A DNA stretch of 64,000 nucleotides, from contig JALFSR010000015.1 in the NCBI GenBank assembly GCA_022778745.1, forward strand, positions 18,665-82,664. Reading direction: 5' to 3'. The notes beneath the pieces were generated by a model. It did not search any database. It had not been told where the DNA came from and saw nothing but the letters and a program-made list of their open reading frames with translations. A program made the position numbers and the translations under genes. Of the stretch, positions 1 through 64,000 are shown one piece after another; within the stretch, counting starts at the first letter, position 1, and the number at the start of each line of letters is the position of its first letter. The stretch comes from Clostridiales bacterium. GTDB taxonomy: Bacteria; Bacillota; Clostridia; Lachnospirales; Lachnospiraceae.

Positions 1-5
1 TAGAT

Positions 6-533
6 TTGAATTTTCTTGATGTTCAATTTGAGATTGCCATTCGCCCAGTGGACCATTTCTCTGTGAATGGAATGGATGAGGCAGAATTTTTAATATCGAC
101 AAATCCAGGAGAACAGATTCGCCCATTAAAAGAGATCGCTTCTGGGGGTGAATTATCTCGAATTATGCTTGCGATTAAAACAGTTCTTGCAAAAAGCGAT
201 GAAAGTATTACTTTGATTTTTGATGAAATTGATACTGGAATCAGTGGACGTACTGCACAAAAGGTATCAGAAAAATTGTCATTAATCAGCAAAAATCATC
301 AAGTGATTTGTATTAGTCATCTTGCTCAAATTGTTGCGATGGCAGATCATCATTTCTTAATTCAGAAGGATGCCATCAATCAAGTCACAATGACAACAAT
401 TAATGAATTGGACGACACCAAAATCGTACAAGAATTAGCACGATTGCTTGGTGGTACAGAAATTACGCAAAAAACACTAGATTCTGCCATTGAGATGAAA
501 GATCTGGCAAATCGGACAAAAATAACAAAATAA
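6..533 (+). CDS. recN: DNA repair protein RecN, 3' part (gene begins left of the window)
   Basis: ABC signature ASGGELSRIMLA, Walker B LIFDEIDTGISG, ICISHLAQI and C-terminal ELARLLGG; recN-spoIVB-spo0A order is typical. Confidence 0.95.
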   Translation: MNFLDVQFEIAIRPVDHFSVNGMDEAEFLISTNPGEQIRPLKEIASGGELSRIMLAIKTVLAKSDESITLIFDEIDTGISGRTAQKVSEKLSLISKNHQVICISHLAQIVAMADHHFLIQKDAINQVTMTTINELDDTKIVQELARLLGGTEITQKTLDSAIEMKDLANRTKITK

Positions 534-547
534 AATAAAAAAAATAA

Positions 548-576
548 GTGTACATTTTCGGATTGTTCACATACTA
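548..576 (+). promoter_or_regulatory. Putative forespore (sigma-G/F type) promoter of spoIVB
   Basis: GTGTA (548-552), 17 bp spacer, CATACTA (570-576); the same layout is found upstream of the SASP gene. Confidence 0.5.
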
Positions 577-612
577 TCCTTGCAATGATTTTAAAAGAAG
601 GATGGTGGGACA

Positions 613-1890
613 ATGGCGATAAAAAAGAAACAAAGACGCAGATGGATGATATTTTTTACTTTTGCTATGTGTATAATCATATTTTTGATATACAGCTGGA
701 ATGACAAAATTCCAGATTCTATTTACCTTGAAGCAGGGGAAAGAAATGAAGTCAATCTGCGTTTGCCATTCAATGCGAGTATTGAAGTACAAAGCAGCGA
801 GGCTGTGATGAACAAGGACATCTATGTAGCGAAAGTCAATCCAGCAATCAATCAACCATTTTCCATTTATATTCCGAAAACAGGAAAATATGAATTATCA
901 TTAAAATTATTTGGAATCTGGAATGTAAAGGATATTGAAGTAAATGCAATAGAGCCCGAGTATTTACTGCCAGTAGGTTTTCCAGTAGGAATCTACTTGC
1001 AGTCCGACGGAATTTTCGTAATTGGAACATCAAAATTAACGGATTGTCAGGGAAACACCAGTGAACCTGCAAAAGATATTGTCAAAACTGGGGATTATAT
1101 TGTCAAAATGAATGGAAAGAAAATCCCAAACAAAGAATCTTTTATGCGAATGCTCAATGAAAATGGAATGCAGGATATTCAATTGACAATACGAAGGGAA
1201 AAAGAAGAAGTGGATGTACGTGTTCATCCTGTGAATACTGCACCAGGAGAATATAAATTAGGGCTATGGGTGAGAGATGATACGCAAGGAATTGGAACAG
1301 TAACATATATTGACAAGAAAAACCAATTTGGTGCATTGGGACATGGGATCAGCGATTCGGATACGAGTCTGCTTATGGAAGCAGCAGCAGGAAGTCTGTA
1401 TGAGACTGATATTTATACAATAATAAAAGGAACGGCAGGGAGTCCCGGTTCTCTCTCTGGAACAATTTGCTATGGCAGAGATCATCAATATGGAACGATT
1501 GATGCGAATACAGTACGAGGGATTTTTGGAACAGTAAACGAAAAATTAAAACAACAAGTCCAGGGAGAATGGATATTAGCAGGATATAAGCAAGATGTAC
1601 ACAAAGGAAATGCTCATATTCGTACAAATATAGATGGAACGACGAAAGATTATAAAATTCAAATATTAGAAGTGAATGTTTCCTCCCATAATAATCAAAA
1701 GGGAATTGTATTGCAAGTTACAGATGAGGAATTGTTGAAGAAGACTGGAGGTATTGTGCAGGGAATGAGCGGAAGTCCGATTATTCAGGATGGAAAGTTG
1801 ATTGGAGCAGTGACACATGTCTTTATTCAAGATTCAACAAAAGGGTACGGCATATTTTTGGAAGAAATGAAACAAATGAGTGAAAAATAA
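613..1890 (+). CDS. spoIVB: SpoIVB peptidase (S55) with PDZ domain
   Basis: N-terminal TM segment, PDZ region, LGLWVRDDTQGIGT, FGALGHGI and catalytic GIVQGMSGSPIIQDGKLIGAVTHV. Confidence 0.95.
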   Translation: MAIKKKQRRRWMIFFTFAMCIIIFLIYSWNDKIPDSIYLEAGERNEVNLRLPFNASIEVQSSEAVMNKDIYVAKVNPAINQPFSIYIPKTGKYELSLKLFGIWNVKDIEVNAIEPEYLLPVGFPVGIYLQSDGIFVIGTSKLTDCQGNTSEPAKDIVKTGDYIVKMNGKKIPNKESFMRMLNENGMQDIQLTIRREKEEVDVRVHPVNTAPGEYKLGLWVRDDTQGIGTVTYIDKKNQFGALGHGISDSDTSLLMEAAAGSLYETDIYTIIKGTAGSPGSLSGTICYGRDHQYGTIDANTVRGIFGTVNEKLKQQVQGEWILAGYKQDVHKGNAHIRTNIDGTTKDYKIQILEVNVSSHNNQKGIVLQVTDEELLKKTGGIVQGMSGSPIIQDGKLIGAVTHVFIQDSTKGYGIFLEEMKQMSEK

Positions 1891-1912
1891 GTGTTGAAAA
1901 ATATAAAAATAA

Positions 1913-1919
1913 TGTCGAA
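1913..1919 (+). promoter_or_regulatory. Spo0A box upstream of spo0A
   Basis: Exact TGTCGAA about 200 bp before spo0A; a near match TGTTGAA at 1892-1898. Confidence 0.55.
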
Positions 1920-2119
1920 AAATGTCACAAACAGCGGAGGTTTTTGTTTGTTTCAAATATTGTGGGTGCCTATAATGAAACTTGTGTGTTATTATTTAAC
2001 ACTTCATAATAATTGGGGCATATTTTAACGAAAGTGATAGAATAGTCACTTTACCTGCTGCTATTCACGACAGTCCAGAATAGCCATCTTGCCTTAAAAT
2101 TTGAATAGGGGGCTCAGAA

Positions 2120-2926
2120 ATGACAAAATTAAATGTAGCGATCGCTGACGATAACGAAAGAATTGTGGAATTACTAGATGATATCTTGACAGCGGAGGAA
2201 GACATTAATGTTGTAGGAACAGCAAAAGATGGAGAAGAAACTTGTCGTCTCATTCGTGACAAAGAGCCAGATGTTGTGTTATTGGATCTGGTTATGCCAA
2301 GAATTGACGGGTTAAGTGTGATGGATAAGATCAAACATGACAGAAACGTAAAAAAGATGCCATCTTTTATTATTGTTTCAGGAATTACGAAAGAGCCTGT
2401 GCCAGGAGATGCAATTAATATGGGTGCGTCCTATTATATTATGAAGCCATTTGATAATAATTTAATAATCAATCGGGTAAGACAAATTGGCGCAAATAAT
2501 GTACAGAGAGATACACAGGGAAAAACTTTGCCATCTTATATGGAGGCAAAATTACAAAATGAAGAGAGAAATTTAGAACATGATGTAACAAATATGATAC
2601 ATGAGATTGGTGTGCCAGCTCATATAAAAGGCTATCAATATTTGAGAGATGCAATTATTATGTGTATCCAAGATATGGATATGTTAAATTCAATTACAAA
2701 AGCACTATATCCAGAAATCGCAAAACATTATCAGACGACACCAAGCAGAGTAGAACGTGCGATTCGCCATGCAATCGAAGTAGCATGGAGCAGAGGAAAA
2801 ATGGATACCATTGATGAATTATTTGGATATACTGTAAATAATGGAAAAGGAAAGCCTACTAATTCGGAATTTATCGCTTTGATTTCTGATAAAATTCGTT
2901 TAGAATATAAAATTCAAAAAAAATAA
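2120..2926 (+). CDS. spo0A: Sporulation master regulator Spo0A
   Basis: Receiver domain plus [35 protein letters not shown] and [17 protein letters not shown]. Confidence 0.98.
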
Positions 2927-3048
2927 AAAATATAACAATCTGGCCGCAAAAAAATACAGGAAATATGTATAAAATCAAAAGAAACTACTTTAAAAAATTC
3001 TAATTCTAGTGTATAATATATACAAAACGAAAATTTAGGAGGATTAGG

Positions 3049-4584
3049 ATGAAAAAAATATTATTTGCGGCATCAGAATGCGTTCCATTTATTAAAACAG
3101 GAGGATTAGCAGATGTAGTAGGATCATTACCAAAGTATTTTAATAAGGAAGAATATGATGTACGTGTAATGATTCCAAAGTATTTATGTATTAAAGAGGA
3201 ACTTCGTTCAAAAATGAAGTATGTAACACATTTCTATACCGATTTTTGCTGGAGAAACCAGTATGTTGGAATATTGGAGATGGAGTATGACGGAATTAAA
3301 TTTTACTTTATTGACAGTGAATTTTACTTCGGTGGTTCTTGGCCTTACAGCAACATGTATGAGGATATTGAAAAGTTCTGTTTCTTCTCAAAAGCAGTTC
3401 TTTCTTGTCTTCCATTGATTGGATTCCGTCCAGATATCATTCATTGTCACGACTGGCAGACTGGTCTTGTTCCAGTTTACTTAAATGACAGCTTCCAGGG
3501 TGATCCATTCTTCTGGGGAATTAAGACAATCTTCACAATTCATAATTTAAAATTCCAAGGAGTATGGGATGTAAACACAATCCGTAATATGTCAGGATTA
3601 TCTGATTACTATTTCACAAGCGATAAGTTGGAAGCATACAACAATGGTAACTTATTAAAGGGTGGTCTTGTATATGCTGACAAAATTACTACAGTAAGTA
3701 ATAGTTATGCAGAAGAGATTAAGATGCCATTCTATGGTGAGGGTCTGGATGGACTTCTTCGTGCACGTTCTAATAGCTTAAGTGGTATTGTAAATGGTAT
3801 TGATTACGCATTTTATAATCCAGAGACAGATAAGGATATTGCTGCAAATTATACAGTTGAGACAGTATTTGAGCAGAAAGCAAAGAATAAAGAAGCACTG
3901 CAAAGGGAATTAGGATTAAAAGTGAATCCAGATGCATTTATGATCGGTATTGTTTCCCGACTCACTGACCAGAAGGGATTTGACTTAATTGACTGTGTGA
4001 TTGAGCAGATTTGCAGTGAAGATGTACAGCTTGTTGTACTTGGTACAGGCGAGACAAGATATGAGAATCTGTTTAAGGTTTATGCAAAGAAATATCCAGA
4101 TCGTGTTTCAGCAAGTATTTTCTATTCAGAAGCATTGTCCCATCGAATTTATGCAAGCTGTGATGCGTTCCTTATGCCATCTCTGTTTGAGCCATGTGGC
4201 TTAAGCCAGCTGATGAGTCTGCGCTATGGTACATTGCCAATCGTTCGTGAGACAGGCGGATTGAGAGATACCGTTCAGCCATATAATGAAATTGATGGAA
4301 GCGGAACAGGATTCTCATTTGCAAACTATAATGCACATGAGATGCTTGGCATTATTAATTATGCAAAGAAAGTATACTATAACGATCGCCAGGCATGGAA
4401 TAAGATGGTAGTGGCAGCGATGGAAAAAGACTTCTCTTGGAATTCAGCTGCAAGAGTTTACGAGAAGCTGTATGATGATCTGCTTACTCCAGTGGAGCCA
4501 GAAGAAAAGGAAAAAGAAGTAAATACTGCAGAAGAAGTAGCAGAAACTGTAGAAGAAGCAAAAGAAATAGAGAAAGAAGAATAA
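3049..4584 (+). CDS. glgA: Glycogen synthase (GT5) with acidic C-terminal tail
   Basis: KTGGLADV, IHCHDWQTG, PSLFEPCGLSQL and RETGGLRDTV motifs. Confidence 0.96.
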   Translation: MKKILFAASECVPFIKTGGLADVVGSLPKYFNKEEYDVRVMIPKYLCIKEELRSKMKYVTHFYTDFCWRNQYVGILEMEYDGIKFYFIDSEFYFGGSWPYSNMYEDIEKFCFFSKAVLSCLPLIGFRPDIIHCHDWQTGLVPVYLNDSFQGDPFFWGIKTIFTIHNLKFQGVWDVNTIRNMSGLSDYYFTSDKLEAYNNGNLLKGGLVYADKITTVSNSYAEEIKMPFYGEGLDGLLRARSNSLSGIVNGIDYAFYNPETDKDIAANYTVETVFEQKAKNKEALQRELGLKVNPDAFMIGIVSRLTDQKGFDLIDCVIEQICSEDVQLVVLGTGETRYENLFKVYAKKYPDRVSASIFYSEALSHRIYASCDAFLMPSLFEPCGLSQLMSLRYGTLPIVRETGGLRDTVQPYNEIDGSGTGFSFANYNAHEMLGIINYAKKVYYNDRQAWNKMVVAAMEKDFSWNSAARVYEKLYDDLLTPVEPEEKEKEVNTAEEVAETVEEAKEIEKEE

Positions 4585-4587
4585 TCC

Positions 4588-5193
4588 ATGTCATTAGAAC
4601 AGATTGTTCGGGTATGTAAACAGAGACGGACCTTCCATCGGAAGGTCCGTCATTGGGTACAAGATGAAGCCTGGATAAAAAATAAAGAATATGAAAAAGA
4701 TAAGAAATATTATAATTGTGTAAAAGATATTTTAGAAAATCCAGCGTTTCAAATGATGGCAAAGTTTACACAGCATGGGTCTACTTCGACACAGGTACAT
4801 TGTATTCAAGTGTCGTATTTGAGTTATCGAATTGCAAAAAAACTAGAACTGGATTTCTATACCGCAGCACGCGGAGGACTATTGCACGATTTGTTCTTAT
4901 ATGATTGGCATACACATAAAGAGGAGACTGGAAATCATTTTCACGGATTAACGCATCCTCGCGTAGCCTTAAAAAATGCAGAAAAGGAATTTTTACTGTC
5001 TCGTGCAGAAAAGGATATTATTCTACATCATATGTGGCCGTTGACAATTATTCCTCCAAAGACAAAAGAAGGATACATTATTGTATATGCAGATAAGCAT
5101 TGTAGTTTATCGGAAGTAGTGATACGATTGCAGCACCAAAAGAATAAAAAAAATTATCAAAATTCAATGGAAAACAAAGGAAAAAATTTATAA
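4588..5193 (+). CDS. HD-domain phosphohydrolase
   Basis: QHG..H..VSY, GLLHDLFLYDW, DIILHHMWP and YADK motifs. Confidence 0.85.
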   Translation: MSLEQIVRVCKQRRTFHRKVRHWVQDEAWIKNKEYEKDKKYYNCVKDILENPAFQMMAKFTQHGSTSTQVHCIQVSYLSYRIAKKLELDFYTAARGGLLHDLFLYDWHTHKEETGNHFHGLTHPRVALKNAEKEFLLSRAEKDIILHHMWPLTIIPPKTKEGYIIVYADKHCSLSEVVIRLQHQKNKKNYQNSMENKGKNL

Positions 5194-5483
5194 AAACTAG
5201 TTGATTTTTAAATTTTTTTTCGATATAGTACAGATAAGCCATTCATCGCTATAGTCAGACTGCATTTATAATAGAGCAGACAATGAATATCTGCATTATG
5301 AATAGAAATTTCATGTATGTTAGTATCAGAGATGAGTCGTTTATAAAATATGTGCAAATGAAAACAATAGGTAGAAAAAAGAACGTGATTCAATATCTTG
5401 AGTAGCCTAATTTTAATACAAAGCAATTGAATTACGAGTTTTTTCATCGCTGTTTTAGCTGGAAGGGCAGCATGGAGATTATT

Positions 5484-6050
5484 ATGAAAATTTTAGGAAT
5501 GGATATTTATAATTTTGCACTCTGGTTTTTTATATTCAGCTTCTTTGGATATATATTAGAGTGCATTGTACTTTCTATAGAAAATCGCAAGTTTGTCTAT
5601 GACAGAGGATTTTGTCATTTGCCATTTTGCATTATCTATGGAATTGGAGCAGCAGGTGCACTGTTCATATTAAAGCCAATTGCGTACAATTTGCTGTTAC
5701 TTTTTGTTGCAAGTTCTATTGCGGCGACGTTGCTGGAATTAGTGACCGCCCGTGTTATGATATGTCTTTTTGGAAGTCTTTGGTGGGATTACAGTAAGAA
5801 AAGATATAATTATAAAGGAATTATTTGTTTAGAAAGCAGCATTGCATGGGGTTTTATGGGAATTTTTATTGTATGTTTTTTAAGTGGATTTATGCGTTCT
5901 ATTGCGTTAAGAATTCCAGATGAGCTAACGAAATATTTGGCAATTATACTTGTGTTTACATATGGAGCTGATTTTATATACTGTTTTATTCATAGACTGT
6001 GCCATCCTGATCAGATTAAAGATATTGATGGAAGAATGAAAGTAGTTTAA
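5484..6050 (+). CDS. Membrane protein of the putative ABC-permease (DUF1113/CmpB-like) family
   Basis: FFIFSFFGYILE, RGF..LPFCIIYG, WWDYS...NYKGIICL; several TM segments. Start moved to ATG 5484 after GGAG. Confidence 0.75.
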   Translation: MKILGMDIYNFALWFFIFSFFGYILECIVLSIENRKFVYDRGFCHLPFCIIYGIGAAGALFILKPIAYNLLLLFVASSIAATLLELVTARVMICLFGSLWWDYSKKRYNYKGIICLESSIAWGFMGIFIVCFLSGFMRSIALRIPDELTKYLAIILVFTYGADFIYCFIHRLCHPDQIKDIDGRMKVV

Positions 6051-6115
6051 GAACATTTTTTGTTTCTAAATATTATATTGAATACGAAGACAATAAACTT
6101 TTATAACAATATTAA

Positions 6116-6157
6116 AGAAAGCCACAATTCAGCGATAAAGCAAAATTGTGGCTTTCT
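6116..6157. terminator. Bidirectional intrinsic terminator
   Basis: Perfect 14-bp stem AGAAAGCCACAATT/AATTGTGGCTTTCT between convergent genes. Confidence 0.75.
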
Positions 6158-6177
6158 GTCAATTAATCGGTTTGTTT

Positions 6178-7926
6178 TTAATCTGTTATCAGCTTAATTG
6201 TGCGGATATCAGGAGATGCAATCAATGAATAATTCGTGTGGTAGATGACAAATCCTGGCTTGCCGCCAGCTGGCTTTTTGACTTGTTTTTTGTCGATATA
6301 ATCAATCTCTACTTTTTCGGATTCTCTTCCCTTAGAATAATAAGCAGCAAGTTTTCCAGCTTCCTCATATGTCCGATCAGGAACTTCCCTTCCGTTCGTA
6401 CGAATAATGACGTGAGAGCCTGGAATTTTTTTTGCGTGCATCCATATATCTTTTCCTTCTGCAAAATGAAAAGTTAATTCATCATTTTGATAATTATTTT
6501 TTCCAACATAAATATCAAATCCATCTGAGGAGACATAATGGTATGGTTTGCTTAAAACTTTTACTTTTTTATTTCCTTTTTGTGCAGAGGCATGCTTTTT
6601 CATGTAACCATATTGAACCATCTCCTGTCGGATCTCGGTGAGATCATCAACTGAAACTGCCATATCAATGGCGGTTCGGATGGACTCAAGATGTTCGATT
6701 TCTTCTTCCGTCTCAACTAATAAATGAGATAATGCTTCATGAGTACGCTTTAATTTGTTATAGCGTTCAAAATACTTTTTTGCATTTTCTTGTGCAGATA
6801 AATCAGGATCTAATGGAATTGTCAGGGGTTCATTTGTATAATAATTGATAACTTCTAATTGTTTAGCATTTTCTTTTGCTTCATATCCATACGTATTCAG
6901 CAATTCGCCGTAAACACGATATTTTTCACGTTTTTTTGTATTTTTTAACTGCTTTAACTGAAGATCATATTTTTTATTGCTTCGCTCTAAATGTGTCTGA
7001 ACAACACGGCGCAGTTCTGCCGATTTTTGGCGAATTCTTGTAATTAGATTACGAGTGGAATAATATGTTTCTAATACTTCGCTGATAGAAGAAAATGTTT
7101 CAATTATATGATCAGCATAGCTTTCCAATAAGACAGAACAAAATTCAATCGGTTCTTCTTCCCGATAAATAATATTTGGGGTGAACAGACCTTCTTTAAC
7201 ATCTTGCATAAATTGAAAGAAGACATTTCCAAGATGCAGTTTTTCTATATCGCTGCATGCAGATGCCTGTTTGGAAGAATCAATGCCGCTTCGAGCAACG
7301 ATTTCTTCTGCGACGAGTGGACTAATTCCAGTATAATGCATATAAATTGTCTTGGCGATATTTTGGTTGCCAGCAAAATGAGCAGCAAAGCTTTGTGCAG
7401 TCATCTGTTTCGGATCTTGTTTTTCCATTGTATCTGGAATAAAATAAGGTCTTCCAGGAAGAACCTCACGAACAGAACTCATTGATGCAGGAACATGTTT
7501 GATACTGTCCAATATCATAGAGCAGTCATTGCAAAAAATAATATTGCTGTGTTTTCCCATCAATTCGATGATGAGATGCTTTCGGCATAAATCGCCCATT
7601 TCATTTAAATGTTCGATTTCGATATCAACGATACGTTCTAGTCCAGGCTGAGTAATTGAAATAATTTTTCCATTGCCGATATGCTTTCTAAGAAGCATAC
7701 AAAAGTTTGGAGCAGTTAAAGGATTTGGTTTATTTTTTTCTGTAAAATAGATCAGAGGAAGTCCTGCACTTGCAGAAACAAACAGTCGCTGGGCAGTTTT
7801 TCCAGATTTTATTGTAAGAAGCAATTCATCTGCCTCTGGCTGCGCAATTTTTGAAATACGACCTCCAAGAATGCGGGTATTCATTTCTTTTACAACAGAA
7901 GCGATAACAACGCCGTCTAATGCCAT
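6178..7926 (-). CDS. rqcH: NFACT family protein RqcH/Rqc2 (FbpA-like ribosome quality control factor)
   Basis: MALDG start with GGAGG, FCMLLRKH, LIIELMGKHSNIIF, YVGKNNYQND, WMHAKKIPGSHVII. Confidence 0.92.
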   Translation of the reverse strand: MALDGVVIASVVKEMNTRILGGRISKIAQPEADELLLTIKSGKTAQRLFVSASAGLPLIYFTEKNKPNPLTAPNFCMLLRKHIGNGKIISITQPGLERIVDIEIEHLNEMGDLCRKHLIIELMGKHSNIIFCNDCSMILDSIKHVPASMSSVREVLPGRPYFIPDTMEKQDPKQMTAQSFAAHFAGNQNIAKTIYMHYTGISPLVAEEIVARSGIDSSKQASACSDIEKLHLGNVFFQFMQDVKEGLFTPNIIYREEEPIEFCSVLLESYADHIIETFSSISEVLETYYSTRNLITRIRQKSAELRRVVQTHLERSNKKYDLQLKQLKNTKKREKYRVYGELLNTYGYEAKENAKQLEVINYYTNEPLTIPLDPDLSAQENAKKYFERYNKLKRTHEALSHLLVETEEEIEHLESIRTAIDMAVSVDDLTEIRQEMVQYGYMKKHASAQKGNKKVKVLSKPYHYVSSDGFDIYVGKNNYQNDELTFHFAEGKDIWMHAKKIPGSHVIIRTNGREVPDRTYEEAGKLAAYYSKGRESEKVEIDYIDKKQVKKPAGGKPGFVIYHTNYSLIASPDIRTIKLITD

Positions 7927-8095
7927 AGTAACCTCCATTTCGTTGTCAGAAACAGGATGCTTTTTATGAGATAAATTCAATAAAATAGAGTGAATTTTCA
8001 AGTATCTTCTGTATTGCTCATCAAGTTTATGACAATAATCGTTTTTTCTTTTATCAGTATACCATAAAATTCACACAATTAAAAGATTTGTTTGG

Positions 8096-8124
8096 TTGAC
8101 TCTTAGTATATTTTCGCTTATAAT
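8096..8124 (+). promoter_or_regulatory. Sigma-A promoter of the yicC-remA-gmk-rpoZ operon
   Basis: TTGACT-17 bp-TATAAT. Confidence 0.7.
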
Positions 8125-8169
8125 AGATAGGACAATGAATAGCAAATAATAGGGCATTAGGAGGCTGCT

Positions 8170-9042
8170 ATGTTAAAAAGTATGACTGGATTCGGACGAT
8201 ATGAGCTCAGTGAACGCAAGGTGATTGTGGAGGCTAAGTCAGTCAATCACCGCTATTTGGATATAACAATTAAAATGCCAAAAAAGTTTAATTGTTTTGA
8301 GTCTGCGATCCGTAATATAGTAAAAGACAATGTACAGCGTGGAAAAATTGATCTGTTTTTGAGTTATGAAAGCGAGATAGAATCAAATGTGACAGTACAG
8401 TATAATTCTATGTTGGCACAGGAATATATGAATTGCTTCCAAAGTATAAAAGAACAGTTTGGTGTAAAGGATGATATATCAGTGTCTATGATTGGAAACC
8501 TCCCAGAAGTTTTAACAATGAAGCATGCAGAAGAAAATGTAGAAGATCTTTGGGAAAGTATTAAAACAGCAACAGAAGAGGCATTAAAAAAATTAGTAGA
8601 GACAAGAATATCCGAAGGAGAGCAGTTAAAGCATGATTTATTAGGAAAATTAGATCGAATGTTGGAACTCGTTCAAAAAATTGAAGTACGTTCTCCTGTT
8701 GTTGTAGAAGAATATCGAAAGCGTCTTGAAGAAAAAGTAAGAGAATTACTTGATACTACCATAATAGATGAAAGCAGAATTGTTACAGAAGTTACGATTT
8801 TTGCCGATAAAGTTTGTGTGGATGAAGAGATTGTTCGCCTGAAAAGTCATATATTACATACAAAAGAAGCACTTACACAGCAAGAGGGGATTGGCAGAAA
8901 ACTAGATTTCATTGCACAGGAAATGAATCGTGAAGCAAATACGATTCTTTCAAAATCAAATGACAGGGAACTTTCTGATTTTGCTATTGAATTAAAGACA
9001 GAAATTGAAAAAGTGAGAGAACAAATTCAAAATATTGAATAG
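8170..9042 (+). CDS. yicC: YicC/YloC family endoribonuclease
   Basis: MLKSMTGFGR, SVNHRYLD, GRKLDFIAQEMNREANTILSK, EKVREQIQNIE. Confidence 0.93.
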   Translation: MLKSMTGFGRYELSERKVIVEAKSVNHRYLDITIKMPKKFNCFESAIRNIVKDNVQRGKIDLFLSYESEIESNVTVQYNSMLAQEYMNCFQSIKEQFGVKDDISVSMIGNLPEVLTMKHAEENVEDLWESIKTATEEALKKLVETRISEGEQLKHDLLGKLDRMLELVQKIEVRSPVVVEEYRKRLEEKVRELLDTTIIDESRIVTEVTIFADKVCVDEEIVRLKSHILHTKEALTQQEGIGRKLDFIAQEMNREANTILSKSNDRELSDFAIELKTEIEKVREQIQNIE

Positions 9043-9055
9043 TGAGGATGTTTGA

Positions 9056-9337
9056 ATGTTTGTAAATATTGGTTTTGGCAACTTTATCAATTCTGCACAG
9101 ATTATTTCAATCTCGCGGTTTGACTCGGCTCCAATGAAGCGTTTAGTACAAGGAGCAAAGGACAAAGGAATGGCGATTGATGCGACACAAGGAAGAAAGA
9201 CAAAATCGGTCATCGTTACATTAGGAGGATATGTAGTATTGTCTGCTCTGCTGCCAGATACGCTGGCAGGGAGACTGCCATCAGGTCTGGCAGAAGGAGC
9301 AGAACAGGAAATTGCAGTAGAACAGAATGGAGAGTAA
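9056..9337 (+). CDS. remA: RemA (DUF370) extracellular matrix regulator
   Basis: VNIGFGN, SAPMKRLVQ, IDATQGRKTKSVIVT; position between yicC and gmk. Confidence 0.9.
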   Translation: MFVNIGFGNFINSAQIISISRFDSAPMKRLVQGAKDKGMAIDATQGRKTKSVIVTLGGYVVLSALLPDTLAGRLPSGLAEGAEQEIAVEQNGE

Positions 9338-9340
9338 ACA

Positions 9341-9973
9341 ATGAATCAGACAGGTGTTATGGTAGTTGTATCTGGTTTCTCAGGAGTCGGTAAAGGTACA
9401 ATTATTAAATCTTTAGTAAGTCAGTATGACAATTATGCATTGTCAATTTCGGCTACTTCTAGGATGCCGAGAAAGGGAGAATGTGACGGAGTACACTATT
9501 TTTTTAAGACAAGAGAACAATTTGAGCAGATGATTCAGGAAAAAAAATTGATTGAATATGCTCAATATGTAAATAATTATTATGGAACACCAGCCGATTA
9601 TGTGTTTTCACAGATGGAAGCTGGAAAAGATGTAATATTAGAAATTGAAGTGCAGGGTGCTTTACAGATTAAGCACAAATATCCGCAGGCAGTTCTTGTT
9701 TTTATTGCTCCGCCAAGTGCAGCTGAATTAGAGAGACGTCTCGTAGGAAGGGGAACTGAGCCAGAAGAAACGATACGAGAACGTTTGACTCAGGCTGCAA
9801 GAGAATCATATTATATGGATCGTTACGATTATATTATCGTTAATGATAAATTAGAACATTGTGTAAGTCAATTACATGACTTGATTCAATGCCAGCACGA
9901 TAAGTGCGCCTATCAACAACAATTTATAGAAGATATGAAAGATGATTTAAAAATCTTTTTGAAAGGAGAATGA
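9341..9973 (+). CDS. gmk: Guanylate kinase
   Basis: SGFSGVGKGT P-loop, SISATSR, YYGTP, LEIEVQGA. Confidence 0.96.
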   Translation: MNQTGVMVVVSGFSGVGKGTIIKSLVSQYDNYALSISATSRMPRKGECDGVHYFFKTREQFEQMIQEKKLIEYAQYVNNYYGTPADYVFSQMEAGKDVILEIEVQGALQIKHKYPQAVLVFIAPPSAAELERRLVGRGTEPEETIRERLTQAARESYYMDRYDYIIVNDKLEHCVSQLHDLIQCQHDKCAYQQQFIEDMKDDLKIFLKGE

Positions 9974-9974
9974 T

Positions 9975-10310
9975 ATGTTACATCCATCTTATTCTGATTT
10001 AATTAATGTAGTAAACAGCGAGGTAGAACCAGGAGAACAGCCAGTTGTTCAGAGCCGTTATTCAATCGTTATTGCGACAGCAAAGCGTGCAAGACAGATC
10101 ATTGGCGGAGAAGAGCCATTAGTAAGAGGATTTGCAGGAAAGAAACCACTTTCAACAGCAGTAGAAGAATTATACCGTGGCAAAGTAAAGATCATGGGAG
10201 ATGAGGCAGATGAAGTCGAAGATGCTGATATGGTTGAAGCAGAACAGGCAGAAGATGCTGAAGTGAAGAAAATTGTTGAAAAAAATTTGCATCATGCAGA
10301 GAACGAATAA
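9975..10310 (+). CDS. rpoZ: RNA polymerase omega subunit with acidic tail
   Basis: MLHPSY..L, SRYSIVIATAKRARQI, KPLSTAVEEL; follows gmk. Confidence 0.92.
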   Translation: MLHPSYSDLINVVNSEVEPGEQPVVQSRYSIVIATAKRARQIIGGEEPLVRGFAGKKPLSTAVEELYRGKVKIMGDEADEVEDADMVEAEQAEDAEVKKIVEKNLHHAENE

Positions 10311-10376
10311 AATAGAAGGAGAATTATAGTACACGTATCATATAAGACTTGAATCGTGTATTGCATGTAATAAAAA

Positions 10377-11711
10377 ATGAAAGTATTATTTATTTCTCTT
10401 GGATGTGATAAAAATCTTGTAGATACAGAAAAAATGTTAGGAATTCTGCGAGATGCAGGATATGAGTTTACAGAAGATGAGACAGAAGCAGAAGTCATTA
10501 TTGTAAATACTTGCTGTTTTATCGGTGATGCAAAAGAAGAAAGTATTAATACAATTTTAGAAATGGCACAATATAAAAAGGATGCAGTGTGTAAAGCATT
10601 AATTGTGACAGGATGTCTGGCAGAACGCTATAAAGATGAAGTGTTGAAAGAAATACCAGAAGTCGATGGTGTGCTTGGGATCGCCTCTTATGATGAAATT
10701 GCAACAGTTGTAAAAGAGGCATTAAACCATGAGCATCCGCAAGTATTTCACCCAAATAATAACATGCCGTCTGCCCGCAAGCGTATTGTTACAACAGGGG
10801 GGGATTATGCATTTTTAAAGATTGCAGAAGGCTGCGATAAACATTGCACGTATTGTATTATTCCTAAAATTCGAGGAACTTATCGAAGCGTTCCAATGGA
10901 AGAACTGATAGAAGAAGCAAGGGTATTGGCGAAAGGCGGTGTCCGCGAGTTGATTATTGTGGCACAAGAGACGACTCTGTATGGCATCGATTTATACGGT
11001 AAAAAAATGCTGCCAGAATTATTAAAACAACTTGCACAGATTGCTGGAATTTGGTGGATTCGTCTGCAGTATTGTTATCCAGAAGAGATAACGGAAGAAC
11101 TGATTCAAGTGATTAAGACAGAACCAAAAATCTGCCATTATTTAGATGTTCCAATTCAACATGCATCTGATTCTATTTTAAAGAGAATGGGCAGAAGAAC
11201 CAATCAGGCGCAGCTTCGAGCAATGATTGCACATTTGAGAGAAGAAATTCCAGATATTGCGCTGAGAACAACATTGATTGCTGGATTTCCTGGTGAAACA
11301 GAAGAAGATTTTGAGACAGTCATGCAATTTGTTGATGAAATGGAATTTGACCGTCTTGGCGTATTTCCATATTCCGCAGAGGAAGATACACCAGCTGCTT
11401 CTATGGAAAATCAGATACCGCAGGAGATAAAAGAACAGCGTCGCGATTCTATTATGGAACTGCAGCAGGAAATTGCATTTGAACACTGCGAAAATATGAT
11501 TGGCCGTACAGTTGAAGTAATAATAGAAGGAAAAGTCGCAGATGAAAATGCTTATGTAGGCAGAACTTATATGGATGCACCAAATGTAGATGGATATATT
11601 TTTGTACAGACAGCAAGTGTATTAATGTCTGGAGATTTTGCGAAAGTAGTTGTAACAGGTGCAGCAGAATACGATTTAATCGGAGAGTTAGCAGACGAAT
11701 TTACCGAATAA
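10377..11711 (+). CDS. rimO: Ribosomal protein S12 methylthiotransferase RimO
   Basis: SLGCDKNLVD, NTCCFI, radical SAM IAEGCDKHCTYC, C-terminal TRAM-like domain. Confidence 0.95.
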   Translation: MKVLFISLGCDKNLVDTEKMLGILRDAGYEFTEDETEAEVIIVNTCCFIGDAKEESINTILEMAQYKKDAVCKALIVTGCLAERYKDEVLKEIPEVDGVLGIASYDEIATVVKEALNHEHPQVFHPNNNMPSARKRIVTTGGDYAFLKIAEGCDKHCTYCIIPKIRGTYRSVPMEELIEEARVLAKGGVRELIIVAQETTLYGIDLYGKKMLPELLKQLAQIAGIWWIRLQYCYPEEITEELIQVIKTEPKICHYLDVPIQHASDSILKRMGRRTNQAQLRAMIAHLREEIPDIALRTTLIAGFPGETEEDFETVMQFVDEMEFDRLGVFPYSAEEDTPAASMENQIPQEIKEQRRDSIMELQQEIAFEHCENMIGRTVEVIIEGKVADENAYVGRTYMDAPNVDGYIFVQTASVLMSGDFAKVVVTGAAEYDLIGELADEFTE

Positions 11712-11715
11712 ATGA
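11696..11715 (+). pseudogene. Fossil 5' end of a deleted pgsA overlapping the rimO stop
   Basis: In the alternative frame, ACG AAT TTA CCG AAT AAA TGA reads (T)NLPNK*, matching the usual PgsA start MNLPNK(LT); only about 100 bp separate rimO and cinA. Confidence 0.55.
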
Positions 11716-11816
11716 ACATTGCTTTCACAAACAAGATAAAGCTTTTATTACTGCCTGAATTGTTCTTTGGGGAGCATGCAGGATTATTGTGAAAGATTAT
11801 ATTGGAGGTAAGTAAA

Positions 11817-13076
11817 ATGATAACAGAATTAATTACCGTAGGAACCGAGATATTATTAGGAAATATTGTAAATACAAATGCACAGTTTCTTGCACAAAAA
11901 TGTGCATTAATTGGTTATTCTGTATTTTATCAATCTACGGTAGGAGACAATGAAGAACGGTTGGCTGATCAGCTTAAGACAGCATTGCGCCGTTCTGATG
12001 TTGTTATTTTATCTGGAGGTCTTGGACCAACAGAAGATGATTTAACAAAAGAAACGGCTGCAAAAGTATGCAAAAAAAAGTTAATAGAAGATGAAAATAC
12101 AAAAAAAAGAATTAAAAATTACTTTGCAAGGACAAAGCGGAAACCTTCTGATAATAACTGGAAACAGGCACTTGTCCCAGAAGGTGCGATTGTAGTTGAT
12201 AATGACAATGGAACTGCTCCTGGAATTATTATGGAAATAGATGGAAAGACAATTATTTTACTGCCTGGTCCGCCAAATGAATTAATTCCGATGGTGAACA
12301 GTAAAATTGTTCCTTATTTAAAAAATAAGATGCCAAATACGATTCTATCAGCGATGGTTAAAATTTGTGGTATAGGAGAGAGCAAAGCAGAGTCGATGAT
12401 TCGAGATCTGATTGATCAGCAGACAAATCCAACAATTGCTACTTATGCAAAAACAGGAGAAGTGCATATACGAGTGACTGCAAGTGCTTCTAATGAAAAA
12501 GATGCAAAAAAGAAGATTAAACCAATTGTAGAAGAATTGAGAAAGAGATTTGGAGATGCGATTTATACAGTAAAAGAAGAAGAGACATTGGAACATGTTG
12601 TTGTGAGAAAACTGCAAAAGCAAGGACTTACAATTTGTACAGCAGAATCTTGTACAGGCGGAATGCTAAGCAGTCGTTTGATTAATGTGCCGGGAGCTTC
12701 TGATATATTAAAAATTGGACTCGTCACATATTCCAATCGGGCAAAGAGAAAATTTATTGATGTAAATCGAGATACATTAAAAAAATATGGTGCAGTGAGC
12801 AAAGAGACTGCAAAAGAGATGGCAAAAGGTGCAGTATTTAAGACGGATGCTGATGTGAGTCTTGCAGTAACTGGTATTGCAGGACCGGACGGCGGCACGA
12901 AAGAAAAACCAGTTGGAACAGTGTTTATTGGCTGTTATTATAATGAATCGGTTGTAGTAGAAGAATTTCATTTTACAGGAGACCGTAATAAGATTCGTGA
13001 ACTGACAGTAGTGAATGCATTAGATTTATTGCGCCGTCGTATGCTGGAAAATCATGAGGAAAAGAACAATGACTGA
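11817..13076 (+). CDS. cinA: Competence/damage-inducible protein CinA (with PncC domain)
   Basis: ELITVGTEILLGNIVNTNAQ, SGGLGPTEDDLT, AESCTGG, VTGIAGPDGG. Start at ATG 11817 after GGAGG. Confidence 0.95.
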   Translation: MITELITVGTEILLGNIVNTNAQFLAQKCALIGYSVFYQSTVGDNEERLADQLKTALRRSDVVILSGGLGPTEDDLTKETAAKVCKKKLIEDENTKKRIKNYFARTKRKPSDNNWKQALVPEGAIVVDNDNGTAPGIIMEIDGKTIILLPGPPNELIPMVNSKIVPYLKNKMPNTILSAMVKICGIGESKAESMIRDLIDQQTNPTIATYAKTGEVHIRVTASASNEKDAKKKIKPIVEELRKRFGDAIYTVKEEETLEHVVVRKLQKQGLTICTAESCTGGMLSSRLINVPGASDILKIGLVTYSNRAKRKFIDVNRDTLKKYGAVSKETAKEMAKGAVFKTDADVSLAVTGIAGPDGGTKEKPVGTVFIGCYYNESVVVEEFHFTGDRNKIRELTVVNALDLLRRRMLENHEEKNND

Positions 13077-14481
13077 TATTTATACAATAATGAAGCGTTT
13101 GAAGAAAGGAAAAGACATAGAAGCAAATTTATCTTCTTTTTCCAATCATATGATGAATAATGCGAATCGACTTTCTCACAGTAGATTTGCATTGAACTAT
13201 CCAACTTTTTATGAGATCTATACCGAATTAAAAGAGAGTGAAGAAGGCATCCCAGCAACGGTCGATCAAGCGGTGAATGAATTAAATCGTATCGTAAAAA
13301 AATATATTGGAACGGCATTTTCAGGAGAACAGTTAGAGCAAAGCATTGCAGATATTGAACAGCTGCGAACACAAAATATTGCAGCGATGAAATTATTAAC
13401 TGCTTATACGGATTGTTATACGATTTATGAATATGTATTAAATCGTTTGGAATATCGTTTTAAAGAGATAAAACTTGAAACTTCGGATGAAGATTTAAAG
13501 ACTGAGATTTTAAATTACTTGACAATAGATAACGATAAATCCATTCGTCAGATTAAAACGGTTAAGATGATTGAACAGCTTCCAATGCGTATGACACGAA
13601 GCAAATTTCTCCAAATTTTGCAGGATGGACTGACTGTTTATATTGGAAGTGAAAAACAATCGGTAAAGGATTTGATTTATATGCTGCGCACAGCGGCAAT
13701 GATGGAGCAGCCAGAGGGAATGCAGGAGCTTTATCCAAATCTTTATGGGATGATGATACGTTTATCTGAAGTTGATTTTAAGACATTGACAAAAGAGCAG
13801 TACGAGGTGCTTGCTAATGACTTAAAGGCAGCATCTGATTTATTAAATCATAATATTGACTTGTATATGACTTTGGAAGAACTGACAAATGACCTTTATG
13901 TTATTTTGTTGAGTACACCTTATGCAATTGTTGATTTAGACGAAAAGCAAAACTGTGAAGCAATCATTCAAGAGGTATGTGAATTGTTTGAATCAAAAGA
14001 GACAATTCCAGATGCATTGGCAGAGCGTTTTGAAAAAATAGAAGGAATTCAAGAACAATGCTCAGATGTATTTCATGCAGGCGAATCAATGATAGAGGAA
14101 TTGCAGACGTCTTATAAAAATATAATTGAAGGAATTATGCTTGATAAGATTTATTGTTCACTTGAGAGAATGAGCAAACTTCTCTCTACAAGCTTATATA
14201 TTGAATTGGAATCTTCAATTACAGATCATGTTGAAGCAGACCGAGATTATATTATGCAGACATATGCACAGTTTTCGTTGGAGTTAAAAGAGCATTTGAA
14301 AAAGCAGCAAAAGGCAGTATCACGTGCGATTATGGCAAAATTGATTACATTGCTTCCGATGTTTCTTAGAACTTATCAGGAATTGGAAACATATATCGAG
14401 GTTAGCTTGTCCTCTTGCAGTGACCAGGCAGAGAAGGCTGCCTGCATAGAACTTATAAGACAATTGATGGCAGACATCTAA
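13069..14481 (+). CDS. Hypothetical helical protein (~470 aa), start overlapping the cinA stop
   Basis: Long ORF with host-like codon usage; ATG 13069 overlaps the cinA end; no motif recognised. Confidence 0.8.
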   Translation: MTDIYTIMKRLKKGKDIEANLSSFSNHMMNNANRLSHSRFALNYPTFYEIYTELKESEEGIPATVDQAVNELNRIVKKYIGTAFSGEQLEQSIADIEQLRTQNIAAMKLLTAYTDCYTIYEYVLNRLEYRFKEIKLETSDEDLKTEILNYLTIDNDKSIRQIKTVKMIEQLPMRMTRSKFLQILQDGLTVYIGSEKQSVKDLIYMLRTAAMMEQPEGMQELYPNLYGMMIRLSEVDFKTLTKEQYEVLANDLKAASDLLNHNIDLYMTLEELTNDLYVILLSTPYAIVDLDEKQNCEAIIQEVCELFESKETIPDALAERFEKIEGIQEQCSDVFHAGESMIEELQTSYKNIIEGIMLDKIYCSLERMSKLLSTSLYIELESSITDHVEADRDYIMQTYAQFSLELKEHLKKQQKAVSRAIMAKLITLLPMFLRTYQELETYIEVSLSSCSDQAEKAACIELIRQLMADI

Positions 14482-14509
14482 CCAAATCAAGGAATGAGCA
14501 AGTAGCGAA

Positions 14510-14860
14510 GTGGATTGCGAATATCCGCTAGACAAGAAAGAATCGAGGGATAATGTGCGCTTATATAAAAATTTATTGGTCGGTGATCAGATCCGTTATA
14601 AAAAATATCAAGTAATATGGAAGCTGAAGCATAATAAAATTCAGTTAGGAGTTTATATTATTTTGTTAGCACCAGATCCACAGAATTTAATGGAAATTAT
14701 TCCAGCGTCATTATTGCGTCAATCCTATTATCAGAGACAAGAGTTATTTGTACTTGGAATTGCAGGAAGTAAAGAAGAAGCTTATGAGATTGCAAGACAA
14801 TTGATAGAAGAGGTATATCGGCACACGGGAGGAACTGCGCTGCGTGAATATATACAATGA
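14510..14860 (+). CDS. Hypothetical protein (116 aa)
   Basis: ORF in the same operon orientation with a GTG start; no family recognised. Confidence 0.7.
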   Translation: MDCEYPLDKKESRDNVRLYKNLLVGDQIRYKKYQVIWKLKHNKIQLGVYIILLAPDPQNLMEIIPASLLRQSYYQRQELFVLGIAGSKEEAYEIARQLIEEVYRHTGGTALREYIQ

Positions 14861-14871
14861 GGAGTGGATAG

Positions 14872-15849
14872 ATGCTGAATATCATAGTTTTGATATTGAA
14901 AGTAATCGGAATTGTTCTAGCGTTATTATTAATACTGCTGATGCTTGTTTTATTTGTGCCGATTCGTTATAAAGGTCAGTTAGACTATTTTGACAGTGGA
15001 AATGGATGGATCAAGCTGCACTGGCTGCTGCACAGTATTTCAGTAAAATTAATAATTGAGCAGAATCATCCCCGATTTATAATAAAAATATTTGGATTTT
15101 CCCTTCATAAGAAGAAAAAAGAGATAGATCCGATGACATCTGATTTTGCAGATATAGAAAAAATGAATAATGAGTCAGAAAATTTAGAAGAAGAAAATCA
15201 TTCTTTTGAACAGCCGAAAGAGGCATTAATCATAGATCAAGAACAATGTCTAGAACCGACGGAATTAGATCAGGAAGAGGAGAAAAAAGAAGAGCAAGCG
15301 GATAAATTGGAGAATAAAGAGACAGGTAACGAAGAAAAACGTTCTCCACTCCAAAAAATCATGCAGGCGATACAAAATTTTTGGATGAAACTATCTGATA
15401 TGCATACAAAGATTCGATCTTTTTGGCAAAATACAAAGAGAAAGATCACTGTCACTGTGAAAAAGATTACTTCTTCCAAAACAAAAATGGATGAGATCAA
15501 AGAAATTTTACTCGAGGATAACAGCAGGCAAGTATATACGTTTTTGAAAAGTCGACTTATCAGAGTAATTCGTCATATTCGTCCAAGAAAATTTCAGCTG
15601 TATTTGCATTATGGCTCGGAGGACCCAGCATTGACAGGAAAAATCACAGGATGGATGGCAGCAATGATGGTGTTTTATGAAAATGCGATTTTTTTTGAAC
15701 CAGACTTTGAAAAAGCAGTGATAGAAGGAAGTTTGAAGTTTCAGGGACGAGTTCAGATTTTTGTATTTTTATGGACGGGGATTCGTATTTTATTGAAAAA
15801 GCAAGTTCGAGTTATGATAAAAAAATTGTTGGGAAAGATAAGAAAATAG
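14872..15849 (+). CDS. DUF2953 (YtfI-like) membrane-anchored sporulation protein
   Basis: N-terminal TM LLFVPIRY, acidic linker, C-terminal YGSEDPALTG...FEPDFE; immediately before gerW. Confidence 0.8.
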   Translation: MLNIIVLILKVIGIVLALLLILLMLVLFVPIRYKGQLDYFDSGNGWIKLHWLLHSISVKLIIEQNHPRFIIKIFGFSLHKKKKEIDPMTSDFADIEKMNNESENLEEENHSFEQPKEALIIDQEQCLEPTELDQEEEKKEEQADKLENKETGNEEKRSPLQKIMQAIQNFWMKLSDMHTKIRSFWQNTKRKITVTVKKITSSKTKMDEIKEILLEDNSRQVYTFLKSRLIRVIRHIRPRKFQLYLHYGSEDPALTGKITGWMAAMMVFYENAIFFEPDFEKAVIEGSLKFQGRVQIFVFLWTGIRILLKKQVRVMIKKLLGKIRK

Positions 15850-15894
15850 TAATCATAATGCAAGTATGCAAAACAGTATAGGAGGTTTGGTGCT

Positions 15895-16323
15895 ATGAAC
15901 AATAAAGAGACAACGGGATTTAATTCTTCCATTGACTCATTGTTAAAAGGAATGGAAGGATTTGTATCTTCCAAGACAGTAGTTGGAGATGCAATTCATG
16001 TAAATGATTCCATTATTTTACCATTGGTAGATATTCAGTTCGGCGTTGGTGCAGGTGCATTTGCAAACGATAAAAAAAATAATACGGGTGGTGGTATGGG
16101 AGCAAGAATTTCCCCATCTGCAGTACTCGTTATTCAAAATGGAGTGACAAAACTTGTCAATATTAAAAACCAAGATACTGTCACAAAAATATTGGATATG
16201 GTTCCAGATGTTGTAAATCGTTTCACAAGCAAAAATCAGTATCAGCAAGATGATGCTGCAGATGAAGTGATTAAAGATATTGCAAAAGAAGGAAGTAAGA
16301 CAGAAACACCAGAAAATAAATAA
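15895..16323 (+). CDS. gerW: GerW/YtfJ family sporulation protein
   Basis: KTVVGDAI, IILPLVDIQFGVGAG, GGGMGARISPSAVLVI. Confidence 0.88.
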   Translation: MNNKETTGFNSSIDSLLKGMEGFVSSKTVVGDAIHVNDSIILPLVDIQFGVGAGAFANDKKNNTGGGMGARISPSAVLVIQNGVTKLVNIKNQDTVTKILDMVPDVVNRFTSKNQYQQDDAADEVIKDIAKEGSKTETPENK

Positions 16324-16406
16324 AATGCTTTTGTTACTCATCATAGTATGAATACAAAAAAAGCCGCATAGTATAAATCAAAGAGAATCGTCTGAGGACA
16401 GATTAT

Positions 16407-16547
16407 ATGAAAAAACTATGCGGCTTAATGATTTTCTGGACGGGTGTCGGAATGGCGTTGATGATATTTATACCAGTAAATATATGGACAGTAGGCATTA
16501 TGCTTCTTTGTCTTGGGATTGGCTATAATTGCTTTTGTAATGACTGA
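16407..16547 (+). CDS. Small membrane protein, 46 aa (below the ORF-track cutoff)
   Basis: GAGG upstream; MKKLCGLMIFWTGVGMALMIFIPVNIWTVGIMLLCLGIGYNCFCND*, two hydrophobic helices and a Cys-rich end. Confidence 0.7.
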   Translation: MKKLCGLMIFWTGVGMALMIFIPVNIWTVGIMLLCLGIGYNCFCND

Positions 16548-16561
16548 TTTTTTATTATAAA

Positions 16562-16589
16562 AAAGGCAGTGGGTCACTCCACTACCTTT
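16562..16589 (-). terminator. rpmB terminator
   Basis: AAAGG-cAGTGG/CCACT-a-CCTTT hairpin followed on the minus strand by a U-rich run. Confidence 0.6.
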
Positions 16590-16599
16590 CTGCTGTCTT

Positions 16600-16785
16600 T
16601 TAAGCTCTCTCAACTTTACCGGAACGTAAGCAAGAAGTACATACATACATCTTCTTGGCAGCTCCATTCACTTTTACTTTCACAGACTTAACATTAGACT
16701 TCCACATCTTATTGGATCTTCTATGAGAATGGCTCACATTGTTTCCGAAATGAGCGCCCTTTTCGCAGATAGCACACTTTGCCAT
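16600..16785 (-). CDS. rpmB: 50S ribosomal protein L28
   Basis: MAKCAICEKGAHFGNNVSHSHRRSNKMWKSNV...CTSCLRSGKV. Confidence 0.97.
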   Translation of the reverse strand: MAKCAICEKGAHFGNNVSHSHRRSNKMWKSNVKSVKVKVNGAAKKMYVCTSCLRSGKVERA

Positions 16786-17043
16786 AATTGCACCTCCTTA
16801 AGCATATTTAGTCTTCAAGACTTGCAACACGAATTATCATAGCAGAAATATGCCACAAATGCAAGCAGTTTTTTGCAAAAATTAAAAAAATATAAAAAAA
16901 CATAATATTTTGAAATTTAATATTCCTTTTTTTACGAAAACAGGTTATAATAAATTGTATCTATAATAGGCAGAGTGTGTATTTCATTTTTGGACGAAAT
17001 GGAATAAAATGCAGTATGCGTAAATATAATGGAGGTCATTTTA

Positions 17044-17403
17044 ATGAAAGGGCGTATTTCGAATCAATTAGGTGAGATATTAATTAATACAGATGTGATT
17101 GCTAAATATGCTGGATCTACCGCTGTGGAATGTTTCGGTATTGTTGGTATGGCAGCTATCAATGTGAGAGATGGTTTTGTTCAGTTATTAAAAAGAGATA
17201 ATCTCACAAAAGGAATTAATGTTATAGTAAAAGAGAATAATAAACTTATCATTGATTTTCATGTAATTGTCTCTTACGGTGTCAGTATTTCTGCTGTTGC
17301 AGAAAACTTATTTGACAGCGTAAAATATAAAGTGGAAGAATTTACAGGTATGGAAATTGAAAAAATCAACTTATTTGTAGAGGGAGTCCGCGTGATTGAC
17401 TAA
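17044..17403 (+). CDS. Asp23/Gls24 family protein (YloU-like)
   Basis: AVECFGIVGMA, IDFHVIVSYGVSI, INLFVEGVRV; divergent from rpmB. Confidence 0.92.
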   Translation: MKGRISNQLGEILINTDVIAKYAGSTAVECFGIVGMAAINVRDGFVQLLKRDNLTKGINVIVKENNKLIIDFHVIVSYGVSISAVAENLFDSVKYKVEEFTGMEIEKINLFVEGVRVID

Positions 17404-17426
17404 GGGGAAGATAGGAGGAACAAGTT

Positions 17427-19106
17427 GTGTCAGTTCATATGATAGATGCCGCACTTTTGAGAAAAATGTTTTTAGCAGGTGCGAAAAACCTGGAGGCAAA
17501 AAAAGAGTGGATTAATGAGTTAAATGTATTTCCAGTGCCAGACGGTGATACAGGAACTAATATGACTTTAACAATTTTATCCGCAGCAAAAGAAGTAACA
17601 GCATTGGGAGATAATCCTTCGATGGAAGATTTGGCAAAGGCAATTTCTTCTGGTTCACTTCGTGGTGCGAGAGGAAATTCAGGTGTTATTTTATCTCAAT
17701 TATTCCGTGGGTTTACAAAAGAAATAAAATATGTGGATCAAATTGATACAATGATTTTGGCAAATGCGTTAAAACGTGCTACAGAAACTGCATATAAGGC
17801 AGTTATGAAACCAAAAGAAGGTACTATTTTAACAGTTGCAAAAGGAATTTCAGATAAAGCACAGGAGTTATGCGAAGAAGAAGAAGATTTGGAACAATTT
17901 ATTCGCAAAGTAATTGAATATGGTGATTTTGTACTGAGTCGAACACCAGAAATGTTGCCAGTATTAAAACAGGCAGGCGTAGTAGACTCTGGTGGTCAAG
18001 GTTTGATGCAGGTACTTCGTGGTTCATTAGATGGATTCCTTGGCAAAGAAATCCGCGTAGATGATATTGTACCAGATCAGCCAAAGAAGCAGACAGCCGA
18101 TGCAGTTATGGAGCGCTCCAATATCGAGACAGCTGATATTAAGTTTGGATATTGTACTGAATTTATTATTATGACAGAGCGTCCATTTACCGAATATGAT
18201 GAGATGGCATTTAAATCATTTTTAGAATCCATTGGTGATTCAATTGTATGTGTTGCTGATGAAGATGTTGTTAAGATTCATGTGCATACGAATCATCCAG
18301 GACAGGCAATTGAACGTGCTTTGACTTATGGCTCATTGACAAAGATGAAGATCGATAATATGCGTGAAGAACATAATGAACGTCTGATCAAAGATGCAGA
18401 AAAAGCTGTGCAGCAGGAAAAAGAAAAGCGGGCTGCACAGCCAAGAAAACCAGTTGGATTTATTTCCGTATCCGCAGGTGCAGGGTTAACAGAAATTTTC
18501 CAAGGACTTGGAGTGGACTATTTAATTGAAGGTGGTCAGACAATGAATCCAAGTACTGAAGATGTGCTGAATGCGGTAGATCAGGTAAATGCCGATGTTA
18601 TTTATATTTTCCCAAATAATAAAAATATCATTTTGGCAGCAGAACAGGCAAAGAGTCTTGTAGAAAACAAACAATTAATTGTAATTCCAAGTAAAACAAT
18701 TCCACAGGGAATTACAGCGATGATTCATTTTGTGCCAGAAAAATCGACAGAAGAAAATACAGAAGCGATGATAAAAGAAATGCAGCGTGTAAAGACTGGT
18801 CAGATTACGTATGCAGTACGTGATACAGTAATTGATGGAGTTGAGATTCATAAAGACGATATTATGGCAGTTGGAGATCAGGGTATATTGACTGCTGGTG
18901 CTAAATTGAACGAGACTTCATTAGAAGCAGTGGAAGCGATGATAGATGAAGAATCGGAACTTATCAGTATTTATTATGGTGCGGATGCGACAGAAGAAGA
19001 AGCACAGGCATTGGCAGATCAGATTACAGAAAAATATCCAATGCTAGAAGTAGAAGTAAATGAAGGCGGACAGCCAGTTTATTATTATATTATATCAGTA
19101 GAATAA
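17427..19106 (+). CDS. fakA: DAK2-domain fatty acid kinase subunit (FakA/YloV)
   Basis: LNVFPVPDGDTGTNM, GARGNSGVILSQ, VVDSGGQG, YCTEF, GGQTMNPS, GGQPVYYYIISVE. Confidence 0.92.
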   Translation: MSVHMIDAALLRKMFLAGAKNLEAKKEWINELNVFPVPDGDTGTNMTLTILSAAKEVTALGDNPSMEDLAKAISSGSLRGARGNSGVILSQLFRGFTKEIKYVDQIDTMILANALKRATETAYKAVMKPKEGTILTVAKGISDKAQELCEEEEDLEQFIRKVIEYGDFVLSRTPEMLPVLKQAGVVDSGGQGLMQVLRGSLDGFLGKEIRVDDIVPDQPKKQTADAVMERSNIETADIKFGYCTEFIIMTERPFTEYDEMAFKSFLESIGDSIVCVADEDVVKIHVHTNHPGQAIERALTYGSLTKMKIDNMREEHNERLIKDAEKAVQQEKEKRAAQPRKPVGFISVSAGAGLTEIFQGLGVDYLIEGGQTMNPSTEDVLNAVDQVNADVIYIFPNNKNIILAAEQAKSLVENKQLIVIPSKTIPQGITAMIHFVPEKSTEENTEAMIKEMQRVKTGQITYAVRDTVIDGVEIHKDDIMAVGDQGILTAGAKLNETSLEAVEAMIDEESELISIYYGADATEEEAQALADQITEKYPMLEVEVNEGGQPVYYYIISVE

Positions 19107-19115
19107 TGACAAATC

Positions 19116-19157
19116 AAAATGCTGTTTGTTGGAGGATCATTCAAGAAACAGCATTTT
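19116..19157 (+). terminator. Terminator-like hairpin between fakA and recG
   Basis: Perfect 12-bp stem AAAATGCTGTTT/AAACAGCATTTT. Confidence 0.6.
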
Positions 19158-19187
19158 ATGTTTACAAAAAGACGTAAGGAGAACATA

Positions 19188-21197
19188 ATGCAGTGGAATG
19201 ATTCGGTAATGACAGTCAAAGGTGTTGGACCAAAAACAACATCTTTTCTAAAAAAATTAAATATTGAGACAATTGGTGATTTATTAGAGCATTATCCAGT
19301 CTCCTATGATTGTTATGAAGCACCTGTTACGGTGCATGAGTCGAATATTCTTGATTTTGCAGCAGTGCAGGGAATGATTGTCAATGTTCCTTTTGTCAGA
19401 CAGATGAATCGCAGGCAGATTGTGACGACACAGCTGCGTGATTGTAATGGAGATATGCTGCGTGTCGTATGGTTTCATATGCCTTTTCTGCGCGCAACGA
19501 TAAAGCCAGGAATGCAGTTTGTATTAAGAGGAAGACTGCATGGTTATGGTACATCGCGAATGATGGAACATCCGCAGATTTTTACGCTTGGAGCATACGA
19601 TGCATTGATTGGAACACGGCAGCCGATTTATGAACTGACAAGTGGAATTACGAGCAAGACGATTGGAAAAGCAGTTTCGCAAGTATGGAAGGATGGAATT
19701 ATATTAGAAGAGACATTGTCAAAAGAGCAGAGAGAGAGATGGAAACTAATGGATAAACAACAGGCGATTCATCAGATTCATTTTCCAGAAAGTGATTGTG
19801 CTGTTCAGAAAGCACGAGAGCGGCTTGTGTTTGAAGAGTTTTATACATTTCTCTTTGGAGTACGTCAGATGAGACGGCAGCTTGAGACAGAAAAAAATAT
19901 TTATGCGATTATAGAGCAGCCCGATGTATGGGAGCTAGTAAAAAAACTGCCGTATAAGCTTACAAATGCACAAAAACGAACATTTTTGGATATTTCTTTG
20001 GATATGATGGGAGATCATCGAATGAATCGTCTTGTACAAGGAGATGTTGGATCTGGAAAGACGATAGTAGCCTTTCTTGCATTGTATCAGACTGTACTTT
20101 GTCATTATCAAGGTGCAATGATGGCTCCAACAGAAGTACTTGCCACACAGCATTATGAATCGCTGCAGACAATGATTCAAACGTATCAGCTGCCAATTCG
20201 GGCAGTGCTTTTGACTGGCTCGATGACTGTGGCACAGAAGCGGCTTGTTTATCAACAGATTGAGAAGCATGAGGCAGATATTATTATTGGAACACATGCA
20301 CTGTTTCAGGAAAAGGTCATCTATCATGATCTTGCACTTGTCGTAACTGATGAGCAGCATAGATTTGGTGTGGAACAGCGAAAAATGCTCAGTGACAAAG
20401 GATTGGCGCCTCATATTTTAGTAATGAGTGCAACTCCGATTCCGCGAACACTTGCGATTATTATTTATGGAGATTTGGATATTTCAGTTATTGATGAGCT
20501 TCCTTCTAATCGTCTTCCAATTAAAAATTGTGCGGTTGATATTTCGTATCGCCCAAAGGCATATGAATTTTTAAAAAAGCAAATTGCGATGGGGCATCAG
20601 GCGTATGTGATTTGTCCAATGATTGAAGAAAGTGAGCAGATGGATGCAGAAAATGTAGTCGAATATACAAAAAAATTAAAAAAAGAGTTACCATCTACAA
20701 TTACAATTTCGTATTTACATGGAAAAATGACGAATCAGGAAAAAGACACTATTATGAAAGCTTTTGCGGCAAATCAAATTCAAATTCTTGTAGCTACGAC
20801 GGTTATTGAAGTTGGAATTGATGTGCCAAATGCCACTGTGATCGTAATTGAAAACGCCCAGCAGTTTGGTTTAGCCCAGCTGCATCAGCTTAGAGGACGA
20901 GTCGGACGTGGAGCTGCACAATCGTACTGTATTTTAATTAACACATCAGCAAGCAAAGAGAGCAAAAAACGGCTTGATATATTAAATCATTCTAATGATG
21001 GATTTTATATTGCATCACAAGATTTAAAATTAAGAGGCCCTGGGGATTTTTTTGGAGTGAGACAAAGTGGAATGCTGGAATTTAAGCTCGCCGATATTTA
21101 TCAAGATGCTGAGATTTTAAAACTGGCATCTGAGGCAGTAGACGAGGCGATAAGAGAAGGGCATATACTACAAGAGAAACAAGTAATGATACAATAA
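19188..21197 (+). CDS. recG: ATP-dependent DNA helicase RecG
   Basis: RLVQGDVGSGKT, DEQHRFGV, MSATPIPRT, LHQLRGRVGRG, DLKLRGPGD. Start moved to ATG 19188 after AAGGAG. Confidence 0.96.
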   Translation: MQWNDSVMTVKGVGPKTTSFLKKLNIETIGDLLEHYPVSYDCYEAPVTVHESNILDFAAVQGMIVNVPFVRQMNRRQIVTTQLRDCNGDMLRVVWFHMPFLRATIKPGMQFVLRGRLHGYGTSRMMEHPQIFTLGAYDALIGTRQPIYELTSGITSKTIGKAVSQVWKDGIILEETLSKEQRERWKLMDKQQAIHQIHFPESDCAVQKARERLVFEEFYTFLFGVRQMRRQLETEKNIYAIIEQPDVWELVKKLPYKLTNAQKRTFLDISLDMMGDHRMNRLVQGDVGSGKTIVAFLALYQTVLCHYQGAMMAPTEVLATQHYESLQTMIQTYQLPIRAVLLTGSMTVAQKRLVYQQIEKHEADIIIGTHALFQEKVIYHDLALVVTDEQHRFGVEQRKMLSDKGLAPHILVMSATPIPRTLAIIIYGDLDISVIDELPSNRLPIKNCAVDISYRPKAYEFLKKQIAMGHQAYVICPMIEESEQMDAENVVEYTKKLKKELPSTITISYLHGKMTNQEKDTIMKAFAANQIQILVATTVIEVGIDVPNATVIVIENAQQFGLAQLHQLRGRVGRGAAQSYCILINTSASKESKKRLDILNHSNDGFYIASQDLKLRGPGDFFGVRQSGMLEFKLADIYQDAEILKLASEAVDEAIREGHILQEKQVMIQ

Positions 21198-21254
21198 AAG
21201 AAACTCCTTAATCAAAAAGCTGTATGATACTTTTTGAATTTAAGAAGTTTCTTT
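21197..21254. terminator. Long bidirectional terminator hairpin between recG and the SASP gene
   Basis: AAAGAAACTccTTAAtCAAAAAG ... CTTTTTGaaTTTAAgaAGTTTCTTT imperfect stem between convergent genes. Confidence 0.65.
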
Positions 21255-21305
21255 CTCTTCCATTGGATATTCCTTATCTGGAGTATTTTGGAATCAATGT
21301 CTTAA

Positions 21306-21512
21306 TTATTTGTTTGCCATCTGTTTTTCTTGGTTTTCAATCATTTTCTTTACCATATAGCCGCCAACGCTGCCGTTCTGATATGATGTCAAATTACCGT
21401 TGTAACCGTCTGTTAACGGTACACCTAACTCATCTGCCACTTCCATTTTAAACTTATCAAGTGCTTCTTTTGCCTCTGGTACTGCTTTACGATTACTTCC
21501 ACTCTTAGACAT
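21306..21512 (-). CDS. Alpha/beta-type small acid-soluble spore protein
   Basis: VPEAKEALDKFKMEVADELGV...GNLTSYQNGSVGGYMVKKMI. Confidence 0.95.
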   Translation of the reverse strand: MSKSGSNRKAVPEAKEALDKFKMEVADELGVPLTDGYNGNLTSYQNGSVGGYMVKKMIENQEKQMANK

Positions 21513-21616
21513 ATGATTGTCCTCCTTTTTCGATCTTGTACTTAAATAGATATAAGGTTTACTCTAGTATAAGTTGTAACGTTGTTCTTTCATGAAAGAG
21601 TTGTTTGTTACACTCC

Positions 21617-21645
21617 TATTATGTGCATAGAGAAAAATAATACAC
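21617..21645 (-). promoter_or_regulatory. Putative sigma-G promoter of the SASP gene
   Basis: Minus strand GTGTA-17 bp-CATAATA; alpha/beta SASP genes are known sigma-G targets. Confidence 0.6.
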
Positions 21646-21706
21646 TGGAAAGTTTTGTATTTATATAAAAAATCATGTATTTTCATAACCTTTTTCTAAA
21701 ATCTAC

Positions 21707-21735
21707 TTGTCAGACCGTTGAAATAATACTATAAT
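21707..21735 (+). promoter_or_regulatory. Sigma-A promoter of rsmD-coaD
   Basis: TTGTCA-17 bp-TATAAT. Confidence 0.65.
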
Positions 21736-21768
21736 AGGGGCAAATGAAAAAATTTCTGGGGGAATCCT

Positions 21769-22317
21769 ATGAGAGTAATTGCCGGAAGAGCAAGAAGCCT
21801 TCCTTTAAAAACACCAGCAGGTATGGATACAAGACCAACTACAGATCGAATAAAGGAGACATTATTTAATATGCTTCAGTCAGGGCTATATGGATGTCAT
21901 TTTTTAGATTTGTATAGTGGCAGTGGGGCGATTGGTATTGAAGCACTGAGCCGGGGGGCAGAAAAAGTTGTGTTTGTAGAGCAGCAGAGCAAAGCACTTG
22001 CCTGTATTAGAGAAAATTTAGCATTTACCCATTTAGATGGAATTGTGATGGGTATGGCAGTAGAGGCAGCTTTGCCGAGATTGGAGGAGACAAAAGAAGT
22101 ATTTGATTATATTTTTATGGACCCTCCATACGGAAAAGAAGAAGAACGCAGAGTATTAGAATATTTGAGTCACTCTTCTTTAGTAGATGAAGATACTGTT
22201 ATTATCGTAGAAGCAGATTTGATGACAGATTTTTCCTACTTAGAAGAACTTGGTTTTTATATGAAAAAACAAAAGCGTTATAAGACAAACCAACATGTAT
22301 TTATAATGAAGGAGTAA
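21769..22317 (+). CDS. rsmD: 16S rRNA (G966) methyltransferase RsmD
   Basis: [45 protein letters not shown]. Confidence 0.95.
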
Positions 22318-22321
22318 AACA

Positions 22322-22801
22322 ATGACAAAAGCAATTTATCCAGGGAGCTTTGATCCAGTAACGCTAGGACATTTAGATATTATTCGCCGTGCAAGTCATG
22401 TTGCCGATCATTTGATTGTAGGTGTTTTGAATAATCAGTCCAAACGTCCATTGTTTACTGTGGAAGAGAGAGTTGAGATGCTTAGGGAAGTGACAAAAGA
22501 TATTCCTAATATAGAAGTGCTTTCATTTAGTGGATTATTAGTTGATTTTGCACATCAGACAGATGCACAGGTGATTGTCCGTGGACTTCGAGCGATTACT
22601 GATTTTGAGTATGAGCTGTTAATGTCACAAACAAACAGAAAGATAGCAGCGGATGTGGATACTGTATTTTTTACAACAAAGCTTGATTATGCATATTTGA
22701 GTTCCAGTACAGTAAAAGAGGTTGCTTCATTTGGCGGAGACATCAGTCAGTTTGTCACACCGTATATTGAACAGCGTATAAAGGAAAAATTAAATAAATA
22801 A
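22322..22801 (+). CDS. coaD: Pantetheine-phosphate adenylyltransferase
   Basis: [39 protein letters not shown]. Confidence 0.97.
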
Positions 22802-22829
22802 TAGGATGATACATGAAGGAGAGGTTATT

Positions 22830-23405
22830 ATGAGTACAATTGAACAATTAATTGGTGAAATTGAAGAATTTATTGATGGATGTAAATTACAGCCATTCTC
22901 ATCTACAAAGATTATTGTTGATAAGGCACAATTAGAAGAATTATTAGTAGAGCTGCGTCACAGAACACCAGAAGAGATTAAGAAATATCAAAAATTATTA
23001 AGTAATAAAGAAGCGATTATCGCTGATGCAAAAGCACATGCGGATGCAATTATTTCTGCTGCGAATGTACAGACAAATGAACTGATCAATCAGCATGAAA
23101 TTATGCAGCGTGCTTACACAAAGGCAAATGAAATTGTAGCAGAAGCAACTGTGCAGGCAAGAGATATTGTTAATCATGCAAATATTGAAGCAGATAACAT
23201 TCGTACAGGAGCGATCAGCTACACTGATGAGATGTTAAACAGTTTGCAGTTAATTATCAGTCATACAATGGAAAATACACAAAGCAAGTTTGATTCCTTT
23301 ATGAGTTCCATGAAGTCTAGCTATGATATTATTATTGATAACCGAAGAGAACTTCAGGTGCCAGACCAATCAGATGAAAATAATGAGGAAATGCCTGAAA
23401 ATTAA
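22830..23405 (+). CDS. Conserved coiled-coil protein following coaD (ATP synthase b/DivIVA-like)
   Basis: IEQLIGEIEEFID...LPEE-like pattern and alanine-rich heptads. Confidence 0.75.
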   Translation: MSTIEQLIGEIEEFIDGCKLQPFSSTKIIVDKAQLEELLVELRHRTPEEIKKYQKLLSNKEAIIADAKAHADAIISAANVQTNELINQHEIMQRAYTKANEIVAEATVQARDIVNHANIEADNIRTGAISYTDEMLNSLQLIISHTMENTQSKFDSFMSSMKSSYDIIIDNRRELQVPDQSDENNEEMPEN

Positions 23406-23506
23406 TCGTAAAGAATCTGTCACTTTATAAAAATATTTATGGAGTGGCAGCTTTTCTGTTTATTTGCACAAAAGGTACAAAGCAGGCTGGAATGCCTGCA
23501 TTCTAT

Positions 23507-23555
23507 TTCATGTTTTGCGGGGGCAAAAAGACATGACCTTTTGACCCTGATATCA
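23507..23555 (-). repeat. Deleted or degenerate copy D of the 187-bp element (left terminus)
   Basis: catgttttgcggg...aaaaag(a)catgaccttttgaccctgatatca matches the terminal part of the copy at 59898-60084. Confidence 0.75.
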
Positions 23556-24473
23556 TGATATAAGAATATAAAAAATGAGTGCAGATAGGAGTCCATGAAG
23601 TATTTTCCATATTACACAAAGTTTTAGGGAAAGATTGCTTTCGTGCATGACATCCAATGTCTGCATTAATGTAGAAAATCCTCCAAACGATGCAAAACCA
23701 CACATGAGACTTCCTTGCATTCGTGTGGAAAGTGGAGTGAGACTGATCTGATGAATACCAGTTGTCATCTCAAGTATTCCAGCAATTATTGCCCGTAATG
23801 TGGATGGAATCCAAGGAATTGCTTGTACAAAAGAAGCTAATATTGAAAATAACATCATATAACATCCAACCTTGCATATGACAGCGACAGAAGAATGAAT
23901 TGCATGGTCAAGCATCTGGATGGAAAACGATGGTATGGAGATGCTTTGTGCAGACAATGAAAAAGAAGGATTACGGTGGATATGGATAAACCATGACAGT
24001 CCATTTAATAAAAAGATAGGAAGATAGACGGCAAGCAAGACATCGCTCCAATATTCATTTCCAAGATGCCCTGAGGCAATATAGCCACATAAAAACATAG
24101 GGCTTGGAAAACTGATAAATGCAAGCAGATAATCCCCCTCTGTATTATCCATACGTCCCATTTCAATATAATCAACACAAGTTTTCACGCCAACTGGATA
24201 ACCGCATAACATACCAATTAACATACAATAGCTTCCATTTGCACTAATATGAAAAATATAGCGAATCAATGGATGTACAATACGAGTAATATAAGTTGCT
24301 GCGCCAGTCTGTACTATTAAAGAAGATAGAATCATTGTTGGAAGCAATGTAGGTACGACTGATTGATACCATAATGCCAGCCCAAACGAAGCGCCAGCGA
24401 TGCTAATTGTTGAAAAACGTATAATAAAAAATAAAAAAACTAATAATAAGATTCGGATAATAAATTTTTTCAT
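23553..24473 (-). CDS. ylbJ: YlbJ-like sporulation integral membrane protein (nucleoside-recognition gate family)
   Basis: GLALWYQSVVPTLLP, GMLCGYPVG, SFPSPMF, GILEMTTGI, FGGFSTLMQT. Confidence 0.8.
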   Translation of the reverse strand: MKKFIIRILLLVFLFFIIRFSTISIAGASFGLALWYQSVVPTLLPTMILSSLIVQTGAATYITRIVHPLIRYIFHISANGSYCMLIGMLCGYPVGVKTCVDYIEMGRMDNTEGDYLLAFISFPSPMFLCGYIASGHLGNEYWSDVLLAVYLPIFLLNGLSWFIHIHRNPSFSLSAQSISIPSFSIQMLDHAIHSSVAVICKVGCYMMLFSILASFVQAIPWIPSTLRAIIAGILEMTTGIHQISLTPLSTRMQGSLMCGFASFGGFSTLMQTLDVMHESNLSLKLCVIWKILHGLLSALIFYILIS

Positions 24474-24647
24474 CAATGCTCCAAATATGGACTTATTGTA
24501 ATGTATTCAGAATATAAGACATCCATGACTAATTTTCCAAAGAACTAGCTTTTATTAAATGTGAGAATCAAGGATATAGCAATGAGTTATCTGATAAAAC
24601 AGCATAAATATTTATAAATATAAAATAAAAATAATTAGGAGGAACAA

Positions 24648-26105
24648 ATGAGAGAAGTGTGTAAAGGGTTAAAACCGGAATATGTATTTCGGTATTTTGA
24701 AGATATTTGCCGAATTCCACATGGTTCTGGTGATACAAAGGCAGTCAGCGACTATTGTGTTTATATAGCAAAACAATCAGGATTAAATTATACGCAGGAT
24801 GAATGGAATAATGTAATTATTCGAAAACCTGCAGCTTTCGGCTATGAAAATGCACCAGTTGTTATGCTGCAGGGGCATTTGGATATGGTAAATGAAAAAC
24901 TAAGTACAAGTAAACATGATTTTTCATGTGATCCATTGGACTTAATGATAGATGGAGATTGGCTTTGTGCAAATGGAACGACACTTGGAGGAGATGATGG
25001 CATTGCGGTTGCCTATATGTTGGCGATTTTAACGGATCCAGATTTAAAACATCCTGCCTTGGAATGTGTATTTACAGTAGATGAAGAAGTTGGATTAACT
25101 GGAGCAAAAATGATTGATTTATCCGAATGTAAAGCAAAGTATTTGATTAATCTTGATTCAGAGGAAGAAGGAATTTTCTTAGTAAGCTGTGCAGGAGGAG
25201 TAAGAGCAGATCTAACACTCCCGATACAAAGAAAAACAGTGACAGGAGAGGTAGTAGAGATTACATTGGATCACTTTATGGGAGGTCATTCTGGGGCAGA
25301 GATTCACAAAGAGCGTGCAAATGCTGATCAGCTTATGGGAAGAATATTGTTTGATGTCCTTCAGATGCAGGATGAAATGGCATTTTCTCTAATTGAATGC
25401 GAAGGCGGAACAAAGGATAATGCAATTCCAAGAACATGTTCCGCAAAGATTGTTTCTTGGCTGCCAAAAGAACAGTTAGAACAAAAGTTTTTGCAATGTT
25501 TTGCAGCTTATCAAAAGGAATACCAATTTACAGAAGAAAATATGAGTTTAGAAATTACTTGGAGAGGACAAGAAGAAGTTTCTGCTATGTCCACTCAATC
25601 TCAAGTGAAAGTATTGTTTTTGATTCGTATGGTACCAAATGGAGTAATTCATTGGAGCAAAGCGATTAAAGATTTAGTTGAGACATCATTGAATTTTGGT
25701 ATTCTAAAGACGGATTTTGATAATGTGACATTAGGATTTGCAATTAGAAGTTCTGTTGATACGAGAAAACGAGAATTAATGGAACAATTGAAATTTCTTA
25801 TCGAGTTTTTAGGTGGAAGTATTGAATTTTATGGGGATTATCCAGGATGGGAATATAATCCAGATTCTGTATTATCTGATCTTATGGTTCACGTATGGGA
25901 AGAAATGTATGGAGTAAAGCCAGAAATTCAGGCAATACATGCAGGATTAGAATGTGGACTGATTTCTGAGAAAATGCCAGAGCTTGATATTGTTTCTATG
26001 GGACCTCAAATGGAAGATATTCATACACCACAGGAACGTTTGAATATACCTTCAGTGGAGAAATGCTATAATTATATTATTAATGTGCTGCAAAAAATTA
26101 AGTAA
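24648..26105 (+). CDS. pepD: Aminoacyl-histidine dipeptidase (M20C)
   Basis: IPHGSG, LQGHLDMV, TTLGGDDGI, FTVDEEVG, GGHSG, IHAGLECG, IHTPQE. Confidence 0.93.
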   Translation: MREVCKGLKPEYVFRYFEDICRIPHGSGDTKAVSDYCVYIAKQSGLNYTQDEWNNVIIRKPAAFGYENAPVVMLQGHLDMVNEKLSTSKHDFSCDPLDLMIDGDWLCANGTTLGGDDGIAVAYMLAILTDPDLKHPALECVFTVDEEVGLTGAKMIDLSECKAKYLINLDSEEEGIFLVSCAGGVRADLTLPIQRKTVTGEVVEITLDHFMGGHSGAEIHKERANADQLMGRILFDVLQMQDEMAFSLIECEGGTKDNAIPRTCSAKIVSWLPKEQLEQKFLQCFAAYQKEYQFTEENMSLEITWRGQEEVSAMSTQSQVKVLFLIRMVPNGVIHWSKAIKDLVETSLNFGILKTDFDNVTLGFAIRSSVDTRKRELMEQLKFLIEFLGGSIEFYGDYPGWEYNPDSVLSDLMVHVWEEMYGVKPEIQAIHAGLECGLISEKMPELDIVSMGPQMEDIHTPQERLNIPSVEKCYNYIINVLQKIK

Positions 26106-26288
26106 TTAAGCAAAATAACGTTTGATTTAACAAAGAGAGGAAAAAAGAAAGGTAATAGCAAAGCAGACTTCAAATGGTTGCTTCACCTCTTGAAATAAAA
26201 GAAAAATGAAAAAATAAGTCTGAATTTTTTGAAAAAAATTCTTTTTATAAAAGAAAAAATAAAAAAATACAAAAAAATAAAAAAAATC

Positions 26289-26317
26289 TTGTATTTATAT
26301 AAAAAATCTGGTACAAT
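26289..26317 (+). promoter_or_regulatory. Sigma-A promoter of the BlaI-family gene
   Basis: TTGTAT-17 bp-TACAAT preceded by a long A-tract (UP-element-like). Confidence 0.55.
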
Positions 26318-26352
26318 CTGAATATAGAAAGGTCTATAAAGGAGAGGAAAAA

Positions 26353-26757
26353 ATGGAACAGAACAGATTAACAAAAATCAAAGATATGAAACGCTTAAGT
26401 GATTGCGAGATGCTCGTTATGAAGTGTATTTGGGATGCAGATAAGGATTTATCTGTATTAGAAATCAAGGATGCGTTAAAGGAAAAATATGGACGTGATT
26501 ATGAACGTACTACAATTTGTACATTTGGTACACGTTTAAAAGAAAAAGGATTTGTAGAAACTTACCGTAAGGGTCATGGTTTCCGTTACCATCCATTAGT
26601 AAGTAAGATTGATATGCGTGATTTCCTGTTACAGGAGATGATGGAATTCTGGTATGAAGGGTCTGCAGTAAACTTCATGAACGCTTTCTGTAATAATGTG
26701 GAGTTGACTGCAGACGAAGCAGAGGAAATTGTAAGCTTAATTAAAAAAGCTAAATAA
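26353..26757 (+). CDS. BlaI/MecI/CopY family transcriptional regulator
   Basis: RLSDCEMLVMKCIW, YERTTICTFGTRLKEKGFV, YHPLVS, FMNAFC...LTADE. Confidence 0.88.
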   Translation: MEQNRLTKIKDMKRLSDCEMLVMKCIWDADKDLSVLEIKDALKEKYGRDYERTTICTFGTRLKEKGFVETYRKGHGFRYHPLVSKIDMRDFLLQEMMEFWYEGSAVNFMNAFCNNVELTADEAEEIVSLIKKAK

Positions 26758-26767
26758 TTATTTTACA

Positions 26768-26794
26768 GGAAAAGTTGTTTTGTGCAGCTTTTCC
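26768..26794 (+). terminator. Terminator hairpin after the BlaI-family gene
   Basis: GGAAAAGTTG/CAGCTTTTCC stem with a 7-nt loop. Confidence 0.55.
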
Positions 26795-26936
26795 AAAAAG
26801 GCAATGAATAGACAGATCTTTTTATAATAATAAATCAGACAAAAAATTGCGTATTGATGAATAGTCAAAGGCATAAGTTTTTGTCTGATTTTTTTATTTC
26901 TCCTACTCAATTATAAAAAATTATGGTATAATAAAA

Positions 26937-27123
26937 TGATAGCAGGGTCAAAAGGTCATGCGTTTCATGTTTGCATGAAAAAGCATGACCTTTTGGAACC
27001 CGCAAAACATGAGAAAGTAGCCCATTAGGGTGAATTTCGAATGTTTCTAGGATTGCGAGGACACATAGTGCGGAGCAATCCGTAGGTATCATGGGGTCAA
27101 ACTATCTTTTGACCCCAACATCA
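26937..27123 (+). mobile_element. 187-bp MITE-like non-autonomous element, copy A
   Basis: Ends TGATAGCAGGGTCAAAAG...CTTTTGACCCCAACATCA (18-bp imperfect TIR); flanked by TAAAA on both sides; about 95 percent identical by hand alignment to the reverse complement of 59898-60084. Confidence 0.75.
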
Positions 27124-27229
27124 TAAAATACCAGAACCCAAAATTATAGTTTTTTATGCTTATATAGAAAACTACGATTTTAGGATCTGTAAGTACTATG
27201 GATTAAAAAGATAGAGGAGCATTAAGATT

Positions 27230-27943
27230 ATGAAAAGACAGGAGTTTGCAGAGGGGATTCGTGATGGAGTTCCTATTTGTCTGGGGTATCTTTCCGTTTC
27301 GTTTGCATATGGAATGATGGCGGTAAATAGTGGGATGCCAATTTGGTCTACTGTGTTGATTTCTCTTTCCAATCTGACAAGTGCAGGACAGTTTGCGGGA
27401 ACGAATCTGATTCTTGCAGGAGGTACGTATTTGGAAATTGCAATGACAACATTTATCATTAACATTCGATATTTTTTAATGTCATTGACGATGTCCCAAA
27501 AGATTGATTCATCTATGACAATGCTGCAGCGATTTGGAATTTCGTTTGGAATTACAGATGAAATATTTGCAGTGTCGATGCAGCATCCAAGAGATTTGAC
27601 AGCCCCCTATATGGCAGGATTGATTTTAACGCCAGTAATTGGATGGACGATGGGAACATTTTTTGGAGGTATTTTGACATCTCTCATGCCCAAAATGTTT
27701 TCCAATGCATTAAATATTGCATTATACGGCATGTTTATTGCCATTATTGTTCCTCCAGCTAGGGAACAAAAGGCAGTCTTATTCACAGTTGTATTAGCAA
27801 TTGTAATGAGCGTGGCATTTACATATCTGCCAGTATTATCCCTGTTATCAGGCGGCTGGGGAATTATTATTATTACAGTTATTGTCAGTGCAATCGCAGC
27901 ATGGTTTTTTCCAGCAGATGACAAACAGGAGGAAAGATGTTAA
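27230..27943 (+). CDS. azlC: AzlC family branched-chain amino acid exporter permease
   Basis: GVPICLGYLSVSFAYG, SAGQFAG, NIRYFLMS, FGITDEIFA, ALYGMFIAI. Confidence 0.92.
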   Translation: MKRQEFAEGIRDGVPICLGYLSVSFAYGMMAVNSGMPIWSTVLISLSNLTSAGQFAGTNLILAGGTYLEIAMTTFIINIRYFLMSLTMSQKIDSSMTMLQRFGISFGITDEIFAVSMQHPRDLTAPYMAGLILTPVIGWTMGTFFGGILTSLMPKMFSNALNIALYGMFIAIIVPPAREQKAVLFTVVLAIVMSVAFTYLPVLSLLSGGWGIIIITVIVSAIAAWFFPADDKQEERC

Positions 27944-28251
27944 GTGTTTCATATAGTTTAACAAGTATTGCTGTTATGGCAATTATGACATATTTGATCC
28001 GAGTTCTTCCGATGGCAATTTTTCGTAAAAAAATCGAAAGACCGTTTATTCGTTCTTTTTTAAATTATGTGCCATATTCAGTATTGGCAGCGATGACATT
28101 TCCAGCAATTTTTTCATGTACTGGTTCTACAGCTAGTGCGTGGGGAGGATGTATTGTAGCAGTGCTACTGGCATATTGGAAGCGTGGATTATTAACAGTA
28201 GCAGTAGGAGCTTCTGCTGCAGTTTTTCTCATACAGTTGATTGGGTTCTAG
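27937..28251 (+). CDS. azlD: AzlD family small membrane subunit
   Basis: MAIMTYLIRVLP, FLNYVPYSVLAAMTFP; overlaps the azlC end. Confidence 0.9.
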   Translation: MLSVSYSLTSIAVMAIMTYLIRVLPMAIFRKKIERPFIRSFLNYVPYSVLAAMTFPAIFSCTGSTASAWGGCIVAVLLAYWKRGLLTVAVGASAAVFLIQLIGF

Positions 28252-28296
28252 GTATAGAAAGAAAAAATAGTGAAAAGATAAAAGGAGAAAGTCAAG

Positions 28297-28793
28297 ATGG
28301 GTTTCATCATAAAAAAATTTGAGAAAACAGATATTCCTGTAATGATTGATATTTGGAATGAAGTTGTGAAAGATGGAATTGCATTTCCGCAGATGGAGCT
28401 ATTGGATGAAACAAGTGGATATGATATGAATTTTTTGCTTCCCAATCGTTTACTGGAGTTGCAAAGGATCAAGAAACAGGAAAGATTTATGGACTTTATA
28501 TATTGCATCCAAATAATGTTGGAAGATGCGGACATATTGCAAATGCAAGTTATGCGGTAAAATCAGGATTTAGAGGAAATCATATCGGAGAATTGCTTGT
28601 ATGTGACTGTAGAGAAAAGGCAAAAGAATTTGGATTTCGTATTTTGCAGTTCAATGCAGTAGTAAAGACGAATCATTCGGCAAGACATTTGTATGAAAAA
28701 TTAGGTTTTACACCGCTTGGAACGATTCCAGGAGGATTTCTTATGAAAGATGGACAGTATGAAGATATTGTGCCATATTACTATGTATTATAA
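28297..28793 (+). pseudogene. GNAT acetyltransferase frameshifted by a 5-bp tandem duplication
   Basis: ATATG occurs twice (28419-28428). Removing one copy joins the 28297 and 28503 frames into a 163-aa GNAT (WNEVVKDGIAFPQ...GYEFFASQSFTGVA...LYILHPNNVGRCGHIANASY...QFNAVV...LYEKLGF). Confidence 0.85.
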
Positions 28794-28871
28794 TTTATGC
28801 CTAAAATACAAAAAATAGTTCAAATAGATATAGTATGAGATAAAATAACAAGATATTCAGGAGGAAAAACT

Positions 28872-29678
28872 ATGATCCGTTTTATTGCGTCAGATATTGA
28901 TGGTACACTTGTAGCAGATGGAAATACAAATATTAATCCAGAAATCTTTACATTAATCCCAGAATTAAAGAAGATGGGAATTCATTTTACAGCAGCAAGC
29001 GGAAGACAATATGGAAGTGTGTCAAAATTATTTTCGCCTGTAAAAGATGATATATTTTTTGTTGTAGAAAACGGAGGATTAATCCGCACTTCTTCTAAGA
29101 AAATCGCATCGACTTTAATGAAAAAGGAATATGTCAGACAGATTATTGAAGAGGCAAGACAAATTCCAAATTGTGAGCTTTTGCTTTGCCTAGAAGATAT
29201 TTCTCTAGTAGAGTCAAAGGATCAAAATTATATTGATTTTCTGCGTTATGGATATAATAACGATATTGAAGTAGTAAAAGATTTACTGGCAGTTGATCAG
29301 CCTATTTTAAAAGTATCTTTGTATAATGAAAATGATATTGAAACTTGTGCGGGTCATATGATTGAATCGTGGAATCATACGCTGAAGGCAACTCTTGCAG
29401 GAAAGCAGTGGATTGACTTTATGAATCCAGTAGTGAATAAGGGTGCGGGATTAAAGCAGCTTCAGCAATATTTAAATGTGAAGCCAGAAGAGACAATGGT
29501 GTTTGGTGATCAGCTTAATGATATTGAAATGATGCATCAGGCAAAATATAGCTTTGCAGTAGAGTCTGCGAGAGAGGAGACGAAACGTGCGGCAAGTGCA
29601 ATTTGCGGTTCGTATAAAAATGATGGCGTAATTGAGGTTTTGAGAAAATTGGTGGAACAAGGCGGCGTTTGGGAATAA
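28872..29678 (+). CDS. Cof-type HAD hydrolase
   Basis: IASDIDGTL, AASGRQY, ENGG, NKGAGL, VFGDQLNDIEM. Confidence 0.93.
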   Translation: MIRFIASDIDGTLVADGNTNINPEIFTLIPELKKMGIHFTAASGRQYGSVSKLFSPVKDDIFFVVENGGLIRTSSKKIASTLMKKEYVRQIIEEARQIPNCELLLCLEDISLVESKDQNYIDFLRYGYNNDIEVVKDLLAVDQPILKVSLYNENDIETCAGHMIESWNHTLKATLAGKQWIDFMNPVVNKGAGLKQLQQYLNVKPEETMVFGDQLNDIEMMHQAKYSFAVESAREETKRAASAICGSYKNDGVIEVLRKLVEQGGVWE

Positions 29679-29863
29679 AATACAAAAATCCTGTCATAAT
29701 AAAGAAAATTTAGACTACTTTTCTCTGATTTTCACAAAAAAATAAAAAAAACAGCGGAACAATTTTAGAAAACCAGTAGGAAAACATACCATTTTATGGT
29801 ATACTTAAAAACAATGCTTTGGGAAAAGCATAAAATGAAGTGACAGGAGGAAGAAATAATTCT

Positions 29864-30670
29864 ATGGAATTAAGATTATGGAAAGAACGATTACATCCAT
29901 ATGAGCTTGCAGTAGATGAACTAGTAATGAAACTGCAGTTTGTAATAAAAGAACATATGGATTGTGGTGTCTACTGCCCAATTGAAAATGTCAACGGAAG
30001 AGTAAAATCAATGTCGAGTATTTTATCGAAAGCGGAACGCAAAGGAATTCCTGTAGATGAAGTACAAGACAGAATTGAAGATATTGCAGGAATACGTATT
30101 ATTTGTCAGTTTGAGGAAGATATTTATCAAGTAGTAGAATATCTTCGATCAAGAACAGATATGAAAGTGACAAGTGAAGTAGATTATATTACACATCCAA
30201 AACCAAGTGGATACCGCAGCTATCATATGGTAATTGAGTATCAGGTTCAAACAAGTTTTGAGTCTTGTACAATTCCTGTAGAGATTCAGATTCGTACGTT
30301 GGCGATGGATTTTTGGGCAGTGATTGAGCATTCTTTGCAATATAAGTATGAGCAAAGAATTCCAGACCGAATTCGCAGGCGCTTGATGTCATCAGCAGAA
30401 GCGGTTATTTCTCTTGATGAGGAGATGATGGCAATTCGAGATGAGATTAAAGAAGCACAGGCAGCATTTCACAAAAAAGCGAATTTAGTGCAGGAGATTA
30501 TGAATAGTCTTGGTGTATTAAGTAAGACTGTATCACAAGAGACGGTTCTTACATTGCAAGATCGCTTTTTTAAATTGTACAATCAAGGAAAAATAGAAGA
30601 ATTAAAACAATTGAGAGATGAAGTGGATTTGTTATGTAAAATGCAGTTGCAAGAAAAGCTGCATCTATGA
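29864..30670 (+). CDS. Small alarmone synthetase (RelQ/YjbM-type GTP pyrophosphokinase)
   Basis: GRVKSMSSILSK, EDIAGIRIICQF, PKPSGYRSYH, VEIQIRTLAMDFWAVIEHSLQYK. Confidence 0.92.
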   Translation: MELRLWKERLHPYELAVDELVMKLQFVIKEHMDCGVYCPIENVNGRVKSMSSILSKAERKGIPVDEVQDRIEDIAGIRIICQFEEDIYQVVEYLRSRTDMKVTSEVDYITHPKPSGYRSYHMVIEYQVQTSFESCTIPVEIQIRTLAMDFWAVIEHSLQYKYEQRIPDRIRRRLMSSAEAVISLDEEMMAIRDEIKEAQAAFHKKANLVQEIMNSLGVLSKTVSQETVLTLQDRFFKLYNQGKIEELKQLRDEVDLLCKMQLQEKLHL

Positions 30671-30727
30671 TAATTAAGCAGATAGTTACGTCTGCTTATA
30701 TACATAACAAGAAGATGGAGTGAAAAA

Positions 30728-32107
30728 ATGAACTTACCAGAATCATTTCAGGAACAAATGAAACGACTGCTGAAAGAAGAATATGAAGATTATATTCACA
30801 GTTTTGAACAGACACGAGTATATGGACTGCGTGTCAATACATCAAAAATATCGACAGAACAATTTGAGCAGTTATGTCCGTTTTCCATTCATAAAATTCC
30901 GTGGACTCCAAATGGATATTATTATGAAGGAACGGAAAAACCGGCAAAACATCCGTATTATTTTGCCGGTTTATATTATTTACAGGAGCCATCAGCGATG
31001 ACACCAGCACATTTACTTCCGATTGAGCCAGGAGATCGTGTGTTAGATGTATGCGCTGCACCTGGCGGAAAAAGTACAGAGCTGGCGGCAAAATTAAACG
31101 GAACAGGGTTGCTTGTAAGCAATGATATTAGTAATTCCAGAGCAAAAGCATTGTTAAAAAATTTGGAGTTGTTTGGAGTATCGAATGCAATTGTGATGAG
31201 TGAAAGTCCGCATAAGCTTGCAGACCGATTTCCGCAATATTTTGACAAAATTTTAATTGATGCACCGTGTTCTGGAGAAGGAATGTTTCGCAAAGAGCCA
31301 GCGGTAATAAAAAGCTGGTTGGAACATGGCAATGAATTCTATGCGAAATTGCAAAGAGAAATTGTGACGGATGCATTAAAAATGCTTCGTCCAGGCGGAA
31401 TGCTTTTATATTCGACTTGTACGTTTTCACCGCTTGAAAATGAAGCGACAGTGCAGTATATGATGGAGATTTGTCCAGAGTTGGAAATTGTTCCAGTTGA
31501 ACGATATGAGGGGTTTGGACAGGGACTTTCTGCACAAGTAAATGGAGATGAATCGTTAAAAGAATGCGTTAGAATTTGGCCGCATAAGATGAAAGGGGAA
31601 GGACATTTCCTTGTATTATTAAAAAAAGGAGAGGGAAGTCGCGAACCGCGGAAAACGAAAAAAGAAACACCTGCTAAATTTTTAGAAAAACAGCAAGAAT
31701 TAGCTGCATTCCTTAAAAATACAACAATTGAGTTTGATAATTCGCGTCTGGAAATGCGAGGAGAAAAAGTCGTTTATTTATCAGAATGTGAGCAAAACTT
31801 AAATGGATTGCGTATTATGCGGTCGGGACTTTTACTTGGAGAATGCAAGAAAAACCGTTTTGAGCCAAGTCAGGCATTCGCAATGGCATTGAAAAAAGAA
31901 CAGTATAAGCAAGTGATTGATTTTTCGATCAGTGATCCGAGAGTAATCAAATACTTAAAAGGTGAGACGTTGGAAGTCGATGATCTTGTTGACCGTCCAT
32001 TAAAAGGATGGCAGCTAATCTGTGTGGATGGATATCCGCTTGGATTTGCGAAGGCAAATCGCACAATATTGAAAAATAAATATCTTGCAGGATGGCGGTG
32101 GCAATAA
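30728..32107 (+). CDS. rsmF: RsmF/RsmB-family rRNA m5C methyltransferase
   Basis: YYLQEPSAM, VLDVCAAPGGKST, ILIDAPCSGEGMFRK, YSTCTFSPLENE. Confidence 0.9.
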   Translation: MNLPESFQEQMKRLLKEEYEDYIHSFEQTRVYGLRVNTSKISTEQFEQLCPFSIHKIPWTPNGYYYEGTEKPAKHPYYFAGLYYLQEPSAMTPAHLLPIEPGDRVLDVCAAPGGKSTELAAKLNGTGLLVSNDISNSRAKALLKNLELFGVSNAIVMSESPHKLADRFPQYFDKILIDAPCSGEGMFRKEPAVIKSWLEHGNEFYAKLQREIVTDALKMLRPGGMLLYSTCTFSPLENEATVQYMMEICPELEIVPVERYEGFGQGLSAQVNGDESLKECVRIWPHKMKGEGHFLVLLKKGEGSREPRKTKKETPAKFLEKQQELAAFLKNTTIEFDNSRLEMRGEKVVYLSECEQNLNGLRIMRSGLLLGECKKNRFEPSQAFAMALKKEQYKQVIDFSISDPRVIKYLKGETLEVDDLVDRPLKGWQLICVDGYPLGFAKANRTILKNKYLAGWRWQ

Positions 32108-32817
32108 TGGCAAAACTGCGTTTAGATAAATATTTAGCAGAGATGGGATGTGGCACACGAAGCCAAGTAAAAGAAGCGATCCGAAAGGGAAGAGCCTGCA
32201 TCAATGGTGAGCCTGTAAAATCGGTGGACAGAAAAGTTGATACAACGACAGATCAGGTCATGTTTGATAAACAGCCAGTTTCTTATGTGGAAATGGAATA
32301 TTATATGTTGAATAAGCCAGCAGGTGTTGTGTCTGCGACAGAAGATCACCGTCACAAAACGGTACTTGATTGTATTCATCAAAAACAGCGCAGCGATTTA
32401 TTTCCAGTTGGACGATTGGACATTGATACGGAAGGTCTTCTTTTAATTACAAATGATGGTGCATTATGTCATCAATTGCTTTCACCAAAGAAACATGTAG
32501 ACAAATGTTATTATGTGGAAACTAGTGAGAATATTCCAGAAGAGACAGCGGCATTGTTCTGCGAGGGGGTTGATATTGGAGAACAGACGTTGACGTTACC
32601 AGCAAAATTAGAACTTTTATCACCGACAAGCGCTTATATAACGATTTGTGAAGGAAAATTTCATCAAGTAAAACGGATGTTTGAAGCAGTTGGAACAAAA
32701 GTAACATATTTAAAACGACTGTCAATGGGCAGTCTTGTGCTTGATTCGTCATTGGCATATGGAGAGTATCGCACATTGACAGATTCTGAGATTCGTGCAT
32801 TAAAAGGAGAGGTTTGA
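32107..32817 (+). CDS. RsuA-family pseudouridine synthase
   Basis: S4 domain RLDKYL, NKPAGVVSAT, FPVGRLDIDTEGLLLITNDG, EGKFHQVKRMF. Confidence 0.92.
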   Translation: MAKLRLDKYLAEMGCGTRSQVKEAIRKGRACINGEPVKSVDRKVDTTTDQVMFDKQPVSYVEMEYYMLNKPAGVVSATEDHRHKTVLDCIHQKQRSDLFPVGRLDIDTEGLLLITNDGALCHQLLSPKKHVDKCYYVETSENIPEETAALFCEGVDIGEQTLTLPAKLELLSPTSAYITICEGKFHQVKRMFEAVGTKVTYLKRLSMGSLVLDSSLAYGEYRTLTDSEIRALKGEV

Positions 32818-33476
32818 TGAAGATAAAAGCAGTTATTTTTGATCTGGATGGTACGCTGGTAGATTCAATGTGGATGTGGAAGCAGATTGATATTGAATTT
32901 CTCGGTCGGTATGGGTTTGATGTGCCAGATGATTTGGAACGAATCATAGAGGGAATGAGCTTTTCAGAAACAGCAGTTTATTTTAAAGAGCGATTTGAAC
33001 TTCCACTTACATTAGAAGAAATTAAAACAATATGGAACGAGATGGCATTTGATAAATATTCCAATGAAGTGCCGTTAAAACAAGGAGCCGCAGAGTTTTT
33101 ACATTATTTAAGTGAAAAAAAGATAGTGATGGGAATTGCTACGAGTAACTCAAGAGTATTAGTTGATGCAGTGACGAAGGCACTTCATATTGAGCATTAT
33201 TTTGCTTCGATTACGACGGCATGTGAAGTAAAAGCTGGAAAACCTGCACCAGATATTTATTATAAAGTGGCAGATGATTTGAATGTGAGACCAGAACAGT
33301 GCGTTGTGTTTGAAGACGTACCAGCTGGGATTTTAGCAGGAAAACGTGCAGGAATGAAAGTGTATGCAGTAGAAGATGCATTTTCTAATGATTTAAAGTG
33401 CGAAAAGATAGAATTAGCAGATGGGTATGTGAGCGATTATCGTGATGTAATAACAGAGTGGGAACAGACATCATAG
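32817..33476 (+). CDS. HAD-family hydrolase (beta-PGM-like)
   Basis: IFDLDGTLVDS, IATSN, GKPAPDIY, VFED. Confidence 0.92.
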   Translation: MKIKAVIFDLDGTLVDSMWMWKQIDIEFLGRYGFDVPDDLERIIEGMSFSETAVYFKERFELPLTLEEIKTIWNEMAFDKYSNEVPLKQGAAEFLHYLSEKKIVMGIATSNSRVLVDAVTKALHIEHYFASITTACEVKAGKPAPDIYYKVADDLNVRPEQCVVFEDVPAGILAGKRAGMKVYAVEDAFSNDLKCEKIELADGYVSDYRDVITEWEQTS

Positions 33477-33488
33477 GAGGTGTCCATT

Positions 33489-34265
33489 ATGAGAAATATA
33501 GCAATTGTGACAGGCGCATCGTCAGGATTTGGAAGAGAGTTTGTAATGCAAATTGCAAAAAAATACCAAGGTCTGAATCAAATATGGGCGATTGCACGAA
33601 GAGGGGAACGGTTAGAAAAGCTTGCAAGAGATGTGATGTGTGAGGCTGGTGTAAGAGTTATTCCAGTTGTCATGGATTTGCTTGATGGAACACAAATGGA
33701 TGAGTTAGAACGGATGCTTTGTCAAGAGGAAGTAAATGTGCGAATGCTTGTCAATTGTGCTGGATTTGGAAAAATCGGCATCGTTCGGCGGCAAAACACG
33801 AAAGATTTGCTTGATATGGTTCGTTTGAATTGTGAATCGTTGACGGCAGTGACAAAAACAGTGCTTCCATTTATGCCGCCGAGAAGTCGGATCATTCAAG
33901 TGGCATCTGCCGCTGCCTATTTGCCTCAGCCTGGATTTTCAGTCTACGCTGCGACAAAAACATATGTATATAGTTTTTCAAAATCGCTGCATGAAGAACT
34001 GCGTTCTTCACAAATTACGGTGACAGCTGTCTGCCCAGGACCTGCAGACACCGAATTTTTTCAAACTGCTGCGATGGATAAACCGCAGCCTTCTTATAAG
34101 AAGCTTTTCTTTTCTGAACCGAAAAAAATTGTTGCAAAAGCGATACGAGATTGTGCGAGAGGAAAAAACGAATCTGTTTATGGAATTGCAATGAAAGCAG
34201 TAAAAATTGTTGCAAAACTCATTCCAAATAATTGGATCATTCGTATTATGGGGTGGATACAATAA
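33489..34265 (+). CDS. Short-chain dehydrogenase/reductase
   Basis: VTGASSGFG, NCAGFG, ASAAA, YAATK, VCPGP. Confidence 0.92.
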   Translation: MRNIAIVTGASSGFGREFVMQIAKKYQGLNQIWAIARRGERLEKLARDVMCEAGVRVIPVVMDLLDGTQMDELERMLCQEEVNVRMLVNCAGFGKIGIVRRQNTKDLLDMVRLNCESLTAVTKTVLPFMPPRSRIIQVASAAAYLPQPGFSVYAATKTYVYSFSKSLHEELRSSQITVTAVCPGPADTEFFQTAAMDKPQPSYKKLFFSEPKKIVAKAIRDCARGKNESVYGIAMKAVKIVAKLIPNNWIIRIMGWIQ

Positions 34266-34282
34266 TAGAAAGGAAACAAAAG

Positions 34283-34855
34283 ATGTGGAGTAAAATAACA
34301 AAGGGACATTATGGTTATTTGCGGGCAAGAAAACGGACATTGCTTATACGAACAACAATATTATTGATTGGTATTATTGCATTGCTGATTATGGGTATTG
34401 CATTGACAGATACAAAGAAAAATCTTCTCACAGTCGCAGCAGTTGTGTCTGTTTTGCCAGCAGCAAATCAGGCAGTTGTATTGATTGCAGTGTTTCCTTA
34501 TCATGGAAGAGAAAAAGAAGAATATGAATCTGTGCGTGCCATTGTCTCGAAAGGCTTGCTGAATACAGAACTTGTTATTACATCAAAAAACGAAAAAAGT
34601 ATGCAGTTAGACTATGCATATATTCATCCAACAGGCGTATATTGCTTTAGTTTTGATCCAAAACTGGACTGTACAAAGACGGAGCGATATATTCAGTTAA
34701 TGATGAAAAATAATAGTTTGCAGACACATGTAAAGGTGTTCCGAGAATTTAAACAGTTTAAAAAGCGATTGACAGAGCTAGAGCCAGTCGATCGTGACAC
34801 TTGTGAAGAAAAATTGCTAAAAATAGAAGGAGTGTTGCGAGCGATTGCAATTTAA
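34283..34855 (+). CDS. Hypothetical membrane-anchored protein
   Basis: AAAGGA RBS; two N-terminal hydrophobic segments; lies within the operon. Confidence 0.75.
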   Translation: MWSKITKGHYGYLRARKRTLLIRTTILLIGIIALLIMGIALTDTKKNLLTVAAVVSVLPAANQAVVLIAVFPYHGREKEEYESVRAIVSKGLLNTELVITSKNEKSMQLDYAYIHPTGVYCFSFDPKLDCTKTERYIQLMMKNNSLQTHVKVFREFKQFKKRLTELEPVDRDTCEEKLLKIEGVLRAIAI

Positions 34856-34867
34856 TGGAGAATTTAT

Positions 34868-35869
34868 ATGAAGCAAATTTCAGTAAATAAAAATGAAGCA
34901 GGGCAGCGACTTGATAAGCTGCTCGCCAAATATTTAAACTTAGCACCGAAAAGTTTCCTTTATAAAATGCTGCGTAAAAAAAATATTACATTAAATGGAA
35001 AAAAGGCAAATGGAAATGAAATGCTTGTTCAAGGAGATGAGATAAAAATTTTTTTATCGGATGAAACGTTTGATAAGTTTTCAAAAATCCAAGTACAGCA
35101 TGTGTCGGTCTCTGATCTGGATATTATATATGAAGATTCCAATATTTTAATTTTAAATAAGCCAGCAGGAATGCTTTCACAAAAAGCAGCTGCATCAGAT
35201 GTATCTATGGTGGAAAAAGTCATCAATTATATGTTAGAGACAAAAAAATTATCAAAAGAAGATCTGCGCCTGTTTCAGCCTGGAATATGCAACAGACTTG
35301 ATCGAAATACAAGTGGACTTTTAATTGCAGGAGTATCTTTGACGGGATTGCAGACGATGGCAAAATTGTTAAAAACCCGTACGATACATAAATATTATTA
35401 CTGTATTGTAACAGGAGTGATTAAGCAAAAACAGCGGATCAAAGGTTATTTGACAAAAAAGGAAGCGACAAATAAAGTCGTCATTACAGAGAAGCCGATC
35501 TCCGAGCAGTCTCAGTGGATTGAGACAGAATATACACCATTGTCAGACAATGGGACAGTGACATTATTGGAAGTATGGCTGATTACAGGACGTTCCCATC
35601 AAATTCGTGCTCATTTAGCTTCAATTGGTCACCCAATTATTGGAGACGATAAGTATGGAGTAAGAAAGATTAATGAAACATATTGGAAAAAATATTATTT
35701 AAATTATCAGCTTCTTCATGCTGCCCGCATTCAGATGCCTGAAATGGAAGGAGAGTTTGCATTACTTTCCAATAAAACCTTCTATGCACCGCCTCCAAAG
35801 CTGTTTTCTGATATTATGAATGCAGAACGAGTCGTTCCTAAAAACAGCAGCTTAGTTATAAAAAATTAG
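34868..35869 (+). CDS. RluA/RluC-family pseudouridine synthase
   Basis: AGQRLDK, LNKPAGMLSQ, NRLDRNTSG, TGRSHQIRAHL...PIIGDDKYG. Confidence 0.92.
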   Translation: MKQISVNKNEAGQRLDKLLAKYLNLAPKSFLYKMLRKKNITLNGKKANGNEMLVQGDEIKIFLSDETFDKFSKIQVQHVSVSDLDIIYEDSNILILNKPAGMLSQKAAASDVSMVEKVINYMLETKKLSKEDLRLFQPGICNRLDRNTSGLLIAGVSLTGLQTMAKLLKTRTIHKYYYCIVTGVIKQKQRIKGYLTKKEATNKVVITEKPISEQSQWIETEYTPLSDNGTVTLLEVWLITGRSHQIRAHLASIGHPIIGDDKYGVRKINETYWKKYYLNYQLLHAARIQMPEMEGEFALLSNKTFYAPPPKLFSDIMNAERVVPKNSSLVIKN

Positions 35870-35934
35870 TAAAGCAAATTGCAAATATTCACTTTACTCG
35901 TATCAGTAGGCTTAGAAAAAAGAAAGGAAGATAA

Positions 35935-36468
35935 ATGGCGACATGGAGTTCAAGAGGGCTAAGAGGGTCTGCTCTGGAAGAGATGATTAATTATACAAAT
36001 GAACAGTATTTAATAAAAAAATTAGCGTTAATCCAGAAGATTCCGACACCGATTAAGCCGATTCGGATTGAAAAAGAGACAAGACATATTACACTTGCTT
36101 ATTTTGACCAAAAAAGTACTGTTGATTATATTGGAGCAGTGCAGGGAATTCCTGTTTGTTTTGATGCAAAAGAGACAGCAGTTTCTGTTTTTCCGCTTCA
36201 AAATATTCATGAACATCAAGTAGAATTTATGAAAAACTTTGAGCAGCAAGAGGGAATTGCATTTATTATTTTATACTATACTCATCTTCATGAAGCATAT
36301 TATGTTCCATTTCGAGATATTTTATATTTTTGGGAGCGATCGAAAAGAGGTGGAAGAAAAAGTTTTACTTATGATGAAATCGATAAAACATATCGGATTG
36401 CAATTGAAGGGGGAGTATATTTAAAATATTTAGAAACATTGCAATTGGATCTATTGTCAAGAAATTAA
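35935..36468 (+). CDS. recU: Holliday junction resolvase RecU
   Basis: GLRGSALEEMIN, QKIPTPI, KSTVDYIG, FDAKET, HEHQ. Confidence 0.94.
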   Translation: MATWSSRGLRGSALEEMINYTNEQYLIKKLALIQKIPTPIKPIRIEKETRHITLAYFDQKSTVDYIGAVQGIPVCFDAKETAVSVFPLQNIHEHQVEFMKNFEQQEGIAFIILYYTHLHEAYYVPFRDILYFWERSKRGGRKSFTYDEIDKTYRIAIEGGVYLKYLETLQLDLLSRN

Positions 36469-36530
36469 GAAAAATAGGGAAGCAGTGAAGCGGATTTTGA
36501 AATGTTCGCATTGCTTTGAGAAGATAGGGA

Positions 36531-36559
36531 TTGACAAAGAAGATGTTTTTCGGTATAAT
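36531..36559 (+). promoter_or_regulatory. Consensus sigma-A promoter of the his operon
   Basis: TTGACA-17 bp-TATAAT, just after a recU terminator-like hairpin (about 36480-36516). Confidence 0.85.
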
Positions 36560-36586
36560 TCACATGTTATTACGGCGTTATAGTAT

Positions 36587-36606
36587 CACGTTAATACGAT
36601 AAAGTA
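36587..36606. promoter_or_regulatory. Putative HisR (YerC/TrpR-like) operator
   Basis: CACGTTAATACGATAAAGTA fits the palindrome YACTTTA-N6-TAAAGTR with one mismatch, downstream of the his promoter. Confidence 0.55.
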
Positions 36607-36662
36607 AAAGAAACAGATTTTGAATGTCTGTTTTACGCCGCAAGAAGAAAGGATTCGAGAGA

Positions 36663-37928
36663 ATGAGTAAAGAGTTATTACATACACCAGATGGAGTAAG
36701 AGATATTTACAATCTGGAGTGTGCGAAAAAAGATACGGTACAAGAAAAAATTTCAAAAGTAATGAAACGATATGGATATCGTAATATTCAGACACCGACG
36801 TTTGAATTTTTTGATATTTTCAAAAAGGAACGAGGCAGTGTGATCTCAAAGGAAATGTTTAAATTTTTTGATAGAGATAATGAGACACTTGTATTACGTC
36901 CAGATATTACACCATCCATCGCACGTTCGGTTGCAAAATATTTTATGGATGAAGATATGCCAATTCGTCTTTCTTATTGTGGAAATACATTCATCAATCA
37001 GTCAAGTTATCAGGGACGTCTGAGAGAAAAGACGCAGATTGGTGCGGAATTAATTGGAGATGTGACTGGTGATGCCGATGCCGAGATGCCGGCAATGCTG
37101 ATTGATTGTCTGTTACAGGCAGGGTTGAATGGTTTCCAAGTAGAAATTGGTCATATCGACTTTTTTAACGGGTTAATGGAAGCTGCAAAACTTGATGAAG
37201 ATGATCAGGAGTATCTGCGTACATTAATTGAAAATAAAAACTATTTTGGTGTAGAAAACTTGCTTTCGGAAAAGAAAATGGAAATAGATGTAAAAACTGC
37301 GATCTTAGAGATGCCAAAAATGTTTGGAAATATTGATCAAATCCGTGAAGCAAAGGCTCTTGTAAAAAATATTCCTGTTTCGCTCGCTGCAATTGAGGCA
37401 TTGGAAGAATTATATGGTGTGCTGACAATGTATGGAGTGGAACGTTATATTACATTTGACCTCGGTATGCTTGGAAGTTTCCAGTATTATACAGGAATTA
37501 TTTTCAAAGCTTATACATATGGAACAGGAGATGCGATCGCTACTGGTGGTCGTTATGATGAACTGTTAATGCAGTTTGGAAAAAAGGCAGCATCCATTGG
37601 ATTTGGTATTAATCTGGATGCGCTGATGACGGCAATGGAGCGTCAGAAAATTGAAGTAAAGACGGAGATTGCTGCAACAATTTTATTATATGACCGAAAG
37701 CAAAAGAAGTGTGCTATTTCACTTGCCTCCCACCTTCGTTCAAAAGGACTGAATCTTCAGCTGATGAAAAAATATTATGAAAAGTCGGTAAAAGATTATA
37801 TGGAATATGCAAAACGCAGTTATATTAAAGAGATTTTCTATATTGATGAGACTGGAGAAACCGTAAAGAAAATCACACTTGATGGAGGAGATGTCCATAC
37901 AGTAGAACTTGCAGAGTTATTGCAGTGA
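36663..37928 (+). CDS. hisZ: ATP phosphoribosyltransferase regulatory subunit
   Basis: [42 protein letters not shown]. Confidence 0.95.
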
Positions 37929-37948
37929 CAGGAAAGGTGGATAATACA

Positions 37949-38593
37949 ATGAAATATATTACATTTGCACTTGCAAAGGGGCGTTTGGCAATGAATACGC
38001 TCGCACTTTTAGAGAAAATTGGAATTACATGTGAAGAGATGAAAGATAAATCGTCTCGTAAATTAATTTTTGTAAATGAAGAATTAAAGCTGAAATTCTT
38101 TTTATCAAAAGCATCAGATGTTCCTACTTATGTGGAGTATGGTGCGGCTGATATCGGAGTAGTTGGAAAAGATACGATATTGGAAGAAGGAAGAAAATTA
38201 TATGAAGTGCTGGATTTAAATATGGGAAAATGCCGTATGTGCGTTGCAGGACCAGAATCTGCGAAAGAATTATTGCAGCATCATGAAATGATTCGTGTCG
38301 CTTCCAAATATCCACATATTGCAAAAGATTATTTTTATAACAAAAAACATCAGACAGTGGAGATTATTAAGCTGAATGGTTCAGTAGAACTTGCTCCAAT
38401 TGTAGGTCTTTCTGAAGTAATTGTCGATATTGTAGAAACAGGTTCGACATTGAGGGAGAACGGACTGCAAGTGCTTGAAGAGATTTGTCCATTATCAGCA
38501 CGGGTTGTTGTCAACCAAGTAAGTATGAAGATGGAAAATGAACGAATCAGTAAAATTATTAATGAATTAAGAAAAGTAATTGAAACGAATTAA
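37949..38593 (+). CDS. hisG: ATP phosphoribosyltransferase (short form)
   Basis: [51 protein letters not shown]. Confidence 0.96.
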
Positions 38594-38606
38594 GGGAGGA
38601 TTAACC

Positions 38607-39908
38607 GTGAGAATTGTTACATTGGATGAAGCTGCAAAAAAGAATATTTTAGCAGATTTATTAAAGCGTGATCCAAATAATTATGACCAATATGCAGATC
38701 GTGTAAATGCGATCGTAGAAGATATCAAGACAAGAAAAGATGAAGCATTGTTTGAATATACAAAGAAGTTTGATGGTGCACAGCTGACTGCAGATACAAT
38801 TCGTGTTACAGATGAGGAAATTGAAGAAGCACTGAACACAATTGATCCAAAGCTTCTTGAAGTAATGAAAAAGGCAATGAACAATATTCGTGTTTATCAT
38901 GAGAAGCAAAAGCAGTACAGTTGGTTTGACAGTCAGCCAAATGGAACGATGCTTGGTCAAAAAGTAAGTGCATTGGAAAGTGTTGGTGTGTATGTGCCAG
39001 GAGGAAAGGCATCTTATCCATCTTCTGTTTTGATGAATATTATTCCAGCAGAAGTAGCAGGAGTGGAGAGAATTGTAATGGTAACGCCTCCAGGAAAGGA
39101 TGGAAAAGTAAATCCAGTTACACTGGCAGCGGCTCATATCGCTGGTGCAACTGAAGTGTATAAAGTAGGCGGTGCTCAGGCAATTGCAGCATTGGCATTT
39201 GGAACAGAATCAATACCGAGAGTAAATAAAATCGTGGGACCTGGCAATATTTATGTAGCACTTGCAAAAAAGGCAGTGTATGGACATGTAAGCATTGATA
39301 GTATTGCGGGACCAAGTGAGATTCTTGTTATTGCAGATGAGACAGCAAACCCTCGTTTTGTCGCAGCAGATTTATTATCTCAGGCAGAGCATGATGAGCT
39401 TGCAAGTGCGATTCTTGTAACAACAAGCAGAGAGCTTGCCGAAAAAGTATCGGACGAAATTGAAGGATTTTTGAAGACATTATCAAGAAGAGAAATTTTA
39501 GAAAAATCACTCGAAAATTATGGATATTTGCTTGTTGTAGATACATTACAGGATGCAATTGACACAGCAAATGAAATTGCTTCTGAGCATTTAGAAATTG
39601 TGACAAAAAATCCATTTGAAGTGATGACAAAAATTAAAAATGCAGGTGCAATTTTCATTGGAGAATATAGTTCTGAACCACTGGGCGATTATTTTGCAGG
39701 TCCAAACCATGTGCTTCCTACAAATGGAACTGCAAAGTTTTTCTCCCCTCTTGGTGTAGATGACTATATTAAAAAATCGAGCATTATTTATTATTCAAAA
39801 GAAGCGTTGGAGCCAATCCATAAAGATATTATTCAGTTTGCAGAATCGGAACAGCTCACAGCACATGCGAATTCCATTCGTGTCAGATTCGAGCAAAACG
39901 AACAATAA
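38607..39908 (+). CDS. hisD: Histidinol dehydrogenase
   Basis: GVYVPGGKA, GGAQAIAALA, AGPSEI, QAEHD, GDYFAGPNHVLPT. GTG start after GGAGG. Confidence 0.96.
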   Translation: MRIVTLDEAAKKNILADLLKRDPNNYDQYADRVNAIVEDIKTRKDEALFEYTKKFDGAQLTADTIRVTDEEIEEALNTIDPKLLEVMKKAMNNIRVYHEKQKQYSWFDSQPNGTMLGQKVSALESVGVYVPGGKASYPSSVLMNIIPAEVAGVERIVMVTPPGKDGKVNPVTLAAAHIAGATEVYKVGGAQAIAALAFGTESIPRVNKIVGPGNIYVALAKKAVYGHVSIDSIAGPSEILVIADETANPRFVAADLLSQAEHDELASAILVTTSRELAEKVSDEIEGFLKTLSRREILEKSLENYGYLLVVDTLQDAIDTANEIASEHLEIVTKNPFEVMTKIKNAGAIFIGEYSSEPLGDYFAGPNHVLPTNGTAKFFSPLGVDDYIKKSSIIYYSKEALEPIHKDIIQFAESEQLTAHANSIRVRFEQNEQ

Positions 39909-39948
39909 TAATTATTACATATGCCAAATGAAGAAAGGAACGATTGTT

Positions 39949-40539
39949 ATGCAGGCAAGAACAGCGACGGTGAGTCGTATCACAAAGGAGACAGCAATTG
40001 AGCTGACATTGAATCTGGATGGCACAGGAAAAGCAGAGATTGATACAGGTATTGGATTTTTTGATCATATGCTGAACAGTTTTGCAAGACATGGTCTGTT
40101 TGATTTGACAGTAAGAGTAAAAGGCGATCTGGATGTGGACTGTCATCATACAATTGAAGATACTGGAATTGTACTTGGACAGGCAATTGAACAGGCAATT
40201 GGTGATAAAAAATCGATGAAACGTTATGGTTCTGCCATTCTTCCAATGGATGAGACGTTAATTCTTTGTGCCATTGATTTGTCTGGACGCCCATATCTTG
40301 TATTTGATGCATCTTTTACAACAGATCGAGTTGGCGGCTATGATACGGAGATGGTAAAAGAATTTTTCTATGCGATTTCTTATGCAAGTGGAATGAATTT
40401 ACATATCCGTCAGTTGGCAGGTAATAATAATCATCATATTATTGAGGGAATTTATAAAGTGTTTGCAAAAGCGTTGGATCAGGCGACAATAATTGATCAG
40501 AGAATCACAGATGTATTAAGCACAAAAGGAAGTCTTTAG
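39949..40539 (+). CDS. hisB: Imidazoleglycerol-phosphate dehydratase
   Basis: RITKET, TGIGFFDHML, DCHHTIEDTG, NNHHIIEGIYK, STKGSL. Confidence 0.96.
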   Translation: MQARTATVSRITKETAIELTLNLDGTGKAEIDTGIGFFDHMLNSFARHGLFDLTVRVKGDLDVDCHHTIEDTGIVLGQAIEQAIGDKKSMKRYGSAILPMDETLILCAIDLSGRPYLVFDASFTTDRVGGYDTEMVKEFFYAISYASGMNLHIRQLAGNNNHHIIEGIYKVFAKALDQATIIDQRITDVLSTKGSL

Positions 40540-40548
40540 GAGGAAAAA

Positions 40549-41073
40549 ATGAGAAGGGCATTAGCAGTAATTGATATGCAAAACGATTTTATTGACGGCA
40601 CATTAGGAACGAAAGAAGCCTGTGCGATTGTAGCAAATGTAAAACAAAAGATCGAAGAAGCATTGAAAGCAGGAGATGATGTCATATTCACACAAGATAC
40701 CCATTACGATACTTATTTAGAGACGGCAGAAGGAAAAAAATTGCCAGTTCTGCATTGTATTTATGGGACAAAAGGATGGAAGATTTGTTCTTCTTTAAAG
40801 GAATACAGTGAGAATGCACAAGTATTTGAAAAGCCAACATTTGGTTCTGTAAAGCTTGCACGCTATTTGGCTACAAGAGAGTATGAGGCAGTAGAATTTG
40901 TAGGACTTTGTACGGATATTTGTGTTATTTCCAATGTATTGATGGCAAAAGCAGTGATGCCAGAATGTGCGATTTCCGTTGACGCTTCTTGTTGTGCAGG
41001 AGTGACTCCGCAAAATCATGCAAACGCATTAAATGTAATGAAAATGTGTCAGATTGATATAATCAATGAATAA
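40549..41073 (+). CDS. Isochorismatase/nicotinamidase-family cysteine hydrolase
   Basis: VIDMQNDFIDG, TQDTH, PVLHC, EKPTFGS, VGLCTDICV. Confidence 0.88.
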   Translation: MRRALAVIDMQNDFIDGTLGTKEACAIVANVKQKIEEALKAGDDVIFTQDTHYDTYLETAEGKKLPVLHCIYGTKGWKICSSLKEYSENAQVFEKPTFGSVKLARYLATREYEAVEFVGLCTDICVISNVLMAKAVMPECAISVDASCCAGVTPQNHANALNVMKMCQIDIINE

Positions 41074-41094
41074 TAGGGAAATTTGATTTTCTAG

Positions 41095-41123
41095 TTGAAT
41101 ATTTTTATCGAATCTATTACAAT
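41095..41123 (+). promoter_or_regulatory. Sigma-A promoter of nfnAB
   Basis: TTGAAT-17 bp-TACAAT. Confidence 0.6.
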
Positions 41124-41157
41124 AGATAAGTGGATTTTGAAAAGAGGAGGACTAAGT

Positions 41158-42048
41158 ATGTATAAGATTTTAAAAGCTGAGAAATTGGCAGAAAAAATCT
41201 ACCTTATGGATGTAGAAGCTCCAAGAGTGGCAAAGCAATGCCAGCCTGGACAGTTTATTATTGCAAAAGTTGATGAAGTAGGAGAAAGAATTCCATTAAC
41301 AATTTGTGACTATAATAGAGAAACTGGTGTTATTACAATTGTATTCCAGATTGTAGGTGCTTCTACTGAGCGTATGGCTGCATTACAGGAAGGTGACTAT
41401 TTTATGGATTTTGTAGGACCTCTTGGATGTGCATCTGAATTTGTAAATGAAGATTTAGAAGAAGTAAAGAAGAGAAAATATTTATTTGTAGCAGGTGGTG
41501 TAGGTGCTGCTCCTGTGTATCCTCAAGTAAAGTGGATGCATGAAAATGGTATTGATGTAGATGTTATTGTCGGTTCTAAAACAAAAGATTTAATCTTATT
41601 GGAAGAAGAGATGAAAGCAGTTGCTGGAAACCTCTATATTACAACTGATGATGGAAGTTACCAGAGAAAGGGTATGGTAACGGAGGTAATTAAGGATTTA
41701 GTAAATAACGAAGGAAAGAAATATGATGTCTGTGTTGCAATCGGACCAATGATTATGATGAAGTTCGTATGCTTATTGACAAAAGAATTAGGAATTTCAA
41801 CAATCGTAAGTATGAATCCAATTATGGTAGACGGTACTGGTATGTGTGGTGCATGTCGTCTGACAGTAGGCGGAAAAGTAAAATTCGCATGTGTAGATGG
41901 ACCAGAATTTGACGGACATCTTGTGAACTTCGATGAAGCGATGAAGAGACAGCAGATGTATAAGACAGAAGAAGGTCGTGCGATTTTAAAGCTTCGTGAA
42001 GGAGATACGCATCACGGCGGATGTGGACATTGTGGAGGTGACAAATAA
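41158..42048 (+). CDS. nfnA: NfnA/SudB-type FAD/NAD-binding 2Fe-2S subunit
   Basis: PGQFII, ERIPLTI, GPLG, AGGVGAAP, IGPMIMM, MVDGTGMCGACR...CVDGPEF. Confidence 0.85.
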   Translation: MYKILKAEKLAEKIYLMDVEAPRVAKQCQPGQFIIAKVDEVGERIPLTICDYNRETGVITIVFQIVGASTERMAALQEGDYFMDFVGPLGCASEFVNEDLEEVKKRKYLFVAGGVGAAPVYPQVKWMHENGIDVDVIVGSKTKDLILLEEEMKAVAGNLYITTDDGSYQRKGMVTEVIKDLVNNEGKKYDVCVAIGPMIMMKFVCLLTKELGISTIVSMNPIMVDGTGMCGACRLTVGGKVKFACVDGPEFDGHLVNFDEAMKRQQMYKTEEGRAILKLREGDTHHGGCGHCGGDK

Positions 42049-43433
42049 TGGACGTATTAAAGAAAGTACCAGTTCGTGAGCAAGACCCAAAGGTTCGTGC
42101 TACGAATTTTGATGAAGTATGTTTAGGTTATAATATGGAAGAAGCACAGGAAGAAGCAAGTCGCTGTCTGAAGTGTAAAAATGCAAAATGTATGGGCGGA
42201 TGTCCAGTTTCCATTAATATTCCTGGATTCATTAAGGAAGTTCAGGAGGGAAATATAGAAGCAGCAGCAAATATTATTGCAGAATCGTCTGCACTTCCTG
42301 CTGTATGCGGACGTGTATGCCCACAGGAATCTCAGTGTGAAGGTGTTTGTATCCGTGGTATTAAGGGAGAACCAATTTCTATCGGTAAATTAGAGCGTTT
42401 TGTTGCAGACTGGTCTCGTGAGAATGGATTTGTTCCAAAGAAGGCAGAAGTGATGAACGGTAAGAAAGTGGCTGTAATCGGTTCTGGTCCTGCTGGTTTA
42501 ACATGTGCGGGAGACTTAGCAAAACTTGGCTATGACGTAACAATTTTTGAAGCTTTGCATCAGCCAGGCGGTGTATTATTATATGGTATTCCAGAATTCC
42601 GTCTTCCAAAAGACAGCGTAGTGAAATCAGAAATTGAAAATGTTAAGAAATTAGGCGTTAAGATTGAATGTAACGTAGTAATTGGAAAGTCTGTCACAAT
42701 TGATCAGCTCTTATCCGAAGAAGGATTCAGTGCAGTATTTGTTGGATCTGGTGCAGGTCTTCCAAAGTTTATGGGAATCCCAGGAGAAAATGCAAACGGT
42801 GTATTTTCTGCAAATGAATTCCTGACACGTAATAACTTAATGAAGGCATTCCGTGATGATCACGATACTCCAATTGCAAGAGGCAAAAAAGTAGCTGTTG
42901 TAGGCGGCGGTAACGTAGCAATGGATGCTGCAAGAACAGCACTTCGTCTTGGTGCAGAAACTTATATTGTATATCGTCGTAGTGAAGCAGAACTTCCAGC
43001 TCGTGTAGAAGAAGTACATCATGCAAAAGAAGAAGGTATTATCTTTAAGCTTTTAACAAATCCAAGGGAAATTTTAGTTGATGAAAATGGATGGGTAAAA
43101 GGTATGACTTGTGTTGAGATGGAGCTTGGTGAGCCAGATGCTTCTGGAAGAAGACGTCCAGTAGAAAAAGCAGGTTCCGAGTTTACAATTGATGTAGATA
43201 CCGTTATTATGTCTCTTGGTACGTCTCCAAACCCATTGATTTCTTCCACAACAGAAGGATTGGAAGTAAATAAGTGGAAATGTATCATTGCAGATGAGAA
43301 GAACGGAAAGACAACAAAAGAAGGTGTTTATGCTGGCGGTGATGCTGTAACAGGTGCTGCTACCGTTATTCTTGCAATGGAAGCTGGTAAGGCAGGAGCA
43401 AGAGGTATTCACGAATATTTATCTAATAAATAA
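42048..43433 (+). CDS. nfnB: NfnB/SudA-type subunit (annotated elsewhere as homotetrameric glutamate synthase GltA)
   Basis: RCLKCKNAKCMGGCP, CGRVCPQESQCEGVC, GSGPAGL, GGGNVAMDAAR, AGGDAVTG; paired with an nfnA-type gene. Confidence 0.85.
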   Translation: MDVLKKVPVREQDPKVRATNFDEVCLGYNMEEAQEEASRCLKCKNAKCMGGCPVSINIPGFIKEVQEGNIEAAANIIAESSALPAVCGRVCPQESQCEGVCIRGIKGEPISIGKLERFVADWSRENGFVPKKAEVMNGKKVAVIGSGPAGLTCAGDLAKLGYDVTIFEALHQPGGVLLYGIPEFRLPKDSVVKSEIENVKKLGVKIECNVVIGKSVTIDQLLSEEGFSAVFVGSGAGLPKFMGIPGENANGVFSANEFLTRNNLMKAFRDDHDTPIARGKKVAVVGGGNVAMDAARTALRLGAETYIVYRRSEAELPARVEEVHHAKEEGIIFKLLTNPREILVDENGWVKGMTCVEMELGEPDASGRRRPVEKAGSEFTIDVDTVIMSLGTSPNPLISSTTEGLEVNKWKCIIADEKNGKTTKEGVYAGGDAVTGAATVILAMEAGKAGARGIHEYLSNK

Positions 43434-43522
43434 ACCAGATGAAATTATATTTTTCAAGTTTGCGTGCAGCGTCAGATGGAAATATTTGTATTCCCATCTG
43501 ACATATGCTGTTGCGAAAATAA

Positions 43523-43558
43523 AAAATGGTGTCTGTAATAAATTACAGTCACCATTTT
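43523..43558. terminator. Bidirectional terminator
   Basis: AAAATGGTG-t-CTGTAAT/ATTACAG-t-CACCATTTT between convergent genes. Confidence 0.7.
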
Positions 43559-43583
43559 GTCTTTAAATACGTTAGTTTTCCAA

Positions 43584-44141
43584 TTATTTACTGCACATAC
43601 TGCATAATGTTGTTTTTCCAGCAGCAGCAGCATCTGTCTCACTGCCGCTTAAAATTGTCTTGGAACGTCTTAAAGAGCTGCAATTTTGATCTGCGTGATA
43701 GGATTTTCCATTTGGAGTCCAGAAAAATACAGATGCTTTTGATGTGTCATCTGCTGCTTCAGCGGACTGTACTTGAGCAGCAGGTTTCTCTGTTTGCATG
43801 TCATTAATAGTTTCATTTGTCTGAATGTCATCCACAAGTTTATTTGTATCATCAGCAGCTGCAGATTCAATGTCTATCTCAGTATTTGTATTATTGGAAT
43901 GTTCATCAGTTGTTGCTGCAATATTATTTGCTTCCATATTGCTAGTTGCCGCCACAGATGGGCTAGAAACGAAATTTGTATGAGTTGAATTCATTTGGTG
44001 ATTTTCTGGCTTGGTTGCAGTATGATTATCAACTGTAGAAACCATTAATTTTCTTCTTCGTAAGAGAACATAGATGATCAAAACTGTAAGAAGCAGTAAA
44101 ACAAAGAAGAATAAGAAAATCTTTTTTTTGTCCATAGGCAT
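43584..44141 (-). CDS. Membrane-anchored protein with disordered linker and C-terminal His/Cys metal-binding domain
   Basis: N-terminal TM helix then RRRK; T/N/A/D-rich linker; WTPNGKSYHADQNC...GKTTLCSMC. Confidence 0.8.
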   Translation of the reverse strand: MPMDKKKIFLFFFVLLLLTVLIIYVLLRRRKLMVSTVDNHTATKPENHQMNSTHTNFVSSPSVAATSNMEANNIAATTDEHSNNTNTEIDIESAAADDTNKLVDDIQTNETINDMQTEKPAAQVQSAEAADDTSKASVFFWTPNGKSYHADQNCSSLRRSKTILSGSETDAAAAGKTTLCSMCSK

Positions 44142-44327
44142 AATAATCTCTCCCTTTTAGTTGTCATTGATATAGGTATCATTGCTTTTTACACTTGAAT
44201 ATCATATCATAGAAAACAAAAGGATACAAGAAATAATAAATAACAAAAATAACTGGCAAATAGAGAAAAATTTGTCAATGTATAGCAATAATTGCTTCAT
44301 TGAAGTAATATTTTATTGGAAAAAATG

Positions 44328-44900
44328 TCACTTCAGTATTTGAACGCCGTGGGAAATGATTTGTTCTACAATAATTGCAATTTCTTCTGGGGATTCTTTT
44401 CTGCCGCGATTCAGCCAGTTTTGAAATACACCAATGATTCCAGAAATCACGAATGCATAGAAATAATCATAGGAAAGTGGATTAGACAGAGAAAATGATT
44501 CCATCCAGTTATGGAGACATTTTTCTCGTACAAATGTCTCCATACGGTCAACAAAAACAATATCTCCGTTTGGACTGAGTAATACGGTTACAATTTCTGC
44601 ATTATGGTCAAGAAAGCGAAAAATATCAGTGAGAAATAAAGTTGGATGTAACTGAAATTCTTCTGTACTGTATTTTTCAAATAAGTCTTTTAATTCCTGC
44701 ATCAATTCATTTTCAATTGACTGCATCAAATCAAAAATATCTTTATGATGTAAATAAAATGTTCCACGATTAATATCAACATAATCCGTTAGTTCTTTTA
44801 CAGTAATTTTGTTGACTGGTTTTTGTTTCATTAAATCAATCAAACCAGAACATAAAACTGCTTTTGTTTTTCGTACTCTTCTGTCTATAGTAGATGCCAT
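44328..44900 (-). CDS. TetR/AcrR family regulator
   Basis: DRRVRKTK, KITVKELTDYVDINRGTFYLHHKD. Confidence 0.93.
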   Translation of the reverse strand: MASTIDRRVRKTKAVLCSGLIDLMKQKPVNKITVKELTDYVDINRGTFYLHHKDIFDLMQSIENELMQELKDLFEKYSTEEFQLHPTLFLTDIFRFLDHNAEIVTVLLSPNGDIVFVDRMETFVREKCLHNWMESFSLSNPLSYDYFYAFVISGIIGVFQNWLNRGRKESPEEIAIIVEQIISHGVQILK

Positions 44901-44981
44901 AATGAACTCCCCTTTTCTAAAAAAATAATAAAAATTTTATTAATAATCAACAGAATTATAAAAAATAATCATTAATAAACA

Positions 44982-45063
44982 AAAATCAATAATATTGAAT
45001 ATTGATTTTATATTAAAACATATTATAATCGAAAAAAATAGATAAATCAACATATAGTTGATT
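44982..45063. promoter_or_regulatory. Putative TetR operators in the divergent promoter region
   Basis: AAAATCAATA-N8-TATTGATTTT (44982-45009) and AATCAAC-N5-GTTGATT (45045-45063) flank TTGATT-16 bp-TATAAT (45002-45029). Confidence 0.6.
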
Positions 45064-45099
45064 AAAAAAATATTTTCTGTTTATTGAAAGGAGAGCTTT

Positions 45100-47145
45100 A
45101 TGAAAAAACTATTTGAGCAGATCTTAAAGCATAAGGCAGTCGTTATTGCAATATTTGCAGCTGCCTGTGTGGTAAGTATAATCATGGGTACAAAAGTAAA
45201 GATTAATTATAATTTAGTTGATTATCTGCCTGATGATGCTGCTTCAACAAAGGCCTTGAACTTGATGGAAGAAGAGTTCGAGGGAGGTGTGCCAAATGCA
45301 CGAATGATGGTAGAAGATATTAGTATTCCAGAAGCATTGGAATTAAAAGAAGATCTAAAAAAAGTTGATGGAATTAAAGATGTAACATGGATGGATGATG
45401 CAATTAATATAAATATTCCGTTGGAAATGATTGACCAAGACATCTTAAATGATTATTATAAAGATAATACAGCATTATTTACATTAACGGTTGATGATAA
45501 AAAGATAATTGAAGCATTGGATGGAGCAAAGCAATTAACCAATAAAACAATATCTTTAACAGGAGCCGCACAAAATCAGGCGGTTGCAATGAGAAAGACA
45601 GAAGAAGAAATTCAAAGAATTATATTATTTATTGTGCCGCTTTGCTTTGCGATCTTACTATTAACGACAACATCGTGGTTTGAACCAGTGTTGTTTATGA
45701 TCACAATTGGTGTAGCAATATTATTAAATCGAGGTACAAATCTAATATTTGGAGAAATTTCGTTTGTTACAAATGCGGCTGGAAGTATTCTTCAGTTAGC
45801 TGTGTCGATGGATTATTCAATTTTCTTATTGCATCGTTTCGCAGATTATCGAAAGAAGGGAATGAATGTTCATGATGCGATGCTAGAAGCATTGCAAAAG
45901 GCATTTCGCTCCATTACAGCAAGCGGGCTTACGACAGTAATTGGATTTGCAGCGTTGATTCTAATGCGATTTAAAATCGGTCCTGATATGGGATACGTTA
46001 TGGCAAAAGCAATTGTATTTAGTATGATCAGTGTACTTGTATTTTTACCTGTTGTGGCAATTATGTGCTATAAATGGATTGATCGCACACAACATAGACC
46101 GTTATATCCAGAATTTCGTCATTTTGCTGATTTTGTACAAAAAATTAAAAAGCCTGCCATTGTGTTATTTTGCATTGTTGTAATTCCATCTGTAACTGCA
46201 CAGAGTCAAAATAAATTTTTATATGGAACATCAAGGATTTTCGGAGAAGGAACAGAGGCATATGAAGAGACGCAGAGAGTAGAATCAAAGTTTGGAAAAT
46301 CCAATCAATTTGTGCTGATGGTACCAAAAGGCGATTTTGCAACAGAAAAAAAGCTGAGTGACGAATTACATAATATTCCTCAAATTACATCGATTATTTC
46401 ATATGTTGATAATGCAGGAGCAGAAGTGCCAATCGAATATTTGGATGAAGAAGTACGATTAAAACTGTTAAGCGATCATTATAGCCGAATGGTATTAAAT
46501 GTACAGACCGATTACGAAAGTAAGACTGCATTTGATGTAGTAGAACAAATTCGGGCAATCGCAAAAAGTTATTATCCAGACTACTATCTTGCTGGAGAAA
46601 GTGTGAATACGTATGATATTAAAGAAGTTGTCACTGCGGACATGGCAAAAGTAAATGCAATTGCGATTATAGCCGTATTTGTTGTAATTATGTTTTCAAT
46701 GAAGTCAGTTATCATTCCAATTATTCTTGTATTTGTCATTGAAGCGTCGATTTGGATTAATTTATCCATTCCGTATTTTCTGGATGATTCATTATTTTAT
46801 ATCGGATATTTGATTATCAGCAGTATACAGCTTGGAGCAACTGTAGATTATGCGATTTTACTTGCAAGCCGATATTTAGAAGAACGAAAAGTAAAGTCAA
46901 AAGAAGAAGCACTGCGTCAGACGATGATGCATACAACACTTTCTATTTTGACATCTGCTTCTATTTTAACGTTAAGCGGTGCGATGCTTGCAATTGTATC
47001 AACTCACGGTGTTATTAGTGAACTTGGAAGTTTGATAGGAAAAGGAGCCGCATTATCATTATTGTTAGTATTATTAGTACTTCCAGGTTTGCTTTATTAT
47101 TTTGATGAAATCATTCAAAGAACAATTTGGAAAAGCCGAAAATAA
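45100..47145 (+). CDS. MMPL/RND family transporter
   Basis: Two-fold repeated TM blocks, INYNLVDYLP, LQLAVSMDYSIFLLHRF, IQLGATVDYAILL. Confidence 0.9.
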   Translation: MKKLFEQILKHKAVVIAIFAAACVVSIIMGTKVKINYNLVDYLPDDAASTKALNLMEEEFEGGVPNARMMVEDISIPEALELKEDLKKVDGIKDVTWMDDAININIPLEMIDQDILNDYYKDNTALFTLTVDDKKIIEALDGAKQLTNKTISLTGAAQNQAVAMRKTEEEIQRIILFIVPLCFAILLLTTTSWFEPVLFMITIGVAILLNRGTNLIFGEISFVTNAAGSILQLAVSMDYSIFLLHRFADYRKKGMNVHDAMLEALQKAFRSITASGLTTVIGFAALILMRFKIGPDMGYVMAKAIVFSMISVLVFLPVVAIMCYKWIDRTQHRPLYPEFRHFADFVQKIKKPAIVLFCIVVIPSVTAQSQNKFLYGTSRIFGEGTEAYEETQRVESKFGKSNQFVLMVPKGDFATEKKLSDELHNIPQITSIISYVDNAGAEVPIEYLDEEVRLKLLSDHYSRMVLNVQTDYESKTAFDVVEQIRAIAKSYYPDYYLAGESVNTYDIKEVVTADMAKVNAIAIIAVFVVIMFSMKSVIIPIILVFVIEASIWINLSIPYFLDDSLFYIGYLIISSIQLGATVDYAILLASRYLEERKVKSKEEALRQTMMHTTLSILTSASILTLSGAMLAIVSTHGVISELGSLIGKGAALSLLLVLLVLPGLLYYFDEIIQRTIWKSRK

Positions 47146-47267
47146 GAGAGAATGATTATGGATAATAAAAAATTAACGAAACAGGTACTGTGTTGCGTTT
47201 GACTGCAGAATGAAGTCTTCTGTTTCAAGCATATAGAGTATGATTTATGAGAAAGGAAAGGATTATT

Positions 47268-49202
47268 ATGTATAAAAATAATAAATGGAAAAGAAGTATG
47301 GCTGTTTTAATGGTTGGTGTTATGGTATCTTCTCAGACAGCTATGCTAGTTTGTGCAGCAGCTTCAGAAAAGGAGTCAGTGACTGTTTCTCAAGGGGAGA
47401 AAACAAAATCTGAAGATACAAAGGAGACGACGTCAAAAGAAAAAGAAACTGCATCAAAAGAAGAAAATAAGAATAAAGGAAATACGAAAAAAGAAGAAGT
47501 TGTCTATGCAAATTTGGATGCAGATGGAGAAGCAACAGGCGTTTATGTTGTGAATATTTTTCGAGATGCAGAGGAAATTACTGATTATGGAGATTATACG
47601 AGTATACGTAATATGAATACAACCGACAATCTGACAAAAGAAAATGATAAAATTACAGCAAAGACGAATCAGAAATCTCTCTTTTATGAAGGAACATTAG
47701 AAAAATATGAAATTCCGTGGAATATTTCTGTACAATATGAGATAGATAAAAAAACATATTCTGCTCAGGAAATGGCGGGAAAATCAGGAAAGCTGAATAT
47801 GAAGCTGAATATTAAGCCAAATAAAAAAGCAAAAGAGGAGTTTAGAAAAGGATATACATTGCAGATTACAATGTTGATGGATGGAGATCATTGGGACAAT
47901 ATAAAGTCAGACGGAGCAACTGTTGCAAATATAGGAAAAGATACGCAATTGACGTATATTATTTTCCCAAATGAGACAAAGACGATTCAAGTGAGTGCAA
48001 ATGTAACAGATTTTGAGATGAATGCCATTGCGGTTAATGGAGTAAAAATGGAGCTTGGAATTGATGCTGACAGTTTGGAAAGTGATGAATTAAAAAATAG
48101 AGTAAAAGAACTTCAAGATGGAGTGACAAAGCTGAATGACGGAGCAAAACCAGTCAATGATGGAAGCCATACATTGCAGACTGGTGCTGCAAAAGTACAG
48201 GAGGGAATTGCATCGTTGCAAAATGGTTTAAATCAGCTCAATGCAAATTCTGCATCATTAGTAAATGGATCAAATGAAGTGAATCAGGCGTTGCAGACAA
48301 TTCAAACTTTGCTGAGTGGAATTGGTGCAGGTCAAAATCCACAAGATCTGGTGACTGCTTCAAGTCAAATTCGAGATGGAATTCAAATGTTGGAAAATAG
48401 TTTGGCAGTATTGAGTAGTTCGGTAAGTTATGAGGGATATAAAGCAGTTTTTGCACAACAGGGAATTGATTTAGATTGGCTGACTGCACAAAATGATCAG
48501 GCAGGTCAGCAGCTGCAGCAGGCAGCTGCATCACTTGCCGGTGTACTGCCGCAGGAACAAGTAGCAATGCTTACAAATATTGGTCAGTTGCTTGCAGCAA
48601 GCAATGGAGTAATTTCTGGAACGAAAACGTATCTTGATACGGCATCTCAAAATATTCAGGCAATTTATAATGGAAGTGCACAGCTCAAGCAATCGTATGA
48701 AACGTATTATAATGTAGTTGCCGCACTTGTTCAAAACTTATCTGGAATGATAGGAAATATGACGGCATTGATGAATGCAATTCAGACACTTGCAGCGCAG
48801 TATACGACATTGAACACAGGAATTGCAAATTATACAGAGAGTGTTGCTATACTTGTAAAAGGATGTAATACACTTGCAGGAGGAATGCAGGAACTTGTAA
48901 ATGGATGTAGTACATTGGCAGATGGAACAAAGCAAGTTTTAGATGGAACAGGAGAATTGAAAAACAAAACAGCAAATTTGGAAAACGAAATGAAAGATAT
49001 GATAGCAAAAGAATTGGATTCTAAGATGGGAAAAGATGTTAAGATCGTTTCCTTTGTGTCCGATAAAAATAAAAATATCAAAAATGTACAGTTTGTCATT
49101 CAGACAAAGGCAATTAAGATGCCAGAAAAAGAAGTGCCAGCAGAAGAGACAGAAGAAAAACAAACTTTCTGGCAGAAGCTGCTGCATTTGTTTGAAAAAT
49201 AA
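47268..49202 (+). CDS. Exported protein with X-X-X-Leu-X-X-Gly heptad repeats (MMPL-associated, YhgE/Pip-like)
   Basis: Signal peptide; KEEVVYANLDADG; repeated L.DG heptads (LQDGVTKLNDG, LADGTKQVLDG); VSFVSDKN..VQFVIQT. Confidence 0.8.
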   Translation: MYKNNKWKRSMAVLMVGVMVSSQTAMLVCAAASEKESVTVSQGEKTKSEDTKETTSKEKETASKEENKNKGNTKKEEVVYANLDADGEATGVYVVNIFRDAEEITDYGDYTSIRNMNTTDNLTKENDKITAKTNQKSLFYEGTLEKYEIPWNISVQYEIDKKTYSAQEMAGKSGKLNMKLNIKPNKKAKEEFRKGYTLQITMLMDGDHWDNIKSDGATVANIGKDTQLTYIIFPNETKTIQVSANVTDFEMNAIAVNGVKMELGIDADSLESDELKNRVKELQDGVTKLNDGAKPVNDGSHTLQTGAAKVQEGIASLQNGLNQLNANSASLVNGSNEVNQALQTIQTLLSGIGAGQNPQDLVTASSQIRDGIQMLENSLAVLSSSVSYEGYKAVFAQQGIDLDWLTAQNDQAGQQLQQAAASLAGVLPQEQVAMLTNIGQLLAASNGVISGTKTYLDTASQNIQAIYNGSAQLKQSYETYYNVVAALVQNLSGMIGNMTALMNAIQTLAAQYTTLNTGIANYTESVAILVKGCNTLAGGMQELVNGCSTLADGTKQVLDGTGELKNKTANLENEMKDMIAKELDSKMGKDVKIVSFVSDKNKNIKNVQFVIQTKAIKMPEKEVPAEETEEKQTFWQKLLHLFEK

Positions 49203-49230
49203 AAAAGATATAAAGAAAGGAAGGGATAGT

Positions 49231-49833
49231 ATGGCAAAACATATTATTACAATTGGGCGAGAATTTGGCAGCGGAGGACGAGAAATCGGAAAAACGCTTG
49301 CGAAAGAATTAGGTGTAGAATGTTATGACAGCCGTTTGATTGAGATGGCAGCGGAATATGGAGAGATTGATATTTCTATATTCAGAAATGTAGAAGAAAA
49401 GAAAGCAAATAGCCTTCTTTATACGATTCATCATGATTTGGCAAATGAAAAGACAGGATATGGACTTCCATTGAATGATATGTTGTTTAATCTTCAGTCA
49501 GAAGTAATTCGTCAGCTTGCAGAACGAGAGTCGTGTATTTTGATTGGTCGTTGTGCAGATTATATTTTGGCAGGAAGAAAATATGTACATTCGGTATTTA
49601 TTCATGCAGATATGGAAGCCCGTATCAAACGAATTATGCAAAAATATGAAATTTCACAAAAAGAAGCAGTATCTATGATAAAGAAAAAAGATAAAGCGAG
49701 AAGTAGTTATTATAACTTCTTTACAAACCGCCGTTGGGGAGAAAAGGAAAGTTATGATCTGACAATTAACAGCAACGTCCTCGGTATAGACCAAAGTATA
49801 CAAGTATTAAAAACATTATTTTCACTTGCATAA
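49231..49833 (+). CDS. Cytidylate kinase-like family protein
   Basis: IITIGREFGSGGREIG, LIGRCADYIL, YYNFFT..WG...YDL.INS. Confidence 0.9.
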   Translation: MAKHIITIGREFGSGGREIGKTLAKELGVECYDSRLIEMAAEYGEIDISIFRNVEEKKANSLLYTIHHDLANEKTGYGLPLNDMLFNLQSEVIRQLAERESCILIGRCADYILAGRKYVHSVFIHADMEARIKRIMQKYEISQKEAVSMIKKKDKARSSYYNFFTNRRWGEKESYDLTINSNVLGIDQSIQVLKTLFSLA

Positions 49834-49888
49834 TATTGAAAAAATGGTATAATAGTCTCGATTCATATAAAAAATCGGAGGATGTATC

Positions 49889-50917
49889 ATGACAAAATTA
49901 AAGCGTAATGCAGTAATTGGATTAGTTTTATGTAGTGTATTAGCTCTTGGCGGCTGTGGTAATGCGAATAATGAACAATCAAGTACAACACCATCTGTTT
50001 CAAGTGATAGTGCAGCAGCGGCAGAAAGCACGACATCGTCATCAGAATCTGCATCTCAATCTGCATCAGAATTGACACCACAAGAGACGCCATCAACAGA
50101 GTTTGTGTCAGACTCATCAACACCAGCACCGGCAGAGTCTGTATCAGAATCGTCAATACAAGCAGAAACTCCACCATCCACTCCAGCAGTGGATAAGTCT
50201 TATTTAAATAATATTCCAGCTCTTCCAAACAAAAGCGGAGGATGCGGATTTTCAGCAGCAAACGGAAGAGACAGTAAAAACGTGCCAAACGATATGTATT
50301 GGTATGTAAAGAAGTATGGAAAATATAATGCTGATTTTCTTCAGGATACAAATAAAAATGTCATTTATTTAACGATGGATGAAGGATATGAAGCGGGTTA
50401 TACTCCGACGATTTTGGATACATTAAAAGAGAAAAATGTAAAAGCGGTATTTTTCTTAACAAAACAGTTTATTGACAGTGATCCGCAGTTAGTACAGCGT
50501 ATGATCGATGAAGGTCATGTGATTGGTAATCATACAGTTTCTCATAAAGCGATGCCAACATTATCATTGGAGCAGCAGACAGCAGAGATTACTACAATTA
50601 ACAATATAATAAAAGATCAGTTTGGATATGACGTAAAACTGTTCCGTTTTCCAGAAGGAGAATTCAGTGAACAGTCGCTTGCTTTAGCTGAAAGTCTTGG
50701 TATGCGTAGTGTATTTTGGAGTTTTGCACATAAAGACTTTGATAGAGAAGCACAGCCAGATCCGACAGCAAGCCTTCAAAAGTGCTTGAACGAAGTGCAT
50801 CCAGGAGCAATTTATTTGTTACATGCAGTATCATCTACAAACACACAAATTCTTGGAGATTTTATTGATGGAGTAAGAGCAAAAGGATTTGAGTTTGGAG
50901 TATATCCAGTACAATAA
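49889..50917 (+). CDS. Lipoprotein polysaccharide deacetylase (PdaA-like, CE4)
   Basis: Lipobox LGGC, S/T/P/E linker, YLTMDEGYEAGYT, GNHTVSH, FRFPEG, GAIYLLHAVS. Confidence 0.88.
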   Translation: MTKLKRNAVIGLVLCSVLALGGCGNANNEQSSTTPSVSSDSAAAAESTTSSSESASQSASELTPQETPSTEFVSDSSTPAPAESVSESSIQAETPPSTPAVDKSYLNNIPALPNKSGGCGFSAANGRDSKNVPNDMYWYVKKYGKYNADFLQDTNKNVIYLTMDEGYEAGYTPTILDTLKEKNVKAVFFLTKQFIDSDPQLVQRMIDEGHVIGNHTVSHKAMPTLSLEQQTAEITTINNIIKDQFGYDVKLFRFPEGEFSEQSLALAESLGMRSVFWSFAHKDFDREAQPDPTASLQKCLNEVHPGAIYLLHAVSSTNTQILGDFIDGVRAKGFEFGVYPVQ

Positions 50918-50949
50918 TCAGTGAACATTATAAAAGCAAATAAATGAAT

Positions 50950-50998
50950 AAGAAAGAAACCAAACTGATTGAATCAGAGTTGGTTTCTTTCTTTTTTT
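50950..50998 (+). terminator. Intrinsic terminator after the deacetylase gene
   Basis: AAGAAAGAAACCAA/TTGGTTTCTTTCTT stem followed by a T run. Confidence 0.75.
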
Positions 50999-51300
50999 CT
51001 GTAAACACGGAATAGTATTGTATACATTGCCAATTGTGTATTGCTTTATTTTGCGATAAATGTATAAAAACTATTATTTACTAATAAGAAAAACTATAAT
51101 ATTTTGTATTAGTAAAAAAATATAGAATTATAATAAAAAGTCAAAAAATAACCCCAAATCTTAGATAAAATACATAAAAGGATAATAAAGACAAGTGGAT
51201 ATTATGTTGATGTGGTAAAAATAGAAAAAATATGTATGTAAATTTGTACAATAATATAGGAGGAAAACATAAAATAGATGGAAATATTGACACAATAGGA

Positions 51301-51329
51301 TTGACAAATAAACAAAATCAATGTACTAT
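51301..51329 (+). promoter_or_regulatory. Sigma-A promoter of the rnf operon
   Basis: TTGACA-17 bp-TACTAT about 100 bp upstream of rnfC. Confidence 0.7.
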
Positions 51330-51426
51330 TTATAGTAGGGTATTCGATGGTGGAGAAGTCAGGATAATACCTTTTCCACATATAATCTGGATAGCCGCAA
51401 AAATAAAGAAAAGGACCTGGTGTTTT

Positions 51427-52752
51427 ATGAAAAAACGAACATTTAAAGGGGGCATCCATCCATACGACGGAAAAGAACTAACAAAGAATGTTCCAGTAGA
51501 AACTGTGACGCCGCATGGCGATATGATCTTCCCATTGTCCCAACATATCGGGGCACCTGCGAAACCTTTAGTAAAAAAAGGCGATTACGTGAAGATGGGT
51601 CAGATCATTGCGGAAGCCGGAGGATTTATTTCTGCTAACATAGTTAGTTCTGTGTCAGGAACAGTAAAGACAATTGAGCCACGACTTGTAGCATCTGGTG
51701 CGATGGTAAATTCTATTGTTATCACGAATGACGAGACTGACACTGCAGTAGATGGATTTGGCAAAGACAGAGATTATACAAAGTTGTCAAAGGCAGAGAT
51801 CCGTCAAATTGTAAAAGATGCAGGTATTGTTGGTCTTGGAGGAGCTGGATTCCCAACTCATGTAAAGCTTGCACCAAAGAATGAAGAGCAAATTGATTAT
51901 GTTATTGTGAATGGTGCAGAATGTGAACCATATCTGACATCTGATTACCGCATGATGATGGAAGAGCCAGAAAGAATTATTGGAGGATTAAAAGTAATTC
52001 TTCGCTTATTTGACAATGCAAAAGGTGTAATTGGAATTGAAGACAATAAACCAGAAGCCATTCGTTTAATTAGTGAGATGGTGGAAGACGAAGATAATAT
52101 TGAAGTTTATCCACTGAAGACAAAGTATCCGCAAGGTGCAGAGCGTACATTAATTTATGCAGTATCTGGAAGAGAGATCAATTCAACGATGCTTCCTGCT
52201 GATGCAGGCTGTATTGTTGACAATATTGATACAGTAATTTCTATTTATATGGCAGTCTGCAAATCAACACCTCTGATTCGCCGTATTGTAACAGTAACAG
52301 GAGATGCTGTAGAAAATCCTCATAATTTCAATGCAAGAATAGGTATGAATTATTTGGATTTATTAGAGGCAGCAGGTGGATTAAAAGAAAATCCAGAAAA
52401 GATTGTATCTGGTGGACCAATGATGGGTATGGCATTATCAACAGTTGATATTCCTGTTATTAAGACATCATCGGCATTACTTTGCATGACACATGATGAA
52501 GTAGCAGAGTTTGAGCCAAGTGCATGTATTCGCTGCGGCAGATGTGTAGAAGTATGCCCAGGACATGTTGTTCCACAGAAACTGATGGAGTTTGCAGAAG
52601 TACATGATATCGAGGGATTTGAAGCAAACTTTGGTATGGAATGCTGTGAGTGCGGATGCTGTGCATATGTATGTCCAGCAAAGCGTCCATTGACACAGGC
52701 ATTTAAGCAGGCTCGAAAAGCAGTAATGGAGAAGCGGCGCAGAAAAGCGTAA
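51427..52752 (+). CDS. rnfC: Rnf complex subunit C
   Basis: TFKGGIHP, QHIGAPA, GLGGAGFPTHVK, NGAECEPYLT, KYPQGAE, CIRCGRCVEVCP, CCECGCCAYVCP. Confidence 0.95.
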   Translation: MKKRTFKGGIHPYDGKELTKNVPVETVTPHGDMIFPLSQHIGAPAKPLVKKGDYVKMGQIIAEAGGFISANIVSSVSGTVKTIEPRLVASGAMVNSIVITNDETDTAVDGFGKDRDYTKLSKAEIRQIVKDAGIVGLGGAGFPTHVKLAPKNEEQIDYVIVNGAECEPYLTSDYRMMMEEPERIIGGLKVILRLFDNAKGVIGIEDNKPEAIRLISEMVEDEDNIEVYPLKTKYPQGAERTLIYAVSGREINSTMLPADAGCIVDNIDTVISIYMAVCKSTPLIRRIVTVTGDAVENPHNFNARIGMNYLDLLEAAGGLKENPEKIVSGGPMMGMALSTVDIPVIKTSSALLCMTHDEVAEFEPSACIRCGRCVEVCPGHVVPQKLMEFAEVHDIEGFEANFGMECCECGCCAYVCPAKRPLTQAFKQARKAVMEKRRRKA

Positions 52753-52776
52753 TAAGCATAGAAAAGAGGTAACATT

Positions 52777-54567
52777 GTGAGTGATTTTTTAAATGTATCA
52801 TCATCACCACATGGCAGAAGCGGAGATACGACAAGCAGCATTATGTTTGATGTTGCTATTGCACTTGTCCCTGCAACTGCTTTTGGTATTTACTGGTTTA
52901 AGCTTCCAGCAGTTATTATTATTTTACTTTCGGTTATTACCGCATTATTGACAGAATTTTTATTCCAGAAAGTAACACATCAGAAAGTAACAATCGCAGA
53001 TGGAAGTGCATTAGTAACTGGTTTATTATTGGCATTGAATCTTTCACCAGAAGTTCCGTGGTGGATGCCAATTATTGGTAGTGTATTTGCAATTCTGTTT
53101 GTAAAGCAGCTGTTTGGTGGTTTAGGACAGAACTTTATGAATCCAGCACTTGCTGCCAGATGTTTCTTATTAATTTCATTTGCTGGAAAAATGAGCACAT
53201 TTGCTGTTGATGGTGTTACAGGTGCAACTCCATTGGCAGAGTTAAAGGCTGGAAATCCAGTAAATGTAGTAGATATGTTCCTTGGTTTTACTGGAGGTAC
53301 GATCGGTGAAGTATCTACATTAGCGATTTTAATTGGAGCCATTTATCTTGTACTTCGTAAAGTAATTACTCTTTGGATTCCAATTTCATACATAGTGACA
53401 TTTGCCGTATTTGTATTATTATTTGGCGGTGAAGGTTTCAATATGCCATTTTTAGCTGCACAGTTATGCGGCGGCGGTTTAATGTTAGGTGCATTTTTCA
53501 TGGCGACAGATTATGTTACAAGCCCAATTACAAAGAAGGGTAAAGTTGTATTTGGTATGTTGCTTGGTGTTTTGACAGGTGTATTTCGTCTGTTTGGACC
53601 ATCTGCAGAAGGTGTATCATATGCAATTATTTTAGGTAATATTACAGTGCCATTGATTGAACGTGTAACAATGCCAACTGCATTCGGATATGGAAAGAGA
53701 AAAGGACTTCCACAAAAGAAACAAAAAGGATCTGTAAAGCAGATCGATGCAGTGAAGTTATTTGTTATTACATTGCTTGCAGGTTTAATTTTAGGTGGTG
53801 TATATCAAGTTACAAAGACAGTAATTGAAGAAAATGAAAATAAAGCAAAGGTTGCAGCATATCAGCAAGTTTGTCCAGGTGCAGTTGATTTTGTAGAAAC
53901 AGATTCATTTAAACAGATGCTTCCAAAGGCAAATAGTTCCGATATGTTTGCAGATGGAACACTTGGCAATGTACTGATCAATGAAGCTCTTATGGGAGTT
54001 GACGCAGCTGGAAATCAAGTTGGATATGTTGTGAATGCATCAAGTAAAGATGGATTTGGCGGCGAAATTATTTTAACCGTTGGATTTGATGCACAGTTAA
54101 AAGTAAAAGGTATTCAGATCATGACAATCAATGAGACAGCTGGTCTTGGTATGAAAGCAAAAGAGCCAGAATTTATGAATCAGTTTAAAGATAAGCTTGT
54201 AGAGCAGTTTGCAGTAACAAAGATAGGTGCTCAGACAGAAAGTGATATTAATGCATTAAGTGGAGCTACTATTACATCAAAGGCAGTGACTGGTGCAGTG
54301 AATGCAGCATTGAAGTTTATTCATACGGCAGTTGTGCCAGGAAGTGTTCCAGTAATTCCAGTAGTTCCAGAGCAAGTAAATCCATCAGATGCTTTGCCAT
54401 CTAATGTTGTGCCATCAGACGTTGTACCATCAGATGTTGTACCATCTGTGAGTGATCCAGTAGCCCCAACACCAGATTCTTCTGTACCTGTAACAGTAGA
54501 ATCAACACCAGCTCCTTCTGAGGCAGTAATCCAACAATCTGTGCCAGTAGAAGCACCAATACAATAA
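52777..54567 (+). CDS. rnfDG: Fused RnfD-RnfG protein with Pro/Val/Ser-rich tail
   Basis: About the first 310 aa are RnfD (SSSPH, FGGLGQNFMNPA, DGVTGATPL, FFMATDYVTSP); basic linker; then RnfG (TM, GFGGEI, ETAGLG, DINALSGATITS). There is no stop between them. Confidence 0.9.
   Translation: MSDFLNVSSSPHGRSGDTTSSIMFDVAIALVPATAFGIYWFKLPAVIIILLSVITALLTEFLFQKVTHQKVTIADGSALVTGLLLALNLSPEVPWWMPIIGSVFAILFVKQLFGGLGQNFMNPALAARCFLLISFAGKMSTFAVDGVTGATPLAELKAGNPVNVVDMFLGFTGGTIGEVSTLAILIGAIYLVLRKVITLWIPISYIVTFAVFVLLFGGEGFNMPFLAAQLCGGGLMLGAFFMATDYVTSPITKKGKVVFGMLLGVLTGVFRLFGPSAEGVSYAIILGNITVPLIERVTMPTAFGYGKRKGLPQKKQKGSVKQIDAVKLFVITLLAGLILGGVYQVTKTVIEENENKAKVAAYQQVCPGAVDFVETDSFKQMLPKANSSDMFADGTLGNVLINEALMGVDAAGNQVGYVVNASSKDGFGGEIILTVGFDAQLKVKGIQIMTINETAGLGMKAKEPEFMNQFKDKLVEQFAVTKIGAQTESDINALSGATITSKAVTGAVNAALKFIHTAVVPGSVPVIPVVPEQVNPSDALPSNVVPSDVVPSDVVPSVSDPVAPTPDSSVPVTVESTPAPSEAVIQQSVPVEAPIQ
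54382..54450 (+). repeat. 15-bp coding tandem repeat (PSDVV-like) in the RnfG tail
   Basis: ccatcagat gctttg / ccatctaat gttgtg / ccatcagac gttgta / ccatcagat gttgta / ccatctgtg. Confidence 0.8.
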
Positions 54568-54579
54568 GGAGGTGGGAAT

Positions 54580-55380
54580 ATGAATAAATATATTGAACGT
54601 ATTTATAATGGTGTTGCAAAAGAAAATCCTACCTTTGTCTTAATGCTTGGTATGTGTCCTACTCTCGCAGTAACGACATCTGCGATTAACGGTTTAGGTA
54701 TGGGTGTTTCCACAATGGTCGTATTGATTTGTTCAAACTTAATTATTTCTATTTTAAGAAATATTATTCCAGAAAAAGTAAGAATTCCTGCATATATCGT
54801 TATCGTAGCATCTCTCGTAACAGTTGTTCAGCTGTTAATGCAGGCATATGTGACGACATTGTATGATGCACTTGGAATTTATATTCCGCTGATCGTAGTA
54901 AACTGTATTATTTTAGGTCGTGCAGAATCATTTGCATCTAAAAATCCACCAGTCCTTTCTGCTTTTGATGGTATTGGTATGGGTATCGGTTTTACAATTG
55001 CTTTAACATGTATCGGTTTATTCCGTGAGTTAATCGGTGCAGGTACTGCTTTTGGTATTAAAATTATGCCAGCAGCTTATGAGCCAGTTTCCATTTTTAT
55101 TTTGGCACCTGGAGCATTCCTTGTGTTATCTTTAATTATTGCGTTCTTAAATGCAATGCATATTCATACAGAAGCAAATAAGAAAGTAGAAAAAGGATGC
55201 AGTGGACATTGTGGTTCCTGTTCTTCTGATTGCGATAAGAGAGAAGAAGAAATCGAAGAAGAAGAAAAAGAAGTAGTAGAGACGAAAAAAGAAAAGAAAG
55301 CTGCAGCAAAGAAACTAGTAAAGCCAGCAGCAAAAAAATCAGCTTCTGCAAAGAAGCCGATCAAAAAAGTAGAAGAATAG
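54580..55380 (+). CDS. rnfE: Rnf complex subunit E with Cys-rich and charged C-terminal extension
   Basis: ENPTFVLMLGMCPTLAVT, IPLIVVNCIILGRAE, APGAFL; tail GCSGHCGSCSSDC then E-rich and K/A-rich segments. Confidence 0.93.
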   Translation: MNKYIERIYNGVAKENPTFVLMLGMCPTLAVTTSAINGLGMGVSTMVVLICSNLIISILRNIIPEKVRIPAYIVIVASLVTVVQLLMQAYVTTLYDALGIYIPLIVVNCIILGRAESFASKNPPVLSAFDGIGMGIGFTIALTCIGLFRELIGAGTAFGIKIMPAAYEPVSIFILAPGAFLVLSLIIAFLNAMHIHTEANKKVEKGCSGHCGSCSSDCDKREEEIEEEEKEVVETKKEKKAAAKKLVKPAAKKSASAKKPIKKVEE

Positions 55381-55390
55381 GGGGATTTCC

Positions 55391-55966
55391 ATGAAAGAAT
55401 TGATCTTAGTATTAGTTGGAGCTGCCCTTGTAAATAACGTCGTATTGAGCCAATTTCTTGGTTTATGTCCATTCCTGGGTGTATCCAAGCAGGTAAAAAC
55501 AGCAGCCAGCATGGGTCTTGCCGTTATCTTCGTTATTACGATTGCATCTGCCTGTGCAAGTTTAATCTATTCATTTATTCTTGTTCCGACAGGACTTGAA
55601 TTTTTACAGACAATTGTATTTATTCTTGTAATTGCAGCGTTAGTACAGCTTGTAGAGATGTTTTTAAAGAAAAACAGTCAAGGACTGTATGAGGCATTAG
55701 GTGTATACCTTCCTCTGATTACAACAAACTGTGCAGTATTAGGTGTTGCTTTAACAAATGTACAAAAAGAATATGATTTTGTTACGAGTGTAGTGAATGG
55801 TCTCGGCACAGCAATTGGTTTTACAATTTCTATTGTATTATTAGCTGGTATTCGTGAACGTATTGCTCATAATAATATTATTAAGCCATTCCAGGGTGCG
55901 CCAATTGTGCTTCTGACAGCAGCATTGATGGCAATTGCATTCTTTGGATTCTCAGGATTAATTTAG
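55391..55966 (+). CDS. rnfA: Rnf complex subunit A
   Basis: NNVVLSQFLGLCPFLGVS, YLPLITTNCAVLG. Confidence 0.95.
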   Translation: MKELILVLVGAALVNNVVLSQFLGLCPFLGVSKQVKTAASMGLAVIFVITIASACASLIYSFILVPTGLEFLQTIVFILVIAALVQLVEMFLKKNSQGLYEALGVYLPLITTNCAVLGVALTNVQKEYDFVTSVVNGLGTAIGFTISIVLLAGIRERIAHNNIIKPFQGAPIVLLTAALMAIAFFGFSGLI

Positions 55967-55979
55967 GAGGAAGAAAGAT

Positions 55980-56780
55980 ATGGATATAACAGGTATTGCA
56001 ATAGCTGCCGCCGTAGTCGGTGTTATTGGTCTCATTATCGGACTTCTTCTGGTAGTGGCAGCAGAAAAATTTAAAGTAGAAGTAGATGAAAAAGAAATCG
56101 CAGTTCGTGGAGAACTTCCTGGAAATAACTGTGGCGGTTGTGGATATGCAGGATGTGATGCATTAGCAAAAGCAATTGCGGCAGGAGAAGCAGCTCCAAA
56201 TGCTTGTCCAGTCGGCGGAGCATCAGTAGCAGAAAAAATCAGTGCAATTTTAGGTGTAGAAGCAGGTTCTTCAGAAAAGAAAGTTGCATTTGTAAAATGT
56301 GCAGGTACATGTGGTGTAGCAAAGGAAAAATGCGTTTATACTGGTATTAAAGACTGTAGAGATGCATCTGTTGTACCTGGAAAAGGATCAAAGAGATGTT
56401 CTTATGGATGTATGGGATTTGGTTCTTGTGTGAGCGAATGTCAGTTTGATGCTATTCATATTGTAGACGGTGTGGCGGTTGTTGATCCAGAAAAATGTGT
56501 TGCTTGTGGTAAATGTGCACAGGTTTGTCCAAATCAGTTAATTGATTTAGTTCCATATAGTTCAACTTATCATGTTACATGTAACTCTCAGGATAAAGGT
56601 AAGACAGTAAAAGAAAACTGTTCTGCTGGATGTCTTGGATGTACACTTTGTGTAAAACAATGTCCAAATGCTGCAATCAGCATGGTTGGCAATGTAGCAA
56701 CAATTGATTACAGTAAGTGCGATGGATGTGGTACTTGTGCAGAAAAATGTCCTGCAAAGATTATTCGTCCAAAAAAGTAA
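55980..56780 (+). CDS. rnfB: Rnf complex subunit B
   Basis: LPGNNCGGCGYAGC, CPVGG, several ferredoxin CxxCxxCxxxCP motifs. Confidence 0.95.
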   Translation: MDITGIAIAAAVVGVIGLIIGLLLVVAAEKFKVEVDEKEIAVRGELPGNNCGGCGYAGCDALAKAIAAGEAAPNACPVGGASVAEKISAILGVEAGSSEKKVAFVKCAGTCGVAKEKCVYTGIKDCRDASVVPGKGSKRCSYGCMGFGSCVSECQFDAIHIVDGVAVVDPEKCVACGKCAQVCPNQLIDLVPYSSTYHVTCNSQDKGKTVKENCSAGCLGCTLCVKQCPNAAISMVGNVATIDYSKCDGCGTCAEKCPAKIIRPKK

Positions 56781-56807
56781 TCTAATATAAATGATAAAGT
56801 AGCATAA

Positions 56808-56848
56808 GAAAAAGAACTTTCCAATTATTTTATGGAAAGTTCTTTTTC
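56808..56848. terminator. Bidirectional terminator ending the rnf operon
   Basis: Perfect 16-bp stem GAAAAAGAACTTTCCA/TGGAAAGTTCTTTTTC. Confidence 0.8.
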
Positions 56849-56862
56849 AATTTTTGTATGTA

Positions 56863-57954
56863 TTACGGTTTACAGGAACCACATGGTTCATATCCGTCAC
56901 GAATCAAACGTTCTTTGGATAATGTCGTTTCTTGTCTGTTTTCTGTACTTGTACTTTTCACAAAGCGACAAGTCGGAAGATGAAATTTCTTTGTCTTTGT
57001 ATTTAAAATATAGCTAGTTTGTGCAGGAGCAACTGTTGTTGCAGAGCCAATAGGTTCTCCAGCTTTCCAGCTTGTACTTGGTGACATATTCCAGCGAATT
57101 GTATTGCCGTCAGAAGATGCAACAATGGCACCTTGTTCATCTGTCCGAAATACTTGAATATTTCTCGTCCGAAATTCATTTAATGTCTGTGCATGAGGGT
57201 GTCCATAGCGGTTGTTTTCGCCACAGCTGATTACGGCATAAGCAGGGTGAACGGCATCTAAAAAAGCAGAGGTCGAGGCAGTTCGGCTGCCATGATGTGC
57301 TGCCTTATAAACATCGGCAGAAATATCAATGCCATTTTGTAATATATCTTCTTCAGCATTTTCTTCAGCATCTCCAGTAAATAAAAATCGGTTATTGCCA
57401 TGCTGTAAAATAAGTCCGATAGAGTAATCATTTGTATTACTACCATAGTCATTGCTGTTTGGTGCAATGATCGTAAATGATGCACCTCCGAGCGGATACG
57501 TCGTTCCTACCGAAGGAATAGTATTTTGATAATTTTTTTGAGTGACGGAACGAACGACGTCTTGATAAGTTTTTGTATCAGCAGTGCGATCAGAAAGAAA
57601 AATTGTCTTACAGTCAAATTCATCAATAATGACATCAAGCCCTCCGACATGATCTGCATCTGGATGCGTTCCAATGACATAATCCAATTTTTTAATTCCC
57701 TTGCTGATTAAGTAGTTTCGCACATCATCTGCTTTGTCATTATTTCCAGCATCAATGAGCATTGTCTGACCATCGCATTGCAGAAGTGTAGAATCCCCTT
57801 GTCCGACATCTAAAAAATGTACTTCCATCGAAGATGATGCAGTATTTGTTTGAATTGGTGAAGAATTCGATGTGGCAGATAGCTGACCACAAGAACAGAT
57901 ACTGATACATAGCAGCAAGAAAAAAGCCAAAAATGATTTTTGTTTTAAATTCAT
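56863..57954 (-). CDS. ComEC/Rec2-like metallo-beta-lactamase lipoprotein with C-terminal Ada-like Zn-binding domain
   Basis: Lipoprotein-type N-terminus, HFLDVGQGDS, THPDADHVGG, FTGDAE, AAHHGS, YGHPH; tail KFHLPTC...GYEPCGSCKP. Confidence 0.88.
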   Translation of the reverse strand: MNLKQKSFLAFFLLLCISICSCGQLSATSNSSPIQTNTASSSMEVHFLDVGQGDSTLLQCDGQTMLIDAGNNDKADDVRNYLISKGIKKLDYVIGTHPDADHVGGLDVIIDEFDCKTIFLSDRTADTKTYQDVVRSVTQKNYQNTIPSVGTTYPLGGASFTIIAPNSNDYGSNTNDYSIGLILQHGNNRFLFTGDAEENAEEDILQNGIDISADVYKAAHHGSRTASTSAFLDAVHPAYAVISCGENNRYGHPHAQTLNEFRTRNIQVFRTDEQGAIVASSDGNTIRWNMSPSTSWKAGEPIGSATTVAPAQTSYILNTKTKKFHLPTCRFVKSTSTENRQETTLSKERLIRDGYEPCGSCKP

Positions 57955-58044
57955 AGAAATACTCCTTTGTTTTAAATTGTGTATTAAGTAAATCAAAATA
58001 CCTAAAAAATATGAAATATTCTCTCATATTGTATAATTATATTT

Positions 58045-58120
58045 TAGGATTGCGAGAGCATGTAGTGCGGAGCAATCTGTAGGTATCATAGGGTCAAAAG
58101 ATATTTTGACCCTAACATCA
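58045..58120 (+). repeat. Partial copy C of the 187-bp element (right ~76 bp)
   Basis: taggattgcgag...gtgcggagcaatctgtaggtatcatagggtcaaaagatattttgaccctaacatca matches the 3' part of copy A. Confidence 0.85.
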
Positions 58121-58239
58121 TTTTAAAGGAAAAGTATAGGTATGGCAATAAAAATCGATAAAAAATATAGTTGTTGGTGGCGTTTGATCATAAAATTTCA
58201 TATGATAAAGAAAGTATTCGTATAAGGGAAACAAAGAGG

Positions 58240-59004
58240 ATGAGTCATTTTTTAGAGTTAAAATCTGTTTCTTATGCATATCAGACAATGGAAGCTGAGA
58301 CATTAGCATTGAACAATATATCACTGCAAATAGAAGAAGGAGAGTTTGTTTCGATTGTCGGTCCATCTGGGTGTGGGAAATCAACATTGCTTAACTTAAT
58401 TTGTGGTTTAGCTTCTCCAAATTGTGGAGAAATTTTACTAAAGGGAAAAGCAATGCATGATATGGCAATGAATATTGGATATATGCTTCAAAAAGATCAT
58501 TTGTTTGAATGGAGAACGATCTATAGTAATGTTACACTTGGATTAGAAATTCAAAATCGATTAAATGATCAGTCAAAAAAACATGTGAACCAAATGTTAA
58601 AAATGTATGGATTATCCGAGTTTGCTGCAGCACGTCCGTCTCAGTTATCTGGAGGAATGAGGCAGCGTGCAGCATTGATCCGTACTCTTGCGATGGAGCC
58701 AGAATTATTATTATTGGATGAACCATTTTCCGCATTGGATTATCAGACGAGATTGGAAGTATGTGATGATATTTACAGTATACTAAAAAAAGAAAATAAA
58801 ACGGCAATTCTTGTAACACATGATTTATCCGAGGCAATTAGTGTTGGTGATCGAATTGTTGTTTTAAGCAATCGGCCAGCGCAAATAAAAAATATTATAA
58901 CACTTTCCTTTGATCCTGAATTAACTCCGCTTCAAAGAAGAAATGCAAAGCAGTTTGCACCATATTTTAATATGATATGGAAGGAGATGCAGGAAAATGA
59001 GTGA
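58240..59004 (+). CDS. ABC transporter ATP-binding protein, NitT/TauT family
   Basis: GPSGCGKST, QKDHLFEWRT, LSGGMRQRAALIR, LLLDEPFSALD. Confidence 0.92.
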   Translation: MSHFLELKSVSYAYQTMEAETLALNNISLQIEEGEFVSIVGPSGCGKSTLLNLICGLASPNCGEILLKGKAMHDMAMNIGYMLQKDHLFEWRTIYSNVTLGLEIQNRLNDQSKKHVNQMLKMYGLSEFAAARPSQLSGGMRQRAALIRTLAMEPELLLLDEPFSALDYQTRLEVCDDIYSILKKENKTAILVTHDLSEAISVGDRIVVLSNRPAQIKNIITLSFDPELTPLQRRNAKQFAPYFNMIWKEMQENE

Positions 59005-59776
59005 GCATGAGCGATATGTGCTTGAAGAAAAAAAGAAGCAATGGCAAATTCATCTGGCGCAGATTGGTCTGTTTATGTTATTTATTGGTGTTTGGGAAGG
59101 AGCGGTAAGAGCGGGATGGATCAATGATTTTATTTTTAGTAGTCCAAGTCGGGTTGCAAAGACAATTTATGAGATGGTAATAGATAAAAGTCTGTTTGTT
59201 CATATTGGGATTACGATGACTGAGACATTAATTAGTTTTTGTGCAGTGACAGTAATTGGAATTGTAGCAGCTGTTTTGCTCTGGACATGTACATCTGTTG
59301 CAAAAATAATAGAACCGTATCTTGTCATGTTAAATAGTTTGCCAAAGTCAGCACTTGCACCAGTGCTTATTGTATGGTTAGGAAATGATTGGAAGACAAT
59401 TATTGTAGCGGCAGCTTCGGTTGCAGTGTTTGGAAGTATTCTTACATTATACACGAGCTTTCAAGAAGTAGATCAAAATCTTGTAAAGCTAATTTATATT
59501 TTAGGAGGAACAAAAAAAGATGTTATGCGGTTTGTACTATTGCCAGGAAGTATTCCAATGATTATTAGCAATATGAAAGTGAATATTGGACTTTGTCTTG
59601 TTGGAGTGATTATTGGAGAATTTCTTGCAGCAAGAGAAGGATTAGGGTATTTAATTATTTATGGAAGTCAAGTGTTTCAATTAGATCTTGTTATTATGAG
59701 TATTGTTATTTTATGTATAATGGCGGTCTTATTGTATCAATTGATTAATCAGTTAGAAAAACGATATGGAAAATAA
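58997..59776 (+). CDS. ABC transporter permease, NitT/TauT family
   Basis: FSSPS, EPYLVMLNSLPKSALAP, IIGEFL..REGLGYLI. Confidence 0.92.
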   Translation: MSEHERYVLEEKKKQWQIHLAQIGLFMLFIGVWEGAVRAGWINDFIFSSPSRVAKTIYEMVIDKSLFVHIGITMTETLISFCAVTVIGIVAAVLLWTCTSVAKIIEPYLVMLNSLPKSALAPVLIVWLGNDWKTIIVAAASVAVFGSILTLYTSFQEVDQNLVKLIYILGGTKKDVMRFVLLPGSIPMIISNMKVNIGLCLVGVIIGEFLAAREGLGYLIIYGSQVFQLDLVIMSIVILCIMAVLLYQLINQLEKRYGK

Positions 59777-59866
59777 TGAACTTTTGTATGAAATAAAGAT
59801 GTAATATATGAATAAAAAGGATAACTGTTTCATTTAATTAAATTTATATAAAATAGATAGTAAGTC

Positions 59867-59895
59867 TTGTGATAATAATTTTTTTTCGCTATAAT
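59867..59895 (+). promoter_or_regulatory. Sigma-A promoter directly abutting element copy B
   Basis: TTGTGA-17 bp-TATAAT; the element begins 2 bp later. Confidence 0.6.
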
Positions 59896-59897
59896 AA

Positions 59898-60084
59898 TGA
59901 TGTTGGGGTCAAAAGATAGTTTGACCCCATGATACCTACGGATTGCTCCGCACTATGTGTTCTCGCAATCCTAGAAACATTCGAAATTCACCCTAATCGG
60001 GCTACTTTCTCATGTTTTGCGGGTCCCAAAATCATGCTTTTTCATGCAAGCATGAAAAAGCATGACCTTTTGACCCTGGTATCA
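59898..60084 (-). mobile_element. 187-bp MITE-like element, copy B (inverted relative to A)
   Basis: TGATGTTGGGGTCAAAAG...CTTTTGACCCTGGTATCA; flanked by TAATAA on both sides (59892-59897 and 60085-60090). Confidence 0.75.
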
Positions 60085-60168
60085 TAATAATTAAGTTACT
60101 ATATTATTTTATATATCGTAGAAATTATTTTCGGTGGAATTGGATAAAAAATGGAATGGAGGACTTAT

Positions 60169-60555
60169 ATGGAGGAGTTAAATAAAAGACAATATCGGCT
60201 GTTGCAGGTAATTGCAGCTTCCTGTGTAGGAATGTTTATTATTATACTTGTATCAGCATTAATTCTTGTACCAAAAACAGTAGGTATGATGAATCAAATT
60301 AGTCAGATTCAGTCGGATTTGGATCAAGAGTCATTGAGTAAGCTGACAACAGATATTGATCAGCTCATTGTTACATTAAATGAAGAAGTGCAGCAAATGA
60401 CTGGAAAATTAGATCAGATGGATATAGAAAATTTGAATACAGCAATTAAAAACTTGTCAGATGCAGTACAAAAAATGGATATGGATGAATTAAATCGTGC
60501 AATTACAAATTTGTCAGATGTGATTGAACCGCTTGCTCGGTTTATGAGCCGATGA
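60169..60555 (+). CDS. Membrane-anchored coiled-coil protein with internal repeat
   Basis: GGAGG RBS, one TM helix, repeated MD..LN.AI.NLSD units. Confidence 0.75.
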   Translation: MEELNKRQYRLLQVIAASCVGMFIIILVSALILVPKTVGMMNQISQIQSDLDQESLSKLTTDIDQLIVTLNEEVQQMTGKLDQMDIENLNTAIKNLSDAVQKMDMDELNRAITNLSDVIEPLARFMSR

Positions 60556-60559
60556 AATA

Positions 60560-60602
60560 AAATACCCCCATATAGGAGAATTACTCGTATATGGGGGTAT
60601 TT
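60560..60602. terminator. Bidirectional terminator
   Basis: Perfect 15-bp stem AAATACCCCCATATA/TATATGGGGGTATTT. Confidence 0.75.
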
Positions 60603-60668
60603 ATGTAGTGAGAAACTGTTTGTGAAACAGCATGTCTTACTGCACAATCAAAAGCAGTAGTATAAAAA

Positions 60669-61073
60669 TTACTGAATAGAAGATGCAGCAGCAACAACGG
60701 ATGCAGCAGCAGATGCAGCAGCGGATTCAGCAGCAGCAGCAACAGATGCCTGAATAGAAGCTGCGTCAACAGTAGCTTCAGGAGTTGTTTCCGGAGCTGG
60801 AGTAGAAACTGCATCAGAAGAAACAGCTGGTGTAGATTCAGCTGGAGTAGAAGCTACATCAGAAGAAGCAACTGGAGTAGAAGCTACGTCAGAAGAAGCA
60901 GCTGGAGTGGAAACTGCATCAGAAGAAGCAGCTGGAGTGGAAGCTGCATCAGAAGAAACAGCTGGTGTAGAAGCTGCGTCAGAAGATGTAGCTGCTGGAT
61001 TCTTTGTACATCCAGTAAATGCAAGTAATGAAACTGCTGCGATCATAGCAACAAGCTTAGTAGTTTTTCTCAT
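60669..61073 (-). CDS. Low-complexity Ser/Thr/Pro/Ala repeat lipoprotein (134 aa)
   Basis: GGGAGG RBS; MRKTTKL..LLAFTGC lipobox; 10-aa SSDAASTPAA-type repeats; Ala-rich end. Confidence 0.8.
   Translation of the reverse strand: MRKTTKLVAMIAAVSLLAFTGCTKNPAATSSDAASTPAVSSDAASTPAASSDAVSTPAASSDVASTPVASSDVASTPAESTPAVSSDAVSTPAPETTPEATVDAASIQASVAAAAESAAASAAASVVAAASSIQ
60796..60990 (-). repeat. 30-bp coding tandem repeat (5 full units plus a degenerate one)
   Basis: gctggagtagaagctacatcagaagaagca-type units at 60841, 60871, 60901, 60931 and 60961, plus a related unit at 60796. Confidence 0.9.
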
Positions 61074-61361
61074 GTTCAAAATCCTCCCATACAAAAATAT
61101 ATTAAAATAAAGGAATCTATTCTGATTTTGTTGAATAGATACTGAATAAATACTCTTATAGTTTATCAGATATATCTAAAAAATACAATAGAAAAAAGAG
61201 AAAAATAAAAAAATATAATAATAATAACTAGAGGAAACATTCAATTTATGTAAAGATATAAGGAAAGTTTAACTGCTTGATTTTCTTTTAATTGCGAAAT
61301 GACTTGCTCCATGCTATACTGTTAAAGGATAGAAAAATAAGTGTTAAAAGAGGTTAATGTT

Positions 61362-62129
61362 ATGAAACTGCAAAAATTGCTTAGTTATACACGTCAGGCA
61401 ATAGATAAATATGATCTTATCGAGCAAGGTGATAAGATTTTAGTTGGACTATCGGGAGGAAAAGACAGTATTGCTTTGTTATACGCATTGAGTCATTTAC
61501 AGCATTTTTATCCTATTCCATTTTCTGTCTATGCAGTTACTGTTGATATGGGGTTTCCATCATATAACACAACGATGCTGCAAACAATTTGCGAGCAGTT
61601 GCAAGTGGAGTTTATTCAAGTGAAGACCGAGATTGCGGGGATTGTTTTTGAGCAGAGAAAAGAAGCACACCCATGTGCACTTTGTGCAAAACTTCGGCGA
61701 GGGGCATTATTACAGGAGGCTCAAAGACTTGGATGTAATAAGATTGCTTATGGACATCATAAAGATGATGTGATTGAAACAATGATGATGTCTTTGTTTT
61801 TTGAGGGACGTTTTTCATCATTTGGACCATATACGTATTTTCCAGATCAGCAAATTGCAGTGATTCGTCCGCTTATTTATGTATCGGAAAATGAAATTAT
61901 TGGATTTATGAATCAGCAAAAACTGATTCCAATGAAAAATCCATGCCCTGCCGACCATCATACAAAGCGAGAAGAAATGAAACAATTAATAAAACAGCTG
62001 AATAGCTATTACCCAGATATTAAGAAACGATTGTTTACTGCGGTGGAGCATAGTAAGATTGATGATTGGAATATGGATATCATGCAAAAATATAGAGGTG
62101 ACGAGAGTGAAAGAACAAAGCTATCATGA
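61362..62129 (+). CDS. ttcA: tRNA 2-thiocytidine biosynthesis protein TtcA family
   Basis: VGLSGGKDS, PCALCAKLRRG, IAYGHHKDD, IRPL, NPCPAD..TKRE. Confidence 0.88.
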   Translation: MKLQKLLSYTRQAIDKYDLIEQGDKILVGLSGGKDSIALLYALSHLQHFYPIPFSVYAVTVDMGFPSYNTTMLQTICEQLQVEFIQVKTEIAGIVFEQRKEAHPCALCAKLRRGALLQEAQRLGCNKIAYGHHKDDVIETMMMSLFFEGRFSSFGPYTYFPDQQIAVIRPLIYVSENEIIGFMNQQKLIPMKNPCPADHHTKREEMKQLIKQLNSYYPDIKKRLFTAVEHSKIDDWNMDIMQKYRGDESERTKLS

Positions 62130-63162
62130 GCAAGTGGATATAAAAAATACATATAAATTAAGAGAATTGATTGCTGCACTTCCTCCATTTGCCAAAAATT
62201 ATTTTCGTGGAATTGAAACGAGAACATCATCACGGACAAGAATCGCATATGCATATGATCTGAATATATTTTTTCGATATTTGCACAATACAAATCCGAT
62301 TTTTCAAAAAGTAGAGATCAAGGATATTACTTTGGAGCAGTTAGAGCAGCTGCGTCCAATGGACATTGAAGAATATTTGGATTATGTAAAACTTTATGAA
62401 GAAGATGGGCAAGTTCATACGAATAAAGAAAGAGGAATTATGCGAAAGCTTTCTTCTTTAAAGTCATTTTATTGTTATTTTTATCGAAATGAGTCGATTA
62501 AATATAATCCAGTAGAGCTTGTTCAAACTCCAAAATTTCATGAAAAAGCAATTATTCGGCTTGATATGGATGAGATGGAAATGTTATTGGAACATGTAGA
62601 TAATGGAGAAAAACTGACAGAAAAGCAAAAAGTATTTCATCAACGTACACGAATTCGAGATCTTGCAATTATGACACTGCTGCTTGGAACAGGGCTTCGT
62701 GTATCCGAATGTGTTGGTTTAAATTTAGAGGATATTGATTTAAAAAATGATGGAATTAAAGTACATCGAAAAGGTGGAAAGGAAGTTATTGTTTATTTTG
62801 GAGATGAAGTAGAGAGTGCATTGCTCGACTATTTAGAACAGAGAAATACAATAGTTGCAGAGGAAGGTCATGAACGGGCATTGTTTCTTTCTCTTCAAAA
62901 AAAACGAATCAGTGTGCGTACGGTAGAAAACCTTGTAAAAAAATATTCACGTACTGTAACGACAATGAAAAATATTACACCTCACAAATTGAGAAGCACT
63001 TATGGCACAAATTTATATCGCGAGACAGGAGATATTTATCTTGTCGCAGATGTACTTGGTCATGCAGATGTCAATACAACGAAAAAACATTATGCAGCAA
63101 TTGATGATGATAGACGAAAAAAAGCAAGAAATATTGTAAAATTGAGAAAAAAAGAAGAGTAA
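62107..63162 (+). CDS. Chromosomal tyrosine recombinase (XerC/XerS-like)
   Basis: RKLSSLKSFY, RDLAIMTLLLGTGLRVSECVGL, HRKGGK, TPHKLRSTYGT, LGHADVNTTKKHY. GTG start after GAGGTG. Confidence 0.9.
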   Translation: MKEQSYHEQVDIKNTYKLRELIAALPPFAKNYFRGIETRTSSRTRIAYAYDLNIFFRYLHNTNPIFQKVEIKDITLEQLEQLRPMDIEEYLDYVKLYEEDGQVHTNKERGIMRKLSSLKSFYCYFYRNESIKYNPVELVQTPKFHEKAIIRLDMDEMEMLLEHVDNGEKLTEKQKVFHQRTRIRDLAIMTLLLGTGLRVSECVGLNLEDIDLKNDGIKVHRKGGKEVIVYFGDEVESALLDYLEQRNTIVAEEGHERALFLSLQKKRISVRTVENLVKKYSRTVTTMKNITPHKLRSTYGTNLYRETGDIYLVADVLGHADVNTTKKHYAAIDDDRRKKARNIVKLRKKEE

Positions 63163-63173
63163 AATATGGAAAA

Positions 63174-63202
63174 GCACATTTACCATCTATGACACATATA
63201 AT
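63174..63202 (+). promoter_or_regulatory. Putative sigma-E promoter of sigK
   Basis: GCACATT-14 bp-CATATAAT, close to the sigma-E consensus kCATAtt-N14-CATACAwT. Confidence 0.6.
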
Positions 63203-63221
63203 ATAAAAAATGGCGTCATAG

Positions 63222-63501
63222 GTGGCTTTTTCATTGAAAACATTTCCAAAACCGTTCAGTGCATCAGAAGAAAGAGAATGCTTAGAGCGACTTAGGCAAG
63301 GAGATCCAAAAGCGAGAGAGCTATTAATTGAACGAAATATGCGTCTTGTTGCACATATTATTAAAAAATATGCATTTGCCGAACAAGAAATGGAAGATTT
63401 AATTTCAATAGGGACGATAGGATTAATCAAAGCGGTTAATACATTTGACGTAGAAAGAGGAAATAAATTGTCCAGTTATGCTGCCAAATGTATTGATAAT
63501 G
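63222..63501 (+). CDS. sigK: 5' half of the interrupted sporulation sigma factor K gene
   Basis: FPKPFS.SEE, RELLIERNMRLVAHIIKKY, EDLISIGTIGLIKAVNTF, KLSSYAAKCIDN; it then diverges (AILSLFMRHSFV*) where SigK continues EILM. Confidence 0.85.
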
Positions 63502-63657
63502 CTATCCTCTCATTGTTTATGCGGCACAGTTTTGTATAACAGCTGCCAGCGCTTATAAGTTCGTGATTATCTTGATGAATCGAAATCATTTTCAATGTTA
63601 TTAGAAAAGATTACAAAGAATTAAAGAAAATTTAAAAAAGATTTAAAGATTTTTGTC

Positions 63658-63692
63658 TTGACATTTCACTGCATTGTGCTAATATGGCAGTG
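63658..63692 (+). promoter_or_regulatory. Sigma-A-like promoter with overlapping inverted repeat inside the inserted DNA
   Basis: TTGACA-16 bp-TAATAT; CACTGC/GCAGTG brackets the -10. Confidence 0.4.
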
Positions 63693-63941
63693 ATGCAGAA
63701 AACACAAAAAAGACAAAATTTAATGAAGAATACGATTAATTTTGCGATATACAAAAAATATTCCGCTTATTTCTGTTATAATAAATCATATTCGGAATAT
63801 TTATAAATGAAATGCAGAGTGAATAGTCTCCACTTTAAGTTCAAGTTTGCAGAACACTAAACGGAGAAGAAAAATGAAAGAGTTTCACTTGACATTATGC
63901 TATTTTGTATTGAGGAAAATTAATAATACGGAGGTAGTCCT

Positions 63942-64000
63942 ATGAGCTTAAGCGTAGAAAAGAAGATGACAACAAGCAGAGAGTTACGAGCAAATTATAA
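63942..64000 (+). CDS. 5' end of an ORF inside the element, possibly a Phd/YefM-type antitoxin
   Basis: GGAGGT RBS; MSLSVEKKMTTSRELRANY..., open at the window edge. Confidence 0.4.
   Translation, partial: MSLSVEKKMTTSRELRANY

Follow-up and report, generated by a model that had tools for sequence, protein, structure and literature searches.

Two full copies of a short non-coding repeat of 186-187 bp lie in the window, by which we mean the whole stretch of 64,000 nucleotides that was analysed (C92:18665-82664 of a 2.43-Mb draft assembly with 36% G+C and 109 contigs). Copy A occupies 26937-27123 on the plus strand and copy B 59898-60084 on the minus strand. Both are 187 nt long and about 95% identical to each other; from the 186-nt genome consensus copy A differs at seven positions and copy B at two. 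Furthermore, two partial copies were located. An old, 5'-truncated copy at 58042-58121 (+) retains 80 nt from the right side of the element, comprising the P4 stem, the 3' hairpin and the right TIR; it is 86% identical to 27045-27124 and is carried by other strains, too. Of a decayed copy at about 23506-23555 (-) the left TIR remains, together with half of P2 and the first part of P3. The first-pass annotation had placed both full copies at the same positions with the same length and identity, and its two partial copies proved to be real.

The left TIR of copy A, TGATAGCAGGGTCAAAAG (26937-26954, +), aligns with the left end TGATGTTGGGGTCAAAAG of an IS1182-like insertion sequence (IS) described below, and the right TIR, CTTTTGACCCCAACATCA (27106-27123, +), is near-identical to the right end GGTTTTGACCCCAACATCA of an IS of this type. 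The imperfect 18-bp TIR reported at first pass, TGATRYYRGGGTCAAAAG, is correct and pairs at 14 of 18 positions. A right subterminal hairpin, GGGGTCAAA / TTTGACCCC, was found at 27093-27116 (+). Hairpins are present at each end, as had been claimed. In the flanks of copy A the target-site duplication TAAAA was read at 26932-26936 and 27124-27128; assigning the element's own terminal T and A to the duplication extends it to ATAAAAT. Copy B is flanked at 59892-59897 and 60085-60090 by TAATAA on the plus strand (TTATTA in the orientation of the element). Both duplications were thus located where the annotation had put them.

The body of the element belongs to a known Rfam family. Its nucleotides 1-155 correspond to the core of Clostridiales-1 RNA (RF01699), which consists of the closing stem P1 and three hairpins. 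With cmscan this core was detected at 26937-27091 (+) in copy A with 109.4 bits and at 59930-60084 (-) in copy B with 122.8 bits, compared to a gathering score of 48 bits, and both copies match the whole model (positions 1-166). Hence, the repeat, which had not been recognised as a described family at first pass, does have a described body. An Rfam match had also been named there as evidence against a mobile element; the match was found, coexists with mobility and refutes nothing. The repeat extends 32 nt beyond the model, and this extension is made up of the right hairpin followed by AACATCA. Clostridiales-1 was described in 2010 as a probable non-coding RNA without an assigned function, and its annotation carries no repeat flag (Weinberg et al. 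2010, PMC2864571). In the literature no paper linking Clostridiales-1, or Lachnospiraceae, to a MITE was found.

Across the source assembly, 20 full-length copies with 89-100% identity to copy A and about 40 fragments were counted, in agreement with the high genomic copy number predicted from the window. Many contigs end within a copy of the element, so the real number must be above these counts. All 20 full copies are intergenic. Their divergence from the consensus is star-like, with 1-15 differences per copy (0.5-8%). The interior of copy B is a breakpoint of contigs from other strains.

The flanks of the copies were compared with 20,000 equally AT-rich positions, reading the element as TGAT...ATCA and counting repeats of at least 5 bp. 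Of the 19 copies that could be tested, 18 have an exact flanking direct repeat, compared to 0.7% of the control positions. Twelve of these repeats measure 5 bp, five 6 bp and one 7 bp. The duplicated sequence changes from copy to copy (TAAAA, TAATA, TATTA, TAGAA, CAATA and others), as expected for insertion by staggered cuts. The reconstructed target context common to the copies is A|T-N3-A|T, and therefore the first T and the last A of the element are ambiguous. Where a terminal base deviates, the flank deviates as well in six of seven informative cases, namely C35 and C85 of the source genome, L055, L240 (both ends, TTGGCAC) and L209 (TTATTAT); L194 is the exception. This pattern favours a true element reading GAT...ATC, which would produce a duplication of 7 bp, occasionally of 8 or 9 bp.

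An empty site, one of the checks proposed at first pass, was found between ftsQ and murA. A query of the joined flanks aligned uninterrupted over the junction in the congeneric species G004 and G005, the spacer of which is about 30 nt long and free of the 187 bp. This is one locus at species-level divergence, at which a single intact copy of the target is not exactly readable. Among strains of the same species no empty site was detected at four loci, where contigs from other samples either include the element or stop within it. All strains sampled at these loci carry it, and no insertion was polymorphic between strains; as a helper gene was not found in the source genome either, mobility may be confined to the past. 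Together with the divergence of 0.5-8%, the lack of same-species empty sites points to a family that probably went through an old expansion in the source genome and has since been fixed. Judged from the sequences compared, the element is, or was, mobile. On a metagenome scaffold (L132, ENA ERZ28615361) a single element has the right flank known from C64 on one side and the left flank known from C51 on the other; either these two copies recombined or the assembly is chimeric.

Several forms of decay were observed in the source genome. Copies reduced to P2 or to P3 and copies with P2 deleted occur, and mini copies of 72-83 nt keep their duplications. Isolated right-end hairpins of 38 nt are scattered without duplications. 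Such a spectrum is typical for an ageing repeat family.

A candidate helper was identified outside the source genome. When 20 more IS1182-like loci were scanned for GATNNNNGGGNCAAAAG, one match was obtained, in Fusicatenibacter saccharivorans (G177). The IS found there has 1,850 bp, starts with TGATGTTGGGGTCAAAAGCCCC and ends with GGTTTTGACCCTAACATCA; its gene codes for DUF772 and DDE_Tnp_1_6 domains and is broken by one stop codon. Relatives of this transposase were collected from 77 loci of Blautia, Sellimonas, Roseburia, Agathobacter, Catenibacillus and others. In at least 27 of these 77 loci, all from Lachnospiraceae, both TIRs are present in inverted orientation 1.83-1.88 kb apart, and several loci are entire contigs of 1.83-1.85 kb. 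In the complete genome of Sellimonas catena, the open reading frame of 549 aa is intact in at least four copies. For this protein the best NCBIfam model is NF033551 (IS1182 family) with 140 bits, and the Pfam models PF05598, PF01609 and PF13751 all score over their cut-offs. Since the NCBIfam score lies under the curated IS1182 cut-off of 270 bits, the partner transposase would represent a distant subgroup of IS1182.

MITE and 1.85-kb IS have the termini TGATnnnnGGGTCAAAAG in common. Their right ends are almost identical and the right end of the IS has the same subterminal hairpin architecture, GGGGCAAA...TTTGACCCC; on the left side, the agreement between the TIR of the MITE and the end of the IS is limited to 14 of about 18 positions. 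Clean duplications next to the IS were TAATA (twice), TATTA, TAAAAA, TAATCA, TTGGCAC and TTATTAT, and they were found in only about one third of the IS copies examined. No RF01699 core was detected within the IS. Therefore, the MITE is not a simple internal deletion of it, and the RNA core is cargo, a foreign structured core enclosed by the ends of the IS.

Within the source genome the partner transposase is absent. It is also absent from the source genus and its near relatives, except for fragments in G002. None of the inward-facing TIR pairs of the source genome encloses a transposase. The search for a transposase gene bounded by the same TIR, as suggested at first pass, was thus negative for the source genome and positive for other Lachnospiraceae, where the 1.85-kb IS fits the description. 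The presence of PF13751 is not enriched in genomes with many copies of the element (10/27 versus 73/201). As a whole, the annotation's reading of a non-autonomous element with features of DDE transposition, mobilised in trans, agrees with the duplications, the empty site in two congeners and the autonomous IS with the same ends elsewhere.

Other helper candidates were rejected. In the source genome, TIR pairs up to 6 kb apart hold ordinary genes only, for example those of a TRAP transporter or of a sporulation sigma operon, and the genes that follow isolated left ends are recA, a thiolase and similar ones. Transposases of the rve and IS256 types were discarded as well: the TIR was seen neither at the 15 rve genes of the source genome nor at those of five genomes with many copies. 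The IS21-like element on C83 and the IS1595-like element on C11 have other ends. Different termini were seen in other IS1182-like elements, too, both at the approximately 40 loci examined at first and, in the overall count, at 30 family-wide loci and in the copies of G077, G151 and G000:C89. A hairpin-like patch beside the remnant G077:C33 is no IS end but the diverged start of a coding sequence, and a remnant in G096 is IS5-like. Origin of the 3' hairpin as the deletion junction of an IS bearing the core upstream of its gene was dismissed, too; no recurrent transposase occurs beside the 30 top-scoring copies, and the real IS is free of the core. An IS3-family element at C15:692-2423 adjoins hairpin units only through insertion into copies of the MITE.

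Some of these sequences deserve description for themselves. The IS3-family element (orfA/orfB; G000:C15:692-2423) is multi-copy with the ends TGATATGCTC...GCACACCA, and fragments of its ends were seen on C6, C33, C53, C59, C65 and C82. By inserting into a MITE, one copy apparently separated the RNA core from the 3' hairpin and duplicated TAC (flanks on C33 and C65), and another one adjoins an isolated hairpin unit. The IS21-like pair at G000:C83:110-3948, a 406-aa rve protein and a 267-aa AAA+ protein on a 4.5-kb contig, has a DUF6431-like ORF before and a TnpB-like ORF after it. The region G000:C89:946-1861 contains a degenerate stretch resembling Clostridiales-1, directly adjoining a truncated IS1182-like transposase gene from another subgroup; this gene is 78% identical to G077:C39, and the arrangement looks like a nested insertion.

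The conservation of the fold was investigated with 31 copies from 30 genera. As RNA, copy A alone reaches -83.4 kcal/mol (z = -9.9 versus shuffles), and RNAalifold recovered the Rfam stems from the alignment. Covariation was counted on the RNAalifold structure plus the closing stem. Of all cells 91.3% are paired, compared to 77% in shuffles, none of 500 reaching the observed value, and 33-43% with slid partners. Double compensatory changes, with both sides altered, were present at 33 of 46 pairs. On the annotated strand, G-U cells outnumber A-C cells by 59 to 19, two pairs contributing 30 of the 59, and this hints that selection may act on the sense strand. In 14 of 19 copies this strand runs in the direction of the downstream gene; copy B is antisense to its neighbouring gene. 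A perfect TATAAT was found at most 15 nt upstream in 5 of 20 copies genome-wide, partly because the target resembles a -10 box (a TATAA duplication and the first T of the element give TATAAT). In the window, a TATAAT context was noted at 26924-26945, 59867-59895 and 58032-58037. We infer that the conserved fold works as RNA.

RF01699 was matched in 110 of 201 sampled genera of Lachnospiraceae, with more than 100 first-look candidates in some genomes. Between species of one genus the number is patchy and ranges from 0 to 19 matches. In other genera copies with the same ends and 5-bp duplications (TATAA, TTTTA, TAATA) were found, and the plasmid pNP243 of Butyrivibrio fibrisolvens carries one with the duplication AAATA. 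A different form consists of the core only. These copies, from other genera (L043, L050-L052, L054, L056, L058, L060-L063), have neither the right-end TIR extension nor a duplication; therefore, the fold also occurs off the IS1182-type vehicle. A third form is a 195-bp subfamily in G151, another genus, with at least six identical copies (L156-L161). Its ends are TGGTTNNRGTGTCAAAAC, with TGGTTACAGTGTCAAAAC / TGGTTCGGGTGTCAAAAC forming a perfect terminal hairpin of 11 bp, and its duplications are 4 bp long in the same A|N|T context. The identical copies look like recent activity. A helper matching this subfamily was not found in the draft genome of G151. In G011, again another genus, tandem partial Clostridiales-1 units were observed at C25:28529-28921, C26:11927-12356 and C16:50364-50808. 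They are spaced by about 100-150 nt and cover roughly the element positions 27-164 or 77-154. These arrays are another mode of amplification than dispersed insertion.

Taken together, the repeat is very probably a MITE with IS1182-like ends which carries the Clostridiales-1 fold, was moved in trans and, after a past expansion, is left without a helper in the source genome. Its ends, TGATnnnnGGGTCAAAAG ... CTTTTGACCCCAACATCA with the right hairpin, would be those of the 1.85-kb IS that encodes the 549-aa DDE transposase, the place of the transposase gene being taken by the four-stem RF01699 fold. The IS transposase, supplied in trans, would bind the shared ends and insert the element at AT-rich, nearly palindromic A|T-N3-A|T sites. 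Insertion would duplicate 5 bp, or 7 bp counting the ambiguous T and A, and occasionally one or two more. In the source genome, the assembly of which has no helper gene, the family is decaying by deletion of hairpins. We infer that the 549-aa transposase itself moves the MITE.

It could be argued instead that the copies are a host small-RNA gene family multiplied by ordinary duplication, with the inverted ends being the closing stem of the RNA. The strong match to RF01699, the strong covariation in all stems, the excess of G-U over A-C cells on the annotated strand (59 versus 19) and the duplication-free, core-only copies of some genera would fit. Ordinary duplication does not agree with target duplications of variable sequence at 18 of 19 copies, however, and the repeat exceeds the RNA model by 32 nt, which belong to a transposon end that an IS has as well. 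Since the site is empty in congeners, copy numbers range from 0 to 19 within one genus and the orientation relative to neighbouring genes is mixed, this explanation is very unlikely, and as the sole explanation it is already contradicted. Still less probable is a hairpin element of the REP/REPIN or IS200/IS605 kind, for which a Y1 (HUH) transposase would act on single-stranded DNA. REP/REPIN and IS200/IS605-type elements insert without target duplication. Hairpins beside both termini and the isolated 38-nt hairpin units across the genome resemble such elements, but duplications were made at 18 of 19 copies, and the isolated hairpins, which are duplication-free, look like truncation remnants. 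The REP/IS200-like component that the first-pass annotation had seen in the subterminal hairpins was consequently dropped: the partner, an IS1182-like DDE-type IS, has the same ends and itself possesses the right-end hairpin.

A different question is whether the fold of the mobile element matters, either as a cis cofactor (RNA or single-stranded DNA) for its spread or expression or as a regulatory leader exploited by the host. The double compensation at 33 of 46 pairs over 30 genera, with 91% of cells paired compared to 77% after shuffling, speaks for it, as do the 14 of 19 copies lying sense toward the downstream gene, the several insertions that recreate a TATAAT box or sit just behind one, and the closest analogue, bcr1, which is transcribed and keeps its structure (PMC3184786). 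On the other hand, the IS is without the fold, so the transposase needs none on its own element. Copy B is antisense before the neighbouring gene, and whole hairpins are freely lost among copies. We regard a role of this kind as possible, with the weight of probability against it. Similarly tentative is the broader idea that Clostridiales-1 is an RNA or single-strand DNA module selected for a function of its own and repeatedly hitch-hiking on transposon ends; the vehicles would be the IS1182-like ends here, the variant with 4-bp duplications in G151 and the core-only forms elsewhere. The fold might serve the transposition or copy control of the element, or be a leader or RNA-stability module for adjacent genes. 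If this were true, Clostridiales-1 would be a bacterial counterpart of a SINE, with a body under structural selection.

For the preferred reading, a MITE with an IS1182-type partner, the finding is ordinary in kind. It reinterprets an orphan Rfam family, regarded as a small RNA since 2010, as the body of a transposon. Clostridiales-1 is now used as a "regulatory RNA" feature in association studies of the gut microbiome (bioRxiv 10.64898/2026.05.24.727482); if it is a transposon body, how abundant it is depends on mobile-element load and on strain content and does not indicate regulation. Copies of the element also break short-read assemblies of Lachnospiraceae. Furthermore, the element offers a tractable case of a DNA transposon that preserves a four-way junction by compensatory changes across a bacterial family.

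Four known systems were compared with the element. With the published Clostridiales-1 (RF01699) its body shares the four-stem shape, the covariation and the range in gut Clostridia; unlike the published RNA, it here forms the main part of a transposon, which adds 32 nucleotides, TIRs and target duplications. The link to the IS1182 family is given by the partner, which has the DUF772 and DDE_Tnp_1_6 architecture and shares its TIRs, right-end hairpin and type of duplication with the MITE, whereas other IS1182-like elements from the same bacterial family have different ends, e.g. AAAGGGGCTGTGAAAAAAC and AGACYGTCYGAAAAC. Correia/NEMIS, RUP and ERIC elements are likewise short, intergenic and present in many copies, with TIRs and target duplications, and they fold as RNA (PMC3184786). 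In contrast to their one long hairpin formed from the TIRs, the element folds into a four-way junction, and its internal stems covary independently. Closest to it in kind among described repeats is bcr1 of the Bacillus cereus group, about 155 bp long with 5-bp direct repeats, which is transcribed and the structure of which is kept by compensatory changes (PMC3184786). Both are intergenic, measure about 155-190 bp, have 5-bp flanking repeats and a multi-hairpin fold and show a non-conserved genomic distribution. Their sequences are unrelated and their hosts belong to different orders, and for the element described here a candidate helper IS was identified.

What the first reader, a model, noticed from the sequence alone, without database searches (positions are those of the whole stretch)
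63487..64000. sigK is interrupted by a probable skin-like developmental excision element with a visible att dyad
Seen: the SigK frame is intact to ...YAAKCIDN and then turns into unrelated sequence (AILSLFMRHSFV*). The break at AATG (63498-63501) is centred in the dyad AATG-tatt-GATA-atgc-TATC-ctct-CATT (63487-63514). Downstream DNA is AT-rich, with its own promoter and ORF. Established: skin elements split sigK in B. subtilis and C. difficile and are excised by a large serine recombinase in the mother cell; from recollection, the B. subtilis break is at the same EN|EILM codons. Inference: this is attL of a sigK-intervening element in a gut Lachnospiraceae-like organism, giving programmed genome rearrangement during sporulation. 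Its size and cargo lie beyond the window.
Basis: partly seen in the sequence, partly recalled or inferred. Interest (0 to 1): 0.8.

Follow-up and report, generated by a model that had tools for sequence, protein, structure and literature searches.

The report
Two-kilobase mini element splitting sigK
The sporulation sigma-factor gene sigK of this gut Lachnospiraceae bacterium is cut in two by a DNA element of only 1,962 bp, smaller than any in the 2022 survey I read, whose cut-out enzyme has lost the two domains thought necessary for such enzymes yet still looks functional.

Summary
The break in sigK is real. The 3' half lies only 1.96 kb downstream on the same contig, just past the window's end. 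The insert is 1,962 bp, bounded by TAATG cores with an inferred AA crossover. It holds two genes. One is a 91-aa DUF2316 protein behind a conserved sigma-A-type promoter. The other is a 331-aa serine recombinase that stops right after its recombinase domain, with no zinc ribbon and no coiled coil.

The same element sits at the same site in two sister species: Ca. Fimimorpha faecalis (332-aa recombinase) and isolate CHKCI001 (450 aa, internally deleted). Both sigK halves, DUF2316 and the recombinase are under purifying selection (dN/dS 0.02-0.15, dS 0.3-3.2).

For both sister species, public assemblies hold the exactly rejoined sigK. In F. faecalis it occurs in at least three strain backgrounds that also occur with the element.

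Similar short recombinases abut sigK 3' halves in at least seven other lineages.

Verdict: a skin-type element (known kind) in a new, minimal variant. Excision by the truncated enzyme, and its timing in sporulation, are inferred.

The parts
63222..63499 (+). 5' half of sigK (spoIVCB-like), sigma region 2. No pro-sequence. The start is GTG 63222 or TTG 63234.
   Evidence: ORF list. Pfam Sigma70_r2 only. tblastn with B. subtilis SigK matches residues 28-116. The N-terminus was compared with relatives.
63480..63517 (.). attL: the B arm (sigK codons ...AAATGTATTGAT), the shared core TAATG (63497-63501) and the P' arm GCTATCCTCTCATTG.
   Evidence: Sequence. The P' arm AATGCTATCC is conserved in 10 related elements.
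63498..63499 (.). Inferred 2-bp crossover dinucleotide AA.
   Evidence: It is the centre of the dyad of the rebuilt attP. In G004, attL (GATAAAGC) and attR (GCTAATGA) share only TAA. The exact rejoined sigK of that species nevertheless exists.
63500..64000 (+). Left 501 bp of the 1,962-bp intervening element. The element runs on to window-equivalent 65461 (L001 3461), beyond the window.
   Evidence: Element length from attL AA to attR AA. L001 = contig C92:80665-93930, and L001 coordinate + 62000 = window coordinate.
63658..63685 (+). Sigma-A-type promoter TTGACA-16 nt-TAATAT with a TG extension, upstream of the DUF2316 gene.
   Evidence: Consensus scan, 10 of 12 plus TG. The -35, the extended -10 and the following GGCAGTGATGCAGA are conserved in G000, G004 and G005.
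63942..64000 (+). First 59 bp of the 91-aa DUF2316 gene (it runs to window-equivalent 64217). Off-window parts follow. A terminator-like hairpin lies at 64267-64299. The 331-aa serine recombinase gene lies at 64373-65368. The attR P arm lies at about 65443-65459 and the crossover AA at 65460-65461. The sigK 3' half ends at 65816.
   Evidence: ORFs and sequence of L001. Pfam DUF2316 77 bits, and Resolvase plus Recombinase. Hairpin. NCBI-called 331-aa product (P0017).

Best explanation
This is a domesticated, minimal skin-type element. A 1,962-bp insert splits sigK between the codons for CIDN and EILM.

The insert encodes a serine recombinase reduced to the catalytic domain, helix E and the recombinase domain (331 aa). 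I propose that this enzyme binds the inner, conserved 10-13 bp of the att half-sites. It would synapse attL with attR on the same molecule, cut at the central AA and rejoin. That deletes the element as a circle and rebuilds a 206/210-aa SigK.

The enzyme has lost the coiled coil, which in large serine integrases blocks attL x attR recombination. It would therefore need no directionality factor, and it would have lost efficient integration. It would be an excision-only enzyme. Timing would then have to come from when the recombinase, or a helper, is made. SigK here has no pro-sequence, so excision would be the main gate on sigma-K activity, as in C. difficile.

Shown: the anatomy, the domain loss, conservation and purifying selection across three species, and the existence of the exact rejoined gene in the two sister species.

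Inferred: that the truncated enzyme is the catalyst, that no directionality factor is needed, that excision is mother-cell specific, and the role of DUF2316 (helper or regulator).
For: Anatomy:
- Both sigK halves, two element genes and the att sites are present.
- The recombinase has Resolvase and Recombinase domains only. The catalytic residues (R, S of YSRKS; D, R, R of YRLDRISR) are invariant. A 60%-identical 579-aa relative (G028) has the zinc ribbon and coiled coil.

Inheritance:
- The element is at the same site in 3 of 9 species of the genus.
- The recombinase tree is (G000,(G004,G005)), matching SigK similarity.

Selection:
- dN/dS is 0.02-0.06 for the sigK halves, 0.05 for DUF2316 and 0.11-0.15 for the recombinase.
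- Flanking genes give 0.04-0.16, at dS 0.3-3.2.
- Within F. faecalis, 25 contigs all carry the recombinase gene at full length. The four cluster members used to fetch them are all 332 aa, and nearly all 52 cluster members are 332 aa.

Excision product:
- The exact rejoined SigK of G005 (P0053) is on at least 10 contigs. These are 98.4-100% identical to the in-silico excised locus.
- They fall in at least 3 haplotypes, each identical (0 mismatches in 680 nt) to element-bearing contigs.
- The exact rejoined SigK of G004 type is also on record.

No other catalyst in sight: G000 and G005 hold no other close serine recombinase.

Generality: short versions abut sigK 3' halves in G084, G337, G388 and G069 and in proteins P0207, P0178 and P0222. 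Their deletion end points differ, and two are fused in frame to the conserved tail ...SK.

Precedent: deleting the coiled coil of LI integrase makes it promiscuous and gives some attL x attR product without a directionality factor (PMC5499577).

The organism has spo0A, spoIIID and spoIVA.
Against: - No rejoined sigK and no circle junction was found for G000's own species.
- The rejoined contigs of the sister species could come from cured strains rather than from mother cells.
- I know of no published case of a serine integrase working without its zinc-ribbon domain. In vitro the coiled-coil deletion alone is already inefficient.
- Short recombinases in other genera sit on long branches (0.67-1.24 against a median of 0.27). 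That could mean relaxed constraint.
- I found no convincing sigma-E or sigma-K promoter in front of either element gene. The only clear promoter is sigma-A-like.
Confidence: 0.62

Rival explanations
1. Excision is real but not developmental. The element is lost now and then from the germ line, or is still occasionally mobile. The rejoined sigK contigs would then come from cured strains, and split strains would not sporulate or would sporulate only after curing.
For: Rejoined contigs are rare (about 2% of contigs) and one is 11 kb long. There is no mother-cell promoter that I could recognise.
Against: The split state has been kept through speciation, with strong purifying selection on both halves and on the recombinase. 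That is hard to explain if split cells lack sigma-K. The rejoined forms occur in at least three backgrounds that are also seen with the element.
Confidence: 0.15
2. The element is a decayed relic. The truncated recombinase is dead, sigK is permanently broken, and these species no longer make sigma-K.
For: The domains held to be needed for DNA binding and synapsis are lost. G005 keeps a decayed remnant (IVEKIV*) of the old C-terminal tail. Short homologues elsewhere sit on long branches.
Against: dN/dS is 0.02-0.15 on all four pieces at near-saturated dS. None of the 25 F. faecalis contigs carries a stop or frameshift in any of the four pieces. The exact rejoined gene exists in two sister species. 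Core sporulation genes are kept.
Confidence: 0.1
3. Excision is done by another enzyme in trans, and the element's own truncated recombinase is at most a helper. Candidates are the distant 310-aa serine recombinase on contig C85 and the Xer-like tyrosine recombinase just upstream of sigK.
For: A Xer-like gene lies directly upstream of sigK in the three element-bearing species, but not in the three genus-mates with intact sigK that I checked. A second short serine recombinase is conserved in G000 and G005.
Against: In G004, attL and attR share only TAA, too little for a tyrosine recombinase overlap region. The attR P arm is the former C-terminal coding end (...EDSK) of this recombinase clade, which ties the site to the enzyme. 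The element's recombinase is itself under purifying selection. The C85 enzyme is only 25% identical.
Confidence: 0.08
4. The two halves are never joined and act as a two-piece sigma factor.
For: Both halves are intact ORFs under selection. The 3' piece has in-frame TTG or GTG start candidates.
Against: There is no ribosome-binding site before the 3' piece. The 5' piece ends in unconserved read-through codons. A conserved recombinase and conserved att sites flank the insert. Rejoined genes exist.
Confidence: 0.03

Closest known systems
skin element of Bacillus subtilis (sigK = spoIVCB + spoIIIC; recombinase SpoIVCA, 500 aa)
   Same: It splits sigK at what appears to be the same codons (IEN|EIL in B. 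subtilis, CIDN|EIL here). A serine recombinase sits at the element's edge, and excision rebuilds the gene (10.1101/2022.02.25.481979).
   Different: skin is 48 kb and prophage-like with 67 ORFs, and its recombinase is full length. B. subtilis SigK has a pro-sequence. Here the element is 1,962 bp with 2 genes and a 331-aa recombinase without zinc ribbon or coiled coil, and SigK has no pro-sequence.
skinCd of Clostridioides difficile (CD1231 recombinase plus CD1234 directionality factor)
   Same: SigK lacks a pro-sequence, so excision is the main gate on sigma-K. The model pairs a recombinase with a small partner protein (PMC5025042).
   Different: skinCd is 14.6 kb. PMC3442830 places its insertion near the EGNEI site of phiS63, and Table S7 ORF lengths agree. 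Its recombinase has 505 aa. CD1234 has 72 aa and, according to its authors, no significant similarity to proteins in databases. The small gene here is DUF2316 behind a sigma-A-like promoter.
Smallest skin elements in the Galperin et al. 2022 survey (for example Sulfobacillus acidophilus TPY, 2.6 kb, SpoIVCA 487 aa)
   Same: Compact, non-phage sigK-intervening elements with the recombinase gene immediately upstream of spoIIIC.
   Different: All 15 surveyed recombinases have 487-562 aa, and none of the organisms is a Lachnospiraceae. This element is smaller, and its recombinase is about 160 aa shorter than the smallest on that list.
gin element in gerE of Bacillus cereus ATCC 10987 (GirC plus GirX)
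   Same: A non-viral intervening element in a mother-cell regulator gene, with an AA central dinucleotide inside an imperfect inverted repeat (PMC5595907).
   Different: A different host gene. gin carries three recombinase genes (girA, girB, girC) and further genes. The directionality factor GirX is shown experimentally.
Engineered coiled-coil deletion of Listeria innocua integrase (Int-deltaCC)
   Same: Loss of the coiled coil removes the block on attL x attR recombination (PMC5499577).
   Different: It is a laboratory construct that keeps the zinc-ribbon domain, and its activity is low. The proteins here are natural, also lack the zinc ribbon, and appear to be kept by selection.

Membership tests
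skin-type sigK-intervening element | sigK is split into co-oriented 5' and 3' pieces that give one in-frame sigK when the insert is removed | tested here: met
   The joined product has 206/210 aa. It is 65-74% identical over its full length to the intact SigK of genus-mates.
skin-type sigK-intervening element | An element-encoded serine recombinase lies at the element's edge, next to a sigK piece | tested here: met
   The recombinase gene ends 95 bp before attR and the sigK 3' half. The layout matches that described.
skin-type sigK-intervening element | Short shared core and imperfect dyad at the junctions | tested here: met
   The TAATG core and the rebuilt attP dyad are conserved across more than 10 elements.
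skin-type sigK-intervening element | Precise excision that rebuilds sigK is observed | tested here: inconclusive
   The exact rejoined gene is on public contigs for sister species G005 and G004. It is not on record for G000's own species.
skin-type sigK-intervening element | Excision is specific to the mother cell during sporulation | not testable with these tools
I recognised no mother-cell promoter.
Large serine recombinase / serine integrase | N-terminal catalytic domain with the serine nucleophile and the conserved Arg/Asp residues | tested here: met
   PF00239 with E = 1e-36. YSRKS and YRLDRISR are invariant in the alignment.
Large serine recombinase / serine integrase | Recombinase domain (PF07508) | tested here: met
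   PF07508 with E = 5.6e-17, covering the whole profile.
Large serine recombinase / serine integrase | Zinc-ribbon domain (PF13408) with embedded coiled coil | tested here: not met
   The protein stops about 10 aa after the recombinase domain. PF13408 is found in the 579-aa and 574-aa relatives, but not in G000, G005 or G004. No stand-alone copy exists in the genome.
Recombination directionality factor (role proposed for the DUF2316 protein) | A small element-encoded protein required for attL x attR recombination, usually co-inherited with its recombinase | tested here: inconclusive
   It is co-inherited and under selection in the three Fimimorpha elements. It is absent from all other elements of the same recombinase clade. 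The fold model is poor (pLDDT 62) and gives no structural match.
DUF2316 (PF10078) | Match above the curated cut-off | tested here: met
   77.1 bits against a cut-off of 26, over the full-length profile. It is only 30-34% identical to the other DUF2316 genes of the family, which lie in unrelated contexts.

The most novel reading that the evidence does not exclude
Serine integrases that settle for good in sigK repeatedly shed their coiled coil and then their zinc-ribbon domain. They still work, as compact (about 330 aa), directionality-factor-independent, excision-only recombinases that recognise only about 12 bp per half-site. That would overturn the view that the zinc-ribbon and coiled-coil module is indispensable, and it would offer a natural minimal scaffold.
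Probability: 0.45. Interest if true: 0.78.

Novelty: new variant of a known kind. Interest (0 to 1): 0.6.

Why it matters
Split sigK genes rebuilt by excision are textbook biology, so the bare finding is ordinary. Three things are not.

Size: this element is 1,962 bp with two genes. The smallest in the 2022 survey of 15 genomes is 2.6 kb.

Enzyme: the recombinase has lost both domains that current models hold responsible for outer-site DNA binding, synapsis and directionality. Even so, the element has been kept through speciation under purifying selection, and the exact excision product exists in two sister species.

Recurrence: the same kind of loss has happened repeatedly in other sigK-resident recombinases.

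If the short enzyme is active, it shows how a mobile-element integrase is pared down once only excision is useful to the host. It would also give a natural, compact, one-way recombinase of interest for engineering. A cultured relative (chicken isolate CHKCI001) makes the question directly testable.

Tried and rejected
- Exact-pattern scans of metagenome contigs for the rejoined junction and for the attP (circle) junction found nothing. This is uninformative, because I could not show that the species is in that collection.
- Group II intron, IS element or misassembly as the cause of the 2-kb gap: rejected. The insert has two ordinary ORFs and no Rfam match. The same layout is on hundreds of independent contigs.
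The generic inverted-repeat search was swamped by AT-rich chance pairs.
- DUF2316 function: no solved relative by sequence, no NCBIfam match, a low-confidence model and no fold match. Its homologues elsewhere in the family are in unrelated contexts.
- A shared small gene (a directionality-factor candidate) across elements with short recombinases: none found. Only a 57-58-aa ORF is shared, by two elements with full-length enzymes.
- Sigma-E, sigma-K or SpoIIID sites before the recombinase gene: looked for by eye only, and nothing was convincing in all three species.

Full report
**Where the window lies.** The window is contig C92:18665-82664 of a 2.43-Mb, 109-contig genome with 36% G+C. The contig continues 11.3 kb past the window's end. 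I read that stretch as locus L001 (C92:80665-93930; L001 coordinate + 62000 = window coordinate).

**The observation.**
- The sigK reading frame starts at GTG 63222 or TTG 63234. It runs through sigma region 2 to ...YAAKCIDN, then continues for 12 unrelated codons to a stop.
Residues 111-224 match only about 1.95 kb further on, on the same strand.
- The 3' piece reads ...A-N-EILMMLRSERK... and carries Sigma70_r4.
- attL is AAATGTATTGATAATG|CTATCCTCTCATTG. attR is CATTGGTGAGTATAGCTAATG|AAATACTAATGATG.
- Joining them gives AAATGTATTGATAATGAAATACTAATGATG. This has the same layout as the uninterrupted sigK of genus-mates.
- From AA to AA the insert is 1,962 bp.
By the same criterion, 372 places in the window do as well.

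**The real site symmetry.**
- The meaningful symmetry appears when the attR left arm is joined to the attL right arm.
- In G000 this gives GAGTATAGCT-AA-TGCTATCCTC. In G004 it gives the nearly perfect GGATAGCT-AA-AGCTATCC.
- Across more than 10 related elements the consensus is GAGGATAGC(A/T)-AA-(T)GCTATCCTC.
- In G004, attL and attR share only TAA. That fits a 2-bp serine-recombinase crossover and not the longer overlap of a tyrosine recombinase.

**What the insert holds.** There are two genes, both on the sigK strand.
- The first encodes a 91-aa DUF2316 protein (77 bits against a cut-off of 26). It follows a sigma-A-type promoter, TTGACA-16-TG-TAATAT at window 63658-63685. The promoter and the bases just after it are conserved in three species. 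A terminator-like hairpin follows the gene.
- The second encodes a serine recombinase. From the conserved Shine-Dalgarno sequence and GTG start it has 331 aa. NCBI's gene call on this genome gives the same 331-aa product (P0017).
- The recombinase has the Resolvase and Recombinase Pfam domains and stops about 10 residues after the latter.
- A 60%-identical relative of 579 aa (G028) continues with a zinc ribbon (PF13408), a long coiled coil and a C-terminal tail.
- No phage genes and no Rfam family are present.

**Relatives.**
- The genus has nine species genomes. Six have an intact sigK. Three (G000, G004, G005) have the split gene with the same two-gene insert.
- By exact protein look-up, G005 is Candidatus Fimimorpha faecalis (GCA_018712075.1). 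G004 is the cultured 'Clostridiales bacterium CHKCI001'.
- Their inserts are 1,980 and 2,666 bp.
- G005's recombinase has 332 aa. G004's has 450 aa: it has lost the core of the zinc ribbon and much of the coiled coil, but keeps the C-terminal tail.
- On the recombinase tree, G004 and G005 are sisters and G000 is outside them (support 100/99 and 97/99).
- The complete truncations in G000 and G005 are therefore independent. G005 still carries a decayed remnant (IVEKIV*) of the tail.

**Is it alive?** Pairwise dN/dS values between the three species are listed below.
- sigK halves: 0.02-0.06.
- DUF2316: 0.05.
- Recombinase: 0.11-0.15.
- Flanking Xer-like gene: 0.04-0.06.
- Flanking hydrolase gene: 0.11-0.16.
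- Synonymous divergence ranges from 0.27 to 3.2 and is alike for element and flanking genes. This speaks for co-divergence, not recent transfer.

Within F. faecalis, all 25 contigs read carry the recombinase gene at full length. They were fetched through four 332-aa members of the recombinase cluster, so this sample is biased towards intact proteins. Nearly all 52 members of that cluster have 332 aa. G000 keeps spo0A, spoIIID and spoIVA.

**Excision products.**
- A search with the joined G000 SigK returned 214-aa proteins. One of them, P0053, is letter for letter the joined SigK of G005.
- At least 10 contigs from different samples carry it, with the same neighbouring genes. They are 98.4-100% identical to my in-silico excised G005 locus, with no gap at the junction.
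- Over 680 nt around the junction, eight of these ten contigs fall into three haplotypes. Each haplotype is identical to one found on element-bearing contigs. The other two contigs differ by one base from such a haplotype.
- The split form is far commoner: the 332-aa recombinase is listed in 739 blocks of the collection.
- The exact joined SigK of G004 type is also on record, on two contigs.
- The element predates these species. Empty sites inside them are therefore best read as precise excisions that have happened several times.
- For G000's own species no joined form was found. That species is seen on only about 40-60 contigs.
- Two pattern scans of the metagenome collection were empty.

**No stand-in enzyme.**
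- G000 and G005 hold no other recombinase of this clade.
- Each holds only a 25%-identical serine recombinase (open frames of 310 and 326 aa). G000's copy, the one I read, is itself cut short after the recombinase domain.
- No separate zinc-ribbon or coiled-coil gene exists in G000.

**The wider pattern.**
- Among 401 genera of the family, 18 have a recombinase with E <= 1e-90. Most of them abut a sigK 3' half.
- Most of these have open frames of 550-616 aa. Many of those end ...GEDSK. These residues are encoded by the attR P arm, GAGGATAGCAAA, which ties site and enzyme together.
- Four genera (G084, G337, G388, G069) have versions of 321-360 aa in elements of 4.3-5.9 kb. Their cargo looks like unrelated transport and metabolic genes (read by eye).
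- Two of these are fused in frame to the ...SK tail.
- G414 has lost only the coiled coil.
- An exhaustive HMMER search found 8 of the 150 closest cluster representatives to be 323-348 aa long and to end right after the recombinase domain.
- The three of these whose downstream neighbour could be read each sit directly upstream of a region-4-only sigma ORF.
- The deletion end points differ, so the loss is recurrent.
- These short forms sit on long branches. That may mean adaptation or relaxed constraint.

**How it most likely works.**
- In large serine integrases the coiled coil blocks attL x attR recombination unless a directionality factor intervenes. Deleting it from the Listeria innocua integrase makes the enzyme promiscuous and gives some attL x attR product without a factor (PMC5499577).
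- I therefore propose that the short enzyme deletes the element on its own by intramolecular attL x attR recombination at the AA dinucleotide. It would recognise the conserved inner 10-13 bp of each half-site.
- SigK in this family lacks the pro-sequence that other families of the order have. Excision would thus be the main gate on sigma-K, as shown for C. difficile (PMC5025042).
- What times the excision is open. The one clear promoter is sigma-A-like and serves DUF2316. I could not recognise a mother-cell promoter before the recombinase gene.
- DUF2316 is confined to the Fimimorpha elements. It gave no structural lead. It may be a helper, a regulator or cargo.

**Comparison with the literature.**
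- The 2022 survey of 15 split sigK genes reports elements of 2.6-48 kb. Its recombinases have 487-562 aa and always lie at the element's edge. It lists no Lachnospiraceae (10.1101/2022.02.25.481979).
- The gin element of B. cereus showed that intervening elements need not be prophages (PMC5595907).
- The present element is smaller than any in that survey, and its recombinase lacks two of the family's defining domains.
- I therefore file it as a new variant of a known kind. I do not file its enzyme as a canonical large serine recombinase.

**Limits.**
- The catalyst, the lack of need for a directionality factor and the developmental timing are inferences.
- The direct evidence of excision comes from sister species, not from this genome.
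- The B. subtilis SigK query and my statement that the B. subtilis break is at IEN|EIL rest on memory plus the ORF lengths in Table S7.

Noticed in passing
Genome contig C85:11109-12041 (L088 6110-7042): A second serine recombinase (310 aa, 25% identical) also appears to stop right after its recombinase domain; this is read by eye, not checked with Pfam. It lies between an EPS sugar-transferase-like gene and genes that look like dapB and dapA, and splits no gene that I could see. G005 has a matching 326-aa open frame.
   Followed up: partly
window 62059-63162: A Xer-type tyrosine recombinase gene (best NCBIfam match XerS/XerC, below cut-off) lies directly upstream of sigK in the three element-bearing species. 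The three genus-mates with intact sigK that I checked have no such gene there. Two of them have two ORFs there that look like scpA and scpB (by eye), and all three keep the downstream hydrolase gene. The Xer gene stays in place on the rejoined contigs, so it is not part of the element.
   Followed up: partly
window 63222-63260; loci L016, L017: SigK starts directly at (MAFS)LKTFPKP, without a hydrophobic pro-sequence, in every member of this family that I read. Two other families of the order (G028, G038) have a pro-sequence of about 20 aa.
   Followed up: partly
L001 3540-3560 (window-equivalent about 65540-65560), compared with window 63494-63503: sigK holds two copies of the word AATGAAAT (codons N-E-I). 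One is at CIDNEIL, the site used here and apparently by B. subtilis skin. The other is at KEGNEI. The published core of C. perfringens phage phiS63, GTAATGAAAT, fits the second. Both known sigK insertion hot spots may share one core word.
   Followed up: no
L016 1700-11330 (genome G028): A 9.6-kb sigK element with a full-length 579-aa recombinase. Judged by eye, its cargo looks like a polyamine operon (AdoMet decarboxylase, amino-acid decarboxylase, spermidine synthase, agmatinase) plus a 730-aa repeat-rich surface protein.
   Followed up: no
L016 about 4905-5078 (-) and L045 about 16189-16359 (-): A 57-58-aa ORF, 49% identical over 43 aa, is the only non-recombinase gene shared by two elements (G028 and G418). 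Both have full-length recombinases. It is a candidate directionality factor.
   Followed up: no
L017 1510-6090 (genome G038): A 4.6-kb sigK element at the same codons. Its 574-aa recombinase (40% identical) sits at the attL side on the opposite strand. By eye, its cargo is a GGDEF-type membrane protein and a radical-SAM-like protein.
   Followed up: no
L042 (genome G069), between the recombinase and attR: Here the recombinase (360-373 aa) is separated from attR by about 1.5 kb that holds a 433-aa oxidoreductase-like gene. The C-terminal half seems to have been replaced by inserted DNA rather than simply deleted.
   Followed up: no
window about 2120-2908: The spo0A orthologue (49% identical to B. 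subtilis Spo0A over 265 aa) lies in the window.
   Followed up: no
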